Assembly (NCBI GenBank): GCA_963825135.1
Contig: CAWGRW010000009.1
Coordinates: 1,440,001-1,504,000 of the forward strand
Source of the DNA: an uncultured bacterium
GTDB taxonomy: Bacteria > Desulfobacterota_D > UBA1144 > Nemesobacterales > UBA2774
Direction of reading: 5' to 3'
Length of the DNA stretch: 64,000 nt
Shown: positions 1 through 64,000 of the stretch, one piece after another
Layout of the letters: every line of letters starts with the position of its first letter
Numbering within the stretch: position 1 is the first letter of the stretch
The notes under the pieces: model-generated
What the model saw: only the letters and a program-made list of their open reading frames with translations
Told to the model about the DNA's origin: nothing
The model's database searches: none
Program-made: the position numbers and the translations under genes

Positions 1-2
1 AC

Positions 3-1463
3 CCAGTCTCTGTCGTTATACGAGAACCAGACGTTTTTAAACTCGAGTTTGCCCCTTACGTAGGCTTCCCGGATCCCGTCTCTCTGCTCCGGTCTTACGT
101 TTATCAGCTCGTAAAGGTTCTCGCTCGCCGCCGCCGCGGACTGGAAGATGTTGTACTTCTCCGCGAGCTCCGTGATCGGGCGGAAGAGCATTCTCACGTA
201 ATAAAGATAAGCGAGAAGAGCGCCGATCGTGAGCTCGAGTCTCAGCACGCTGAGACCTCCGTACCATAGTATGAAAGCGACGGTGAATACGCTCATGAAT
301 TCGATAAACGGTCTGAACGTCGCGTATACCCACAACTGGTCCATGTTCGCCTTGAAGTTCTCTCTGTTCGTCGCCTTGAATTTTTCGAAATTCTCCATTT
401 CCCGGTTATATAGCTTGATGAGCACGATCCCTCTTACGCTTTCCTGCACGAATGAGTTCAGCTTCGCAATCGACTTCCTGACGTCCCTGTAAACCGTCTT
501 GAGCTTCATTCTGAAAAGTCCCGCGAAAAACACCATCAGGACCGTAAAAACCGTAACGAACAGAGTGAGGTTCCTGTTCATGTAGAACATTATTATTATC
601 ACGCCGATGATAACGAGAGCGTCTTTAAAAAATTGCACGGCCACGGAGGTGTACATTTCATTTATGGCGTTTACGTCGCTGGTCACGCGCGTCGTCAGCC
701 TTCCGACGGGGTTTTTATCGAAAAAAGGCTGGGGGAGACTCAGTATATGAGTAAAGACGTCCGTTCTCATCCTGTGCATTATTTTATGACCCGAATAATT
801 AAGCAGATATGTGAAGAGTGAGCTTAGAATAAAAATCCCCGACAGACACCCGAATACGATTGACGAGAGAATAACGACTTCCCTGATATCGTCGCTTCTC
901 AGGATAAGCAGGTCTTTCCTGCCGAGGTCCTTAAGCGATGTATAACTTATATAATGGAGACCGCCGGCTTCGTTAAAGAGCCGGTTGTTCCGTTCAATAA
1001 TTTCGTCTACGCTCGAAAGCCTGTCCCCCTTGAAATGAGCGGGGTTTATAACTAGGTACTTCTCTTCGGCGACCATGCCGAGCTTCTCCAAGTCGTTCCT
1101 GTCGGCGTTATCGAGTTCAGACATGTCTATCAGGTAGGAATTCGCCCCCAGCGGGACCACCAGCGACGGGTATTTGTCCCTGATGGATTTTTCGAATTTC
1201 ACGTCCCTCTCATTGTCCTTGAAACGGGCTATGCCCCACGACGGGTAGACATATTTATCGACCGCGATCTTGGTCAGGTAGGGGACTGCGAGTTCGAGCA
1301 GCGCCGTCACGATCATGAGCGCGAGAGCCAGGGCCATAACCGCCCTGTGGGGTCCCGTGAAACTGTAGAGCCATCTGATTATTCTGAGGTCCTGCGTCCC
1401 CTTGCTCTTTTCCGGCTCCCCGCTGTCCGTCAACGCCAATGAGGTGTCTCCCCGTATGCGCAT
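3..1463 (-). CDS. ABC exporter, fused permease/ATPase half-transporter (MdlB/TmrAB-like); runs off the window start
   Basis: Absent from the ORF track; translated by hand from ATG 1463: MRIRGDTS..ELAVPYLTKIAVD..FFDKNPVGRLTTRVTSDV..LFRPITELAEKYNIFQSA..GKLEFKNVWFSY, i.e. exporter TMD motifs then the start of the NBD. Confidence 0.92.
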   Translation of the reverse strand, partial: MRIRGDTSLALTDSGEPEKSKGTQDLRIIRWLYSFTGPHRAVMALALALMIVTALLELAVPYLTKIAVDKYVYPSWGIARFKDNERDVKFEKSIRDKYPSLVVPLGANSYLIDMSELDNADRNDLEKLGMVAEEKYLVINPAHFKGDRLSSVDEIIERNNRLFNEAGGLHYISYTSLKDLGRKDLLILRSDDIREVVILSSIVFGCLSGIFILSSLFTYLLNYSGHKIMHRMRTDVFTHILSLPQPFFDKNPVGRLTTRVTSDVNAINEMYTSVAVQFFKDALVIIGVIIIMFYMNRNLTLFVTVFTVLMVFFAGLFRMKLKTVYRDVRKSIAKLNSFVQESVRGIVLIKLYNREMENFEKFKATNRENFKANMDQLWVYATFRPFIEFMSVFTVAFILWYGGLSVLRLELTIGALLAYLYYVRMLFRPITELAEKYNIFQSAAAASENLYELINVRPEQRDGIREAYVRGKLEFKNVWFSYNDRDW

Positions 1464-1664
1464 GAATACGCTGATTCGACGATATATATTCTTCCGGCGG
1501 TCATATTAAGTCAGGATGTCCGAGGCCTTCCTTCTCCCCCTTTGTAATGGAAAACGATCTCCAGTACTATAATTCTATTTGCTCCCGGTGAAAAATCAAA
1601 ACTGTCATGCATAGTTTTGCCGTCGATATCGGACGGGTCGGCATTAAAAAAACTGGAGGTGTCT

Positions 1665-1967
1665 ATGATTAAACACATCGTCATGTGGAGGCTCAAGGAC
1701 TTCGCCGCCGGAGCCTCGAAAGAGGAGAATGCGAGGAAGCTTAAGGAATCGCTCGAGGCGCTCGACGGAGTTATAGGGGAGATAGCGGCCATTGAGGTCG
1801 GTATTAATTTTAATTCCTCCCCCGCGGCGTTCGATGTGGTTCTATATTCCGAATTTGGAAACAGGGAAGGGCTCGAAGCGTATCAGAACCACCCCGAACA
1901 TCTGAAAATAGTGGATTTCGTGGGCGAGATCCGCTCTGACAGAGCGGTTGTGGATTATGAATACTGA
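1665..1967 (+). CDS. Dabb / stress-responsive alpha-beta barrel protein
   Basis: MIKHIVMWRLK..YQNHPEH..RAVVDYE signature; GGAGGT RBS before ATG 1665. Confidence 0.9.
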   Translation: MIKHIVMWRLKDFAAGASKEENARKLKESLEALDGVIGEIAAIEVGINFNSSPAAFDVVLYSEFGNREGLEAYQNHPEHLKIVDFVGEIRSDRAVVDYEY

Positions 1968-1982
1968 TTCGCGGGGGTCTGA

Positions 1983-3017
1983 TTAACCTGAAGCCATTCC
2001 TTTTCCCCTGAAGTACCTGGGGCGGGACGTGGAATAGGGGTTGATGTCCAGCTCGGAAGTTTCCCCCAGCCTGAGTCTCGCCGCGCCGAGCGCCCCTATC
2101 ATCGCGGCGTTGTCGGTGCAGAGTACCGGTGACGGAATATAAAGCGTTATCCCTTCCTCGCCGAACCTCTCCCTCGCCAGAGCCCTGAGCCTGGAATTGC
2201 AGGCTACTCCGCCCGAAATGACCGCTGATTTCACTCCGTATTCCCTGGCTGCGAGGAGCGTTTTTTCCGTGAGCGTTTCCGCTATGGCTTCCTGGTAACC
2301 AGCGCATATGTCTCTTAACTGTCCCCGGTCAGGGTCCGGGTGTTTCCTCAAGTAATATACGAGCGAGGTCTTAAGCCCGCTGAAGCTGAAGTCGAAGGAC
2401 GAGGAGCTTTTAAACGGTCTCGGAAAAGGAATCGCCTCGGGGTTTCCCTCTTTCGCGAGCCTGTCTATCGCCACTCCTCCGGGGTATTCGAGTCCGAGGG
2501 CTTTCGCTGCCTTATCGAACGCCTCCCCCGCCGCGTCGTCCCTCGTTTTTCCGATGAGCTCGAATTCGGTGTAATTCTTGACCAGAAACAGGCTCGTATG
2601 TCCGCCCGAGACCACTAGTCCCACGAAAGGGAACTCCACATCGTGCTCCAGATGCACCGCCGAGAGATGCGCTTCGAGGTGGTTCACGCCGATCAGCGGG
2701 ATGCCGAGCCCGTAGGCGAACGCCTTTGCGGTGGAAAGTCCGACCATGAGCGAGCCGATCAGCCCCGGACCGTTCGTAACCGCTATCCCTTCCAGCTCCC
2801 CGGTGTGCCTGTCCGCTTCGGTTAATGCTTTTTTAATCACGGCGAGAATCAGCTCTACGTGTTTTCTCGACGCGATTTCCGGCACGACGCCGCCGTATTC
2901 CTTGTGAATATCCGCCTGGGACGCTACGACGTTCGAGAGGGTTTTCCTTCCCCCTTCGATAACGGCCGCGGCCGTTTCGTCGCAGGACGTCTCAATGCCC
3001 AGTATCAAACTATGCAT
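1983..3017 (-). CDS. tsaD: tRNA N6-threonylcarbamoyladenosine synthesis protein TsaD
   Basis: LGIETSCDET, GGVVPEIASRKH, NHLEAH, VSGGHT, DDAAGEAFDK, CTDNAAMI; start could be 3017 or 3023. Confidence 0.97.
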   Translation of the reverse strand: MHSLILGIETSCDETAAAVIEGGRKTLSNVVASQADIHKEYGGVVPEIASRKHVELILAVIKKALTEADRHTGELEGIAVTNGPGLIGSLMVGLSTAKAFAYGLGIPLIGVNHLEAHLSAVHLEHDVEFPFVGLVVSGGHTSLFLVKNYTEFELIGKTRDDAAGEAFDKAAKALGLEYPGGVAIDRLAKEGNPEAIPFPRPFKSSSSFDFSFSGLKTSLVYYLRKHPDPDRGQLRDICAGYQEAIAETLTEKTLLAAREYGVKSAVISGGVACNSRLRALARERFGEEGITLYIPSPVLCTDNAAMIGALGAARLRLGETSELDINPYSTSRPRYFRGKGMASG

Positions 3018-3065
3018 GCCCATTAGTTTACAGCACCCGGGAACGTTCACAAATTAGGGCTTTCA

Positions 3066-3094
3066 TTGCGCTTTACCGCCGTTACTTTTATACT
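3066..3094 (+). promoter_or_regulatory. sigma70-type promoter for thiC
   Basis: TTGCGC-N17-TATACT about 60 nt upstream of thiC. Confidence 0.6.
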
Positions 3095-3136
3095 ATAAGT
3101 TGGCGGATTTGTTGTCCCGCTCTGCTTTTTATCTAG

Positions 3137-5059
<1,923 letters not shown>

Positions 5060-5174
5060 CGCCCGGCTCATCTCTGTCGTGCTTAAACAAGAACTTGCTT
5101 GTAACGCCGGGTCCGGACGCCCTATCGCATAGAATCCCGTTTTCTAGTTTCCGGCGCTCTCAGCCGCGGCTCTA

Positions 5175-6785
5175 TCACCTGAAAAACGGAAAAAACCCGC
5201 CTCCTCCGGTGCTCCCCGTGCTTCGTTTTATTGCCTGGCTCGCGCGGTTTGTAATCTTGCATGTGGACGAGATCTCCGCCCTGGCTTGCATGTAAACGGT
5301 CCTTCCGCCGAGACTCCTCGACAGGCTTACATTTATAGTTGCTTTGCCGGTCGAATCCGCGGAAGCCGTACCCAGCAATGCCGGACTTCTCAGGTCAAGC
5401 GCCTTCCCCTTGCATGCTCCTGTTGAAATGGAGGTCCTCCCTGTGGATGTCGAAGAGTAGAACCTGACAAGTGAGCCCCGCGGCGCGCCTGTAACGGTCA
5501 ATGAATTTCTGACCCCCGCCGTTCCGGGAGTGAACTTGGAAAGAGTCGCGCTCGCTGACGGGGGCGCGGTTGGTTTCGGAGTAGGCACAGGCGTGGGAAC
5601 AGGGGTGGGCTGAGGCAAGGAGGCTTTGTCTACAATTTTAAATATTTCTCCGTCGAGGTCGATTATGTATATCTCGCCTTTGTCGTCTTCACCGAACGAT
5701 GAGATATTGTCGATGGTCTGTCCGGTGATAGGTTTGAGCTCGGCGGTACGATCCGTGAATTGCGTGACGGTATTCCCGCTCCTTACGAAAGACCATATCT
5801 TGCCGCTACAGTAATCGGCGAAGAAATATGTTCCGTCTAGCGCCGGTATCGCCGTCCCTCTGTACACGTAACCACCGGTTACGGCGCAGTTCCCCCCAGC
5901 GTGCGTGTAATCATAGATCGGCTTTATCAACACGGGGTCGTCGCATGTGCACCCGGATAGACCCGTGCACGCGTTACCCTCCATGCAGCGCCAGCCGTAA
6001 TTCTCCCCGCCCGTACTCGTTCCCGCCTGGAAGCTGATTTCTTCCCTCGTATCCTGTCCTACGTCGCCGATATAGAGATTGCCGTTAAGCCTGTCGAAGC
6101 TGAACCGCCATGGGTTTCTAAAACCCTCGGCCCAAATAATATCGAGAACGGAGGGGTCGCCGTTAAAGGGGTTGCTCGCGGGGGCCGTGAATATAGTGCC
6201 GTTTCCGACGTCGATCCTCAGCAGTTTACCGAGTTCCGTCTGCCCGTCCTGCGCCCTGTTGCCGGGGTCATACCCGGAGCCGCCGTCTCCCGTGCCTATG
6301 TACAGATAGTCGTCATTCGGGCTGAATGCGAGCATCCCGCCGTTGTGGTTACTGAAGGGCTGTGTGACGGTCATCATTATCTGCTCGCTGCTCGCATCCG
6401 CAACATCTGGGTTCGCCGATACCTTGTAACGGGCAATAACCGTATTTCCGGAATTATCCGTATAGTCAACGTAGAAATAGCCGTTACTGGCATAATTCGG
6501 GTGAAAGGCGAGACCGAGAAGACCCCTCTCGCCGCCGCTTGAGGCTTTGGAGTCGATATTTAAAAAGGGCGTGGCGAGCACAGCCCCGTTCTTGATTATC
6601 CTGATTGTCGCCGAGTTTTGCTCGACTATGAAGAGACGGGCCGAATCCCCGGCAGGGGTCGTCAGAAACAGGGGCTCGGAGAAGCCGCCTGCGACTTTAA
6701 CCGTGGTGAGCTCTACACCCCGCGAACTGTAGACGGTAAATACTGTTAATGCCGAAATTATCAGGAATTTCAGATACGCGCTCAT
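5175..6785 (-). CDS. Secreted PQQ-dependent sugar (glucose/sorbosone) dehydrogenase-family beta-propeller with Pro/Thr linker and extra C-terminal domain
   Basis: Signal peptide; GERGLLGLAFHP, NHNGG, GFRNPWRFSFD, GDVGQ, GENYGW motifs; PQPTPVPTPVPTPKPT linker. Confidence 0.88.
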   Translation of the reverse strand: MSAYLKFLIISALTVFTVYSSRGVELTTVKVAGGFSEPLFLTTPAGDSARLFIVEQNSATIRIIKNGAVLATPFLNIDSKASSGGERGLLGLAFHPNYASNGYFYVDYTDNSGNTVIARYKVSANPDVADASSEQIMMTVTQPFSNHNGGMLAFSPNDDYLYIGTGDGGSGYDPGNRAQDGQTELGKLLRIDVGNGTIFTAPASNPFNGDPSVLDIIWAEGFRNPWRFSFDRLNGNLYIGDVGQDTREEISFQAGTSTGGENYGWRCMEGNACTGLSGCTCDDPVLIKPIYDYTHAGGNCAVTGGYVYRGTAIPALDGTYFFADYCSGKIWSFVRSGNTVTQFTDRTAELKPITGQTIDNISSFGEDDKGEIYIIDLDGEIFKIVDKASLPQPTPVPTPVPTPKPTAPPSASATLSKFTPGTAGVRNSLTVTGAPRGSLVRFYSSTSTGRTSISTGACKGKALDLRSPALLGTASADSTGKATINVSLSRSLGGRTVYMQARAEISSTCKITNRASQAIKRSTGSTGGGGFFPFFR

Positions 6786-6860
6786 AACGTAAACCCCCTC
6801 AGCCGGTCCTCATATCCGAGAGCAAAGGGAGACTGTGACGTATCCGTGGATTCGCCCCTA

Positions 6861-6955
6861 CTTCGGTAACCAGTCTACCTTAGGCCCTTTCGAGCCCTTA
6901 GGTCTTGGGTTTTGCGTCCCGTCTTTTCAGGCGGTTTGCCGTTTCGGATGAGGAC
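6861..6955 (-). ncRNA. Cyclic di-GMP-I (GEMM-I) riboswitch
   Basis: Minus strand reads CCGAAACGGCAAACCGCCT-GAAA-AGACGG-GACGCAAAA-CCCAAGACCTAAGGGCTC-GAAA-GGGCCTAAGGTAGACTGGTTACCGAAG: GGCAAACC, GNRA-capped P2, GACGCAAA, CCTAA receptor and GGTTACCG hallmarks, in the 5' UTR of 5175..6785. Confidence 0.93.
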
Positions 6956-7140
6956 TTTATTTTGTATATACAAATGATAGCACCTAAATTAATTCTAATC
7001 AACAATAATTTAGCACGCGTTCCGGGGCTATCGAACCGGTTGCCCTTCCGGAATATTCGGTCATATTGTATATAAACGCATCTGCGGCGGGGCCGTGATT
7101 CGGCCGGTTCGTCAAATTGCAAAAACACGGAGGGACGTCG

Positions 7141-8142
7141 ATGAGCAGCAGGAAATTCAGGGCACTCGTGGTCGAGGAGACCGGGGAGAATACATTCGCG
7201 AGATCGGTTAAGGATAGGTCAACCGATGACCTGCCTGCGGGAGAGGTGCTGATCCGCGTTCACTACTCCTCGCTTAACTATAAAGACGCCCTTTCCGCGA
7301 CCGGCAACAAAGGCGTGACTAAGAATTATCCACACACGCCCGGCATCGACGCCTCGGGCGTCGTCCAGGAGAGCGCTTCGGGTGACTTCAAGCCGGGCGA
7401 AGAGGTCCTCGTGACAGGTTACGACCTCGGAGCCAATACTTCAGGCGGGTACGGGGAGTATATAAGAGTGCCCTCCGATTGGGTCATCAAGCTCCCGGCG
7501 GGCCTCTCACCCATGGAATCTATGGTTTACGGGACCGCGGGCTTCACCGCCGCCCTCTCCGTTTACAAAATGGAGGAACACGGGGTCGCCCCCGGGATGG
7601 GGGAGGTGCTCGTTACGGGCGCTACAGGCGGCGTCGGGAGCGTCGCTTCGGGCATTCTCGCAAAATCGGGTTACCGCGTCGTCGCCTCCACGGGGAAGAC
7701 CGACCGGAATCAGCTGCTCCTGGGTCTCGGCGTAAAAGAGGTGATAAGCAGGGAGGACGCGAAGGATACGTCGGGACGAGCCCTCCTCAAGGCGAGGTGG
7801 GCGGGGGTGGTGGATACGGTCGGGGGAGAAATACTCGCTACCGCTGTCAAATCAGCCGGACAGCACGGGGTCGTCACGTGCTGCGGTAATGTGGCTTCGG
7901 CGGACCTGCCCCTAAGCGTATATCCGTTCATTTTGAGAGGGGTCACTCTCGTCGGCATAGATTCCGCATACTGTCCGATGGACGTGAGAAAAAGGGTCTG
8001 GGCGAAGATCGCGAACGAATGGAAATTAGACAGGCTCGATATATTAACGACAGAGATTTCCCTGGCTCAGCTGGACAAACACGTAGAGCTAATACTGCAG
8101 GGGAAGGAGAGTGGAAGAGTAGTCGTTAACATGATGAAGTAG
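7141..8142 (+). CDS. YhdH/YhfP-family quinone oxidoreductase (AcuI-like acryloyl-CoA reductase)
   Basis: YSSLNYKDAL, PGIDASG, GTAGFTAAL, VTGATGGVGS, PFILRGVTLVGIDS. Confidence 0.92.
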   Translation: MSSRKFRALVVEETGENTFARSVKDRSTDDLPAGEVLIRVHYSSLNYKDALSATGNKGVTKNYPHTPGIDASGVVQESASGDFKPGEEVLVTGYDLGANTSGGYGEYIRVPSDWVIKLPAGLSPMESMVYGTAGFTAALSVYKMEEHGVAPGMGEVLVTGATGGVGSVASGILAKSGYRVVASTGKTDRNQLLLGLGVKEVISREDAKDTSGRALLKARWAGVVDTVGGEILATAVKSAGQHGVVTCCGNVASADLPLSVYPFILRGVTLVGIDSAYCPMDVRKRVWAKIANEWKLDRLDILTTEISLAQLDKHVELILQGKESGRVVVNMMK

Positions 8143-8242
8143 GATGCGTATGACCATGTCAGGACCTGGGTCTGTTCGCTATCCGGCGCCTTTACGATTA
8201 ATTCCCCCGGGTTTCGACTCAATCCCCCTGTTTAACCTGTAG

Positions 8243-8280
8243 TGTTCAATTTTTAGAATACCTTGCTTAAGTTTTAGGCA
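8243..8280 (+). promoter_or_regulatory. Tandem NtrC-like enhancer sites upstream of amtB
   Basis: TGCTTAAGTTTTAGGCA (TGC-N11-GCA, 8264-8280) and a degenerate copy TGTTCAATTTTTAGAAT 21 bp upstream. Confidence 0.6.
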
Positions 8281-8342
8281 CTCAACTCCCCGGGATTTCG
8301 CGTAAGTCCCCAATTTTATTGATAGATAATCGACCCCCTAGC

Positions 8343-8358
8343 TGGTATGCCGTTTGCA
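8343..8358 (+). promoter_or_regulatory. sigma54 -24/-12 promoter of amtB
   Basis: TGGTATGCCGTTTGCA, GG-N10-GC spacing. Confidence 0.82.
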
Positions 8359-8524
8359 TTCATTATATGTGAGATTGTATGGATGAGTAGGCAGGAATTC
8401 CCGAGAATATAGGGCATTGAATAACAAAGGATCGATTGAGGCGGTCTGCTTCAAACAATGGCCGATACTCGGAACTGTACGGTTTCAATTAAACACCCGA
8501 TTACCGCACAAAGGAGGATTTGAT

Positions 8525-9913
8525 ATGAGAAAGGTAGCTTTGAAGTTTAATTCGAAAGTTTCGCTGCTGTCTATATTTTTGCTGATGTTGTTTTTGTTTC
8601 TGCCCGATTTGTCCCACGCCCAGGAAGGGCCCGCGATCGACACGGGGGACACGGCCTGGATGCTCACATCCTCGCTTCTGGTCCTGATGATGACGATTCC
8701 CGGACTTTTCCTTTTCTATGGAGGCTTGGTTCGCTCCAAGAACGCTCTGGGGACCTTCATGCACAGCTTTTTCATCGTGGCATTGGTTTCCATACAATGG
8801 GTTATCATAGGTTATACCCTTGCTTTCGGACCCGATATATCCCATTTCATCGGGAATCTCGACTGGCTTGGTTTAAACGGGGTCACGGGCGCGCCCTCAG
8901 ACGTTTGGGCGACCACCATACCTCATAACCTCTTCATGGTTTATCAGCTGACTTTCGCCGTAATAACCGTGGCTCTTATCACGGGCTCGTTCGCGGAGCG
9001 CGCAAAATTCAGCACATTCATCATCTTCGTCCTTCTCTGGACGACATTCATATACGATCCGCTGGCCCATTGGGTTTGGGGAGGCGGATGGATAGGGGCT
9101 ATGGGCGCTCTCGATTTCGCCGGCGGTACGGTGGTGCACATAAGCTCCGGCGCCGCAGCCCTCGCAGCAGCCATTATGTTCGGAAAGAGGATCGGATACG
9201 GCCGAGAACCTATGGCGCCTCATTTCCTGCCTTACAGCGTCATCGGCGCTTCACTGCTCTGGGTAGGGTGGTTCGGTTTTAACGCGGGCAGTGCTGTGGC
9301 CGCAAACGGCCTTGCAAGCACGGCTTTCGTTACGACCAATACTGCGACAGCGGCAGCGGTGCTCGGCTGGGTATTCATAGAGTGGATCGTCAGGGGCAAA
9401 CCGACAGTACTCGGCGCGGCCTCGGGAGCGGTGGCGGGTCTTGTGGCGATAACGCCCGCGGCGGGTTTTGTGACCCCTATGGCTGCGATACTTGTCGGCC
9501 TCGGCGGCGGTATATTCTGCTTCCTGGCCGTCAACCTGAGACCTAAGCTTGGTTATGACGATTCCCTGGACGTGGTGGGCGTGCACGGCATAGGCGGGAC
9601 GTGGGGTGCTCTTGCGACCGGGTTATTCGCGACCACAGCCGTTAATTCAGCCGGGCGCGACGGCCTCTTCTACGGAAATCCCGGGCAATTGTGGATACAG
9701 TTTGTGGGCGTCGTAGCCACATGGGCGTTCTCGTTCGTGGGCACGATGATCATTCTGGTCATCCTCAAGGCTGTAATGGGGCTAAGAGTGTCTTCCGAAA
9801 AAGAAATCGTAGGGCTCGACCTCGGCGAGCACGGAGAGGAAGCCTATTCAGGGTTTCAATTGTCTCAGGGCTATGGTACTCCCGAGCATGGAGTCAGGCT
9901 CACAGAAGAATAA
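8525..9913 (+). CDS. amtB: Ammonium transporter
   Basis: DTGDTAW, LDFAGGTVVHISSG, LWVGWFGFNAGS, DDSLDVVGVHG, GLDLGEHGEEAY; AAGGAGGA RBS. Confidence 0.97.
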   Translation: MRKVALKFNSKVSLLSIFLLMLFLFLPDLSHAQEGPAIDTGDTAWMLTSSLLVLMMTIPGLFLFYGGLVRSKNALGTFMHSFFIVALVSIQWVIIGYTLAFGPDISHFIGNLDWLGLNGVTGAPSDVWATTIPHNLFMVYQLTFAVITVALITGSFAERAKFSTFIIFVLLWTTFIYDPLAHWVWGGGWIGAMGALDFAGGTVVHISSGAAALAAAIMFGKRIGYGREPMAPHFLPYSVIGASLLWVGWFGFNAGSAVAANGLASTAFVTTNTATAAAVLGWVFIEWIVRGKPTVLGAASGAVAGLVAITPAAGFVTPMAAILVGLGGGIFCFLAVNLRPKLGYDDSLDVVGVHGIGGTWGALATGLFATTAVNSAGRDGLFYGNPGQLWIQFVGVVATWAFSFVGTMIILVILKAVMGLRVSSEKEIVGLDLGEHGEEAYSGFQLSQGYGTPEHGVRLTEE

Positions 9914-9931
9914 TTAATGACATCAATTCCG

Positions 9932-9967
9932 GAGCGGCGGGATCGCAATATCCCGCCGCTCTTTCTC
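9932..9967 (+). terminator. Intrinsic terminator after amtB
   Basis: 12-bp stem GAGCGGCGGGAT/ATCCCGCCGCTC then TTTCTC. Confidence 0.8.
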
Positions 9968-10080
9968 TCCTGAAGTAAATATCTATGGTCCCTCAATATC
10001 GGTCTTCCCCGATAGCAGGTTCGCGATTCCTCAGTTAGGTGTCTGAACAGGTCTAAAGCCGCGTGCAGAGACTTCGATGC

Positions 10081-10109
10081 TTGATTTATCGCGGAGGAGC
10101 GCATAGATT
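10081..10109 (+). promoter_or_regulatory. sigma70-type promoter, arfB probably leaderless
   Basis: TTGATT-N17-TAGATT ending 6 nt before ATG 10116. Confidence 0.55.
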
Positions 10110-10115
10110 CTAAGC

Positions 10116-10541
10116 ATGATACGAATCACGCCTCGTATAGCAGTTGATGAGAGAGAATTAACACTCTCATTCGTCCGCTCTTCCGGCCCGGGCGGGCAGA
10201 ACGTCAACAAAGTCGCGACGGCGGTAGAGCTCAGGTTCGACGCTGCAAACTCGCCGAGTCTTCCTCCCGAAGTCAGAAATCGGCTGATCAGGATTGCCGG
10301 AAGGAGAGCCACGAACGAGGGAGTCCTGATAATTGAAGCCCGCAGATTCAGGACTCAGGAGAAGAACCGCAGGGACGCATACGAGCGTTTTACGGAATTG
10401 TTAAAGAAAGCGGCGGCCGAGCCCGTAAAGAGGCGCAAGACCAAACCTACCGCTCAATCGAAGAAAAAAAGAATCAGCGGGAAAAAGCTCCGCGGTCGGG
10501 TCAAGGAATTGAGAAAATCCGTGAGCACCGCTACGGATTAA
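10116..10541 (+). CDS. arfB: Alternative ribosome rescue peptidyl-tRNA hydrolase ArfB
   Basis: RSSGPGGQNVNKVAT GGQ motif, RTQEKNR, basic tail RRKTKPT..K. Confidence 0.95.
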   Translation: MIRITPRIAVDERELTLSFVRSSGPGGQNVNKVATAVELRFDAANSPSLPPEVRNRLIRIAGRRATNEGVLIIEARRFRTQEKNRRDAYERFTELLKKAAAEPVKRRKTKPTAQSKKKRISGKKLRGRVKELRKSVSTATD

Positions 10542-10770
10542 TCCTCTTCCGGACGGAAAACCTTATGATATTATCATAGAAATTCGCGGCCTCTTCGTTA
10601 CACTGAACACCAAGACGCAAAGTGAGGTATGTTATTAACGGAGATTGATTTTAATAAGCCGATAGGAGTGTTCTGAAAGAACCATTCGGATAACCCGGAG
10701 CAAGGCTGACATCCTTTGAATTTGATTAGGTCTATAATCCCGTTAGAATACACGCTGACCGAGATTCGAT

Positions 10771-10992
10771 ATGAGCGCCGAAAATACTGATCAGAAAAAA
10801 TGCAGATGCGGGCATACGAGGAACCACCCGTGGATTGTGCCCAAGCCGAGTTATACAACCTGGGGATGGATCCTCGTCGGCTTCGGCATCAGCCATCCTC
10901 CGGTCGCCGTAAACTTCGTATGTGACAAATGCGGCGAGGTATTCGAAAGGATTACGGACCGCGAATCGCTTAAACAGCATACTTACCGTTAA
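10771..10992 (+). CDS. Small hypothetical protein, predicted membrane-associated zinc ribbon
   Basis: 73 aa, CRCGH...WGWILVGFGI...CDKCG; upstream TTGATT-N16-TAGAAT. Confidence 0.7.
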   Translation: MSAENTDQKKCRCGHTRNHPWIVPKPSYTTWGWILVGFGISHPPVAVNFVCDKCGEVFERITDRESLKQHTYR

Positions 10993-11092
10993 TTTTAGTG
11001 GAACCCGTTCAGGCGCGCATGGCGATTCACGCCCGGGCGGCAATAAGGCGGCCGTTTCATCTCACCCGGGCCATACGCCGCAGCGGTCTAAT

Positions 11093-12026
11093 ATGAATAA
11101 ACCATCATCGGGCCGGTTGGCTCTTAGTTGCTTGTTATCTCTCGCGGTTTCGCTCCTTGCGGCCGTGTTTTTGTTCCCGTCGAGCGGGTCCTGCTCCGTC
11201 GCGGTCCCTCCCGGGGAGCTCGAGAAGATCGGGGCGCTCGTTTACAGGAACGAGTGCGGAGGGAAAGTGGAAAACCTCACCGCCTGGAACGAAGGAGAGG
11301 AGTTCGCTTCTCTCGGCATAGGTCATTTTCTCTGGTATCCGGAGGGAAAGGAGTACCCGTTCCACGAATCGTTCCCCTCTCTGTTCGAATTCATAAAATC
11401 CAAGGGCGCTCCGGTCCCGGAATGGATGAACGAGCTCCCTGTGTTCGACCTGCCCGTGGAATTCACGCAGTGAGTTTTATAACGACTTCGATTCTCCCAG
11501 AATGGTCTCCCTCAGGAAATTAATGGTCGACACAATAGCGCTTCAGACCCTTTTCATCGTTGACCGTATGGAAAAAAGCCTTCCGGAGATACTGAAGGCG
11601 GCCCCTGCCGGGTCCCGGAGCAATATCGGAAAACAATTCTACCGCGTCGCGGACTCGACGATGGGAATGTACGTGCTGGTTGATTATGTGAATTTCAAGG
11701 GGGAAGGGGTTTCGCCCAAAGAGCGTTACAAAGGGGAGGGCTGGGGCCTTCTCCAGGTGCTCGAAAATATGCGCGGAGATGAAAAGGGACCCGAGGCCCT
11801 CCGCGAGTTCGCCCGCTCCGCCGAGGCCGTGCTTGAGAGGAGGGTGCGGAACTCCCCGCCGTCGAGGAACGAGAAAAAATTCCTGCCCGGATGGAGGAAC
11901 AGGATCAGGACGTATGGGCCTGAGAATATCGATTCATACGAGGGCAGCCTTCGATACGAAGAGGAAGTACCGCCCGTTCAATATGCAGCCGGAATGTACG
12001 GGGAGCTTTTTTGCGGGTCGAATTAA
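11093..12026 (+). pseudogene. Exported conserved hypothetical protein split by a +1 frameshift (pseudogene or sequencing error)
   Basis: Signal peptide then LTAWNEGEEFASLGIGHFLWYP; the frame carrying 11502..12026 reads CPWNSRSEFYNDFDSPRMV from 11451; removing one C in GACCTGC (11447-11453) joins both parts. Confidence 0.75.
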
Positions 12027-12153
12027 TCCCTGAGCCCGTAGGCCCGCGCCCGCGGGGTTATTTTTTCCCGGACGATGCGCTATAATTTATTCTCACAAAT
12101 TTGAAGCCGGTATTTTCTATTCGTGAATACCGTTCTTGATACGGGGATCATAC

Positions 12154-12573
12154 ATGCGGACTTTGGCGCTTGATGTAGGCACGAAGACGATAGGCGTCGC
12201 GGTAAGCGACGAGCTCGGTATAACGGCGAACGGTGTTGCCACGATAAGGAGAAAAGATATCGAGTACGATAAAGCCGAGCTCGGCAGGATAATCGAACGG
12301 TATACCCCTTCCGAGCTCCTGGTCGGCATACCTTACAGGAGCGACGGGAGCGTGGGGAAGAGGGGTGAGGATATAATGAGGTTCGCGGAGATACTAAAGA
12401 AGACCTTCGATCTGCCGGTACTTTACTGGGACGAGAGTTTCTCCACCTCGGACGCCGAGCGGTTTCTTATTGATGCGGATGTCGGGCGCAAGAGGAGAAA
12501 GCAGGTTATAGACAAAATGGCCGCCGTATATATACTAGCCGAATACCTCGAGTCGAAGAGGCCTGTAAAGTAA
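12154..12573 (+). CDS. ruvX: YqgF/RuvX RNase H-fold nuclease (pre-16S rRNA maturation)
   Basis: LALDVGTKTIGVAVSD, WDESFST, IDKMAAVYIL. Confidence 0.94.
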   Translation: MRTLALDVGTKTIGVAVSDELGITANGVATIRRKDIEYDKAELGRIIERYTPSELLVGIPYRSDGSVGKRGEDIMRFAEILKKTFDLPVLYWDESFSTSDAERFLIDADVGRKRRKQVIDKMAAVYILAEYLESKRPVK

Positions 12574-12590
12574 GGAAGATACTGGAAACG

Positions 12591-13382
12591 ATGCCATACT
12601 CAAGCGCTAACGGTATGAATATTTATTACGAGGTCTACGGCGAAGGGTTCCCTCTTCTCCTCATCGGCGGTCTCGGCAGCCAGATCGGGAGCTGGGCGAC
12701 GCAGGTGCCTATCTATTCGAAGCACTTCAGGGTGGTCGTCTTCGATAACAGGGGGGCCGGGAGGTCTCAGAAGCCCGAGCCTGGTTACGGTACGGAAGAC
12801 ATGGCCGACGACGCGGCCGCGCTTATGGCCGCGCTCGACATTGAGGCCGCGCACATAGTCGGGAAATCCATGGGCGGCATGATAGGTCAGTGGCTCGCCA
12901 TAAAGTACCCGGAAAAGGTTTCAAAACTCGTGATGGGTTGTTCTTCCGCATCGAGAGACGAGGTAGGCAACCTGATACTGCGCACAGGCCGGGAGATTGC
13001 GTCCAAGGTAGGGATGAAAGCCGTCTGGATCATGGCGCTTTACCTGGGGTATACGAGGGAATATATAGAGAAAAATATCGGGTCTCTCAACGGCGTACTG
13101 AACGCCATTCCGGAGGACGCGGACGCGCTCAGGGGTTATATCGGCCAGAGCTACGCTGTGGAAGGGCATGATACCACCGATTTGCTGAACAGGATAAAGG
13201 CACCCACACTCGTAATGATGGGCGAATCCGACATGACCACCGCACCCAGGCGCACGCGGGAGCTCGCCGCACTGATACCAAACTCGAAATTAAAGGCTTT
13301 TGAAGGCGTGGGCCACGGTTTCTGGAGGGAGAGACAGGATGAAGCCGACGGTCTCGTCCTCGATTTCCTGCTCAACAATTAA
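12591..13382 (+). CDS. Alpha/beta-fold hydrolase
   Basis: FDNRGAGRS, GKSMGG nucleophile elbow, GESD, GVGH. Confidence 0.92.
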   Translation: MPYSSANGMNIYYEVYGEGFPLLLIGGLGSQIGSWATQVPIYSKHFRVVVFDNRGAGRSQKPEPGYGTEDMADDAAALMAALDIEAAHIVGKSMGGMIGQWLAIKYPEKVSKLVMGCSSASRDEVGNLILRTGREIASKVGMKAVWIMALYLGYTREYIEKNIGSLNGVLNAIPEDADALRGYIGQSYAVEGHDTTDLLNRIKAPTLVMMGESDMTTAPRRTRELAALIPNSKLKAFEGVGHGFWRERQDEADGLVLDFLLNN

Positions 13383-13383
13383 T

Positions 13384-14085
13384 TCAATTCAGGTTTCTCT
13401 TCTCGATTATTTCATTCCTTCTTCTGGAAGTGACGGAAATGATATCGAGCCTCGTCTCGAGGTCTTTAATGATCGCCCCCGCCCTCTTCTCTACGCTAGG
13501 TTCCTCGAGGAACGATTGTTTGTCGAATACGTTTGACAAAGTGAGGGTCGCAAGCGCGTCAGTCAGGCTTTCGAGCGGGAGTTTCGTATTAATGTTTATT
13601 CTGTGAGACTTCCGCTTCTCGTCGAGTCCGAAATTCCATCTTGTTACGAGGTCTTCGATCTTTTGCCTGTAAGTCTCTTCGTTCGGGCAGCGGGCGCTCT
13701 CGACGATCTCCACGCGGGCGAGTCTGTAGGGGCTCTGTTTCGCTATCTCCAGGATTCTTACCCTTTTCAGACCGTAGAGCACTATGTTGATTCTCCCGTC
13801 GTCAAAGGCCTCCGAGCTCACTATTCTTCCCATCCCCACCACGTCAAATACTTCGGGGTTCCCATAGTAGTTTGCCTCCCAGCCCGGCTTGAGGAGGGCC
13901 ATGCCAATAATCCTTTCCGACTTACTTGCGTCGCTGACCATCTGCCTGTATCTGGGCTCGAATACGTGGAGCGGCAGGAGCGTGTTGGGGAAGAATACGA
14001 CCGTGGACAATGGGAAGAGCGGGATCATTCCCGAAAAATTCTTGAGGTTGCATACGTCTTTCAGGTCGAGTGGGGATAAGTCCAT
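13384..14085 (-). CDS. Stand-alone Lon N-terminal (substrate-binding) domain protein
   Basis: IPLFPL..VFFP...LPLHVFEPRYRQM signature, no AAA/protease domains. Confidence 0.9.
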   Translation of the reverse strand: MDLSPLDLKDVCNLKNFSGMIPLFPLSTVVFFPNTLLPLHVFEPRYRQMVSDASKSERIIGMALLKPGWEANYYGNPEVFDVVGMGRIVSSEAFDDGRINIVLYGLKRVRILEIAKQSPYRLARVEIVESARCPNEETYRQKIEDLVTRWNFGLDEKRKSHRININTKLPLESLTDALATLTLSNVFDKQSFLEEPSVEKRAGAIIKDLETRLDIISVTSRRRNEIIEKRNLN

Positions 14086-14282
14086 GGTAGCTTTATTCCG
14101 GGCTCATAATTATCATTCGTTACTTAGTATAGCATAATAGTCCCGATTGTTTACCGCTTATTCGCCGGGGTCCGGGGGTTACAGGTAAGCGTGAAAAGAT
14201 ACAGGCCGCTGATTGAATCCATCTATACAATGGATATATCTAATAACGTGTATCGTGCATTTCATATCAGGAGGTCTGCTAT

Positions 14283-14606
14283 ATGGGCAAAATAGTTCAC
14301 ATTACCGATGACAGCTTCGAGGAAGAGGTGCTTAAGTCCGAGCTGCCGGTGCTCGTCGACTTCTGGGCCGAGTGGTGCGGGCCGTGCAGGGCCCTTGGTC
14401 CGACCCTCGAAGAGATAGCGGCCGATTACGAGGGCAGGGTGAAAATTGCCAAGCTCAACGTTGACGAAAATCCCGGAAACACTCGCGCCTTCGGAATAAG
14501 CGGCATCCCCACGATGATACTGTTCAAGGGGGGTAACCCCGGCGGCCGCATTACGGGCGCGCTTCCGAAGAAGCATATCACTCAAGTGATCGAATCCGAG
14601 CTTTAG
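14283..14606 (+). CDS. trxA: Thioredoxin
   Basis: VDFWAEWCGPCR, KLNVDENP, GIPT; AGGAGGT RBS. Confidence 0.97.
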   Translation: MGKIVHITDDSFEEEVLKSELPVLVDFWAEWCGPCRALGPTLEEIAADYEGRVKIAKLNVDENPGNTRAFGISGIPTMILFKGGNPGGRITGALPKKHITQVIESEL

Positions 14607-14845
14607 GTGATGCTAATCAGGCGGCATCATTTATGAAATAACGATTTCAAGAACCGGCTCCGGCGGCGGATGAGCATAGGGCCGCCTCGCCTTCTCTCGA
14701 TAGCGGTTCTACCGAAAAAGATCCTCTCCCTCACATGGACCCGTCATCGTTTTTACAGGTAATATCCGGGCGGTATAATATAATCCCCGGTCATTCTGTA
14801 TGAGCGTTATCCCGCTTCGAAGACGGTCCGCCCGGTCACCCCGGT

Positions 14846-14874
14846 TTGAACCGTATTTACCGTTCGGTTAGAAT
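14846..14874 (+). promoter_or_regulatory. sigma70-type promoter, following gene probably leaderless
   Basis: TTGAAC-N17-TAGAAT ending 6 nt before ATG 14881; no SD. Confidence 0.6.
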
Positions 14875-14880
14875 TTCGAA

Positions 14881-15438
14881 ATGGCTAAGAAAAGGATAAC
14901 CAAGGTTTACACCAAAACCGGGGACGAAGGGCTTACCTCTCTAGTGGGCGGGATGAGGGTGAGCAAGGCATCCCCGAGGGTGGACGCCTACGGGGACGTG
15001 GACGAGCTTAATGCGGTGCTCGGGCTTGCCCGTGCGGCCGTGCTTAACGAAAAGCTCGCGGGAATACTGGAGTCCGTACAGAAGGACCTCTTCATTGTGG
15101 GGGCGGAGCTCGCAAGCCCTCCCGGTCTCGAGGTGCCGAGGATAGGGGAGGACAGGATAAAAGCACTTGAGTCGGCTATTGACGGCCTGCTTCTGGAGCT
15201 CGAACCCCTGAGGGAATTTATCCTTCCCGGCGGTAAGCCCGGCGGCGCGTATCTCCACTTCGCGAGAACAGTCGCGAGAAGGGCGGAGAGGAAGATCGTC
15301 AAGCTCATGGAGGACGACGAGGTAGGAAAAAACGTTCTCATCTATATCAACAGACTCTCTGATCTGCTCTTTGTAATGGCGAGGATAGAAAACCGGGACG
15401 GTGAATTCAGCGAAACTTACGCAGAGTTCAGGCGATAA
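14881..15438 (+). CDS. PduO-type ATP:cob(I)alamin adenosyltransferase
   Basis: KVYTKTGDEG, AYGDVDELN, FILPGG, ARTVARRAER, YINRLSDLLF. Confidence 0.94.
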   Translation: MAKKRITKVYTKTGDEGLTSLVGGMRVSKASPRVDAYGDVDELNAVLGLARAAVLNEKLAGILESVQKDLFIVGAELASPPGLEVPRIGEDRIKALESAIDGLLLELEPLREFILPGGKPGGAYLHFARTVARRAERKIVKLMEDDEVGKNVLIYINRLSDLLFVMARIENRDGEFSETYAEFRR

Positions 15439-16088
15439 TGAAACAGTCACCTCATTCGGGAAATTACATAGTCAACCCGGAAATCGAAGCGTATATTGAG
15501 GGCCTGACCCCTTCGGAGGATAAGGTCCTGATTGATATGGAGGAACGCGCCCGCCTGGACGATTTCCCAATAGTGGGACCCGTGGTCGGACGGCTGCTAT
15601 ACCAGCTCGCGTTAATCGGCAACGCCAAGACCGTGCTGGAGTTAGGCTCAGGCTTCGGTTATTCGGCGTATTGGTTCGCAAAAGCCGTAGGCGAAGCGGG
15701 CTCCGTCATATACACCGACATGTCCCATGAGAACGCCCTACATGCGGAAGGATTCCTCGACAGGGCGGGATTACGGGGGAGGGTGGATATACGCACGGGG
15801 GACGCTCTACGGATTCTGGATGAGTCCCGGGGCGGATTCGATATTATTTTCAACGATATCGATAAGGAAGATTACCCGCGCGTGGTCGCAGTCGCCTATG
15901 AAAAATTAAGGAGAGGCGGGTTGCTGATAACGGACAACGTCCTCTGGTCGGGCAGGGTGCTTAGGGACGACGGTCAGTCCGGCACCGAAGGAGTCAGGGA
16001 ATTCACGCGGCTCCTGCTTTCCAATAAGGGCTTCTTTACGACTATAATCCCCGTGAGGGACGGGGTCTCGGTAAGCGTGAAATTATAA
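15438..16088 (+). CDS. Cation-dependent O-methyltransferase (CCoAOMT/YrrM-like)
   Basis: LELGSGFGYS, FNDIDKEDY, GGLLITDNVLWSG, RDGVS. Confidence 0.9.
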   Translation: MKQSPHSGNYIVNPEIEAYIEGLTPSEDKVLIDMEERARLDDFPIVGPVVGRLLYQLALIGNAKTVLELGSGFGYSAYWFAKAVGEAGSVIYTDMSHENALHAEGFLDRAGLRGRVDIRTGDALRILDESRGGFDIIFNDIDKEDYPRVVAVAYEKLRRGGLLITDNVLWSGRVLRDDGQSGTEGVREFTRLLLSNKGFFTTIIPVRDGVSVSVKL

Positions 16089-16139
16089 CCATCCTCAAAT
16101 GATCAAATACAGATGCAATACGGAGACGGAGAGGACTGC

Positions 16140-18788
16140 ATGAGCAAAGCGTCGAAGATTATTCTTGATAAGGGTGATTTGTTCCGGACCCTCAAGGACA
16201 GGCTCTCGCGAAAGAACACTGAGCTCATGGCGTACCATCAAAGCCAGGCGAAACAAAATAAGGCTCTGTCAGGGAGCATACTGGCGAAAAAAAGGTCCGA
16301 GATCGTGGACAAGCTGATTAAACAGGCCCTGTCTCAGCAGGGGTTCAACGACTTGAAGAACGTTTGCGTTGTCGCGCTGGGAGGCTACGGAAGAAACGAG
16401 CTCTGTCCTTATTCCGACGTGGACATCATGTTCCTATATAAACCCCGCAATAAGACCCTGGCGAAGGAAGCGACCGAGCGGCTCCTATACCTTCTCTGGG
16501 ACCTCGGCCTCGACGTCGGCCACTCGGTCAGAACGATTGACGAGTGCATTGAGCTCTCTCAGGAAGAAGATACGACGATACTTACTTCCATTCTCGACAG
16601 CAGGTTCGTGTCGGGGGACGAACAGCTCTACGTAGAGCTGGATAAAAAACTTTACTTCAATCTCCTCCCCACTATTTCAAACAAGTTTATCCAGAGCAAG
16701 ATAAAGGAGAACGAGGAGAGGGTCAACAGGTTCGGGAGGTCTGTGTATCTTCTCGAGCCGAACGTGAAAGAAGGGGAAGGCGGACTTAGGGATATCCACT
16801 ACGCTCTGTGGATCGCCCAGGCCAGGTTTAAGGTCAAGTACTTCTCGGATCTCCTCCCCAAGGGGATATTGATGGAGAACGAGATCAGGATATTCGAGAA
16901 GAGTCTCAATTTCCTCCTCCTCATAAGGTCCGAGCTCCATTACCTCGCGGGCAGGAGAGAGGACAGGCTCGGGTTCGAGTTCCAGGAGAAGGTCGCCAGG
17001 TTTCTGGGCTTCAAGGACGGCGAGCTTCCGGCCGTGGAAAGGTTCATGAGGATCTACTATCTCCGCGGAAACGAGTTGAGGGAGCAATCGAAAAGACTGA
17101 TAGAAAAGTGCCTGGTCGGACACAAGTCCGTCTTCCGCAGCGCTAAAGCGGTGGCTCTCGACAACGGATTCATAATACAGGGCGGGATGCTCTCGGTCGC
17201 CCATATCAACATTTTCAAGGATAACCCGGCAAACCTGATGAGGGCTTTCGAGTACTCCGACAAGTATCAGGTGAAGATGAGCAATTACCTTCTCGACCTG
17301 ATCAGGGAAAACGTGAGCGTCTCGACCATGGACGAGAGCCTGAGGGCGAACCCCGAGCTTAACGCGTCTTTCCTGAGATTGCTAAAGAAGGGGAAGAACG
17401 TTGCGGATACGCTTTTCGAAATGAACCGGCTCCGTTTTCTCGGACACTACATCCCGGAATTCGGAAAGATCGTCTGCATGGTTCAGCATGACGCCTACCA
17501 TGTCTATACAGTCGATGTCCATTCGATATTCATGGTGAGGGAAATAGAGAACCTGCTCAGCTACAAGTATGAAAAAGAACTTGCGCTTCTCACTAAAACT
17601 GCCGAATCCCTTGTCAGCAGGCACGTCCTCTACCTTGCGTGTCTCTTTCACGATATGGGCAAGGGGGAGGGAAAAGACCATGCGGAAAAAGGGGCGGCCA
17701 TGATACCGAGGATCGCTAAAAGGATGGGGCTCTCCGCGACCGAGGCGCAGCAGCTTGAATTCCTCGTGAAGAACCACCTCCTTATGTCTCATTTCTCACA
17801 GAGGAGGGACATACACGACTACAGTCTCATCGTGAGGTTCGCGAAGGCTGTGAGGACCCTCGATACCCTTTCGCTGATCTACCTTCTGACTTTCGCGGAC
17901 ATCAAATCCGTCGGGCCCGACGTGTGGACCAACTGGAAGGGGATGCTCCTGAGAGAGCTCTTCATAAGGACTGCGAAGGTTCTCGAAAGGGGAAGCTTTA
18001 AAAGCGAGGACAGGCTTGCGAGGCAGAAGAGGGTGATCGATGAAGTTATAAAAATACTGGGAAACAAGGTTACGAAAAAGTACGTAACGGCCGTCCTCGA
18101 AGCTATGCCGGAATCGTACTTCCTCGGTTTTTCGCCGAGAAAGATTGCATATCATGTCGGTCTCATCAAGAATTCGAGAGACGCCGTGGGTATGGATGTG
18201 CTCTTTTATCCTCATGAGGAATACAACGAGTTTACGTTCTGGGGGTTCGACGAGCCTGGTATATTTTCAAAGCTCTGCGGAGTTATCAGGGCCTCGGGTC
18301 TAAATGTCCTCGGAGCGCGAATCACGACCAGGACCGACGGCAGGATCCTCGACGTTTTCTATGTGAACAAACTCGGCCAGTCCGTGAAAGAAGGGGAAGA
18401 GGTGTGGGACAAGCTGAAAGAAAATATGGACCAGGTGCTTACGGGCAAGAAAGACGTGGAAGTGCTCGTCGCCAAGAGGAGACAGGGGATGTCTCTGTAC
18501 AGCAAGGCGATACCGCAGTACCCGACGAGGGTCCTGGTCGACAACGAGTCATCCGATGCGGCCACTGTGATAGACGTAATCACGTATGACCGCGCCGGCT
18601 TGCTGTACGACATTACAAAGACCATGAAGGACCTCGGTCTTTCAATCGAATACGCGAAGGTCTCCACAAAGGTCGATCAGGTGGTCGACGCTTTTTACGT
18701 GGTGGATATGAACCATAAAAAAATAACGGATCCGGACAAAATCGAAGAGATAAAGGCTGCTTTACTTGAATCGATAACTTCCGGATAG
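16140..18788 (+). CDS. glnD: Bifunctional PII uridylyltransferase/uridylyl-removing enzyme
   Basis: ALGGYGR..LCPYSDVD, LLEPNVKEGEGGLRD, YHVYTVDVH, LFHDMGKG, two C-terminal ACT domains (DEPGIF, DRAGLL). Confidence 0.96.
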   Translation: MSKASKIILDKGDLFRTLKDRLSRKNTELMAYHQSQAKQNKALSGSILAKKRSEIVDKLIKQALSQQGFNDLKNVCVVALGGYGRNELCPYSDVDIMFLYKPRNKTLAKEATERLLYLLWDLGLDVGHSVRTIDECIELSQEEDTTILTSILDSRFVSGDEQLYVELDKKLYFNLLPTISNKFIQSKIKENEERVNRFGRSVYLLEPNVKEGEGGLRDIHYALWIAQARFKVKYFSDLLPKGILMENEIRIFEKSLNFLLLIRSELHYLAGRREDRLGFEFQEKVARFLGFKDGELPAVERFMRIYYLRGNELREQSKRLIEKCLVGHKSVFRSAKAVALDNGFIIQGGMLSVAHINIFKDNPANLMRAFEYSDKYQVKMSNYLLDLIRENVSVSTMDESLRANPELNASFLRLLKKGKNVADTLFEMNRLRFLGHYIPEFGKIVCMVQHDAYHVYTVDVHSIFMVREIENLLSYKYEKELALLTKTAESLVSRHVLYLACLFHDMGKGEGKDHAEKGAAMIPRIAKRMGLSATEAQQLEFLVKNHLLMSHFSQRRDIHDYSLIVRFAKAVRTLDTLSLIYLLTFADIKSVGPDVWTNWKGMLLRELFIRTAKVLERGSFKSEDRLARQKRVIDEVIKILGNKVTKKYVTAVLEAMPESYFLGFSPRKIAYHVGLIKNSRDAVGMDVLFYPHEEYNEFTFWGFDEPGIFSKLCGVIRASGLNVLGARITTRTDGRILDVFYVNKLGQSVKEGEEVWDKLKENMDQVLTGKKDVEVLVAKRRQGMSLYSKAIPQYPTRVLVDNESSDAATVIDVITYDRAGLLYDITKTMKDLGLSIEYAKVSTKVDQVVDAFYVVDMNHKKITDPDKIEEIKAALLESITSG

Positions 18789-18830
18789 GGTCCATTTCAT
18801 AATTTATTTCAACGGACATAAGAGACGTAT

Positions 18831-20432
18831 ATGACGAGATTTCGGACGGGCGCTTCGAGGGAAACGGAGATACATTCGGATTTTCTGATCATCGGAAGCG
18901 GCCTCGCGGGTCTGTATGCGGCCCTTTACGCCTCCGGGTTCGGCAGCGTAACGCTGCTCACGAAATCTACTGTCGAAGAAAGCAATTCCTACTGGGCGCA
19001 GGGCGGCATAGCCGCGGTCGTGGACCCCGAGGATTCGACCTGGTTCCACATAGAGGACACCCTGAGGGCGGGGAGGGGGCTAAACAACACCGAGGCTGTC
19101 GAAATCCTGGTTAACGAGGGCAAGGAGCGTGTAAAGGACCTCATCACGCTCGGGATGAAGTTCGATACGGGGGCAAAGGGGCTCGAGCTCGGGCTCGAGG
19201 GCGGGCATACGAAGAGGCGCGTGCTTCACGCGGGAGGCAGCTCTACCGGAAGGGAGATGGTCAGGTTTCTCATAACCGCTGTCGAGAACAATAAATCCAT
19301 ACGGAAGTTCGAAAGCACGGGCGTAATCGGGTTATTTTCGGACGGTGCGGCATGCTCCGGAGCCCTGGCCCTGGACGCGGAATTAAATCCGGCGGCGTTT
19401 GTCTCGAAGTCCACGATACTCGCCACCGGCGGGGCTTCCGCCCTTTACGAGAGGACCACGAACCCCGAGGGCTCTACCGGCGAGGGTATAGCGCTTGCCT
19501 ACAAAGCCGGCGCGGAAATCTCCGATATGGAGTTCGTCCAGTTTCACCCCACGGCTTTTTACAACGAAAACGGAGCGAGCTTTCTCATTACCGAGGCCGT
19601 GCGCGGGGAAGGCGCATACCTTCTCGACAGCGCAGGCAAGCGGTTCATGCATAACTACAGCGAGCTCGGAGAGCTCGCGCCCCGGGACGTGGTCTCCCGC
19701 GCGATCTACCTCGAGATGAAAAGGTCGGGCAGGGATTATGTCTATCTGGACATGAGGCACCTGGACGCGGGCTATATCAAAACCCGTTTTTCCAACATCT
19801 ATCAGGCATGTTCGAGCTGCGGAATAGATATGACGCAGAACATGATCCCGGTCGCTCCTGCGGCTCATTATACTATCGGGGGCGTAAGGACGGGTCTCTA
19901 CGGGGAGACGAACATAAAAGGGCTCTTCGCCTGCGGCGAGGTCGCGTGTACCGGCGTCCACGGGGCGAACAGGCTCGCGAGTAATTCGCTTCTCGAATGC
20001 ATGGTCTTCGCCAGGCGCGCCGTAGACGGGGCGAACGTATCGTCGTGGGACCGCTCCCGAGAGTCGGTTCTGGATATAGACGGTTCTGTCTTCGAGCCCG
20101 CTGCGTCCCATAAAAAATTGTTCGACGAATGCAAGGCTGCCGCCTCGCGAATAATGAACAGGCATGTCGGCATCGTCAGGAACGGCAAAGGCCTCGGGGA
20201 GGCCCTCTGCGAGTTGAATGATCTTTCGGGTTACGTGGATAAACTATCGGGTTACTACAGGCTGAAGCTGGAGATGATCCTCGAGGTATCCTCCATAATA
20301 GCAAGGTTTTCCCTCCTGAGAGAGGAATCGAGGGGCGTGCATATCAGAGAGGATTTCCCCGGCGAGGCCCCGGGATGGAAAAAACACATTACGCTTATGA
20401 AGGGGGAAGAACCCGCCGCCGTCCCTGTCTGA
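18831..20432 (+). CDS. nadB: L-aspartate oxidase
   Basis: GSGLAGL, SYWAQGGIA, EGGHTKRR, QFHPT, ELAPRD, HGANRLASNSLLE, ESRGVH. Confidence 0.96.
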   Translation: MTRFRTGASRETEIHSDFLIIGSGLAGLYAALYASGFGSVTLLTKSTVEESNSYWAQGGIAAVVDPEDSTWFHIEDTLRAGRGLNNTEAVEILVNEGKERVKDLITLGMKFDTGAKGLELGLEGGHTKRRVLHAGGSSTGREMVRFLITAVENNKSIRKFESTGVIGLFSDGAACSGALALDAELNPAAFVSKSTILATGGASALYERTTNPEGSTGEGIALAYKAGAEISDMEFVQFHPTAFYNENGASFLITEAVRGEGAYLLDSAGKRFMHNYSELGELAPRDVVSRAIYLEMKRSGRDYVYLDMRHLDAGYIKTRFSNIYQACSSCGIDMTQNMIPVAPAAHYTIGGVRTGLYGETNIKGLFACGEVACTGVHGANRLASNSLLECMVFARRAVDGANVSSWDRSRESVLDIDGSVFEPAASHKKLFDECKAAASRIMNRHVGIVRNGKGLGEALCELNDLSGYVDKLSGYYRLKLEMILEVSSIIARFSLLREESRGVHIREDFPGEAPGWKKHITLMKGEEPAAVPV

Positions 20433-20483
20433 CGGGTATATTGTCAGGGGGGGGACTCACGAGCCGGGGGTATAATTTATTCA

Positions 20484-21329
20484 ATGAAAAGAATAGAGCT
20501 CGACTTTAACCGCATAGACCGTATTATCGAATACGCTCTCAGGGAGGACCTGGGGGAGGGCGACATTACTACCAACGCGCTTACCTCGGAGAAGGAGGAT
20601 AGCAAGGCGGTAATACGTGCGAAGGGAAAGGGGGTTATAGCGGGCCTCCCGATCGCCAAACGTGTTTTCCAGAAACTCGACCCGACTGTGGTGTGCGTTG
20701 ATAATACAAGCGACGGAGACAGCGTAGGACCGGGCGACATACTGTCCGAGATAAACGGGGGAACGAGGGCGCTCCTCTCGGGAGAACGGCTGGTCCTCAA
20801 TATTCTTCAAAGGCTCTCGGGCATTGCGACCCTCACGGCAAAATACGTAAAGGCAGTCGAAGGCCTGCCTGTAAAGATTCTGGATACCAGGAAGACCGCC
20901 CCCGGACTGCGGATGCTCGATAAGTACGCGGTTTCCGTAGGCGGCGGCTATAACCACCGTTTCGGGCTCTACGACGGGGTGCTCATAAAGGACAATCACA
21001 TTAAAATAGCCGGAGGAGTGAGCGAGGCTATTGCCATCGTCCGAAAAAAGTACAAGCAGAAATACAAGATCGAGGTGGAGACCTCCGATATTGAAGAGGT
21101 GAAGGAGGCACTTATAGCCGGGGCGGACATCATAATGCTCGACAACATGAATACCGAGCAGATGAGAAAAGCCGTCAGGCTCATAGACAGGAACGCCCTT
21201 GTAGAAGCCTCGGGCGGTATTACATTAAAGAATATACGCGAGGTCGCGGGAACGGGTGTGAATTTTATATCCGTCGGCTCTCTCACGCACTCGGCCCCGG
21301 CTTTAGATATAGGGCTATATGTGGTATAG
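20484..21329 (+). CDS. nadC: Quinolinate phosphoribosyltransferase
   Basis: EDLGEGDITT, DTRKTAPG, NHRFGL, LIKDNH, IMLDN, EASGG. Confidence 0.97.
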   Translation: MKRIELDFNRIDRIIEYALREDLGEGDITTNALTSEKEDSKAVIRAKGKGVIAGLPIAKRVFQKLDPTVVCVDNTSDGDSVGPGDILSEINGGTRALLSGERLVLNILQRLSGIATLTAKYVKAVEGLPVKILDTRKTAPGLRMLDKYAVSVGGGYNHRFGLYDGVLIKDNHIKIAGGVSEAIAIVRKKYKQKYKIEVETSDIEEVKEALIAGADIIMLDNMNTEQMRKAVRLIDRNALVEASGGITLKNIREVAGTGVNFISVGSLTHSAPALDIGLYVV

Positions 21330-21365
21330 TAATTTTATTAATGATGTTAGTAAGTTGAGGAATGA

Positions 21366-22318
21366 ATGGAAGACTATTCCCTAATATACGACGAGATAAA
21401 AAGGCTGAAGAAAGAAAAGAACGCCGTGGTGCTGGCGCATAATTACCAGCTGCCGGAGGTGCAGGATATCGCCGATTTTACGGCCGATTCCCTTGCCCTT
21501 TCCCGGATGGCCGCACAAACGGAAGCCGATATAATAGTTTTTTGCGGCGTGCATTTCATGGCGGAAACCGCCTCGATAATCTCCCCCCGCAAGAAAGTCC
21601 TGCTGCCCGACTTGAAGGCCGGCTGCTCCCTGGCCGATACCATCAACGCGGACGAGCTCAGGGAATGGAAGAGGGAGCACCCGGACGCCGTCGTGGTCTC
21701 GTACGTAAATACGACTGCCGAGGTCAAGGCGGAGAGCGATTACTGCTGCACATCTTCGAACGCGGTCAAGGTCGTGAACGCGGTCCCCGCGGATAGGGAG
21801 ATTCTCTTTCTCCCCGATATGTTTCTCGGGGCCTACGCGGCCAAAGTCACGGGCAGGAAAATCCACGTGTGGCCCGGCGAGTGCCACGTGCACGCGGGAA
21901 TAAAGACGGAGGACTTGAAGGAAATGAAACATTCCCATCCGGGCGCCGAGCTCGTGGTCCATCCCGAATGCGGATGCACGACGAGCCTCATGTATCAGGG
22001 CTTAAACGGCTCCGCGGGTAACGGGAACGGTCACATCAATTTTTTATCGACCGGAGGCATGATTAAGTTCGCCAAGGATTCCCCCGCAAAGGAATTCATT
22101 ATCGCTACCGAAACGGGTATGCTCCACAGGCTGAGGAAAGACAACCCGGATAAGACCTTTTACCCCGCGAGGGAGAATGCGGTCTGCAAGTACATGAAGA
22201 TGATAACCCTCGAAAAGGTGCTCAGGTCTCTCGAAGAAGAGATATACGAGGTAAAAGTCCCCGAGCACATAGCGGCAAGGGCCAGGAAATCCATAGACAG
22301 GATGCTCGAAATCACGGC

Positions 22319-22322
<4 letters not shown>
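21366..22322 (+). CDS. nadA: Quinolinate synthase
   Basis: LAHNYQ, FCGVHFMAE, AGCSLA, YVNT, CHVH, HPEC, CKYMK. Confidence 0.97.
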
Positions 22323-24079
<1,757 letters not shown>

Positions 24080-24204
24080 GTTAGGTCTTAATTATAAAGG
24101 AAGACCTCTCCTGAACACAATACGGCACAGCTATTGAGCGTCCGATAGGTTTCGGCCGGGATTTCTAAAGCTGGATTGGGGAATTTATCGGGACAAAGCC
24201 GGGC

Positions 24205-25521
24205 TCAGGAATTCATCATATTGAAGAATTCTTTGTTGGACTTCGTTCCGCTCATCTTGTCGAGGAGAAATTCCATCGCTTCCACGGTGTTCATCGGGCT
24301 CAGCACCTTCCTGAGGAGCCACACCTTGTTGAGCACTTCCGGGGAAAGGAGGAGTTCTTCCTTCCTCGTACCGGAACGCTGCAGGTCGAGCGCCGGGAAA
24401 ACCCTCTTGTCGGCGAGCCTCCTGTCGAGGTACGCCTCCATGTTGCCTGTTCCCTTGAACTCTTCGAATATAACCTCGTCCATCCTGCTGCCGGTGTCGA
24501 TAAGCGCGGTCGCGATGATAGTGAGGCTGCCCCCTTCTTCCGTGTTCCTTGCCGCGCCGAAGAACCTCTTCGGTCTCTGGAGCGCGTTTGCCTCCATGCC
24601 TCCGGACAGGACCCTTCCGCTGGCGGGGGTTACGGTGTTGCTTGCGCGGGCAAGCCTGGTCAGGCTGTCGAGAAGGATGACCACGTCCTTTCCATGCTCG
24701 ACGAGCCTCTTTGCCTTCTCCAGCACCATGTCGGCGACCTGTATGTGCCTCTGCGGCGGCTCATCGAACGTCGAGCTTACCACTTCGCCGTTGACCGAAC
24801 GTTCCATATCCGTTACTTCCTCGGGGCGCTCGTCGATCAGAAGCACTATAAGAGCGACTTCCGGGTGGTTTCTCGTTATCGCATTGGCTATCCTCTGGAG
24901 CAGTATTGTTTTACCGGTCCTCGGCTGAGCCACTATCAATCCCCTCTGCCCCATGCCTATCGGAATAAACAGGTCGAGTATCCTCGTGCAGAAATCGTTC
25001 GGATCGTATTCGAGGAATAATTTCTTATCCGGGTGGAGAGGAACGCGGTTCTCGAACGCCACCCGTTCCCTGCATACCTCGGGTGATTCGAAGTTTACCT
25101 CTTCTATTTTCAGGAGAGCAAGGTTTTTCTCGCCTTCCCTGGGAAGCCGCACCTGTCCGCCGACCGTGTCTCCTGTTTTCAAATTAAAGGAACGGATCTG
25201 TGACTTTGAAACGTATATGTCATCCGGTCCGGGGAGGTAGCTGTATTTGGGAGACCTTAAGAATCCGTAGCCCTCGGATAATATTTCGAGCACGCCTTCC
25301 GCGTATATTACGCCTTCTTTCTCGCTCTGGGCCTTCAGGATAGCGTAGATGATGTCCTGCTTCGTCATCCGCGAGGTCTCTTCGATCTCCAGGTCCCTGG
25401 CCATCTTCATGAGCTCCGCGCTCTTCTGGTTTCTGATGTCGTTCAAGTGTAGGAAATGTGATACTTCCGATACAACTTCCTTGTCTTCGGGTTTTTCCCG
25501 TAATTTGGTTGCTCTAGCCAT
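24205..25521 (-). CDS. rho: Transcription termination factor Rho
   Basis: [61 protein letters not shown]. Confidence 0.98.
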
Positions 25522-25817
25522 GTGTTATAAGTCCTTGACTCATTATTTTTTGGAATTTACTGCTATTATCACTTTACGATTTTACGGAAATGAGTGTCAG
25601 TTCTCTTTGAGTTGTAAAAAAGTTTTAGACAACATTATTATGCATGTTAAACGTGTAATTTGTCAAGTGAGATTTTTCGGTAATAATAAAGCCCCTCGGC
25701 CGGATCGGGTCATTGGTCCGGGTTAAACAAAGCCTGCTCTTTGTGCTATAATGAAGTTTTGAGCACTCGCGGCCGGGGTCGGGGACTTGTCCGAAAATTG
25801 TTAGGATAGAGGGAGTT

Positions 25818-26774
25818 ATGAAACGAATATTTAACATATTTGTATGTCTGGCGCTTTCATTTGTCGGGGCGTACCTGCTTCGGTCCGGTGCGGGCTCCGG
25901 TGTTCTTGCGGCGGAGGGGAATATAATTGTCGCCCAATCGGACGAAGACGAAAGCGGATCCTCAACCGCTTTGCCGCCCAGGTACACGGAAGCGGAGCTC
26001 ACGTCGCTCGACGGCGAAGTATTCATCAATCCCCTGTATACCGGCAAGGTTACATCGGTCAGGACGATAGACAAGAACGGCCTCATCGGGCAGAAGGTCG
26101 GTATCGAGGTGAGGGTCATGACGGACGGCTGGCGGAAATTCAGCCTCCCTCAGTCGGCCGCGGGCGCTTACGGAGTGATCGTATCGGGGGATGAAGGAAT
26201 ATTAAAGATATCGAAGCCGGCCGACACGGCCGCACCCTCGGGCGGAGAATTAAAGTCCGTAAAGAAGCTCGTTATAGAATTCGGCTACCTGAGCACCGTA
26301 TTTTCATTCCCGGCCATGAACATCCTCGAGCCCAGCAAGGTCGAGCTCGGAGTCCTTAACAACGCCGATAACAAGTTCATCAACGGAACGATTATTGCCA
26401 TGAAGTCCGATCAGGCGGCCGTGGAATTCCAGGAACTCCCGTCGAGTGTCGTAAATAAAGAAGGGAAAGTAAGGGTGAGCCTGAAGGAGCCCGGCGGTAC
26501 TTTTGTCAACTCGGACATACCCGCATGGGGATATAACATTATCGTGTCCGAAACCGATATAGATGCCCCCGCCCCGATAAAGGCCGAGGTCTTCGGCCTG
26601 CCCGAGGACGCCGAAATAAGGTTCGATTTCAGCTCCCTTACCGGCCAGGTTATAAACCCCTCGACGAAGATAATGACGGTCGGGGAGATTAATAAGGGGA
26701 CGGCGGTTTCGACGATAACGACGAAAATCGGCGGCGCGCAGCCGCTCACGGTTACGGTGAAAAGGGTGAAGTAG
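25818..26774 (+). CDS. Exported hypothetical protein, beta-rich (possible tandem Ig-like domains)
   Basis: 318-aa ORF, signal peptide, GAGGGAG RBS, alternating hydrophobic patterns. Confidence 0.75.
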   Translation: MKRIFNIFVCLALSFVGAYLLRSGAGSGVLAAEGNIIVAQSDEDESGSSTALPPRYTEAELTSLDGEVFINPLYTGKVTSVRTIDKNGLIGQKVGIEVRVMTDGWRKFSLPQSAAGAYGVIVSGDEGILKISKPADTAAPSGGELKSVKKLVIEFGYLSTVFSFPAMNILEPSKVELGVLNNADNKFINGTIIAMKSDQAAVEFQELPSSVVNKEGKVRVSLKEPGGTFVNSDIPAWGYNIIVSETDIDAPAPIKAEVFGLPEDAEIRFDFSSLTGQVINPSTKIMTVGEINKGTAVSTITTKIGGAQPLTVTVKRVK

Positions 26775-26866
26775 CGAGAAATTCCGCGCTCTTGCCAATC
26801 TTTATCTAATGTCTTAGAATTCTTTGTACAGTATATTTTAACGCTTGGGAGTGAGGTGATACAACC

Positions 26867-27616
26867 ATGTCCGGCCATTCGAAATGGGCGAATATTAAAC
26901 ACAGAAAGGCGGCGGTAGACGCGAAGAGGGGTAAGGTTTTCACTAAGCTTATCCGGGAGCTCACCGTTGCCGCAAAACACGGCGGCGGTGATGCGGAAGC
27001 CAATCCGCGCCTGAGGACGGCGATTGCAGCCGCGAAAAACCAAAACATGGCGAACGATACTATCGACCGCGCGATAAAACGGGGCACAGGGGAGATGGGC
27101 GGCGAGGAGTATCATGAATTGTCCTACGAGGGCTACGGGCCCGGCGGGAGCGCCGTTCTTGTAAAAACCCTTACCGACAACAAGAACAGGACCGTTTCCG
27201 ATATCAGGAGGATCTTCACGAAGTACGGCGGGAGCCTCGGGGAATCCGGATGCGTTTCATGGATGTTCCACATGAAGGGCAGGATCGCGTTTGAGAAGAG
27301 CAAGGCGGACGAGGACAAGGTCTTCGAGATAGCTCTCGACGCGGGGGCGGACGACGTAATTACTGAAGAGAGCGAGCTCGTGGTGATAACCCCGCCCGAT
27401 GCGTTCGAAGCCGTAAAATCGGCTATCCGGGCCGCGGGCCTCAGCTTCGAGACGGCCGAGGTTACGATGATCCCTCAGACCAGCATCAAGATCGAAGGCA
27501 GAGAGGCCGAGCACATGATCCGTCTCATGGAAGCTCTGGAGGACAGCGACGACGTTCAGGACGTTTATTCGAACTTCGACGTTTCCGAGGAGCTCATGAT
27601 GAGCCTGGCGTCCTGA
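26867..27616 (+). CDS. yebC: YebC/PmpR-family protein
   Basis: [43 protein letters not shown]. Confidence 0.97.
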
Positions 27617-27618
27617 TA

Positions 27619-28170
27619 ATGAGGGTTCTCGGCATAGACCCCGGCTCCAGGGTGTGCGGTTACGGGGTACTCGATGCCCGGAACGGCGATATCAGGCATG
27701 TGGCGAGCGGGAGCATCTCCCCGGGGAACAGTCTGCCGCTCTATCAAAGGTTAAAAATAATATACGAGTCTCTGATTAACGTGATCGGCGAGCATTCGCC
27801 CGACGTGATGTCCGTCGAGGACATCTTCTTCGCGAAAAACGCGAAGAGCGCGATAAAGCTCGGGGAAGCAAGGGGGGTAGCGCTCCTCGCGGCTTCCAAT
27901 ACGGGGCTCCAGATCTACGAGTACTCCCCGACCAGAATAAAGCTCGCCCTGACCGGCAGGGGGAGAGCGAACAAGACCGAGATGCAGAAGATGCTTTCCA
28001 TCATGCTCGGGGTATCCGAATTCGAAACGGAAGACGCGTCGGACGCGGTGGCCATAGCGCTTTGCCATATCAATCTCTCACGCATAGAGGCCAAGCTGGG
28101 CAAGGAATTCACCGAGCCGCGGAAGAGAAGGAGGCGCTTCACTCTAAATGATCTCCCTTCTAAGGGGTAA
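27619..28170 (+). CDS. ruvC: Holliday junction resolvase RuvC
   Basis: VLGIDPG, KLGEARG, TGRGRANK, DASDAVAIALCH. Confidence 0.96.
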   Translation: MRVLGIDPGSRVCGYGVLDARNGDIRHVASGSISPGNSLPLYQRLKIIYESLINVIGEHSPDVMSVEDIFFAKNAKSAIKLGEARGVALLAASNTGLQIYEYSPTRIKLALTGRGRANKTEMQKMLSIMLGVSEFETEDASDAVAIALCHINLSRIEAKLGKEFTEPRKRRRRFTLNDLPSKG

Positions 28171-28735
28171 GGTTGCGCATAAGTCGCTGGGGAAGGTGGT
28201 GGTCGACGTAGGCGGAGTCGGATACGGAGTCACCGTGCCCCTGTCCACGTACTACAGACTCCCCGAGACAGGCGGCGAGACCGAGCTGAAAATTCATACC
28301 AGCATGAAGGACTCGTCGATCGAGCTTTTCGGTTTTCATACCGAGGACGAGCGCGCGGTGTTCATGCTCCTGATAGGCGTTGCCGGAGTGGGACCGAGGG
28401 TGGCGACCAATATACTTTCCAATGTGACACCGTCTGAATTTGCCTCGGCACTGTCGTCCGGGGACCTCGAGAAAAAGAAAATACCGGGTATAGGGCCCAA
28501 GCTCGCTTCGAGGCTGACTACGGAGCTCAGGGACAAGGTCTCCGAGCTCCGCGCATTGGAAGGATCGGTCCGGCAGCCTGGCGTATTCGAGGACGTCGTC
28601 TCCGCCCTCCTCAACCTCGGGTATAAAAGGGCCGAGATCGACGAGCATGTTTCCGAGCTCGAGAGGATATCCGCTCACGAGAGCGGGATCGAGAAGGCGC
28701 TCAGGGAATCGCTTAAAGTGATGAGGAAGTTATGA
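28148..28735 (+). CDS. ruvA: Holliday junction branch migration protein RuvA
   Basis: DVGGVGY, LFGF, VAGVGPRVA, IPGIGPKLA, SALLNLGY. Confidence 0.95.
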   Translation: MISLLRGKVAHKSLGKVVVDVGGVGYGVTVPLSTYYRLPETGGETELKIHTSMKDSSIELFGFHTEDERAVFMLLIGVAGVGPRVATNILSNVTPSEFASALSSGDLEKKKIPGIGPKLASRLTTELRDKVSELRALEGSVRQPGVFEDVVSALLNLGYKRAEIDEHVSELERISAHESGIEKALRESLKVMRKL

Positions 28736-28814
28736 GCTGCTTCCGCCCGCCGGCATTTCTAAGCTTTTTCTGTTCATATATAATTAGAATGACTCTTAAA
28801 GCAGGGAGCGTGAC

Positions 28815-29837
28815 ATGGCAGAGAGGCTTCTGAGCCCCAAAGACAGGGAGGAAGAGTCGCTCCTCGATACCAACCTCAGGCCCGACAGGCTTAAAGACTA
28901 TCTGGGTCAGGTCAAGGTCAAGGAAAAGGTGGAAATTTTCATCGAGGCCGCGAGGAAGCGCAGGGAAGCCCTCGACCACGTGCTCCTCTACGGCCCTCCC
29001 GGTCTCGGGAAGACCACGCTCGCCCACGTCGTATCGAACGAGCTCGGCGTGAAGATACACGCCACGTCCGGGCCCGTAATCGAGAGGGTGGGCGACCTCG
29101 CCTCCATACTGACGAATCTCGAGGACAGGGACGTCCTCTTCATCGACGAGATACACCGCCTCAACCGTATCGTCGAGGAGTATCTCTATTCGGCGATGGA
29201 GGACTACAAGATAGACATAATGATCGGCGAGGGGCCGACCGCGAAGTCGATGAAGGTGGGGGTGAGCAGGTTTACCCTCATCGGGGCGACCACGAGGACG
29301 GGGCTTCTGACCTCCCCGCTCAGGTCGAGGTTCGGCGTCGATCTGAGGCTCGATTACTACACCTCCGGGGAGATAGAGGAGATACTGAAGAGGTCGGCCG
29401 GGATCCTGGGGGTGGAAATAACGCCCGACGGGGTTGCCGAGCTCGCCTGCCGCGCGCGCGGCACGCCGCGTATAGCGAACAGGCTCCTGAAAAGGGTGAG
29501 GGATTTCGCCCAAGTCAGGGCGAACGGGGTCATAAACATGGGTGTCGCCGGTTCCGCCCTCGAAATGCTCGAAGTGGATTCACTCGGGCTCGATAACCTC
29601 GACAGGGCAATACTGGAGACGATAATCGGAAAGTTCAGGGGAGGGCCCGTGGGCATAGATTCGATAGCGGCGGCGGTGAGCGAGGACAAGGACACGATCG
29701 AGGACGTATACGAGCCCTTTTTGATCAGGCAGGGGCTTATTATGAAAACCCCGAGGGGGAGGACGGTCACCCCGCTCGGTTACGCTCACCTCAATATCAA
29801 GGCGCCCCGGGCGCAAAAAGGGCTGTTCGGCGATTAG
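28815..29837 (+). CDS. ruvB: Holliday junction helicase RuvB
   Basis: [38 protein letters not shown]. Confidence 0.98.
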
Positions 29838-30286
29838 TTCGGCTTATTCAGCGGTATCTCCTTTATAAACTCGTCCCAGTGCTCCTCGGTAATGAGGTCG
29901 AGCTCCTTTCTGGGTTTTTCATACCCTCCGCCTTCCGGAAAGAGCTTGTTGTACACCTCGTCCCGGAGTTCGAGCCACCTGTCTATCGACTGGTAATTCT
30001 TGAACTTCACGACCGTCTTATAGGTCCAGAGCGGCTCGAGCGTGTGCACTCGCTGGGTAAAGAGCTTGTATTCATCGACTATGATCCCCTGCTTCTGCAT
30101 TTCGCTCCAGAAGGGATATAGCTTTTCCCTGTAGATCTCGAGGAACTTGTCCCTGTTCTCGGGTTTGACCACGTAAAAGCTCTCCTCGATGACGACTTTG
30201 TATCTGTCCTCGGCTGCCCCGGCGAAAGAAGCCGCGATCAGAAGCAGCGCCCAGGTAAAAGCGATGGACCTCGCCAACTTTTCCAT
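29834..30286 (-). CDS. Exported hypothetical protein (possibly NIPSNAP-like dimeric barrel)
   Basis: 150-aa ORF with AxA signal peptide, AGGAGG upstream; [15 protein letters not shown] pattern. Confidence 0.7.
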
Positions 30287-30537
30287 GATATTATAAGGCC
30301 TCCTTTTTTCTATTCCGGAATTCCCTGCCCTTCTTTTACAGGACTATTATACATTTTGGGCGGAAAATCAAACAAACCCGCATGAATCTGGATTTTATAG
30401 CGAATTTTATTTGATTTTAGTTTTTAAGTATGGAAAACTTAATATGGAATCTTAAATGCAGCTCGTTCGTATTTAACAATCAGAAACATTGATTTTCATT
30501 CAAACCCTAAATCCAACTTATCAGCAGGGCAACACAG

Positions 30538-31296
30538 ATGACAAACTGGATATATTTCATGTTAGAGGCGCAGGCGAATAACGGAGCCGGCCAGATAAAA
30601 ATCGTGAACCTCATAACCGATGCCGGTCCGGTCGTGAAGGTCGTACTGCTCCTCCTTTTCATCATGTCGGTGATCTCGTGGACGATAATTTTTTCGAAGG
30701 CCTTTGTCCTGAAAAGGGCGGCCAAGAGGTCCGAGAAGTTCCTCGAGCTCTACACCGCGAGCGGCAATTTCGGGAACCTCTACTCCTCCACCAAGCACAT
30801 CGGCGGTCCGATCGCCGAGGTGTTCAGGGCCGGGTACACGGAAATACTGAAACTGAGAAGGGCGAGCGGCGCGGCTCAGAGCGCCGAATCGAAGACTAAT
30901 GCGGAGATCATAGTCAACGAGCTGGGCGTGGTGGAGCTCGTCGAAAGGGCGCTCAAAAGGACCATGGCGTCGGAGACAGCCAAGCTCGAAGGGTCTCTGA
31001 TCTTTCTCGCCACCACAGGGAGCGCCGCGCCTTTTATAGGACTATTCGGCACCGTCTGGGGCATCATGACCTCGTTCATAGGACTCGCGGGGAGCCAGGG
31101 CGTGCCCACGCTCCAGGCCGTCGCCCCCGGTATCGCAGAGGCCCTCGTAGCGACTGCGATAGGGCTCGCGGCGGCTATACCGGCCGTTATCGCGTACAAC
31201 TATTTCGTCAGCAGGGTAAAGAGGATAGACATCGAAATGGAGAATTTCTCCTCCGAATTCCTCAACATCGTGGACAGATACATTAAGAAGGTATAA
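30538..31296 (+). CDS. tolQ: Tol-Pal system motor subunit TolQ
   Basis: [48 protein letters not shown]. Confidence 0.93.
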
Positions 31297-31301
31297 GAAA
31301 A

Positions 31302-31745
31302 ATGGGAATGCAGACAGGTAAAGAAGGACGAACCGTCATGTCCGAGATAAACGTCACTCCGTTCGTGGACGTGATGCTCGTTCTGCTGGTGATTTTCATG
31401 GTCACGACCCCGATCCTCTATCAGGGGGTGGATGTGAACCTCCCTAAAACGGAGTCTCGTCCCATGCCCGCTCTCGACCAGGAGAGGAAAGTGGTTGTCA
31501 CACTCAACAGGAACGGTGAAATATTTATCGAGAAGGAGCGGTACACGCTCGACGAGCTCCGGATCGAGGTCAGGAAGCTCATGGCCGATAAAGGCAAGGA
31601 CCTATCGAGCGAGGACGTATTCTTGAGGGCCGATTCTTCGGTTCCCTACGGCGCGGTAGTCGAAGTCATGTCCGAGATAAGAAATGCGGGGGTACAGAAG
31701 ATCGGGCTTATCACGGAGCCCGTTCCGAACGACGGCCAGAGGTGA
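31302..31745 (+). CDS. tolR: Tol-Pal system motor subunit TolR
   Basis: SEINVTPFVDVMLVLLVIFMVT, VNLP, LRADSSVPYG. Confidence 0.93.
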   Translation: MGMQTGKEGRTVMSEINVTPFVDVMLVLLVIFMVTTPILYQGVDVNLPKTESRPMPALDQERKVVVTLNRNGEIFIEKERYTLDELRIEVRKLMADKGKDLSSEDVFLRADSSVPYGAVVEVMSEIRNAGVQKIGLITEPVPNDGQR

Positions 31746-32857
31746 GCGGGGAAATGAAACCGGAAGATAAAGATACATCCAAGGGCACATCTTTTTGGGG
31801 AATGTTTTTTTCGGTCGCTTTGCATGCGACGGTGCTGGCTCTCGTTTTATTCTGGGGACTCAGCGGCACATCAAACAACAGCAGCTCGAGCGGGCCGATA
31901 GAGGTGTCGCTCTCGGGCCTGGGGCCCGGGGGAGGGCACAACTCAAGCCCGGCGTCTCAACAGAATAAACCCCCCGAGGAGCCGAAGAAGGCAGAGCCTC
32001 CGAAGCAGGAACCGCCGGTAGTCGAAAAGGAGGAGGTCAAAGCTCCCCCTCCGGAGCCTGAAAAGAAAGAGCCCCCCAAGGAACCCGAGAAGGAAGAGCC
32101 CAAAGAGGAGCCTAAGGAAGAAAAACCCAAAGAGGTGGTAAAAGAGGAGCCCGAGAAAAAAGAAGTCATACCTCTTGAGACGGAGAAAAAAAAGGAAGTA
32201 AAGAAAGAAGAGCCCAAGAAGACGGAGCCTCCCAAGGAAGTGAAAAAGGAGGTAGCCGAGAAGCCCAAGCCGACGGAAAAACCCAAGGCGGAGCCCAAGA
32301 AAACGACCGCGAGCAGCAAAAAGAATCTGGAGAGCGAGAAGAACAAGGTCCTTCAGGACATCAAGAGACAGAGAGTCCTGGAGGAGTTAAAGGGCGGGTC
32401 CGAGGAGAGCGCAAAGCCCGAGGAGGAGATGGGTGAGGAGCAGAAACTCGCGATGTCCGATTCCGGGGAGACGCCCGGGAAATCGGAGCCGGGTCCCGGC
32501 GATTCGTCCGAGGGGTCTTCTAAAAGTATGGAGGGCTCCGGCAGCGGCTCGTCCCTGAACCCCGTCTTGTTGCAGCTCTATACCGATAAAGTCCACCAGA
32601 GGATAAGCAGGAACTGGAGGATTCCGCCGGGGGTGCCTACGGACGGCAATATGCAGGCGGTAGTATTTTTTAAGGTCGACCAGAGCGGAAAGGTGTTCGA
32701 TGTCAGGGTGAACGAGTCTTCGGGGAACGCCGCGTTCGACGAGTACTGTGTCAGCGCTGTACGCAAATCCGCCCCCCTGCCCCCCCCGCCTTCGGAATTC
32801 GCTGAAGAGGCGAAGACGAGCGGAGTGCTCGTCCCGTTTAAGAACAAGACCTACTGA
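31742..32857 (+). CDS. tolA: TolA/TonB-family energy transducer
   Basis: TM with SVALH motif, Pro/Glu/Lys-rich stalk, C-terminal ISRNW..SSGNAAFD..PLPPPP; follows tolQR. Confidence 0.85.
   Translation: MSGEMKPEDKDTSKGTSFWGMFFSVALHATVLALVLFWGLSGTSNNSSSSGPIEVSLSGLGPGGGHNSSPASQQNKPPEEPKKAEPPKQEPPVVEKEEVKAPPPEPEKKEPPKEPEKEEPKEEPKEEKPKEVVKEEPEKKEVIPLETEKKKEVKKEEPKKTEPPKEVKKEVAEKPKPTEKPKAEPKKTTASSKKNLESEKNKVLQDIKRQRVLEELKGGSEESAKPEEEMGEEQKLAMSDSGETPGKSEPGPGDSSEGSSKSMEGSGSGSSLNPVLLQLYTDKVHQRISRNWRIPPGVPTDGNMQAVVFFKVDQSGKVFDVRVNESSGNAAFDEYCVSAVRKSAPLPPPPSEFAEEAKTSGVLVPFKNKTY
31965..32310 (+). repeat. Low-complexity (E/K)EP(P/K)K coding repeats of the TolA stalk
   Basis: EPKKAEPPKQEPP, KEPPKEPEKEEPKEEPKEEKPKE, EKPKPTEKPK. 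Confidence 0.7.
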
Positions 32858-32919
32858 CGGACGGTAATATCACTGCCGCCGCATTATTAGCGCTTAAATT
32901 TATTTATCGGAGTCCGATA

Positions 32920-33546
32920 TTGAACCTTATCCTCATACGTCACGGTGAAACGGAATGGAACAGGACCGGCAGGTGTCAGGGCGTTGCGGATATAGACCTC
33001 AACGACACCGGGAGGAGACAGGTTGGGGAGCTCGCGCATTCGTTAAAAGACGCCGATATCAGAGCCGTGTATTCGAGCGACCTCCTGAGGGCGCTCCGCA
33101 CGGCGAGGCAGATTGCGTCCCATCACGACCTCGATGTCAATATAGACAAGGACCTGAGGGAAATGGACCAGGGGGACCTCGAAGGACTCCTCTTCGAAGA
33201 CATAAGGGACAGGTACTCGGACGTCATGAAGGAATGGAGAGAGAGCCCGGAGACCCTCAGGCTTCCCGGCGGGGAATCGCTCTCGCAGGTCCAGGATAGG
33301 GCATGGAGCGTATTCGAAAAGATTAACAGGCTCCACGCGGGCGAGACCGTGGTAGCGGTCAGCCATAACCTCACGATCACGGCCCTGCTCTGCAAGATTA
33401 CCGGGGTCGGTCTCAGGGGCTTCCGCAATTTCAACCTCCGCGCCGCATCGAAGAATATAATCGTTTCCGTAAACGGAAACATAGAGGTAAGGCTCCTTAA
33501 CGATGTCTCCCATCTCTCACCGAATGATTCGCTTCCCGAATTCTGA
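32920..33546 (+). CDS. Histidine phosphatase (phosphoglycerate mutase/CobC-like)
   Basis: LIRHGETEWN, SSDLLRA, LREMDQG, PGGES, VSH; TTG start. Confidence 0.93.
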   Translation: MNLILIRHGETEWNRTGRCQGVADIDLNDTGRRQVGELAHSLKDADIRAVYSSDLLRALRTARQIASHHDLDVNIDKDLREMDQGDLEGLLFEDIRDRYSDVMKEWRESPETLRLPGGESLSQVQDRAWSVFEKINRLHAGETVVAVSHNLTITALLCKITGVGLRGFRNFNLRAASKNIIVSVNGNIEVRLLNDVSHLSPNDSLPEF

Positions 33547-33636
33547 TAGCTCGACAGCCCGCTTAGAAAGGGTTTTCATACGAGCGGGTTTTCTTGTAAC
33601 TCCCGGCAATATGTGGTGTAATTTCCCGATAGCGAT

Positions 33637-35307
33637 ATGAAAGAAGATATAGAGAGAGTCGTTTTACAGTCGGTTGCGAGCATAGGCAAGAAAATCAACC
33701 TGACCGACCTTCGTGTCGAGATAGAGGTCGGCATTCCGAAACGGAAGGAATTCGGCGATTTTTCGGTAAATACGGCCATGGTCCTCGCCAAAAAAATGGG
33801 CAAGAACCCGCGGCAGGTCGCGGAGCTCATAATCGAGAACCTCCCCGGCGAGAAAGACACTCTGTTTAAAAAGGTCGAGATCGCGGGCGCGGGCTTCATC
33901 AATTTCTTTGTAAGGGAAGAAGCAATTGTAGGCAAGCTCGGAGAGATAACGAGGCTCGGAGAAAAATTCGGCACGTCCGCCCTCGGAAACGGCCGGAGCG
34001 TGCTCGTGGAATTCGTCAGCGCCAACCCCACCGGCCATCTCCACATGGGACACGCGAGGAACGCCGTCGTCGGGGATACGGTATCGAATATCCTCACGGC
34101 GTCGGGTTACAAGGTCACGAGGGAGTTCTATATCAACGACGCCGGTCGGCAGATGGAGCTTCTGGGTGAATCCGTGTTTGCCAGATACCGTGAGCTCTTC
34201 GGCGAGGCTGCGGACATACCCGAAGACGGGTACAGGGGTGAATACGTAACGGAAATCGCTTCCGAAATAAAGGAGCTCAAGGGCGATTCCCTCTTGAATG
34301 CTCAGCTCTCCGAGGCCCTCGCGTTCTCCGGGGAATACGCGCGTGAAAAATTATTGGGCCTGATCAGAAAAGACCTCGAAGACATTGGCGTACATTTCGA
34401 TGTGTGGTACGGCGAAAAGGAGAATATCCGCGGGTTCGGCGTCGTCCCGGGAAAGCTCGGCGAAATCAGAAAGCGTCTCGCTGATAAGGGCGCGCTCGAG
34501 GAGAAGGAAGGCGCCCTCTGGTTCGCCGCCGCCAGGTACGGGGATACGCAGGACTGGGTGCTCGTGAAGAGCGACGGAAGCCCTACCTACTTCCTGGCCG
34601 ACATCGCGTATCATGCCGACAAGCTGGAGCGGGGCTTCGAAAGTCTCGTGAATGTCTGGGGGGCGGACCACCACGGCCATGTGTCCAGGCTGAAAGCCGC
34701 GCTCAGGGCCCTCGGGTTCGACGACAAGAGGCTCAATGTTGTGCTCATACAGTTTGTCCGACTCATGCGGAACGGGGAAGAGGTGTCTATGTCGAAGAGG
34801 TCGGGCAGCTATGTCACAATGCGTGATGTGGTGAATGAAGTCGGGGCGGACGTGATGCGCTTTTTCCTCCTCATGCGGAGCTCCGAAAGTCATCTCGATT
34901 TCGACCTCGATCTGGCCAGGAAGGAATCGAGCGAGAACCCCGTATATTATATCCAGTACGCCTACGCGCGTATAAAGAGCGTGTTCAGAAAGGCCGGGGA
35001 AGAGGGCGTTAAGGAATCGGACTCCTCGCTCAACCTGCTTTCGCAGCCCGAAGAGATGGACTTGGTCAAAAAACTGCTGATGTATCCGGATATGGTCTTT
35101 GACGCGGCAGAGTCGCTTGCCCCTCACAAGATCGCCTACTTCCTCCAGGAAGTGGCGTCCGACTTCCATGCCTACTATAATAAATGCAGGATCGTAGACA
35201 ACGACCGCGCCATGAGCGGAGCCAGACTTTACCTCGTGAGGTGCGTGCAAACCGTCCTCAGCAACGGGCTTAAGCTGCTCGGCATATCGGCGCCCGAGAG
35301 GATGTGA
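33637..35307 (+). CDS. argS: Arginine--tRNA ligase
   Basis: EFVSANPTGHLHMGHAR, EFYINDAG, WGADHHG, MSKRSG, NPVYYIQYAYAR, APERM. Confidence 0.98.
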   Translation: MKEDIERVVLQSVASIGKKINLTDLRVEIEVGIPKRKEFGDFSVNTAMVLAKKMGKNPRQVAELIIENLPGEKDTLFKKVEIAGAGFINFFVREEAIVGKLGEITRLGEKFGTSALGNGRSVLVEFVSANPTGHLHMGHARNAVVGDTVSNILTASGYKVTREFYINDAGRQMELLGESVFARYRELFGEAADIPEDGYRGEYVTEIASEIKELKGDSLLNAQLSEALAFSGEYAREKLLGLIRKDLEDIGVHFDVWYGEKENIRGFGVVPGKLGEIRKRLADKGALEEKEGALWFAAARYGDTQDWVLVKSDGSPTYFLADIAYHADKLERGFESLVNVWGADHHGHVSRLKAALRALGFDDKRLNVVLIQFVRLMRNGEEVSMSKRSGSYVTMRDVVNEVGADVMRFFLLMRSSESHLDFDLDLARKESSENPVYYIQYAYARIKSVFRKAGEEGVKESDSSLNLLSQPEEMDLVKKLLMYPDMVFDAAESLAPHKIAYFLQEVASDFHAYYNKCRIVDNDRAMSGARLYLVRCVQTVLSNGLKLLGISAPERM

Positions 35308-35310
35308 TCG

Positions 35311-36060
35311 ATGAGCAGGGATAATTCCCCGAGTGGCAGCCGCATACTTTCGTTCCTGTTCGCTTTTACCGTGCTCTTTATATTCGTGTTCGGTCTCGGC
35401 GTATTCGTCGGCAAAAAACTCGGCCGGCAGGAGTTAAGAATAACCAGGGAATTCAACGAAGCCCCACCCGAGCCGTCTATAGCCCCGGTCGAAGAGTCTC
35501 CGGGGACCGGCGTTGAGCAAATAACTGAGAGCCCTCCTCCCGGCGTCGAAGAAAGCATCATAGAGAGCCCCGCCCCTCCGTCTGTTGAGGATGAAAAGAA
35601 GGTCGTCGAGAACGAAGCAGCCGTCGATAAAGAGGCAGAGAAGGCGAAGGCCCCGGAAAGCACACCCGCCCCCGCTCAGGTCAAGCCCGACGAGCGGCTG
35701 GCCGAGATTACCCGCGAGATAGAACGGGATCTCGATAAAAACCGGGCAGAGGAAAAGAAAAAGACAGAAACGGAAACTCAAACGGCTAAAACCACTTTAC
35801 CACGGGTGGATCCCGACGGGATCTACACCGTCCAGATAGGATCGTTTCAGGATCAGAAGCAGGCGAACAGCCTAGCGAGCGCGCTTCAGTCGAAGGGATA
35901 CCCGGTGTTTATAAAGTCCATGACTGCGCCTGATAATAAGAACTGGTACAGGGTCAGGGTAGGGACTTTCAGCAGCATAGAATCGGCAAAAGCCTACGGA
36001 GAATCGCTTAAGGATATAGAGCCGAGCGTGAAATTGATTTTTATAACTGTAAATAATTAA
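35311..36060 (+). CDS. SPOR-domain membrane protein (FtsN/DedD-like)
   Basis: N-terminal TM, disordered linker, YTVQIGSF..WYRVRVG; argS-SPOR synteny. Confidence 0.9.
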   Translation: MSRDNSPSGSRILSFLFAFTVLFIFVFGLGVFVGKKLGRQELRITREFNEAPPEPSIAPVEESPGTGVEQITESPPPGVEESIIESPAPPSVEDEKKVVENEAAVDKEAEKAKAPESTPAPAQVKPDERLAEITREIERDLDKNRAEEKKKTETETQTAKTTLPRVDPDGIYTVQIGSFQDQKQANSLASALQSKGYPVFIKSMTAPDNKNWYRVRVGTFSSIESAKAYGESLKDIEPSVKLIFITVNN

Positions 36061-36099
36061 CGCCGCTGCGGATAAACCCGCGCCCGGAAAAAGGTCACG

Positions 36100-37653
36100 A
36101 TGACGGGAAACACAATCATTCGGTTCATAACTCTTTCCGCTCTTCTGCTCGTATATCTTGCCCTTGTCCATTCTGCCCCGTCACTATCCAAAGATACCGA
36201 TAATGGCGTACTTGTGGTCGAACTCAAAACGAAGTCCGGGCTCGTAAAGGTCTTTTTACCGGACGATATATCCGCGGGCGACACCGTTTCGGCATCCATA
36301 GCGCTTTTTCCCGGGGGAGTCACCCGGGAGGCCATGGACCGGAACCTCGGGATACTCGGCGGCTACACTATCGAAACTAGCTTTTTCAGTGTCCCGGCAA
36401 GTCAAAAATCCATAAAAATCACTGTTCCTAGGAATTCGGCCGGGACCGCGATGAAATTCTCTCTCAGAGACGGGTCGATGAAGGTCCTCGACAGCGCCTC
36501 CGTGCCTATCAAGCGTTCGTCTTCCGTGCGGGGCGGCCCGGAGACCCCCACCCCGTATGATTACCAGTGCCCTCTCGTGGGTCAGGCCGGAAGGATAGTT
36601 GAAATAAAAGGTCCCTTCGACGGGGATTTCGCGACGACCGACTTTAGGATCGGCAGTAAAAATGCGCATGTCCTCGCCGAGTCTCCGAGGAAGCTGGTTT
36701 TTCAAAGCCCTGCCGACATAGTGGGTTCGGTTGAAGTGGTGCTGGTCGAGCAGGGAGTGGTCGTCAAAAGGCCGTTCACCTGCCTGCAGGTCCTTAAAAT
36801 AGGCGAGGGGGACGCCGTACGTGTCGTCGGTTCCGCCGGGACGGAGCCTTCCGGGAATAATACCGCCCCGGAAAATGAAAAACAGAGGGACGAAGCGGGA
36901 GTGAAGGGGAGGGAGCTCCCGGCGGCCACGCAGACAATCGAGTTCAGGAGCATTAAGGCTGATGAGACCCTGCCTCCGGTTGAGCCTGCGGCGGAGACGC
37001 CCGCAGCGACATCGGTTCCCGGCGGCAGCAATGAGGAGATACGGGCAATATTGGCGAGCCAGATGGAATCACCGGTCTCGGGGGAGATTCCGGTTAACGG
37101 AAGTAATCCGGCGCCCGCGGCCGAGCCGCCTGCGGCGAAGGAAGAAAATATCAAGGCTCCGGGAGCCGATGAAAGCGCGGAGGAGACCTTGACTGAATCG
37201 GAGCTGGAAATCGCTCCTGAAAAGGTGTCCCGAGAGACCACTCTTCCTGCTTCCGATAATACCGCTGCCGCTAGCGTTACAGCAGTTTCCAATGCCGGGG
37301 TTATTGAAGCACAACTTCTGGCCTCATTCTCCGGAGACCCTTCGAGCGAAGTGGTTTCGGATGCCGTCAAGGACTCCGGGACCAAGACCGTGACCCGTAC
37401 GAAGACCGGGGGGATGTTCACCTTGCAGGTAGCGTCCTACAGAGAGAAGGGGGAAGCCGATGCGTTGGCGGACAGACTCTCTCAAAAGGGGTACGGGGCT
37501 TTCGTGGTCCCCGCGGATGTGCCGGGTAAAGGAAAATGGTTCAGGGTAAGGGTAGGCGAATTCCGCACGAAGAGGGAGGCCGGTACATTCGGTGAAGACC
37601 TGAAAAGAAAAGAGCGTTATATCAAGTCCGTTTACGTTACGGAGAGTGATTGA
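36100..37653 (+). CDS. Exported protein: unknown N-domain, IPT/TIG-like domain, acidic linker, C-terminal SPOR domain
   Basis: GQAGRIVEIKGPFDG..VLAESPR, then FTLQVASY..WFRVRVGEF. Confidence 0.82.
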   Translation: MTGNTIIRFITLSALLLVYLALVHSAPSLSKDTDNGVLVVELKTKSGLVKVFLPDDISAGDTVSASIALFPGGVTREAMDRNLGILGGYTIETSFFSVPASQKSIKITVPRNSAGTAMKFSLRDGSMKVLDSASVPIKRSSSVRGGPETPTPYDYQCPLVGQAGRIVEIKGPFDGDFATTDFRIGSKNAHVLAESPRKLVFQSPADIVGSVEVVLVEQGVVVKRPFTCLQVLKIGEGDAVRVVGSAGTEPSGNNTAPENEKQRDEAGVKGRELPAATQTIEFRSIKADETLPPVEPAAETPAATSVPGGSNEEIRAILASQMESPVSGEIPVNGSNPAPAAEPPAAKEENIKAPGADESAEETLTESELEIAPEKVSRETTLPASDNTAAASVTAVSNAGVIEAQLLASFSGDPSSEVVSDAVKDSGTKTVTRTKTGGMFTLQVASYREKGEADALADRLSQKGYGAFVVPADVPGKGKWFRVRVGEFRTKREAGTFGEDLKRKERYIKSVYVTESD

Positions 37654-37779
37654 ATCCGTTTTATAAACGCTTAACCCGGCTATTTCAATACAAGCTCGGG
37701 TCCGTCTTGCCTGAAAATGCCAAAACGGATATTGTTATTCCCCAAGAGGGCGTATCATTCCTGGAACGGACAAAATAAT

Positions 37780-38502
37780 ATGACACATCCGGAAGAGATT
37801 ACGGAAAGGTCTAAAAACAAGAAAAGGCCTGAGTCCACCATGCTGGTCGGAAGCGGCATAAAGACATGGTGGCTGCTGCTCATGCTGCCCATCGAGGATT
37901 ATCTTCTGAAGATCAGGGTCCATCCCAATATCCTTACCGTTTCCACGCTCGTCGTTGCGGTTATTACGGGGCTGTTCTATCACTTCGGATGGATTTTTGC
38001 GGGCGGTGTGCTGGTGCTGGCAGGCTCGACGTTCGATATTTTTGACGGGCGCGTCGCGAGGGCTCAGGGGCTCAGCAGCGAGCACGGGGCCTTCTTCGAT
38101 TCGTGTCTCGACAGGTTTTCGGAGGCCTTCATCTACCTGGGCCTGCTCAGTCTCTATCGGGATACGATATTTTCCTACGTGGTCTTTCTCATCCTCGTTT
38201 CTACCACCATGGTCAGTTATACGCGGGCGCGGGCGGAGGGGCTGGGAGTGAAGTGTGAAGTGGGCGTTATGCAGAGGGCCGAAAGGGTCGTATACCTTGG
38301 GGTGCTTTCGGTTTTTAACTTTCTTGGAAATATCGTCTCGGGCGCCCTCGGCCTGGGGTCAGGCGACTATCTGCTCAAGCTGTCGCTATTATTAATGCTC
38401 GTATTCTCTTCCTATACCGCGCTCCAGCGCATGTTCCATGTGATGACCGAGCTCAGGAATAGGGAAGAGAAAAAGAAAATCGAGGCTGAAACAATTCCTT
38501 AA
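37780..38502 (+). CDS. CDP-alcohol phosphatidyltransferase
   Basis: PNILT, DIFDGRVAR..GAFFDSCLDR, SYTRARAEGLG, MQRAER. Confidence 0.93.
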   Translation: MTHPEEITERSKNKKRPESTMLVGSGIKTWWLLLMLPIEDYLLKIRVHPNILTVSTLVVAVITGLFYHFGWIFAGGVLVLAGSTFDIFDGRVARAQGLSSEHGAFFDSCLDRFSEAFIYLGLLSLYRDTIFSYVVFLILVSTTMVSYTRARAEGLGVKCEVGVMQRAERVVYLGVLSVFNFLGNIVSGALGLGSGDYLLKLSLLLMLVFSSYTALQRMFHVMTELRNREEKKKIEAETIP

Positions 38503-38684
38503 CCCCCTGATTTGAAAGGGGTTTCGTTTGCCGCTTCTCCCCTTAGAAAGCATGAATCCCATTTGCTAGAATAAAAATTCACAGGTATAAATCAAGTGCT
38601 TCGAAACCGGGGGCCCCGGCGTTTTTAAGTGCCTCCGGATATTCTCGTTTAATCATATATTGATTCTTATTCCGCGTTACTAAG

Positions 38685-41600
38685 ATGCCTAAGCGTAAAG
38701 ATATTAGAACCATACTGCTCATAGGGTCGGGTCCGATAGTCATAGGGCAGGCCTGCGAGTTCGACTATTCCGGCACACAGGCGTGTAAAGCTCTCAAGGA
38801 AGAGGGCTTCAGGATAGTGCTCGTAAACTCGAACCCCGCTACCATCATGACCGATCCCACGTTCGCGGACAGGACATACATAGAGCCCCTCGTACCGGGG
38901 ATCGTGGAAAAGATAATAGAGAAAGAAAGGCCTGACGCCCTGCTCCCGACGCTCGGGGGACAGACGGCGCTCAATATCGCTGTCGATCTCGCGGAGTCGG
39001 GCGTGCTCGAAAAATACGGAGTGGAGCTCATCGGAGCCAAGCTGCACGCGATCAAAAAGGCCGAGAACAGGGAGCTCTTCAAGCAGGCCATGCTGAAGAT
39101 AGGCCTTGAAGTCCCCAGGAGCGGCGTCGCGCATTCGATGACGGATGCCTGGGAGGTCATCGAAGAGCTCGGGTTTCCTGTGATAATACGCCCCTCTTTC
39201 ACGCTCGGGGGCTCAGGCGGCAGCGTCGCGTATAACAAAGAAGAGTTCCAGGAATTTGCAAAGTCGGGACTGGATCTCAGTCCCATAAGCGAAATTCTGA
39301 TCGAGGAATCGGTCCTCGGGTGGAAGGAATACGAGCTCGAAGTGATGCGCGACGGCATGGACAACGTCGTGATTATATGCTCGATAGAGAACTTCGACCC
39401 CATGGGGGTCCATACGGGGGACAGCATTACAGTCGCCCCGGCCCAGACGTTAAGCGATAAGGAATATCAGAAGATGCGAGACGCGTCAATCGCCATCATA
39501 AGGGAGATAGGCGTCGATACAGGGGGGTCAAACATTCAGTTCGGGCTCAACCCGGACGACGGGCGCATGGTGGTCATTGAGATGAACCCCAGGGTGTCCA
39601 GGAGCTCCGCCCTCGCGTCCAAAGCCACGGGTTTCCCCATTGCGAAGATCGCGGCGAAGCTCGCTGTCGGTTACACGCTCGATGAGATTTCGAACGACAT
39701 CACGCGCTATACCCCCGCGTCCTTCGAGCCCTCGATAGATTACGTCGTCGTCAAGATACCCAGGTTCACGTTCGAAAAGTTTCCGCAGACGGATTCCTCG
39801 CTGACGACGCAGATGAAATCCGTGGGAGAGGTAATGGCGATAGGCAGGACGTTCAAGGAATCGCTCCACAAGGCCATCAGGTCTCTCGAGATAGACTCCG
39901 CGGGGTTCGAGTCGAGATCGGTCGATACCGGGATTATCAGGGAAAAATTAAGGACGCCCAATTCCGACAGGCTCTGGTACATCGCAGACGCCCTCAGGTG
40001 CGGGATGGATATAGAAGAAATTTTCGGTCTTACGTATATAGACAGGTGGTTTCTCAGGAATATCGAGCAGATAGTTCAAATGGAGGGCAAGCTCAGGTCC
40101 TCCAGGGGGAAGATGAACGGGAACCTACTGAGGAATGCCAAGGAGTACGGGTTTTCGGATATAAGGCTCGCCGAGCTTACCGGGAAGTCGCAGGACGATA
40201 TCAGAAAATCCAGACTAAAGAATAAAATCACTTCCGTATATAAGATGGTCGACACATGCGCCGCAGAGTTCGAGGCCTACACCCCTTATCTTTATTCGAC
40301 TTACGAACGGGAGGACGAGGCCCCGCCGACCGGTAAAACCAAAGTCGTGATACTGGGAGGCGGCCCTAACAGGATCGGGCAGGGCATAGAGTTCGATTAC
40401 TGCTGCGTCCATGCCTCGTTCTCCCTTAGGGAAGAGGGTTACGAAGCGATAATGGTGAACTGCAACCCCGAGACCGTGAGCACCGATTACGACACCTCTG
40501 ACAGGCTCTATTTCGAGCCCCTCACGCTCGAGGATACCCTGGCCATAGTCGGGAGGGAAAATCCCGACGGGGTGATCGTGCAGCTGGGCGGCCAGACCCC
40601 CCTTAAGCTCGCAATCCCGCTTGAGGAGCGGGGCGTCAAAATAATCGGCACATCGCCCGACAGCATCGACCTCGCGGAGGACAGGGAGAGGTTCAGGGAC
40701 CTGGTTCACGCACTCGGTCTCAGGCAGCCCGAGAGCGGGATCGCCAGGAGTCAGGACGAGGCGCTCAGGATTGCCGGTACGATCGGATATCCGATAGTAG
40801 TCAGGCCCTCCTACGTCCTCGGCGGCCGCGCCATGGAGATCGTCTATACGGAGGAATCACTCAGGCGATACATAAGAGAGGCCGTAAGGGTATCCCCAAA
40901 CCGCCCTGTGCTGATAGACAAGTTCTTAAACGACGCGAAGGAAGTCGATGTCGACGCGTTGTCGGACGGCGAAACGGTAGTCATCGGCGGGGTGCTGGAG
41001 CACATCGAAGAAGCTGGCGTCCACTCCGGGGACAGCGCCATGGTACTTCCGCCGTTCTCGATCGACGCCCGGGTAATAAAGGAAATAAAGCGTCAGACAA
41101 GGGAGCTCTCGCTCGCGCTTAACGTTAAGGGGCTCGTAAACATTCAATTCGCGGTAAAGGACAATGTCGTTTACATACTCGAAGTGAACCCCCGCGCGAG
41201 CAGGACGGTGCCGTTCGTCAGTAAAGCCATAGGAGTCCCGCTTGCCAAGATCGGCACGAAAATCATGATCGGGAAGACCCTCAACGAGCTCGGCTTTACG
41301 AAGGAGATAGTCCCCGCGCATTACTGCGTAAAGGAATCCGTTTTCCCTTTCATAAAGTTTCAGGGCGTGGATACGATCCTCGGTCCCGAGATGAAATCGA
41401 CGGGCGAGGTCATGGGCATCGATAACGAAATCAGCATGGCGTTCGCGAAAGCCCAGATGGCCGCCGGCAACGACCTCCCACTTTCCGGCACCGCGTTCAT
41501 AAGCGTGAAGGACGACGATAAACCCAGGCTCTCCGAGTTCACTGGGGACCTCGCGGGGCTCGGTTTTAGCATTATGGCGACGAAGGGCACCGCGGCTTAT

Positions 41601-41876
41601 CTCGAAAGTATCGGCATACATTGTTCTGTCGTGAAGAAGGTAAAGGAGGGGCGTCCGCACGTAGTCGATCACATAAAAAACGGGGGGGTTCAGCTCGTCG
41701 TAAATACTACGTTCGGGGAAAAAGAGGTGGAGCAGTCATACTCGATAAGAAGGGCTGCTCTCGTTCACAGGGTGCCGTATTTTACCACGATTTCCGGCGC
41801 CAAGGCCGCCGTGGGAGCGATCGGGGCGCTGATTAAGAGGGGGCTCGACGTAAAGGCTATTCAGGACTATTATTAA
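38685..41876 (+). CDS. carB: Carbamoyl-phosphate synthase large subunit
   Basis: [17 protein letters not shown], two ATP-grasp halves, [16 protein letters not shown] domain. Confidence 0.99.
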
Positions 41877-41979
41877 GTGTTGTATAATACATACCATGTT
41901 CCGCTTTTCTAAAATTGATTTAATCCGCTTAATACGGTTTCCGTTTCCGCTCTCTTAGCAGCTCCAGGAGGATTTTAAT

Positions 41980-42456
41980 ATGACAGTAGAAAGAGTGCCG
42001 ATGACCCCCAATGGATATAAAAAGATGCAGGAGGAGCTCCGCAGGCTGAAGACCGTGGAAAGACAGGCGGTGATAAAGCTTATCGAGTTCGCGAGGTCTC
42101 TTGGGGACCTTTCGGAGAATGCCGAGTATGAAACGGCGAAGCAAAGACAATCCTTCGTGGAAGGGAGAATTCAGGAGCTCGAGAGCAGGATCAGCAGGGC
42201 GGAGGTTATCGACCCCGCTGAGTTAAGGGATAAAGACAGGGTAACGTTCGGGGTCAGGGTCAGGCTTGAGAACGTCGATACGGGGGAAACTGTCAGCTAT
42301 CAGCTCGTCGGACCCGATGAATCCGACCCTGAAGGCGGTCTCATCTCGATTTCCTCGCCCATCGGGAAGGCGCTAATAGGAAAGCGGGTTGATGACGAGG
42401 TTCAGGTTCAAGCGCCGGGCGGCGTAAGGGAGTTCGTCGTTCTTGAGATCACCTGA
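41980..42456 (+). CDS. greA: Transcription elongation factor GreA
   Basis: GDLSENAEY, ISISSPIGKALIG; carB-greA synteny. Confidence 0.97.
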   Translation: MTVERVPMTPNGYKKMQEELRRLKTVERQAVIKLIEFARSLGDLSENAEYETAKQRQSFVEGRIQELESRISRAEVIDPAELRDKDRVTFGVRVRLENVDTGETVSYQLVGPDESDPEGGLISISSPIGKALIGKRVDDEVQVQAPGGVREFVVLEIT

Positions 42457-42472
42457 CCGTCGGTAAACGACA

Positions 42473-43552
42473 TCATTCGACGTCTATGGAGGACGCGACT
42501 TTTCCCGTTTCAGGATTGTAAATATATTCCCCGCCCAGAGGGTGGGCCGGGAAATCCGTTGTTGTCTGCAGTTCTATGAATTTTCTGAGCTCGTCCATAT
42601 TCTTCGGATAATCACCGTATAGCTTATTATATCTGGCCGACTTTGCATTCAGAAAATTTATATCCTCATCGATCTTCCGCTTGGATAATTCCGAGCTTTT
42701 GATCGCCCCGATCTTGGGCGCCAGAATGAATTTGCCTCCCATCGGGGCCTCCGGAATCCCGTTTTTCAACACGCCGGCCCTGACCATGTCTTCGAGCCCG
42801 GAGGGGGGCTTTCCATAGGTTTTGACGTACTCGCGGAGGGACTCGGTCAGTTTGTCTTCGAGGGACATGGTATCTATCTCCTCTATATTTCTCAGAGCGA
42901 AGTTCCTTCTCCCTTCGCTCGGGCTCGTTTCGTAGATTATTTCCCAGATTTTCCTCGAAAGCTCCCTGTTCCCGCCCTTCGCATGGGCCGACGCGGCCAT
43001 GCCCTTCATCGAGGCTGCCCTCAATGGGGAAATGCCCGGCTTCTCGGACGCTTCCTTGAACAGCTCTGCCGACTTTTCGTAGTCCTTCGGGTAGAAATAG
43101 TATATAAAGGCTTCCTCCAGGGGCAGGTTGTAGTTCCCGGGGTTGTTCTTCCTCCCTTTGTCGAGGAGCTCTATCCCTTTCTTCGTCTCGCCGAGCCCGA
43201 AAGGCGGAGGTTCGGCCAGGAAAGTGCCTCCGTACCTGTATGCGTTTATGAACTTCGGGTCGAGATCCGTGATGATATCGAAGTAGTGATAAAGCAGGTC
43301 GGAGTTCAGGTCAGCGGGTTTCTCTCCGCCGAAGTACTGGAGCGCCCGTATCCAGTAAATGTCGGCCAAAATCTCATAATATCCCAGGGACAGCTTTTTC
43401 AGGGACGACGAAGATATGTAGAGGCTCCCTTCGACAGACCGGAACTTGCCCCTTATTTCGTCTATCCTTATCTGAAACGGAATCGATACCGCTACCAGCA
43501 CGGCCAGAATGACGAGGGCGACAACAGGCTTTCTGGATGATATGACGGACAT
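42473..43552 (-). CDS. Pilin-locus membrane-anchored TPR protein (Myxococcus PilG / Geobacter Xap-like) with two pseudopilin-like repeats
   Basis: N-terminal TM, LADIYWIRALQY..ITDLDPKF, TPR-like helices, two YGxxPxx(L/M)..PxGGx(F/Y) repeats. Confidence 0.75.
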   Translation of the reverse strand: MSVISSRKPVVALVILAVLVAVSIPFQIRIDEIRGKFRSVEGSLYISSSSLKKLSLGYYEILADIYWIRALQYFGGEKPADLNSDLLYHYFDIITDLDPKFINAYRYGGTFLAEPPPFGLGETKKGIELLDKGRKNNPGNYNLPLEEAFIYYFYPKDYEKSAELFKEASEKPGISPLRAASMKGMAASAHAKGGNRELSRKIWEIIYETSPSEGRRNFALRNIEEIDTMSLEDKLTESLREYVKTYGKPPSGLEDMVRAGVLKNGIPEAPMGGKFILAPKIGAIKSSELSKRKIDEDINFLNAKSARYNKLYGDYPKNMDELRKFIELQTTTDFPAHPLGGEYIYNPETGKVASSIDVE

Positions 43553-43555
43553 ATA

Positions 43556-44359
43556 TTATTTGAACTCTTTCCTCTCGAAGATGATGATTGCGAGTATCAG
43601 AAGGGCGAGCGTATATAGGACCGCATAGACCGTGGTGTATAAGACCAGGTCGGGGTTAACGATGCCGCCGTAAACGGCTTCGCTCCTCACGTCGAATTTC
43701 TCCAGATTGGGAATTATTCTGTACACCGCTTCTGAAAATATTGCGGTTACCGGGCTCTTGACTTCCTCGGCGAACAGTCTGATATCGCTCGAGAAGCGGC
43801 CTATCGCGATGGCGAAAAAGGTGAAAAGGGCGCTCATAACCGGGGTCGTGAAGCTCGAGAAGACGAGCGCTATGCCGATTACGACGAGGAATTCGAGGTA
43901 TTCGAAATATATCGCGTTAAAGAACTCCGCGTAGTAATGCCCCCCGTAATAAAAGTTTATCAGCCCCTCGTACCTGATTTCTATGAACAGCACCAGCAGG
44001 AATAGAATAAGCGCCATTCCGAGCGTGATTACGAATAGAGTAAGCCCAAGGCCCAGATACTTCCCGAATATGAATTCGTATCTCTTTATAGGCTTCGAGA
44101 AGATGTTGTAGACAGTCTTTCTCTCCACCTCTTTATATACGAGTCCGATACCCAGAAATACGGAGATAAGGATTCCGATTATGGATATCGCGGTGAGTCC
44201 CAGGTCCTTGACTATCTTGTTGTGCTGTTCCGCCGATATGCTGGCGAAGACGAGCGAGCTCATGATCATTATTATTGCGAATAAGATAAGGCTGTAGAGG
44301 ACCCTGTCCCTGATTGCCTCAATGAACGTATTGTGCGCGACGCTCAGTATTCTTCTCAT
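43556..44359 (-). CDS. ABC-2 permease (PilI-like)
   Basis: EAIRDRVLY, KEVERKT..FSKPIKR..GKYLG, C-terminal FERKEF; about six TMs. Confidence 0.88.
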   Translation of the reverse strand: MRRILSVAHNTFIEAIRDRVLYSLILFAIIMIMSSLVFASISAEQHNKIVKDLGLTAISIIGILISVFLGIGLVYKEVERKTVYNIFSKPIKRYEFIFGKYLGLGLTLFVITLGMALILFLLVLFIEIRYEGLINFYYGGHYYAEFFNAIYFEYLEFLVVIGIALVFSSFTTPVMSALFTFFAIAIGRFSSDIRLFAEEVKSPVTAIFSEAVYRIIPNLEKFDVRSEAVYGGIVNPDLVLYTTVYAVLYTLALLILAIIIFERKEFK

Positions 44360-44392
44360 CTTGTCCTGTATGCCTGACGGGGGTCGAAGTCT

Positions 44393-45337
44393 TTACTGTT
44401 CCTTTTGTGAATTCTCTTTGCGGGCTTCCTCCACAAAGAGTCCTTCGAGGGACTTCCTCAGCGGATGAATGGAGACAATCTCCGCCGAAGTGCGTGTAAC
44501 GGCGTCGAGGACCCTCCGTTTAATGTCTTCGTCGAACTTGAGCACTATGTACCCTGCCCTGCTGTCCATCTCTACCCTCAGGTCTTTTACGCACTGCCTT
44601 ATCTCATCTCCCGGCCCTTCCAGGTGCATTTCATAGTCGGTGTGAATCTCTTTGAGAAGATCCCCGATCTTGCCTGTTTTTATTACGGCGCCTCCCATTA
44701 TTATCCCTACCCTATCGCAGAGTGCTTCGACGTCCGAAAGCATGTGGGAGCTAAGGAGTATAGTCTTTCCGCTCCGTTTTTCTTCCAGTATCAGGTCTTT
44801 TATCTCTCTCCTGCCTATGGGGTCGAGTCCGCTCATGGGCTCGTCGAGAATGATGAATTCCGGGTCGTTTATGAGGGCCTGTGCGATGCCGATCCTCTGC
44901 ATCATGCCCTTTGAGTATTTCCTCATCTGCACCTTTTTTGCGTGCTCCATCCTTACTTTCAGCAGCAGCTCGTCTACCTTTTCGCGGAGGTGTTTCCGTT
45001 TCAGGCCGTGAAGCTCGCCCATGTAAAAGAGCAGCTCCTCGCCCGTGAGGTAGTCGTAGAAGTAAGGGTTTTCCGGAAGGTAGCCGATCCTGCTCTTGAC
45101 CTCGGAGCTCGAATGCTCTTTGCCCATGAGCTCTATCTTCCCTTCGGTCGGAGTGACGAACCCCAGGATTGATTTGAACGTCGTGGTCTTTCCGGCGCCG
45201 TTAGGCCCGACGAAACCGAACACCTCTCCTTTATGAACGTCGAAGGATACGTCTTTCAGGACGCGTGTCTTCTTCCCCGAAAACCCGGTTTTATAGTCCT
45301 TGACCAGGTTCGTGATTTTGAGAATTGTTTCTGGCAT
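44393..45337 (-). CDS. ABC transporter ATPase (PilH-like)
   Basis: GPNGAGKTT, YLPENPYFYDYLTG, YSKGMMQR, ILDEPMSGLDP, SSH. Confidence 0.93.
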   Translation of the reverse strand: MPETILKITNLVKDYKTGFSGKKTRVLKDVSFDVHKGEVFGFVGPNGAGKTTTFKSILGFVTPTEGKIELMGKEHSSSEVKSRIGYLPENPYFYDYLTGEELLFYMGELHGLKRKHLREKVDELLLKVRMEHAKKVQMRKYSKGMMQRIGIAQALINDPEFIILDEPMSGLDPIGRREIKDLILEEKRSGKTILLSSHMLSDVEALCDRVGIIMGGAVIKTGKIGDLLKEIHTDYEMHLEGPGDEIRQCVKDLRVEMDSRAGYIVLKFDEDIKRRVLDAVTRTSAEIVSIHPLRKSLEGLFVEEARKENSQKEQ

Positions 45338-45423
45338 GTTCGGATATCTAAATATATGTTAATGAATGCCGGGAGGCAATACGGCGATACATCGAAAGGA
45401 GCGTTCGGGCGTATTAATCAATC

Positions 45424-46023
45424 TTATCCGTCACAGGCGGGGTCACCGCTTCCGGATTCGAACGTGCCGTTTGCTCCCGAGGCCTGCGTTGTCACTGTAC
45501 ACTTGATGACCTTGTCGGTGAATGCGGAGAAATCTTTCCTGCCGTTAACCCTCGCACTTGTCATAGAAGCCTCCCATCCGAAGTCTCCTTTGAGGGACTG
45601 AGCATCGGTGCCGGCGTCGTCGCTCCATGACAGACAGTATCCTGCTTTGGGATCGTTACAATCGGCGGAGCTCGAGGGGGTGCCGTCGTTAGTAACCGCG
45701 TCTTCGAATGTAGAATCTAATAGTGCGTCTGCGGGATCGCTTGTTCCGCCCGGGTCTCTGAGTGTTCCCGCGGTGCCGAGAGATCCTATGAGGTTTGTAA
45801 AGTTCCTGTCACCGTTATCGTCCAGGTCCTGTTCGAAATACTCATATTCGGAGTCTTTTAGTGTCTGCAGGGCCTTCCGCGCGTTAGCTTCATTTGAAGA
45901 GATACGGGCTTTTAACAGGTTAGGTATAGCGATTGCGAGCAGGATACCGATGATAGCCGCCACTACGAGAAGCTCGATGAGGGTAAAGCCGTTTTCAATA
46001 TTTCTATTTCTCTTCCTGATCAT
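45424..46023 (-). CDS. Type IV pilin-like protein, copy 2
   Basis: Prepilin site G|FTLIELLVV, hydrophobic helix, NEANARK, four Cys. Confidence 0.92.
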   Translation of the reverse strand: MIRKRNRNIENGFTLIELLVVAAIIGILLAIAIPNLLKARISSNEANARKALQTLKDSEYEYFEQDLDDNGDRNFTNLIGSLGTAGTLRDPGGTSDPADALLDSTFEDAVTNDGTPSSSADCNDPKAGYCLSWSDDAGTDAQSLKGDFGWEASMTSARVNGRKDFSAFTDKVIKCTVTTQASGANGTFESGSGDPACDG

Positions 46024-46049
46024 ATTATCGCCCTTTATAGGTAATTATT

Positions 46050-46065
46050 AGCAATATACATACCA
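46050..46065 (-). promoter_or_regulatory. sigma54 promoter of pilin copy 2
   Basis: Minus strand TGGTATGTATATTGCT, GG-N10-GC. Confidence 0.75.
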
Positions 46066-46190
46066 CAACCGGCGCTAATATATCTGGTTTACATGCTTTC
46101 GTAACAGGCCCTCATTGTTATATAAATGGATACTCGAAATCGTATCGAGGGTAAGAATATTCATATGATACATTTCTTCAGAAAACGACT

Positions 46191-46205
46191 TGACAATATT
46201 TGTCA
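46191..46205. promoter_or_regulatory. Enhancer-like palindrome (candidate PilR-type site)
   Basis: TGACA-ATATT-TGTCA about 130 bp upstream of the sigma54 site. Confidence 0.7.
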
Positions 46206-46389
46206 TAGTGATGCGATTTCTGTTATCCGGGTGGGTCGAAGAAGAAATTGAAAGATAACATTCTTCCGAAAAACACAGCGGTGAGCTATTGTCAAGTTGT
46301 CAATTTTATCATGAATACCAAGGGAATAATGGATCAATCGAATAGAACTATGGTCGTCGATTGGAGTAACGGTATACTGTTTCGGGAAT

Positions 46390-46425
46390 AAAAAAACGGC
46401 GGGTTTATTATAAACCCGCCGTTTT
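46390..46425 (-). terminator. Intrinsic terminator after pilin copy 1 (bidirectional form)
   Basis: AAAACGGCGGGTTTA-TTA-TAAACCCGCCGTTTT with T-runs on both strands. Confidence 0.9.
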
Positions 46426-46459
46426 GAGTTTTTCTTTCTGTTGATTATCTATCAGAGTG

Positions 46460-47065
46460 TTAATCGCAGCCGGGTGCAGTACGATGGGCCTCGAATGTCC
46501 CGACAGCTCCGGTAGCTTGTGTACTTAATGTGCATCTTATAACGCCGTCTCCGTATACGGAGAAGTCCCTTCTGCCGGTCTTGTTAAAGCTCGACATACT
46601 GTTCTGCCAGCCGAAGTCGTCAAAACCGCCTGAAGCATTTGCGGTGAATGCCGCGCCGGTCGAATCATTAAAATCACTTTGTATGCAATAACCCGCCTTC
46701 GGGTCAGCACAGAGTGCGCCTCCTGTACTTAATGCGCCCTCGAAGCTGTCGTCAACAAGAGCGTCCTCTTCTACACTTGTACCCCCGGGATCACGCAAAG
46801 ACTGAGCAGTTCCTAGTGCACCAATTTGATCGGTAAAATCTCTTCCACCCTGATCGTCCAGGTCCTGCTCGAAATACTCGCCTTCGGCATCCCTGAGCGT
46901 CTGCATGGACTTTCTGGCGCTGGCTTCGTTCGCCGACATTCTCGCCTTTATAAGGTTGGGTATCGCGATCGCGAGCAGTATGCCGATGATTGCCGCTACC
47001 ACTAGAAGTTCGATAAGCGTGAAACCCTTCTCTCCCTTTTTAACTCTGTTTAACTTGCTTAACAT
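46460..47065 (-). CDS. Type IV pilin, copy 1 (likely major pilin)
   Basis: KG|FTLIELLVV, NEASARK, four Cys; GGAGGT RBS, own promoter and terminator. Confidence 0.93.
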   Translation of the reverse strand: MLSKLNRVKKGEKGFTLIELLVVAAIIGILLAIAIPNLIKARMSANEASARKSMQTLRDAEGEYFEQDLDDQGGRDFTDQIGALGTAQSLRDPGGTSVEEDALVDDSFEGALSTGGALCADPKAGYCIQSDFNDSTGAAFTANASGGFDDFGWQNSMSSFNKTGRRDFSVYGDGVIRCTLSTQATGAVGTFEAHRTAPGCD

Positions 47066-47107
47066 ATCAATAACCTCCGTTTCGGAAATAGTCTTGTAAA
47101 CTAAGGA

Positions 47108-47123
47108 TGCAAAGGCCGTGCCA
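47108..47123 (-). promoter_or_regulatory. sigma54 promoter of pilin copy 1
   Basis: Minus strand TGGCACGGCCTTTGCA, full TGGCACG-N4-TTGCA consensus. Confidence 0.9.
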
Positions 47124-47245
47124 CGTGCCGTTATTACGGCGTATTACACACATAAACCGCTGAAATACAATCGGAATTAGCTTTTATCACGAATATGCCG
47201 GATGGCATCCGGAACCATGGTCGCACTCACAAATTTTATTAATTG

Positions 47246-47290
47246 TGACATTTTTGCGTCCTTGACGTGACAATGTGACAAAATTTGTCA
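47246..47290. promoter_or_regulatory. Enhancer-like sites (candidate PilR-type)
   Basis: TGACA-AAATT-TGTCA at 47276-47290 plus extra TGACA half-sites at 47246 and 47268. Confidence 0.72.
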
Positions 47291-47397
47291 GGATGTCTGT
47301 TTTGGATACTATCGGCATGGATATGATTGGGGAATGTTTATCAATCTGAGGAAGTATGCTATTTTATACTACCTATTTTAAAGGAGGCGGTTTTATC

Positions 47398-47928
47398 ATG
47401 CATAGAGATAAGCATTTCGTTTTCCCGTTACTAATTTCGATTGCCTTTTTCGCCCTGATTGTTACCGGATGCACGACTATCAAAACTACTTCCTACTTTG
47501 CCCCGACAAAGACCAAGCTGCGCGACTTTCAGGCCATTCAGTTCGAGACGTTCGAGACTCAGATCGAGGATTTCCCTAAAGATGCTCTCACGAAGATCCC
47601 GGATAAAGCCGCCGCTCTCCTTGAATCCGAGAATAAGTTCAAAGAGGTTAAATACGGCAAGATTGAAAATATCCCCGCCGAGGATACTATAGTGTTGTTA
47701 GGCGAGATAAGCGAGTACAGACCGAGCTCGGATGTCTCGTTCGAAGGCGGCGCGCTTAAATTCGGCGAAGTCTCTATTTCCATCAAGCTCGCTCTGGTCA
47801 ACAAAGCTACGGGAGATGAAATCGCGACCGGAGAAGTGAACGGATTCAGCTCGACTGGATTTATGGCGAAGGACATTTTCCAAAGCCTCGCGGAGGAAAT
47901 AGTAAAGTATATAAACGAAACCTATTGA
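47398..47928 (+). CDS. Lipoprotein of unknown function (DUF4410-like)
   Basis: AAGGAGG RBS, lipobox VTG|C, LLGEISEY..G..SIKLALVNKATGDEI. Confidence 0.78.
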   Translation: MHRDKHFVFPLLISIAFFALIVTGCTTIKTTSYFAPTKTKLRDFQAIQFETFETQIEDFPKDALTKIPDKAAALLESENKFKEVKYGKIENIPAEDTIVLLGEISEYRPSSDVSFEGGALKFGEVSISIKLALVNKATGDEIATGEVNGFSSTGFMAKDIFQSLAEEIVKYINETY

Positions 47929-47970
47929 GCGGTCGGTACGACGCTTTGAAAATTAAATTTGGAGGATGAT

Positions 47971-48984
47971 ATGAGAGAGCTTGTTCTTTGTCTTTTACTT
48001 CTGCCTGTGACTATGGGCGCATTCCAGTCGGGAGAGCTTGCTGTGTACGCGCAGGGCGCGGGAGGCGCAGCGGATTTATATAAACAGGGGCGGGAGGCGT
48101 TTATGAAGTTCACGCCTGAAGGGTTCGATCAGGCGATTTTACTCTTCAACCAGGCGATCAAGGCGGACCCCAAGTACGCGCAGGCCTACGCCGGTCTCGC
48201 AGAGGTTTATTCATTCATGGGTTATTACAGGTATCAGGTCAGGGAGGAGTACGAGAAATACTACAACGATTCCTATGCAAACATGGTCAAGGCTCTTCAG
48301 TTCGGTCCGAACCTCGAAGAGACGCAGGTTGCGCTTGCCTACAGCTATATACAGCTGAGCAGGGAAAAAGACGCGAAGATAACCGCGCAGAATATATTGG
48401 CCAAAAACCCGAACAACGCCGAGGCCCTTTACGTTCTATGGTTCGCCAGCGGCGAGAACCCGGACTCGCCTGACATAAGAAAGGTAATCGAGCTCAACCC
48501 GAAATTCGTACCGGCTTACGTGGGTCTGGGGAACTCATTATTCTTCAAGAAGAGAGCCTACGGGCAGGCGACCGAGAACTTCAGGAAAGCCGCAGAATTA
48601 GCCCCCTCGGCCCAGATCCATAATTTATTCGGCACCGCCCTCAGGACGCAGGGTCACTACAATGAGGCGATCGAGCAGTACGAGATGGCTATAAAACAGA
48701 ATCCGAACTATGCGCCCGCTTATATGAATCTCGGCATCACCTACTATTACCTCAACAAGTTCAACCAGGACATCGACAACCAGAAAAAAGCGATATCGCT
48801 CAACCCGAAATATCCCGATGCGTACTTTTTTATCGCGGAGGGTTATGAAAAGGCAAACAATCCGCAGCAGGCCGTCATCTACTACAAGAAATTCCTCGAC
48901 GTGTCTCTCGAGCAGGAAATGTACGCGGGTTACGCGGCACAGGCGAAGCAGAGGCTTTCGGCTCTCGGCGGAGGCGGCAAGTAA
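47971..48984 (+). CDS. Exported tetratricopeptide-repeat protein
   Basis: Multiple TPRs (AIKADPKYAQAYAGLA, NPNYAPAYMNLG, NPKYPDAYF); GGAGG RBS. Confidence 0.92.
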   Translation: MRELVLCLLLLPVTMGAFQSGELAVYAQGAGGAADLYKQGREAFMKFTPEGFDQAILLFNQAIKADPKYAQAYAGLAEVYSFMGYYRYQVREEYEKYYNDSYANMVKALQFGPNLEETQVALAYSYIQLSREKDAKITAQNILAKNPNNAEALYVLWFASGENPDSPDIRKVIELNPKFVPAYVGLGNSLFFKKRAYGQATENFRKAAELAPSAQIHNLFGTALRTQGHYNEAIEQYEMAIKQNPNYAPAYMNLGITYYYLNKFNQDIDNQKKAISLNPKYPDAYFFIAEGYEKANNPQQAVIYYKKFLDVSLEQEMYAGYAAQAKQRLSALGGGGK

Positions 48985-49102
48985 GCCGGGTCATCGGGCC
49001 GGATCGGAATATTACGGACGCTCGTGATATTAAGCCGTTTCCGTTGTGCTGCGCGGCGAGCTCCGGCTAAAATAAAAACAATCGGTGTGCGGGTTTCACG
49101 AA

Positions 49103-49459
49103 ATGCCCAAGGAAATTCACGAGCCTGAGTTAATAGCATTGACCTTCGGAATGGAATCGAGCGCGAGTCTGTGGAACGTTATATTCGAAGGGTTCGATCA
49201 GGAAGTCGTGCTGGTCTCGAAATTCTCCGGAAGCGACGACCGTGTCGTGAACACCCTCTATGAATTCGGCGATATAATCGGAAGGAACTACAAGGATTGC
49301 AAAGTGAGGGCGACTCGTACGGGGATTGAGATAAAAAAGCCGCTGCCGGGATATGACGTTTCTCTCGTTAACGATTGGACCGGGCTCATGGAGAACATAC
49401 GGGAGGAAATGACCAAATTCATACCGGACGGCATGTTAAGACCCGGCGCAATTAAATAA
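49103..49459 (+). CDS. Hypothetical protein
   Basis: About 118-aa ORF with protein-like composition filling the gap; no motif recognised. Confidence 0.6.
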   Translation: MPKEIHEPELIALTFGMESSASLWNVIFEGFDQEVVLVSKFSGSDDRVVNTLYEFGDIIGRNYKDCKVRATRTGIEIKKPLPGYDVSLVNDWTGLMENIREEMTKFIPDGMLRPGAIK

Positions 49460-50252
49460 TCGAAACGTCTCCGGTCGTTATTTTGATTACGTTTTCGTCG
49501 TCTTGTTTGAGCAGCAGGTGTCCCTCCCCGTCTATCCCAGTTGCGATACCCTCTATCGTATCCCCGCCTTCCGTGCTGACCCTGACCCGTTTATTGTATC
49601 CGCCCCACCTCTCGGTCCACTCCTTGATTATGGAAGACTTCCCCCGCCTGTTGAACGTTTGATACCACGATTCGAGCTCGACTAACAGGTCTCCGGTAAA
49701 TTTGGCCCGGTCGACGTCCTCGCCCAGGCTCTCTTTGAGAGACGTCGCAAATTTCGCCGTCTCTCCCATCTCCTGTTTAATTTGCCCCCTGGTCATGTTT
49801 ATATTCACCCCGATCCCGACTACGATGTAATCGACCCTTTCTCCCTTTGGCTCCATCTCGGTCAGCACGCCCGCCGCCTTCTTCCCGTCTATCTGTACAT
49901 CGTTGGGCCATTTGATGACCGTGTTTCTGATACCCGTCTTTTTAATGGTCTCCGCGAGCGCTATGGAAGCGAGGAATGTGAAAATCGGCGATTCCCAGGC
50001 CGGGATGGCGGGCCGGAACAGGACTGATATATAGAGGTTCATGCCGGGCGGGGAGATCCACTTCCGTCCGAGCCTTCCCTTTCCGCCCGTCTGCTTGTCC
50101 GCGATGACGGCCGTCCCCTCGGACGCGCCGTTCTCGGCAAGCCTGCTCAGCACGGTATTTGTGGATACGGTCTCGTCGAAGTAGTGTATGACTTTCCCTA
50201 TCGTCTCGGTTTTGAGGAGGCCGTTTAATTTGCGTATCATCGGCGAGGTCAT
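49452..50252 (-). CDS. birA: Biotin--protein ligase (no N-terminal HTH)
   Basis: STN, QTGGKGRLGRKW.SP, IKWPND, KAAGVLTE, VGIGVN. Confidence 0.95.
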   Translation of the reverse strand: MTSPMIRKLNGLLKTETIGKVIHYFDETVSTNTVLSRLAENGASEGTAVIADKQTGGKGRLGRKWISPPGMNLYISVLFRPAIPAWESPIFTFLASIALAETIKKTGIRNTVIKWPNDVQIDGKKAAGVLTEMEPKGERVDYIVVGIGVNINMTRGQIKQEMGETAKFATSLKESLGEDVDRAKFTGDLLVELESWYQTFNRRGKSSIIKEWTERWGGYNKRVRVSTEGGDTIEGIATGIDGEGHLLLKQDDENVIKITTGDVSII

Positions 50253-50428
50253 GCCTGGTTGTCCTCCATATCCTGCCCGGAACCTATTCTAACCGTTTTA
50301 TCGCCTTTGTAGAATCCTCCTAGGCAAGGTCGTGCTGACCGGATTCCGGCGGCCACGGCGCTGAATGGTGGAAAATCATCGGATTACGCTTATAATATTT
50401 ATATCTTACGATCGTCGGGGTTATTACG

Positions 50429-50842
50429 ATTACGAATATACTGAAGATATGCGTCTTCGTTGCGGCGCTGTCCGCGCTTTCATTCCCATTTGATTCTCCC
50501 GGCCGGGCGGAGCAGACGCCCGCCCCGAAAGAGAGCCCGGTACTCGAGGTTCAAATAAAGGACGTAGTCTCTAATCCGGGGGAATTCAACGGTAAAAAGG
50601 TTTCCCTGGAAGGCAAGGTCGCGAAGGTGGACTACAGGAAATCGAGCAAAGGGGAGCCCTTCACCGTATTCAGATTGAAGGATTCCGAGAACAACGAGGT
50701 TGGAGTTTATTTCGAGGATGAGCGCCTGCCGATCTCAAAGGGCGATAGAGTAAAGATCGTGGGCAGGTTCTGGAAGGAGAAGAGTTATTTCCTCTATAAG
50801 ATAAAGAACGTGATTAAAGCCAGGACCGTCGATATAATCTAG
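50429..50842 (+). CDS. Exported OB-fold protein, probable non-canonical ATT start
   Basis: Frame of ORF 50627..50842 is open back to 50396 and encodes a signal peptide plus DVVSNPGEFNGKKVSLEGKV; no ATG/GTG/TTG before 50627. Confidence 0.72.
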   Translation: MTNILKICVFVAALSALSFPFDSPGRAEQTPAPKESPVLEVQIKDVVSNPGEFNGKKVSLEGKVAKVDYRKSSKGEPFTVFRLKDSENNEVGVYFEDERLPISKGDRVKIVGRFWKEKSYFLYKIKNVIKARTVDII

Positions 50843-50949
50843 ATTCAGCCGTAAATGAGAATCCCGCTTCATGCGGGTTGTTCTACAATGACACCTGTCC
50901 GGTCAAATTCCGCTTTTAAATAGATGATTCGTCATATAATATCTTTTGC

Positions 50950-53900
50950 ATGACCCTCCTCAGGAACGGGTTAGCTAGAGTTCTTTTAATAATATCTCTC
51001 GTTGTTTGCACTGTCCTCATTTTTCTCAACATATTCCTGGGCGGAAAAATAAGCCGGCTGGCGCCGGAATACCTCGACCGATTCTCAAGGCAGAGCGGTT
51101 TTACTCTCCGGGTTAATAAGGCGGGCCTCGATCCCCTTTTCAGGATCAGACTCGACGGGTTAAACGCCGCCGATCCGGCCGCCCCCGATAAACCGCTGGC
51201 CGAGATCGAAACCCTGACTATCGATCCGCGCATATTTTCCTCCCTCCTTTCCCGGAGCGTGAAAATCGGGGAAATAATAATAGACCGTCCCGTAGTAAGG
51301 TATGACGGCAAGAGCGCCGGCAGGATCATCGCCATGATAAGAGAGGGGGAGGGCGGCGGTAAAGGGTCACAGGTGGAGATCGGGAGAATAAGATTGAATG
51401 ACGCCCGCGTCGAAGTCGGCCCCGGCTCCGCCTTTACTTCCGGGGCAATGGATATTCGAATCGCCGGGGAAAGGTCACGGAACGGATCGAGTATCGGGAT
51501 CGTCGGCGACGTTACAGTCTTCGGAAAGGGGATGAGCGTCGAGGGCTCCTTAGATTTAAAGCCAGGCGAAACGAGCGGGAAATTCAATATCGAGACGGAT
51601 AAATTTCAGATCGGCTCACTTCCGGGACCCTCTGAGGGGGCGGGGAATTTGAAAGGGGTACTCGAGCTCTCGTTCAGTGCGGCTGAAAACGTCCGGTCGC
51701 GGGGTGAATTGACTGTTCGCTCGGACGATGAGGGGAGCGGGACCGGGCGCGCCGCGCTCGGGACGCTCAAGTACGGGCTTACGTATGACAAGGCGGAGGC
51801 CGCGGCTCATGTGAGCGCTTTGAATTTCGACATGATGAACGTCTTGCATGGAAGTCTGAGCGGTGATGTAAAGAGTGTTACGGAAAACCCCGAATTCGAT
51901 TTACACGGCTCCGCCCAGTCGAGCGATCTGAAGCTGCTGTCGAAGCTGGTTCCCGAGATAAAGGCTGATACAATCACCGGAAATTTACGGTCGGACAATT
52001 TAAGGGTGAGCGGTTCTATCGGGAAAAACAGCGTCGAGCTTACGGGAGGAGTTGCGCTCGACGGTATCGGCTTCGCCTACTCGGACGATAGTCTCAGTAT
52101 TGCGGGATTAAACTGCGCTCTCGACGTTAAACAGGATATCGGCGGTGGATACGGTCTATCGTTCATATCACGGGGGCCGTGCTCCGTAGAAAAATTATCT
52201 CAGAAGGATCTGGGCGAGGTAAACGGCATTTCGGCGGGAGTAGAGATTAAAGGGAGCGACCTCTGGAAGAGTAAGGAGCTCTTGTTCTCGGATCTGAACG
52301 GCATCTATATGGACGGAGTTGTATCCGGCTCGTTCGGCCTGTCCGTAATTAACGGACGAAGCAAAATCGATGGGAGCCTCACGGGAGCGAACCTGAATCT
52401 GAAGAAGGTGCCCAAATCTTTAGTTCCTTTCGACCTGGAGGGCAGCGCCCGGTCCCTGTCCGCCGATATAGAAGGGAATCAGGGAGCCTACGAGGCGGGG
52501 GTCAGCTTCGCCGTAAGTGATTTGATAGTCAGGTCTAATACAGGAAGGGAGTTTAAGGTGTCGAAAGCCGGGTCTTCGGGTCCGCTCGATCTCGAGTACG
52601 TGGAGAAGGCGGCCGACGAGGGTAAAGAGGCCGAAAGGAAAATCAAAATAAACGGCAAAGGGCTCTCGTACGAGAGCCTCTCGTTCGGCGAATATTTTAT
52701 CGAAGGGGGCAAGGTCGACGACCTCTCTTTCTCTCTCGATCCCGGCGGCGGCTGGGCCCTCAGTATGGCGTCACAGGGGAAGGGTTTTCAGGTGTCCGGC
52801 AGGGAAATAGGCCTCGAGCAGTTTAAAGAACATATAGAGATAGAAGACAGCGGAAGGAGAGGGTTCAGCGGCACGATCACCGGCACCGGAGGCAGATTCA
52901 AGAGTGTGACGTTTCCGGAGCTGTCGGCCGAATACGTTTTCGGGGGGGACTTTCTCGATATACGGAAGCTGAGCACTAAAGTGAGCACGATAGGGGAGCT
53001 CAGGACAGATGATTTGAGAGTCGAGTTCGGCGCCGGGAAGGGGGGCTACCCCTATACTATTAAACTCAATGACGGGGTATTCTCCGGATATGAGGATAAA
53101 TTGAGGTCCGAAGGCATATCCGGAACCTTTGTCGTCAACGATCCGGAAACGAGTAAAACCGAATGGGAGGGAGCCGCGTCGGCGTTGAAAACCGATATAT
53201 TCTCACAGGTCGTCGAGGGTCTTCATTTGACGGCTTCGCCTTCCCCCGACGGTATTCTTTTAAAAGACATCACCGGCAAGCTCCTGAACGGGGAGGTTAA
53301 AGGGAGGGCCGATATCGTTACCTCCGGTACCCCCGCCCGCATAATAACCGACATCGGTCTGAAAAATGCGTCCGTAAAGTCGGGCGATCTCGATATTGCG
53401 CTCGGTAGCGCGGATTTTGCTTTCTCGGGAACCGTTCCCGACGATTCCCTCCCGGAGGGTACGGGCAAACTGGAGTTCGATCGGCTGAATTTAAAGAAGC
53501 CGGTAATGGACCTTGTTGACAGCGGTTCGGTAAACATTCGGACTTCGGGTGAAACATTATTCATCGAAGACGGGTTTATAAGAGATAAGGACAAGAGCGA
53601 GTTGAGATTCCTGGGAGAAATGGGAAATTCCCTTAGCGCGGACAGGAGGCTTGAGGTCGTTTTCCCCGACTTCGCCCTTGCAAGCGCAGTTAAATTCCTG
53701 TCGCCCCTGATGCCGGTGACGATCAAGGAGGGACAGGTCTCGGGTACCGCGAGTTTTAATGTCGTGTTCAACAGGGTATTCGATGCGGGGAGCTCCTGGA
53801 GCGGCGGCCTCTCGTTCAAAGGCGCATCGTTTGCCGCTTATATAGGGGGAGCCGATCTTTCCTTGAGGGGAATAAACGGGTCCATAACAGTAAAAGACGA

Positions 53901-54651
53901 AGGGGAGGGCGGAAACGCCCTGGCGTCACTCGTCGGCAATGCGCTCACTCTCGATAAAGAGGTCTATAAGGAGTACCTGCGCTCGTTCAAGGAGCCGGCC
54001 CCGGATACTGGGGCCGATCATATTAAAATCGACGGGATTGAATACGGGATATTGAAATTCGAGAACGTCGAATGCTCGCTCGAAGCCGACAGGGGCAAGA
54101 TCGGGATAATAAAGCTCGCCGCCGGTTTCTTCGGCGGGAATCTCTACGCAAACGGGGTCCTTAACCTGGGCGGAGCCGAGAGTGTTTATAATTTCTCATT
54201 CCTCTTTAACGATATCAGCCTCGACGCTATTTCGAAGCGGCTGTCGCCGTCCGAGGAATATATAACGGGGAGGTTAAACGGTCTCGTCTGGCTCACGGGG
54301 GAGGGAGGGGACCTGAACACCATAGACGGCCCCTTCGAGTTCTGGTCAATCAGCTCCGCGAAAGAACCCAGGTCCATCGGCAAGGCTCTTCTCGATAAGC
54401 TCGGAGCGAAAGAGAGACTCATCCTGGGCTCCTCGCGCAGCTATGATAACGGTGAGATTTCAGGTTATATTAATGACGGCGTAATAACGTTCAAAAAGTT
54501 TAATATTTCTAATTCGATTCTTGGAATTAGGAACCTGTCGATTCAGGCGGACCCGGTGAAGAATTCGATCTCCATCGCGCACCTTGCGTCCGTGATAAGG
54601 GAAATCGCGAGAAGGTCGCAGTCGGGCGGTCCGACGATAGAAACTCAATAA
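50950..54651 (+). CDS. AsmA-like (YdbH-type) intermembrane bridge protein
   Basis: 1233 aa, one N-terminal TM, IRLDGL..SSLLSRSVKIGEIIIDRPVV AsmA start, Gly-rich beta-strand repeats, FFGGNLYANG; next gene YdbL-like. Confidence 0.8.
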   Translation: MTLLRNGLARVLLIISLVVCTVLIFLNIFLGGKISRLAPEYLDRFSRQSGFTLRVNKAGLDPLFRIRLDGLNAADPAAPDKPLAEIETLTIDPRIFSSLLSRSVKIGEIIIDRPVVRYDGKSAGRIIAMIREGEGGGKGSQVEIGRIRLNDARVEVGPGSAFTSGAMDIRIAGERSRNGSSIGIVGDVTVFGKGMSVEGSLDLKPGETSGKFNIETDKFQIGSLPGPSEGAGNLKGVLELSFSAAENVRSRGELTVRSDDEGSGTGRAALGTLKYGLTYDKAEAAAHVSALNFDMMNVLHGSLSGDVKSVTENPEFDLHGSAQSSDLKLLSKLVPEIKADTITGNLRSDNLRVSGSIGKNSVELTGGVALDGIGFAYSDDSLSIAGLNCALDVKQDIGGGYGLSFISRGPCSVEKLSQKDLGEVNGISAGVEIKGSDLWKSKELLFSDLNGIYMDGVVSGSFGLSVINGRSKIDGSLTGANLNLKKVPKSLVPFDLEGSARSLSADIEGNQGAYEAGVSFAVSDLIVRSNTGREFKVSKAGSSGPLDLEYVEKAADEGKEAERKIKINGKGLSYESLSFGEYFIEGGKVDDLSFSLDPGGGWALSMASQGKGFQVSGREIGLEQFKEHIEIEDSGRRGFSGTITGTGGRFKSVTFPELSAEYVFGGDFLDIRKLSTKVSTIGELRTDDLRVEFGAGKGGYPYTIKLNDGVFSGYEDKLRSEGISGTFVVNDPETSKTEWEGAASALKTDIFSQVVEGLHLTASPSPDGILLKDITGKLLNGEVKGRADIVTSGTPARIITDIGLKNASVKSGDLDIALGSADFAFSGTVPDDSLPEGTGKLEFDRLNLKKPVMDLVDSGSVNIRTSGETLFIEDGFIRDKDKSELRFLGEMGNSLSADRRLEVVFPDFALASAVKFLSPLMPVTIKEGQVSGTASFNVVFNRVFDAGSSWSGGLSFKGASFAAYIGGADLSLRGINGSITVKDEGEGGNALASLVGNALTLDKEVYKEYLRSFKEPAPDTGADHIKIDGIEYGILKFENVECSLEADRGKIGIIKLAAGFFGGNLYANGVLNLGGAESVYNFSFLFNDISLDAISKRLSPSEEYITGRLNGLVWLTGEGGDLNTIDGPFEFWSISSAKEPRSIGKALLDKLGAKERLILGSSRSYDNGEISGYINDGVITFKKFNISNSILGIRNLSIQADPVKNSISIAHLASVIREIARRSQSGGPTIETQ

Positions 54652-54664
54652 ACGAGGTGAAATA

Positions 54665-55342
54665 ATGGATAGGCGTATATCGAGGGTCCTGCAGTCTTCT
54701 CTTTTCATTCTAACGCTCTATTCCTTGTCCTGCGCGACTATTACCGTCAACGTGTATTTTCCGGCGGAAGAGGTCAGGGAGGCTTATTCGAACCTGGAGG
54801 ACGAGTTCCTCGATCAGGGCTCAAAGGGTAACGCCGGTTCCGAGAAAAAACAGCCGGTCGAAAACAAACCCGCGCCCTCGCCCTCACCGTCCCCTCAGAG
54901 TATGAGAAAGTATCAGGACAAGCCGGCTCTCTCGTCGGAGAGGAAATATCTCGTAATCAAAAAAGAGATATCACTCGATTTCAGCGACTATGCCTGGGCT
55001 CAGGGCAATATAGCCCAACAAATCACCCAGAAGATACGCAGCATGCCGGATGTTATCCAGGCTTATAAGCGGAGGTCCCAGCGCCTGGGCGAAATAAATC
55101 AGATGCTCTCTCAGGGTCTCGTCGTGGAAGGCAACCAGGGGCTGCTCATTCAGAAAGGCAGTCTAGCCCCGGGGCAGACACAGGCCCTCAACGCGGAGAA
55201 CGCCGACCGTCAGGTGATTATCAGGGGGATGGCGAAGGCGATAGTGGAGATTAATAACATAGACCCCACGCCTGAAAATATAGATAAGGTGCTCCCTGAG
55301 GCAGCAAGGCAGTTCGCGAGCGTGAGGCAGAGCGAGAGGTAG
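54665..55342 (+). CDS. Lipoprotein, YnbE-like N-terminus fused to YdbL/DUF1318-like domain
   Basis: Lipobox SLS|C then ATITVNVYFPAEEV; C-terminal VEGNQGLL..AENADR..FA. Confidence 0.75.
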   Translation: MDRRISRVLQSSLFILTLYSLSCATITVNVYFPAEEVREAYSNLEDEFLDQGSKGNAGSEKKQPVENKPAPSPSPSPQSMRKYQDKPALSSERKYLVIKKEISLDFSDYAWAQGNIAQQITQKIRSMPDVIQAYKRRSQRLGEINQMLSQGLVVEGNQGLLIQKGSLAPGQTQALNAENADRQVIIRGMAKAIVEINNIDPTPENIDKVLPEAARQFASVRQSER

Positions 55343-55572
55343 GGGGCTGCGGCGCTTCATGCCGATAGCCTGAGATTGAGTTCCGGCTTACGGAGGGGGC
55401 TTCCCGCATCGGCCTTCCCGTGAGGGATTGCCCCCAAGGGGATGGGCTTGGAGTCCCTGCCGGACCGCCCGTCGTCGAATATTTCACATCTTGAAGTTGT
55501 TCCGTATTTGTTGTCTAATAAGAAGCGTAAGGTTGCCCATTCCGTATAGAATCATCACCTGGAGGATGAGAT

Positions 55573-56826
55573 ATGCGCCCGAGAATAGTTCTCCTGGCCG
55601 TCATAGCAGTGTTAACCGCCTTTGCTCCTCTTACGTCGGACGCAAAGAAGTTGTTTGTCGCCAATATAAAAGTCGATGACGAGGTGGAATTCGAGGGCAC
55701 GGACAGTCTTTTCAAGGTCGTCGATTTTTTTGACAACAAATCGCTCAAGGAATTCTTCCCGGATTACACGTCGAATTCCGCCGTATTGGCGAGGGTCGAT
55801 CTGAGGGGGATCGATCTCGAAGTAGAGTATCATCAGAATTCGTCGGTCCTTATCGTCAGGATACCTTCAAAAAATTTCGAAGTCAGATTCGAGGGGGCAA
55901 ACCGCAACCAGAGCCAGGAGCAGTTCGAGGACTGGCTCAAAGGCGATTTCGAATCCCTTACGGCTCCGAGCGGGAAGCTTACGACGCTCCTCCACATAGT
56001 TGTGGCGAACTCCCCTGTCGAGCCCGTCGCGGGGAACCCGAACAGTCTTCTGACCAGGATGTTCCTGTCCGATTTCAACGCGGGCATAACAGGGCCCTTT
56101 ATCAGCTCCGGAAAACGCGTGGAGGGGAATCAGAACTTCCTCACGCTCGGCGGAGAGTTCGGATTCTTCAACGCGGGCCCTTACGACGGCCAGGTGCTGA
56201 ATTTCCCGATAAATTACAAGTGGAATTTCAAAGGGTGGCCGAAGCTCTCGTGGATATTCGACCTCCCCGTAACGCTTACGAGGGACGAGACGGGGTGGGC
56301 TTACATGGCTTCCTTCGGCACGGGCTTCCAGTTCAGGCCTTACAAATGGTGGAGCATCACCCCGATGGGTCGTATAGGCGGGGTCGGTTCTTTCGACGTG
56401 GGGGCGCTGGCGGTTCTGGTTTCGGGGAGTCTTACGAATTATTTCCAGGGCAGTATCGGCTCCACGAACCTCGGCTTCGGGACGATGACGGGCATATCGA
56501 CTACGATAGACGGGATCAAGGTGGGGGGTTACGACCTCAGCTACGAGCTTACGAATTACGTGCTCCGTAACGGCGGCAACCTGACTCAGAAGCTCAATTT
56601 TAATTTCCTCGGGAACCCCGCGGCGTTCAAGCTCTTCCTTAACCACACGAAATTCTGGGGCAACGAGCTCTACCTGAATTCCTTTTTCGATATGGGGCTC
56701 GCATTCGTAACGATAAAGAAGGTCGCGGATTCCTTCGTGGAGGCGCTCGACCTTTCGTTCACGTTCTCCGCGGGCGTCGATAACGACTACAACAATTACA
56801 GCATTCAATTGACTTACCGTTTCTGA
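55573..56826 (+). CDS. Outer-membrane beta-barrel protein of unknown function
   Basis: Signal peptide, amphipathic aromatic strands in the C-terminal half, terminal beta-signal IQLTYRF; GGAGG RBS. Confidence 0.8.
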   Translation: MRPRIVLLAVIAVLTAFAPLTSDAKKLFVANIKVDDEVEFEGTDSLFKVVDFFDNKSLKEFFPDYTSNSAVLARVDLRGIDLEVEYHQNSSVLIVRIPSKNFEVRFEGANRNQSQEQFEDWLKGDFESLTAPSGKLTTLLHIVVANSPVEPVAGNPNSLLTRMFLSDFNAGITGPFISSGKRVEGNQNFLTLGGEFGFFNAGPYDGQVLNFPINYKWNFKGWPKLSWIFDLPVTLTRDETGWAYMASFGTGFQFRPYKWWSITPMGRIGGVGSFDVGALAVLVSGSLTNYFQGSIGSTNLGFGTMTGISTTIDGIKVGGYDLSYELTNYVLRNGGNLTQKLNFNFLGNPAAFKLFLNHTKFWGNELYLNSFFDMGLAFVTIKKVADSFVEALDLSFTFSAGVDNDYNNYSIQLTYRF

Positions 56827-56848
56827 CCCGCACGCACACGTAGTGCGG

Positions 56849-56880
56849 CACACAATGTGTGCACACACAATGTGTGTTTT
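56849..56880 (+). terminator. Probable terminator built from two tandem palindromic repeats
   Basis: CACACAATGTGTG twice (56849-56861, 56864-56876) then TTTT. Confidence 0.55.
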
Positions 56881-56990
56881 ATGATTCCATCCAACTCTTC
56901 TGCTTCCGCCGCTTCCCCTATCGGTTCTCTCCAAAATCCTCTATTATTTGGTTATGATATATCCCGATCATACCGTCGGAGGTCGTTAGA

Positions 56991-57674
56991 ATGTCTGGGA
57001 CCGTCAGACCGGGCTTCCTAGCCCTGATATTCAGCTCGACTCAATACAAGATGTTCAATTTCATGGTCTCGATTCTGCTCCTGCTGATCCTCTCGGCGGT
57101 GCTCGAAGGCACCGAATACGGATATATCGTAATTAATACGATGAGCAGTATCGTTTTCTTTCTCGGGGTCTATGCCGTGGGCAGGAGCAGGCGCGCTCTC
57201 GTCACCTTGATTTTACTGGGGCTGCCGTGGTTTTTCTCCGAGTGGGCCTTCACGAAATCGAGCAGGACCATATTCACGAGTATGCTCTTTTTCATTTTCG
57301 TGACCGCCACTATATTCGAGCATATCTTGAAAGCGGAGGAGGTGACGACCGATACGTTGTACGGCGCCGTCTGTGTTTATCTCCTCCTCGGGATAATGTG
57401 GGCCTCTATTTACGGTTTCCTCGAATATATTACGCCCGGGGCGGTCTTCAGGGGGTCTGACGTGGGTGCCAATACGAAGCTCAGCACGAACGAGCTCATA
57501 TATTACAGCTATTCCACGCTCGCGACCATAGGCTACGGGGATATCACATCCGTGACGCCGGTCGGGAGGATTTTATCGGTGCTCGAGGCCGTATTCGGCC
57601 AGCTCTATATCGCGTTCCTCGTCGCGAGACTGATAAGCATATATACAATGGACGCGCTCAGGAGAAAAGACTGA
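56991..57674 (+). CDS. Potassium channel family protein
   Basis: Pore YYSYSTLATIGYGDI with GYGD filter, then LEAVFGQLY..LVARL. Confidence 0.9.
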   Translation: MSGTVRPGFLALIFSSTQYKMFNFMVSILLLLILSAVLEGTEYGYIVINTMSSIVFFLGVYAVGRSRRALVTLILLGLPWFFSEWAFTKSSRTIFTSMLFFIFVTATIFEHILKAEEVTTDTLYGAVCVYLLLGIMWASIYGFLEYITPGAVFRGSDVGANTKLSTNELIYYSYSTLATIGYGDITSVTPVGRILSVLEAVFGQLYIAFLVARLISIYTMDALRRKD

Positions 57675-57680
57675 TAGGTC

Positions 57681-58283
57681 TTAGTTCGGAATAGTCAGGT
57701 TGCTTATAAATTTAACGCCTATGACAACGGCGCCCATCCTGATCCACCACCCCAGAAACACTATCGGGATGAAGAGCGCCGCCGGGTAACGCATCATCCC
57801 GCATGCGGCGTACATCGGGTGGACAGGTATCGGCGACATGGCGCCCCCGAATAACAGCAGGCTCACGATCTTGAGCGAACGGCCCTTCGTCCACCTGTGG
57901 TTTTGAACCTCCGGAAATTTTCTCCTCACGAACGGCGTATCCCCGAAGTACCTGCCGAGAAAGTACGATACTGACGAGCCCGTAACAGCCCCGAGCGCTA
58001 TTAATGTTATCAACCTCCCGGGCTCGTACCCCAAAATTGTCCCCAGCACCGCGTAGGCCGTAACGGGAAACGTGATGGGGGAGCTGCTGACGGCGGTAAT
58101 CAAGTACAGCATGATGTCCGTGTTTCTTTGACCGTAGCTCGTGAGGAGACCCTCGCCAAAATCGAGCAGCCTTTCGCCGTAGAATAGCGAGACCGCGGAG
58201 CTTGCCAGCACCATTCCGAATGTGACCAGCAGGGCCAGCTTTATCGAGTTAGGGACCGCCCGGAGCCTGACAGGGATCATCAC
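57681..58283 (-). CDS. DedA/VTT-family membrane protein
   Basis: GAVTGSSVSYFLGRY, SPIP..ACG..RY..F..G..IR. Confidence 0.78.
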   Translation of the reverse strand: MMIPVRLRAVPNSIKLALLVTFGMVLASSAVSLFYGERLLDFGEGLLTSYGQRNTDIMLYLITAVSSSPITFPVTAYAVLGTILGYEPGRLITLIALGAVTGSSVSYFLGRYFGDTPFVRRKFPEVQNHRWTKGRSLKIVSLLLFGGAMSPIPVHPMYAACGMMRYPAALFIPIVFLGWWIRMGAVVIGVKFISNLTIPN

Positions 58284-58430
58284 GTGTAATAAGAAAACAT
58301 GGCCGTCTTTAATTTCGGTTAAGCGGCCGTGAATCTATGATGAAGCTCAAAATGCGTATAGCGGGTATTTTTTGACAATTTTCATCACAGGGAATTGATA
58401 AGGCCGTTAAATCAGGGTTCAATATTTCGG

Positions 58431-59450
58431 ATGAGCGAGCGTAAGATAGTAATAATCCCGGGGGACGGCATCGGTCCCGAGATCACGGCTGCTGTGATGA
58501 AGGTTATCGAGGCCTCCGGCGCGGAAATCACGTGGATCGAGCGCGTAGCCGGCCTCGCCGCCCTCGAGAAGGGCATGGACGTGCTTCCGGACGAGACTCT
58601 GGAGGCTATAAAGGAACACAAGGTCGCATTGAAGGGTCCCTGCACTACCCCGATCGGCGAAGGTTTTACATCCGTAAACGTAAAGCTCAGAAAGACACTC
58701 GACCTTTACGCCGCCGTGAGGCCCGTCAGGAACCTCCCGGGTGTTATAACGCGGTTCAGGAATGTGGATATAGTTATCATACGCGAGAATACCGAGGGAC
58801 TTTACAGCGGGGTTGAGAACATCATTACGCCGGGAGTCGTGATGAGCATGAAAGTCGCGACTGAGAAGGCCTGCACCCGTATTTCGCACTGGGCTTTCGA
58901 ATACGCGCTTCACCGTCACAGGAAAAAGATCACGGTCTTACACAAAGCCAACATCATGAAATTGACGGACGGGCTCTTTATCAGGAAATCGAAGGAAGCG
59001 AGCAGGGAATACAGTGACATCCAATACGAGGAGATGATAATCGACGCGGGGTGCATGAAGCTCGTACAGGACCCGGCCCTTTTCGATATGCTGCTTCTCG
59101 AAAACCTCTACGGGGACTTGATCAGCGACCTGTGCGCGGGACTGGTCGGCGGGTTAGGGGTAGTGCCCGGAGCTAACATAGGCGACAGGGAAGCCGTCTT
59201 CGAGGCCGTCCACGGCTCGGCTCCCGATATAGCCGGAAAAGGCGTCGCGAACCCGCTCGCGCTCCTCATGTCGGGGGTGATGATGCTCAACCACCTTGCG
59301 GATACGGAGGGGCGGGAGGACCTCCGCGCCTCAGCCGTGAAGATAAAAAACGCTTATGACAGCGCCCTCCAGGAGGGCGACCGGACACGCGACCTCGGCG
59401 GAAAGCTCGGCACCATGGAATTCGCCGACGCGCTGATCAGGAGAATGTAA
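58431..59450 (+). CDS. Isocitrate/isopropylmalate dehydrogenase family, probably NAD-dependent isocitrate dehydrogenase
   Basis: IPGDGIGPE, KGPCTTP..SVNVKLRK, RENTEG, HKANIMK, NLYGDLISD, EAVHGSAPDIAG. Confidence 0.88.
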   Translation: MSERKIVIIPGDGIGPEITAAVMKVIEASGAEITWIERVAGLAALEKGMDVLPDETLEAIKEHKVALKGPCTTPIGEGFTSVNVKLRKTLDLYAAVRPVRNLPGVITRFRNVDIVIIRENTEGLYSGVENIITPGVVMSMKVATEKACTRISHWAFEYALHRHRKKITVLHKANIMKLTDGLFIRKSKEASREYSDIQYEEMIIDAGCMKLVQDPALFDMLLLENLYGDLISDLCAGLVGGLGVVPGANIGDREAVFEAVHGSAPDIAGKGVANPLALLMSGVMMLNHLADTEGREDLRASAVKIKNAYDSALQEGDRTRDLGGKLGTMEFADALIRRM

Positions 59451-59493
59451 TGCGGGTTAGAATGGTCCGCCTGAGATCTAATCCGGAATTTGC

Positions 59494-60456
59494 TTAAGAG
59501 GCCGGTTTAATGTTTTCCTTGACTACCCTCAGAAAATTACCGCCCATGATTTTTCTCACTCTGCTCTCGGAGTATCCTTTCTTCTGGAAATAATCAGCTA
59601 TCTTCGGCAGGTCCGCGATCCTTCTCAGGTCTTCGGGGAAGTCCTCGATCCTGGCCCCGTCCATGTCGCTCCCAATGCCCACGTGGTCCTCGCCGCAAAG
59701 ATTGACTATATAGTCCGCATGCCTGAACACGTCTTCCACCGTGGGCGTGCTATCCCCCGTCCTGAGGAACTGGTTATAGAGCACGATCCCGATGACTCCC
59801 CCTCTTTCCGAGATAGCGAGGAGCTGGTTGTCTTTCAGGTTCCTCGGGTGCTCGGTGAGCGACCTCGCGTTTGAGTGCGAGGCTATGGGTATGAGACTCG
59901 TGAGCCGTATCGCTTCCCAGAACCCCTTTTCGTTGATATGAGAGAGGTCGAGCGTGATATGGAGCTCGTTCATTCCCTTTATCAGCTCCCTCCCCTCGTC
60001 CGTGAGCCCTTCTTCGGTCTCGTTCCCCGAGGCGTATCGGTTCTTATCGTTCCATGTAAGCCCTATCAGCCTCACTCCCCGTTCGTAGAATTCACCGAGC
60101 TTGTCAGGGCCTTCAATCGGGTCAGCACCCTCCACGAGCGTAAGGAACCCGGTTCTCCCGTCGGAGCCTGTACTCATGAGGTCCTCACGCGTCTTTATCT
60201 GAAAGACTTCGTCTTTATGCTCTTTATAAATCCTGTCGTATGTGTCGAACTGACGGAGCGCCGATTCGAGCGTCTTTTCCGGCTTGTGTTTAGGGTGTAC
60301 GAATATTGTATTGAATACGAGACGGATGTTGGCTTCTTTCATCCAGGGGAGTGTGATCATGCAGGGTACGGAGGGGCTAACGAAGTCCCTGTCGTAGTAG
60401 TTTAAATGGAACGCGATGTCTTCGTGCGCGTCGAGTATGAATAAATCCTTAAGCAC
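59494..60456 (-). CDS. Membrane dipeptidase family (M19) amidohydrolase
   Basis: DAHED, VEG, LTWN, DLSH, ASHSN, HPRN, GSDMDG, GGNFLRV. Confidence 0.93.
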   Translation of the reverse strand: MLKDLFILDAHEDIAFHLNYYDRDFVSPSVPCMITLPWMKEANIRLVFNTIFVHPKHKPEKTLESALRQFDTYDRIYKEHKDEVFQIKTREDLMSTGSDGRTGFLTLVEGADPIEGPDKLGEFYERGVRLIGLTWNDKNRYASGNETEEGLTDEGRELIKGMNELHITLDLSHINEKGFWEAIRLTSLIPIASHSNARSLTEHPRNLKDNQLLAISERGGVIGIVLYNQFLRTGDSTPTVEDVFRHADYIVNLCGEDHVGIGSDMDGARIEDFPEDLRRIADLPKIADYFQKKGYSESRVRKIMGGNFLRVVKENIKPAS

Positions 60457-60507
60457 TATTTCCCGCCTGTTCCCGATAATTTCTATTCGAGCCCTTGTGT
60501 CTTCCGG

Positions 60508-61749
60508 CTAGATATAAAACCCCATGCTCGCGTAACTCACTACCGACCCCGTATCCGGCTCGAGCGCCTGCCCGTAATCGAGCAGCTTACCCCTCTCCGC
60601 GTCGATCGCCGCGAGCGTCGCGTATATAGGTGAGAGCCCGCAGACCTTCCGCCAGTCCTTCTCCTCCTCGACGGAGCGGTAAAACCCCTCGGCGTCCATC
60701 TTCTCGCCGAAGGAGAGGCTCAGCATGTCTCTTTCTCTTATCTTGCCGAGCGTGAGATCGTTTACGGGTTCTTTGTCCCCGAACTTGAGCCCCACGTGGG
60801 CCATGTCCGCCCCCGCGATTATAAAGACGTTATCGCCCGTATCCCTTACGATCCCCGCGACCGCTTCGAGAAAGACGGATATGTATTCGTCCTCGGCCGG
60901 CGATCTGCCGTCCATGACCAGTCTGTAAAACGAGTTGCAGAGTACGGGCACTATTTTGTATTTCTTTTTTCCGTTCAGCATATGCTGAAGGAACGCGACC
61001 TGGAACTCTATCGAATGCTCGGTACGGTGCGAGATCTCGCCATCATACAAATCCCATCCGCACGCTCCTTCGAGCTTCTCGATTATCTTCCTGTCCGTTT
61101 CAGCTTCCCCGAGGGGCGTCATAAAGTTCTTTCTGGTCAGGATAAACGGGTTTTCCACTTCGGCATAATGAGAGGTGCCGAAGATAATAAATGTATCCGC
61201 TTCGTTTTCCCGAAGCAGTTCCCTGTATGCGAGCGCGTACGATACACCGCCCCTCCCGTAGTCGATATGAGGGGAAATCAGCCCCCGTAACTTTCCGGGG
61301 GTTTCTTCATAGGGCCGGCTCTCTTCCGCCTTGCCGAAAAAGGCCTTAAACCATCTGTCGAGCTCCTTCGGGTCACCGGGGTACGACAGGCCCGCGTGGC
61401 TCGACTCCCTCGTCACCGCTTCCCGGAAACCGGATTCAAGCCGGTGCTTATAGTCCCTGAAATTTTCGCTTTCGAGAAAGAGCGCTTCGTCGAGCTGTTC
61501 TATTAAATCCTCTATTTCGTCCGATAGCACAAGCTCCCCGAACCTCTCCATGCAGAGCGACTGAATATCGCGGACGGTCTTTGTCCCGTCGAAGAGGCTC
61601 AATATCCTGAGAGTATCTATCGGGACTGCGAGGATCTTATCCGACAGGTTCTGCGGGTCCCTCAGGCATATGATCCTCTCCCCTTCGACCTCCGCGGGGA
61701 CGGCCTCGACGTATCTCAGTCTCGGATATTCAAGAGTTTTATCGGTCAT
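60508..61749 (-). CDS. MEMO1 / AmmeMemoRadiSam protein B with N-terminal extension
   Basis: HAGLSYP, SPHIDY, GTSH, TPLG, EHSIEFQ, ADMAHVG, VCG; ATGA overlap with upstream gene. Confidence 0.9.
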   Translation of the reverse strand: MTDKTLEYPRLRYVEAVPAEVEGERIICLRDPQNLSDKILAVPIDTLRILSLFDGTKTVRDIQSLCMERFGELVLSDEIEDLIEQLDEALFLESENFRDYKHRLESGFREAVTRESSHAGLSYPGDPKELDRWFKAFFGKAEESRPYEETPGKLRGLISPHIDYGRGGVSYALAYRELLRENEADTFIIFGTSHYAEVENPFILTRKNFMTPLGEAETDRKIIEKLEGACGWDLYDGEISHRTEHSIEFQVAFLQHMLNGKKKYKIVPVLCNSFYRLVMDGRSPAEDEYISVFLEAVAGIVRDTGDNVFIIAGADMAHVGLKFGDKEPVNDLTLGKIRERDMLSLSFGEKMDAEGFYRSVEEEKDWRKVCGLSPIYATLAAIDAERGKLLDYGQALEPDTGSVVSYASMGFYI

Positions 61750-63314
61750 GCGTTTTTTGGTCTCCCCCACCCGCCCCCGCCGGGCGTCCTGATTTCGAGC
61801 ACGTCCCCTTTGCTTACCGCGAACGTTGACTTGGGAGGTATAACGGATGATTTCCCCTTTCTCAAGAGGGTGTTCCTGCCTCTCATTCCCCGCCCTCCGC
61901 CTTTAATGCCGTAAGGCGCCGATTTCCTGCGCTCGGTTATGAGAGAAACGGTCGCGTCCGTGAGGAACCTGTACTTCCTGACGATGCCGTCTCCCCCCCT
62001 GAACCTTCCGCCGCCTCCGCTGTTTTTACGTATGGAATACGCATCTATCATGACGGGGAGCTCCCTCTCGAGCGCCTCAATCGGGGTATTGAGTGTATTG
62101 GTCATATGCGTCTGGACGGCGCTCACGCCGTCCTTCCCGTACCTCCCGCCCATGCCGCCCGCGATGGTTTCGTAGTAGGCGAAGTTCCTGCCGTTCCCGG
62201 GGTTCACCCCCCCGAACGTCGTATTGCTCATGGTGCCCGCGCTCGCCGCCTGGATCTTTTCGGGGACGGCTTTTGAAAGCGCTCCGAACACAATATCGAC
62301 GACGCGCTGCGAGGTCTCTACGTTTCCCCCGACTACCGCCGCCGGGAATTCGGCATTTAATATGGAGCCCTTTTCAGCTTTGATATCTATTACCCTCAGC
62401 GGCCCCGAGTTAAGCGGCATGCCTTCCGGGGCAATGCACTGAAATGCATATACAGTAGCTGCTGTCGTCACGCTGAAGGGTGCGTTCAAACAGCCCTTCA
62501 CCTTCTCGGACGACCCTCTGAAATCCACGACCGCTTTTTCTCCTTTAATGCTTACGGAAACCCTTAGAGGTATATTCCTGGTCCCCGCCCCGTCGTCGTC
62601 GAGGACGTCTTCGAACGTATAAACCCCGTCGGGAATATTGTCGATAACATTCCTCATCATTTTTTCGCTGTACCCGAGGAGCCCCTCAGCCGCTTCTTTT
62701 ATCTTTTTTAGCGAGTACTTCGCGGTGACTTCCTTTAACCTTCTTATCCCGAGTTCGAGCGAGCCTGACTGCGCCCTCAGGTCTCCTTCCCTTTCTTCCG
62801 GGTCGCGCGAAGCGGACAGGATGCCTTCAAAGAGAGACCGGTTCAGCTTCCCTTTCTTATATAGTCTCGACGGGGGGATCAAAATCCCTTCTTCGTGTAT
62901 CGATGTGGACAGCGGCATCGAGCCCGGCGTGAGGCCCCCCATGTCCGCGTGGTGGGCGCGTGAGGCGACGAAGAATTCAAGCGTGCCGTTTACCATTACC
63001 GGCGCTATGCATGTGACGTCGGGCAGGTGTGTCCCGCCCCTGAATGGGTCGTTAAGTATGAAGACGTCTCCCTCCGCTATCCCCGGCTCTCCGATAATCG
63101 CTTTCACCGCGAAGCTCATCGAGCCCAGGTGTACGGGGATGTGCGCCGCCTGCGCGATCATTTCCCCCGTGGCTTTGAATATCGCGCAGGACAGGTCTCT
63201 CCGCTCCTTTATATTGGGCGAGAACCCGGCGCGTATGAGGACGACCCCCATTTCCTCGGCGATCGAGCTGAGCGCGTTCTGAAATATTTCGAGTTCGAAT
63301 GGGCTAAGGGGCAT
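61746..63314 (-). CDS. Hydantoinase B / 5-oxoprolinase subunit
   Basis: SPNIKERRDLSCA, HIPVHLG, NDPFRGGTHLPD, HHADMGG, GGNVETSQR, YYETIAGG, HMTNT, TPGGGGWG. Confidence 0.95.
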   Translation of the reverse strand: MPLSPFELEIFQNALSSIAEEMGVVLIRAGFSPNIKERRDLSCAIFKATGEMIAQAAHIPVHLGSMSFAVKAIIGEPGIAEGDVFILNDPFRGGTHLPDVTCIAPVMVNGTLEFFVASRAHHADMGGLTPGSMPLSTSIHEEGILIPPSRLYKKGKLNRSLFEGILSASRDPEEREGDLRAQSGSLELGIRRLKEVTAKYSLKKIKEAAEGLLGYSEKMMRNVIDNIPDGVYTFEDVLDDDGAGTRNIPLRVSVSIKGEKAVVDFRGSSEKVKGCLNAPFSVTTAATVYAFQCIAPEGMPLNSGPLRVIDIKAEKGSILNAEFPAAVVGGNVETSQRVVDIVFGALSKAVPEKIQAASAGTMSNTTFGGVNPGNGRNFAYYETIAGGMGGRYGKDGVSAVQTHMTNTLNTPIEALERELPVMIDAYSIRKNSGGGGRFRGGDGIVRKYRFLTDATVSLITERRKSAPYGIKGGGRGMRGRNTLLRKGKSSVIPPKSTFAVSKGDVLEIRTPGGGGWGRPKNA

Positions 63315-63377
63315 CGGATTAGCTCTCCGCTGCTTTTCCCGGCAGCGGTTGCGGGTCTGTGGCCGAAGAGCCGATTG

Positions 63378-63839
63378 TTATTCCGGCTGGGGCGCGGAAG
63401 GCGTCATGGTTTCCAGGTTCGAGTATCTGCATAGCTCGGAGGCGTAGTACCTTACCCGGGTGCTTTCCCCGAGATCTGCCTTCGGGCTTCCCGGAATGAT
63501 GTGACTGCCGTTCTTGCATTCCTGCGCGACCTTTAGAAACGGCACCGGCGCAAGGTCGCCCGGTCCGTATTTGCCCTTTATGTTCTTTTCTACTTTCACG
63601 GTAGCGTTACATTTCGACACCGTCTCGGGAATAAAATCCGCTGCGCCTTCGTCGGACGCTCTGCATTCTCCCGAATCGTAAGGCTTCCCGCATTCGATTT
63701 TCACGACCGTCCCCTCGACTGCGTAATCGGAGCTATTGAGGAGATCCTCCCGGGAGCAAGGGGGCGGGATAGCGCGGACGCTTACCGCTCCGATAGCGAA
63801 TAAAGTAAAAATGAGTGGTATTATTAACTTGTTTTTCAC
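63378..63839 (-). CDS. Exported Cys-rich hypothetical protein (TIMP/NTR-like pattern)
   Basis: Signal peptide, PPPCSREDLLNSSDYAVEGTV, VKVEKNIKG, six Cys; GTG start. Confidence 0.7.
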   Translation of the reverse strand: MKNKLIIPLIFTLFAIGAVSVRAIPPPCSREDLLNSSDYAVEGTVVKIECGKPYDSGECRASDEGAADFIPETVSKCNATVKVEKNIKGKYGPGDLAPVPFLKVAQECKNGSHIIPGSPKADLGESTRVRYYASELCRYSNLETMTPSAPQPE

Positions 63840-63930
63840 CCTGATTATACTAATGTATTGTGCTTTTATTCGTTGTCAAACGAAATCTTCAAAGCGGAGA
63901 AATTTGGCATGCAAGGGGACGATAAATAGA

Positions 63931-64000
63931 ATGAAAATTCTGGTTACGGGGGCCGCCGGGTTTATAGGGTCTCACCTTGCCGAGAGGCTTGTTAAAGAAG
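63931..64000 (+). CDS. NAD-dependent epimerase/dehydratase, N-terminus only
   Basis: MKILVTGAAGFIGSHLAERL Rossmann motif; runs off the window end. Confidence 0.9.
   Translation, partial: MKILVTGAAGFIGSHLAERLVKE

Follow-up and report, generated by a model that had tools for sequence, protein, structure and literature searches.

A class I c-di-GMP riboswitch, predicted to act as a translational OFF switch, in the leader of a GSDH/HHIP-type propeller gene

The locus encodes a predicted secreted propeller protein

In the 64,000-nucleotide stretch of DNA analysed here (referred to as the window), a gene for a GSDH/HHIP-type propeller protein is preceded by a leader that contains a c-di-GMP-I aptamer, a promoter-like site and several strands able to pair with one another (Table 1). 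The gene is monocistronic because thiC (3149-5059, plus strand) converges on it. Its product begins with a signal-like helix or signal peptide, followed by a six-bladed beta-propeller (approximately residues 26-387), a Pro/Thr linker, an Ig-like beta-sandwich (approximately residues 411-522) and a Gly/Phe C-terminal tail that ends in GGGGFFPFFR. The protein matches the Pfam family PF07995 (GSDH) with 131.6 bits (5e-38) against a gathering threshold of 25, and its predicted structure (mean pLDDT 78) shows the six-bladed fold and matches soluble PQQ glucose dehydrogenase (sGDH), aldose sugar dehydrogenase (Asd/YliI) and the hedgehog-interacting protein (HHIP). With 50.9 bits it remains far below the curated cut-off of 434.55 of NCBIfam TIGR03606, and we do not assign it to this subfamily.

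The original prediction had described the product as a secreted, sugar-dehydrogenase-like propeller. The signal peptide and the GSDH-family assignment agree with this description, but the product resembles HHIP more closely than it does proven PQQ enzymes, in sequence as well as in fold: phmmer gives 1e-28 for HHIP as compared to 2e-16 to 4e-8 for solved bacterial PQQ enzymes, and Foldseek matches the propeller model to HHIP with an E-value of 2.5e-24 (26-27% identity) and to sGDH and Asd/YliI with approximately 1e-17 (17-23% identity). When aligned to HHIP, the query retains an RNP motif at the site that reads HDP in HHIP; this motif probably matters for PQQ. No pqq genes are present among the Pfam hits of the 64-kb window. 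Compared with the propellers of the GSDH superfamily, the linker, the Ig-like domain and the Gly/Phe tail are additions. The C-terminal domain has no Pfam hit and no PDB match at E ≤ 0.001 in Foldseek; attempts to name it returned unnamed Atlas clusters only, at 0.90, and a generic Ig-like resemblance in Foldseek.

Table 1. Features of the propeller gene and its leader, in window coordinates
Feature	Position	Strand	Details
Regulated gene, 536 aa	5175..6785	(-)	monocistronic
Promoter-like site	6974..7002	(-)	-35 TTGATT 7002-6997, 17-nt spacer, TG 6982-6981, -10 TATCAT 6979-6974
c-di-GMP-I (GEMM-I) aptamer	6862..6950	(-)	Rfam match; core folding; both-sided pair changes
P1 5' strand	6945..6955	(-)	GUCCU 6955-6951, AU 6949-6948, CG 6946-6945
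P2 hairpin	6939-6914	(-)	GAAA tetraloop at 6928-6925
P3 hairpin	6911-6868	(-)	CCUAAG receptor-like internal loop
P1 3' strand	6854..6865	(-)	CG 6865-6864, GU 6861-6860, GGGGC 6858-6854
Conserved CGGAUACG element	6839..6846	(-)	can pair with codons 4-6 (CGUAUCUG, 6777-6770)
Pyrimidine-rich anti-Shine-Dalgarno candidates	6818..6831	(-)	CUCCCUU 6831-6825; CUCUC 6822-6818
Distal strand UCGGAUAUGAGGAC	6806..6819	(-)	alternative partner of P1 5' strand
Ribosome-binding site	6783..6800	(-)	Shine-Dalgarno GAGGGGG 6800-6794, 8-nt spacer, AUG 6785-6783

The leader contains a full-length class I c-di-GMP aptamer

A cmscan search of the whole window returned a single match to the Rfam family RF01051 (c-di-GMP-I), with 69.0 bits (E 2e-11) against a gathering score of 35 bits. 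The match spans model positions 1-87 of 87 without truncation and confirms the GEMM-I identity assigned to this leader before the scan. The aptamer, which lies approximately 77 nt upstream of the gene, displays the two hairpins of the family, a P2 with a GNRA loop and a P3 of the receptor type, together with covariation.

The same riboswitch was found in the same place at five orthologous loci (L001-L005) in Dadabacteria/Thermodesulfobacteriota MAGs, approximately 80 nt upstream of the orthologue and with scores of 47.8-75.7 bits. These are 5 of the 79 homologue loci scanned and all five belong to the closest relatives; the riboswitch is absent from the other 74. We considered a degenerate GEMM-I element upstream of the homologues at the riboswitch-less loci L021, L007 and L006, but these gave no Rfam match even at E ≤ 1. 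The window and the five orthologous loci were used as a set of six leaders, leaving out the contigs behind homologues P0002-P0027. In the alignment of these leaders 88% of the cells are paired, compared with 28-50% for slid partners, and the covariation score of 0.305 is reached by 1 of 500 shuffles; seven pairs are changed on both sides, four of them within the aptamer, although the six leaders stand for no more than some three or four independent lineages. Folded alone, the aptamer core adopts the consensus structure in all six leaders.

In the cmscan alignment the ligand-contact positions (model positions 11, 38 and 83) are occupied by G6940, A6913 and C6866, in line with the G, A and C that had been noted at the equivalents of Vc2 G20, A47 and C92, and all three are invariant in the six leaders. 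G6940 and A6913 are 27 nt apart, the same spacing as that between G20 and A47 of Vc2 and between G12 and A39 of Vc1 (PMC4744006). By a constant offset of 9, C92 would correspond to C6866 and the interhelical C44-G83 pair to C6916 and G6875, both of which are likewise invariant. In cGAMP riboswitches the G at position 20 is described as replaced by A, and wild-type Vc2 as binding cGAMP only at 10 µM as opposed to picomolar c-di-GMP (PMC6140456). Under this G20/A20 rule, the G at the position-20 equivalent in six of six leaders supports the proposed preference for c-di-GMP over cGAMP.

The 5' strand of P1 is shared with a long-range helix

The leader had been taken to begin at 6955, which is probably incorrect: a promoter-like site upstream of this position (9 of 12 matches, upstream TG present) places the predicted transcription start near 6967. 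Its TTG and TGnTAnnnT blocks are conserved across the six aligned leaders, and L002 also yielded an equivalent site.

As in other members of RF01051, P1 joins the 5' and 3' flanks of the junction, here through GUCCU:GGGGC, AU:GU and CG:CG. Its outer five pairs are paired in 100% of the lettered cells of the six leaders, in the form GUCCU:RGGRC with U-A/U-G alternation at two positions, that is, with one-sided changes only. An alternative P1 between AUCCG (6949-6945) and the proximal CGGAU (6846-6842) was discarded, as it cannot nest with GUCCU:GGGGC. The conserved CGGAUACG element appears better suited to pairing with codons 4-6 than to a role in P1. In the P1-forced minimum free energy (MFE) fold, which stands for the bound state, its helix with the codons encloses the ribosome-binding site in a large stem; this helix is paired in the four close leaders, with U-G/G-U changes in L003, while L004 and L005 are not alignable here.

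The bases of the P1 5' strand, extended to 6944, double as the 5' strand of a long-range helix. Read directly, 6955-6944 is GUCCUCAUCCGA and 6819-6806 is UCGGAUAUGAGGAC, and the complementarity with a 2-nt bulge that had been proposed between them holds: GUCCUC:GAGGAC and AUCCGA:UCGGAU form 6+6 Watson-Crick pairs flanking an AU bulge. The duplex has a predicted energy of -18.6 kcal/mol (RNAduplex), a value that 3 of 500 dinucleotide-shuffled versions of the downstream leader attain, and is also present in the centroid fold. In each of the six leaders the 5' strand forms its best duplex with the distal strand at the homologous site, including L004 and L005 with their different distal sequence; in the five orthologues the duplex energy only marginally beats that of shuffles (27-60 of 500 reach it). 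On stepwise MFE folding the long-range helix is complete in six of six leaders once the distal strand emerges, although L004 retains it at one length only, and P1 is the MFE structure just after its synthesis in five of the six leaders but never in the window. Compensatory covariation was looked for in the switch helices of the 6-leader alignment and none was seen. For the long-range helix, there are zero pairs with changes in both partners, and equally good pairing is seen in 244 of 500 shuffles, because both strands are simply conserved; the evidence for this helix is thus conserved complementarity and energetics only.

P1 formation is predicted to lower the accessibility of the Shine-Dalgarno sequence

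The purine run of the P1 3' strand resembles a Shine-Dalgarno sequence and, once P1 opens, can pair with CUCCC; in the unbound-state MFE of the window, GGGG pairs with CUCC(C). In the P1-forced MFE, it is the Shine-Dalgarno sequence GAGGGGG that pairs with CUCCCUU, a helix in which 82.9% of the cells pair and one pair is changed on both sides. The second pyrimidine element, CUCUC, overlaps the distal strand by 2 nt. The original prediction had assigned the anti-Shine-Dalgarno role to 6831-6822 (CUCCCUUUGC): the complementarity is present, but it is not conserved in L003-L005 and the sequestration does not exceed chance. The better anti-Shine-Dalgarno candidate is a CCUC that adjoins the distal strand and that the orthologues share. 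When P1 was forced, shuffled platforms hid the Shine-Dalgarno sequence equally well in 24, 68, 22, 142, 83 and 56 of 150 cases for the six leaders; hiding beyond chance by an anti-Shine-Dalgarno element was dropped after this test, and the coupling between P1 and accessibility was used instead.

With the leaders cut at AUG+3, the probability of an unpaired Shine-Dalgarno sequence is 0.03-0.44 when the aptamer and P1 are forced, as compared to 0.69-0.89 when the long-range helix is forced. Accessibility is lower in the bound-like than in the long-range state in 12 of 12 comparisons. Forcing P1 reduces the predicted accessibility in all six leaders relative to the free state, by 0.56, 0.56, 0.68, 0.42, 0.17 and 0.61; in the same leader order, these differences are reached by 0, 0, 0, 2, 23 and 2 of 100 shuffled platforms. 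In five of the six leaders, the coupling is therefore stronger than that of 98 or more of the 100 shuffled platforms, whereas in L004 it is not significant (23 of 100). In the free state the Shine-Dalgarno sequence is unusually open, with 0, 0, 0, 0, 25 and 1 of 100 shuffles reaching its openness. When 21 nt of coding sequence are added, it is mostly paired in both states in L001, L003 and L004. The strand shared between P1 and the long-range helix, the alternative state that leaves the Shine-Dalgarno sequence open and the coupling beyond shuffles in five of six leaders all support the OFF logic proposed earlier, at the level of nearest-neighbour folding models that take account of neither the tetraloop-receptor contact nor the ligand.

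Discussion

Taken together, these observations lead us to propose that the monocistronic propeller gene is controlled by a class I c-di-GMP riboswitch, which probably works at the level of translation and in the OFF direction. The leader, predicted to start near 6967, contains three pyrimidine strands (GUCCUC of the P1 5' side, CUCCC and CUCUC) and three purine strands (GGGGC of the P1 3' side, GAGGAC of the distal strand and the Shine-Dalgarno sequence GAGGGGG). In the ligand-free state, P1, which is weak and interrupted, would lose to the 12-bp long-range helix, the freed P1 3' strand would pair with CUCCC, and the Shine-Dalgarno sequence would remain single-stranded and allow translation. 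c-di-GMP bound at the three contact nucleotides would hold P1 shut and release the distal strand, upon which the pyrimidine strands could fold back onto the Shine-Dalgarno sequence and the helix between 6846-6839 and codons 4-6 could close around the start site, blocking initiation.

This arrangement resembles Vc2 from the tfoY leader of Vibrio cholerae, with which it shares the Rfam family, the G20/A47/C92 contacts and the GNRA tetraloop-receptor architecture, and for which translational OFF switching is described, with P1 forming in response to the ligand and thereby repressing translation (PMC11705072). It differs from Vc2 in its host, a Dadabacteria-like MAG lineage from another phylum than Vibrio, and in its target, a secreted propeller rather than the TfoY regulator. 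In addition, P1 is interrupted here (5+2+2 pairs, with 4 unpaired bases before the G20 equivalent) the platform is short (77 nt), and the entire 5' strand of P1 is used again, directly, by the long-range helix. The GEMM-I aptamer class is also shared with Cd1 of the flagellar operon of Clostridioides difficile and with Bc1 of the Bacillus cereus group. Cd1 works via intrinsic terminators, and for Bc1 two rho-independent terminators are named, whereas the leader in the window lacks such a terminator. Cd1, too, is described as an OFF switch (PMC4744006).

The direction of regulation could in principle be reversed. The P1 5' strand contains a CCUC complementary to the GAGG within the Shine-Dalgarno sequence, and GEMM-I ON switches such as Vc1 of gbpA are described (PMC4744006, PMC11705072); ligand-held P1 would then withdraw the anti-Shine-Dalgarno-like GUCCUC and c-di-GMP would raise translation. 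We regard this as highly unlikely, as the best partner of the 5' strand is the distal strand rather than the Shine-Dalgarno sequence in six of six leaders, accessibility is higher with P1 forced in none of the 12 comparisons, and the free-state Shine-Dalgarno sequence is already unusually open. It is also unlikely, if somewhat less so, that the primary output lies in transcription or mRNA stability, through intrinsic or Rho-dependent termination or decay, instead of direct occlusion of the ribosome-binding site. The stretch from the aptamer to the Shine-Dalgarno sequence of L002 does contain a small terminator-like hairpin followed by U5 (UGCGGAUACGUCGCA GCUCCUUUUU), with identical sequence in L001, but its 5-bp stem is weak, and in L001 the hairpin forms whichever of the two states is forced and hence does not look regulated. 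The window yielded no terminator-like site from the aptamer to the AUG (6862-6785), and its version of the hairpin retains 2-3 pairs followed by only 3 U; since the hairpin is confined to L001 and L002, an intrinsic terminator was rejected as the conserved expression platform. The window does encode rho (24205-25521), and untranslated leader RNA could therefore be terminated secondarily.

As regards the ligand, GEMM-Ib riboswitches for 3'3'-cGAMP such as Geobacter Gs1761 share the fold and the Rfam family, and an aptamer that senses cGAMP, is bispecific like GEMM-Ib or has decayed into a non-binding relic might account for the C-A mismatch in P2 of the window and the two non-canonical P3 pairs marked in the cmscan alignment, as well as for the lack of GGDEF, EAL and PilZ genes among the 55 ORFs of the window. 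We give this very little credence. GEMM-Ib carries an A at the G20 equivalent (PMC6140456), whereas the window and its five orthologues carry G. Both non-canonical pairs are conserved and lie within the receptor-like internal loop, and the whole leader is conserved among orthologues whose proteins are 63-78% identical, which argues against a relic. The RNA is most likely a Vc2-like translational OFF GEMM-I riboswitch, well recognisable and of a rather common type, whose target gene is undescribed.

As an RNA it contributes little, since many GEMM-I riboswitches exist and some of them, such as Vc2, have already been described as translational OFF switches. Its target is less familiar: in the literature searched we found no c-di-GMP riboswitch controlling a secreted propeller of the GSDH/HHIP kind, and nothing relevant on c-di-GMP riboswitches with PQQ or sorbosone dehydrogenases or in Dadabacteria, except for one entry in a table (PMC12530212, Table 4), where a strain of Methylophaga has such a riboswitch adjacent to pqqA. 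With its compact 77-nt platform of three pyrimidine and three purine strands, the leader offers a clean model for strand-exchange design and an easy heterologous reporter test.

A more speculative and rather doubtful reading is that, within one Dadabacteria/Thermodesulfobacteriota clade, a secreted HHIP-like propeller jointly gained the Ig-like domain, the Gly/Phe/Arg-rich C-terminal tail (which might serve as an undescribed tag for sorting or anchoring) and the c-di-GMP OFF riboswitch, making it a surface or extracellular factor of the planktonic phase that is shut off on sessile commitment. The tail is absent from P0041 and the other proteins of 55-57% identity, and the riboswitch is absent at L007, a locus taken to represent the 55%-identity sister group and presumed to encode one of these tail-less proteins; these absences neither contradict nor demonstrate joint acquisition. 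If it were true, the protein might be, for example, a glycan-oxidising or matrix-remodelling enzyme, and the locus would represent a new class of c-di-GMP output and the first regulatory handle on an uncultured phylum. At the level of the RNA, the locus provides direct sequence evidence for c-di-GMP signalling in a Dadabacteria-like lineage known from metagenomes only and names one concrete output gene.

The leader carries a c-di-GMP-I aptamer by every in silico feature

Scanning the 64-kb window against Rfam 15 with cmscan at the gathering threshold returned a single match, RF01051 (c-di-GMP-I), at 6950-6862 on the minus strand, with 69.0 bits against a threshold of 35 (E 2e-11) and coverage of model positions 1-87 of 87. 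The GEMM-I element that the original prediction had read in this leader was thus recovered at full length, and the strings quoted there all lie where it had placed them. The cmscan alignment also agrees with its assignment of G, A and C to the equivalents of Vc2 G20, A47 and C92. The 27 nt from G6940 to A6913 equal the G20-A47 distance of Vc2 and the G12-A39 distance of Vc1, another known GEMM-I riboswitch (PMC4744006, excerpt), and a constant offset would make C6866 the C92 equivalent and C6916/G6875 the interhelical pair. The available text of PMC5888326 describes a Hoogsteen contact of G20 to G-alpha, a Watson-Crick pair of C92 with G-beta and, likewise, the role of A47. In cGAMP-sensing relatives an A replaces G20, and wild-type Vc2 needs 10 uM to bind cGAMP but binds c-di-GMP in the picomolar range (PMC6140456, excerpt); the G at this position points to the predicted specificity for c-di-GMP rather than cGAMP. 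By every feature testable in silico the RNA belongs to RF01051, and its identity as a c-di-GMP-I aptamer is almost certain.

Features of the leader, the regulated gene and its convergent neighbor
Feature	Position	Strand	Basis or location
Promoter-like site: TTGATT, 17-nt spacer, TATCAT preceded by TG	7002-6974	-	upstream of aptamer
P1 5' strand / long-range helix 5' strand, GUCCUCAUCCGA	6955-6944	-	read from sequence
P1 outer pairs	GUCCU 6955-6951 : GGGGC 6858-6854	-	
P1 middle pairs	AU 6949-6948 : GU 6861-6860	-	
P1 inner pairs	CG 6946-6945 : CG 6865-6864	-	
Putative ligand-contact bases	G6940, A6913, C6866	-	cmscan model positions 11, 38, 83
Anti-Shine-Dalgarno candidate, CUCCCUUUGC	6831-6822	-	read from sequence
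Distal strand, UCGGAUAUGAGGAC	6819-6806	-	read from sequence
Shine-Dalgarno (SD), GAGGGGG	6800-6794	-	read from sequence
AUG start	6785-6783	-	read from sequence
Codon 4-6 partner of CGGAUACG, CGUAUCUG	6777-6770	-	complementarity
Regulated ORF, 536 aa	6785-5175	-	downstream of aptamer
thiC, convergent on regulated ORF	3149-5059	+	ORF/Pfam annotation

Since a promoter-like site lies upstream and its TTG and TGnTA blocks are kept in the aligned orthologous leaders, transcription probably begins near 6967, some 12 nt ahead of the 5' end originally placed at 6955. A perfect 14-nt palindrome, TTTGTATATACAAA (6974-6961, minus strand), overlaps the last -10 base and the predicted transcription start, is partially conserved in the orthologous leaders (GYATATACA) and, if transcribed, folds into a small 5' hairpin; a protein regulator might use it as an operator in addition to the riboswitch.

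Because convergent thiC comes after the 536-aa ORF, the riboswitch governs a single gene. thiC itself is a common TPP-riboswitch target; the sequence upstream of it (3050-3200, plus strand) gave no TPP riboswitch match at the Rfam gathering threshold, and only ~100 nt separate thiC from the divergent tsaD. The divergent gene upstream of the leader encodes a zinc-type alcohol dehydrogenase family protein, and the remaining window genes are housekeeping genes (amt, glnD, nadABC, rho, ruvABC, tolQR, argS, carB, greA). None of the 55 window ORFs scanned contains a GGDEF, EAL or PilZ domain. Two adjoining ORFs of ~200 aa each at 45424-47065 (minus strand) carry the N-terminal methylation motif PF07963 (type IV pilin-like) and could be surface-lifestyle genes lying in this part of the genome.

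The riboswitch-gene association is clade-specific

Protein-database homologues of the regulated protein come from Dadabacteria and Thermodesulfobacteriota MAGs. We applied Rfam to all 79 loci from one scan of species-representative genomes and found GEMM-I in five (L001-L005), whose proteins are 63-78% identical to that of the window and whose aptamers, on the gene strand, precede the start by about 80 nt. The L001 gene is flanked by divergent 334-aa and convergent 633-aa ORFs, matching the window in size and orientation. Neither L007 (55% identity) nor L021 (a Dadabacteria MAG, 62% identity, 548 nt upstream) gave a GEMM-I match even at E <= 1; the DNA upstream of the L021 gene is AT-rich and bears no relation to the window leader, and locus L006 includes no upstream DNA. 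With five of 79 loci positive and the Dadabacteria locus L021 negative, the association is therefore clade-specific and conserved, not universal even within Dadabacteria.

The P1 5' strand doubles as one side of a candidate long-range helix

In all six leaders (window and L001-L005) the aptamer core alone takes the consensus fold. Its closing helix, P1, is interrupted, with AAAC and G6940, and A6867 and C6866, as junction bases outside it; the outer five pairs are kept in every lettered cell, with U-A/U-G alternation at two positions. The six-leader alignment, drawn from some three to four lineages, has 88% of its cells paired in the named bound-state structure, whereas slid partners reach 28-50%. 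The covariation score of this structure, 0.305, is reached by one of 500 shuffles; of the seven pairs changed on both sides, four belong to P2/P3.

The entire P1 5' strand can also pair with the distal strand. In each of the six leaders this is the best duplex that it forms with the leader further downstream, and the sites correspond; the distal strands of L004 and L005 differ in sequence (ACGGAGACGGACUG and ACGGACACGGACUG) yet remain the best partner. The window duplex, at -18.6 kcal/mol, is matched by 3 of 500 shuffles, and those of the other five leaders (-14.0 to -16.4 kcal/mol) by 27-60 of 500. The long-range helix proposed originally is thus supported by the position of the best duplex in all six leaders and, in the window, by its strength, but not by compensatory covariation, of which the six-leader alignment contains none. 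In stepwise MFE folding P1 appears right after synthesis in five of six leaders and never in the window (two G-U pairs), and the long-range helix takes over in all six once the distal strand emerges, being retained at one length only in L004.

Constrained folding favors an OFF switch acting on translation

When aptamer and P1 are forced, the window MFE pairs CUCCCUU with GAGGGGG, as foreseen for CUCCCUUUGC, and the SD has an unpaired probability of 0.03. CGGAUACG (6846-6839), a conserved leader element, closes onto codons 4-6; the two changes in L003, C to U and A to G, both keep pairing via G-U. This helix is seen only in the P1-forced fold and would shut SD and AUG inside a single large stem-loop. 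If the long-range helix is forced instead, GGGG of the P1 3' strand pairs with CUCC and the SD is 0.58-0.69 unpaired. SD accessibility is lower in the bound-like state in 12 of 12 comparisons (six leaders, two 3' cut-offs). The coupling, taken as free minus P1-forced accessibility, amounts to 0.56, 0.56, 0.68, 0.42, 0.17 and 0.61, values reached by 0, 0, 0, 2, 23 and 2 of 100 shuffles, and the openness of the free-state SD is reached by 0, 0, 0, 0, 25 and 1 of 100. The coupling is special, L004 being the exception; sequestration alone is not, shuffled platforms (the leader between aptamer and AUG) being equal or better in 24, 68, 22, 142, 83 and 56 of 150 trials. The MFE gap between the forced states runs from -1.2 to +9.7 kcal/mol; at Kd figures from 2.2 nM (Table 4 of PMC5888326, excerpt) to picomolar (PMC6140456, excerpt), we calculate roughly 4-7 kcal/mol from 1 uM ligand, so in an energy model that omits tertiary contacts the gap should be within the ligand's reach for most leaders.

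On these models, the RNA is probably a Vc2-like translational OFF switch, in which c-di-GMP binding would hold P1 shut and set the distal strand free, upon which the codon 4-6 helix and the pyrimidine strands would shut off the initiation region and stop translation. The primary paper on the Vc2 translational OFF switch is reportedly Inuzuka 2018, and Cd1 acts through terminators. In the accessible part of PMC11705072 Vc2 figures as a translational OFF switch, and the window RNA is proposed to work alike; it differs from Cd1, likewise an OFF switch (PMC4744006, excerpt), and from the terminator-based Bc1 (abstract).

An output that is mainly transcriptional or runs through Rho or decay seems unlikely: a small terminator-like hairpin, UGCGGAUACGUCGCA then GCUCCUUUUU, does lie between aptamer and SD in L002 (2438-2462), with identical sequence in L001, and the window holds a rho gene, but the hairpin is confined to these two loci. 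In the window no terminator-like site was called between aptamer and AUG, and the matching sequence there retains little of the stem or of the U-run. That the switch is ON is very doubtful, being contradicted by the distal strand as best partner of the 5' strand in 6/6 leaders, by the lower SD accessibility of the bound-like state (12/12) and by a free-state SD more open than in shuffles. Sensing of cGAMP, bispecificity or a dead aptamer is barely plausible, given the G at position 20 and the strong leader conservation.

The target is a predicted secreted protein of the GSDH family

The sole Pfam match of the regulated protein is GSDH (PF07995, 5e-38), and its score with NCBIfam TIGR03606, 50.9 bits, lies below the cut-off of 434.55. 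Among solved proteins the nearest in sequence is the propeller of hedgehog-interacting protein (HHIP; phmmer 1e-28), after which rank bacterial PQQ sugar dehydrogenases (2e-16 to 4e-8); Foldseek with the whole-protein AlphaFold model (mean pLDDT 78.4, 33-sequence alignment) gave HHIP at E 2.5e-24 and sGDH and Asd at about 1e-17. Given these family scores and nearer HHIP matches, 'PQQ-dependent' is only a family label here. Of the secreted PQQ-type propeller first proposed, the GSDH-type propeller and, as a prediction, secretion stand, the N-terminus reading as a predicted signal sequence (hydrophobic helix, residues 2-19), and the PQQ part is reduced to that label. A 'PQQ sugar dehydrogenase' by name, the regulated protein (P0001) is nearer to the vertebrate HHIP propeller than to any solved bacterial PQQ enzyme.

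A Pro/Thr linker precedes a C-terminal beta-sandwich (residues 411-522; pLDDT 92.3 folded alone), for which Foldseek found no PDB match at E <= 0.001, only generic Ig-like resemblance; it has no named Atlas cluster. At its C-terminus the protein carries a Gly/Phe tail, GGGGFFPFFR; tails of close homologues are variable, Gly-rich and basic-ended (ending in F, P or R), and the 55-57% identity group is without the Gly-rich tail. Near the gene there is a single strong terminator-like site (5208-5177, minus strand; a stem of 9 pairs, many of them G-T, ahead of a T-run). It falls within the last 11 codons, the DNA encoding this tail, and tail and terminator may constrain each other.

Our literature search found no report linking a GEMM riboswitch to a sorbosone dehydrogenase, and the only relevant one joining c-di-GMP riboswitches and PQQ describes a pqqA-adjacent riboswitch in Methylophaga (PMC12530212, excerpt); the new element is the target gene, not the RNA class. 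In that strain c-di-GMP riboswitches lie beside pqqA, PEP-CTERM, TonB-receptor and thrombospondin genes (Table 4 of the same excerpt). Judged by analogy with this table, secreted proteins with C-terminal sorting-type tails appear to be typical GEMM-I cargo, which the window gene fits.
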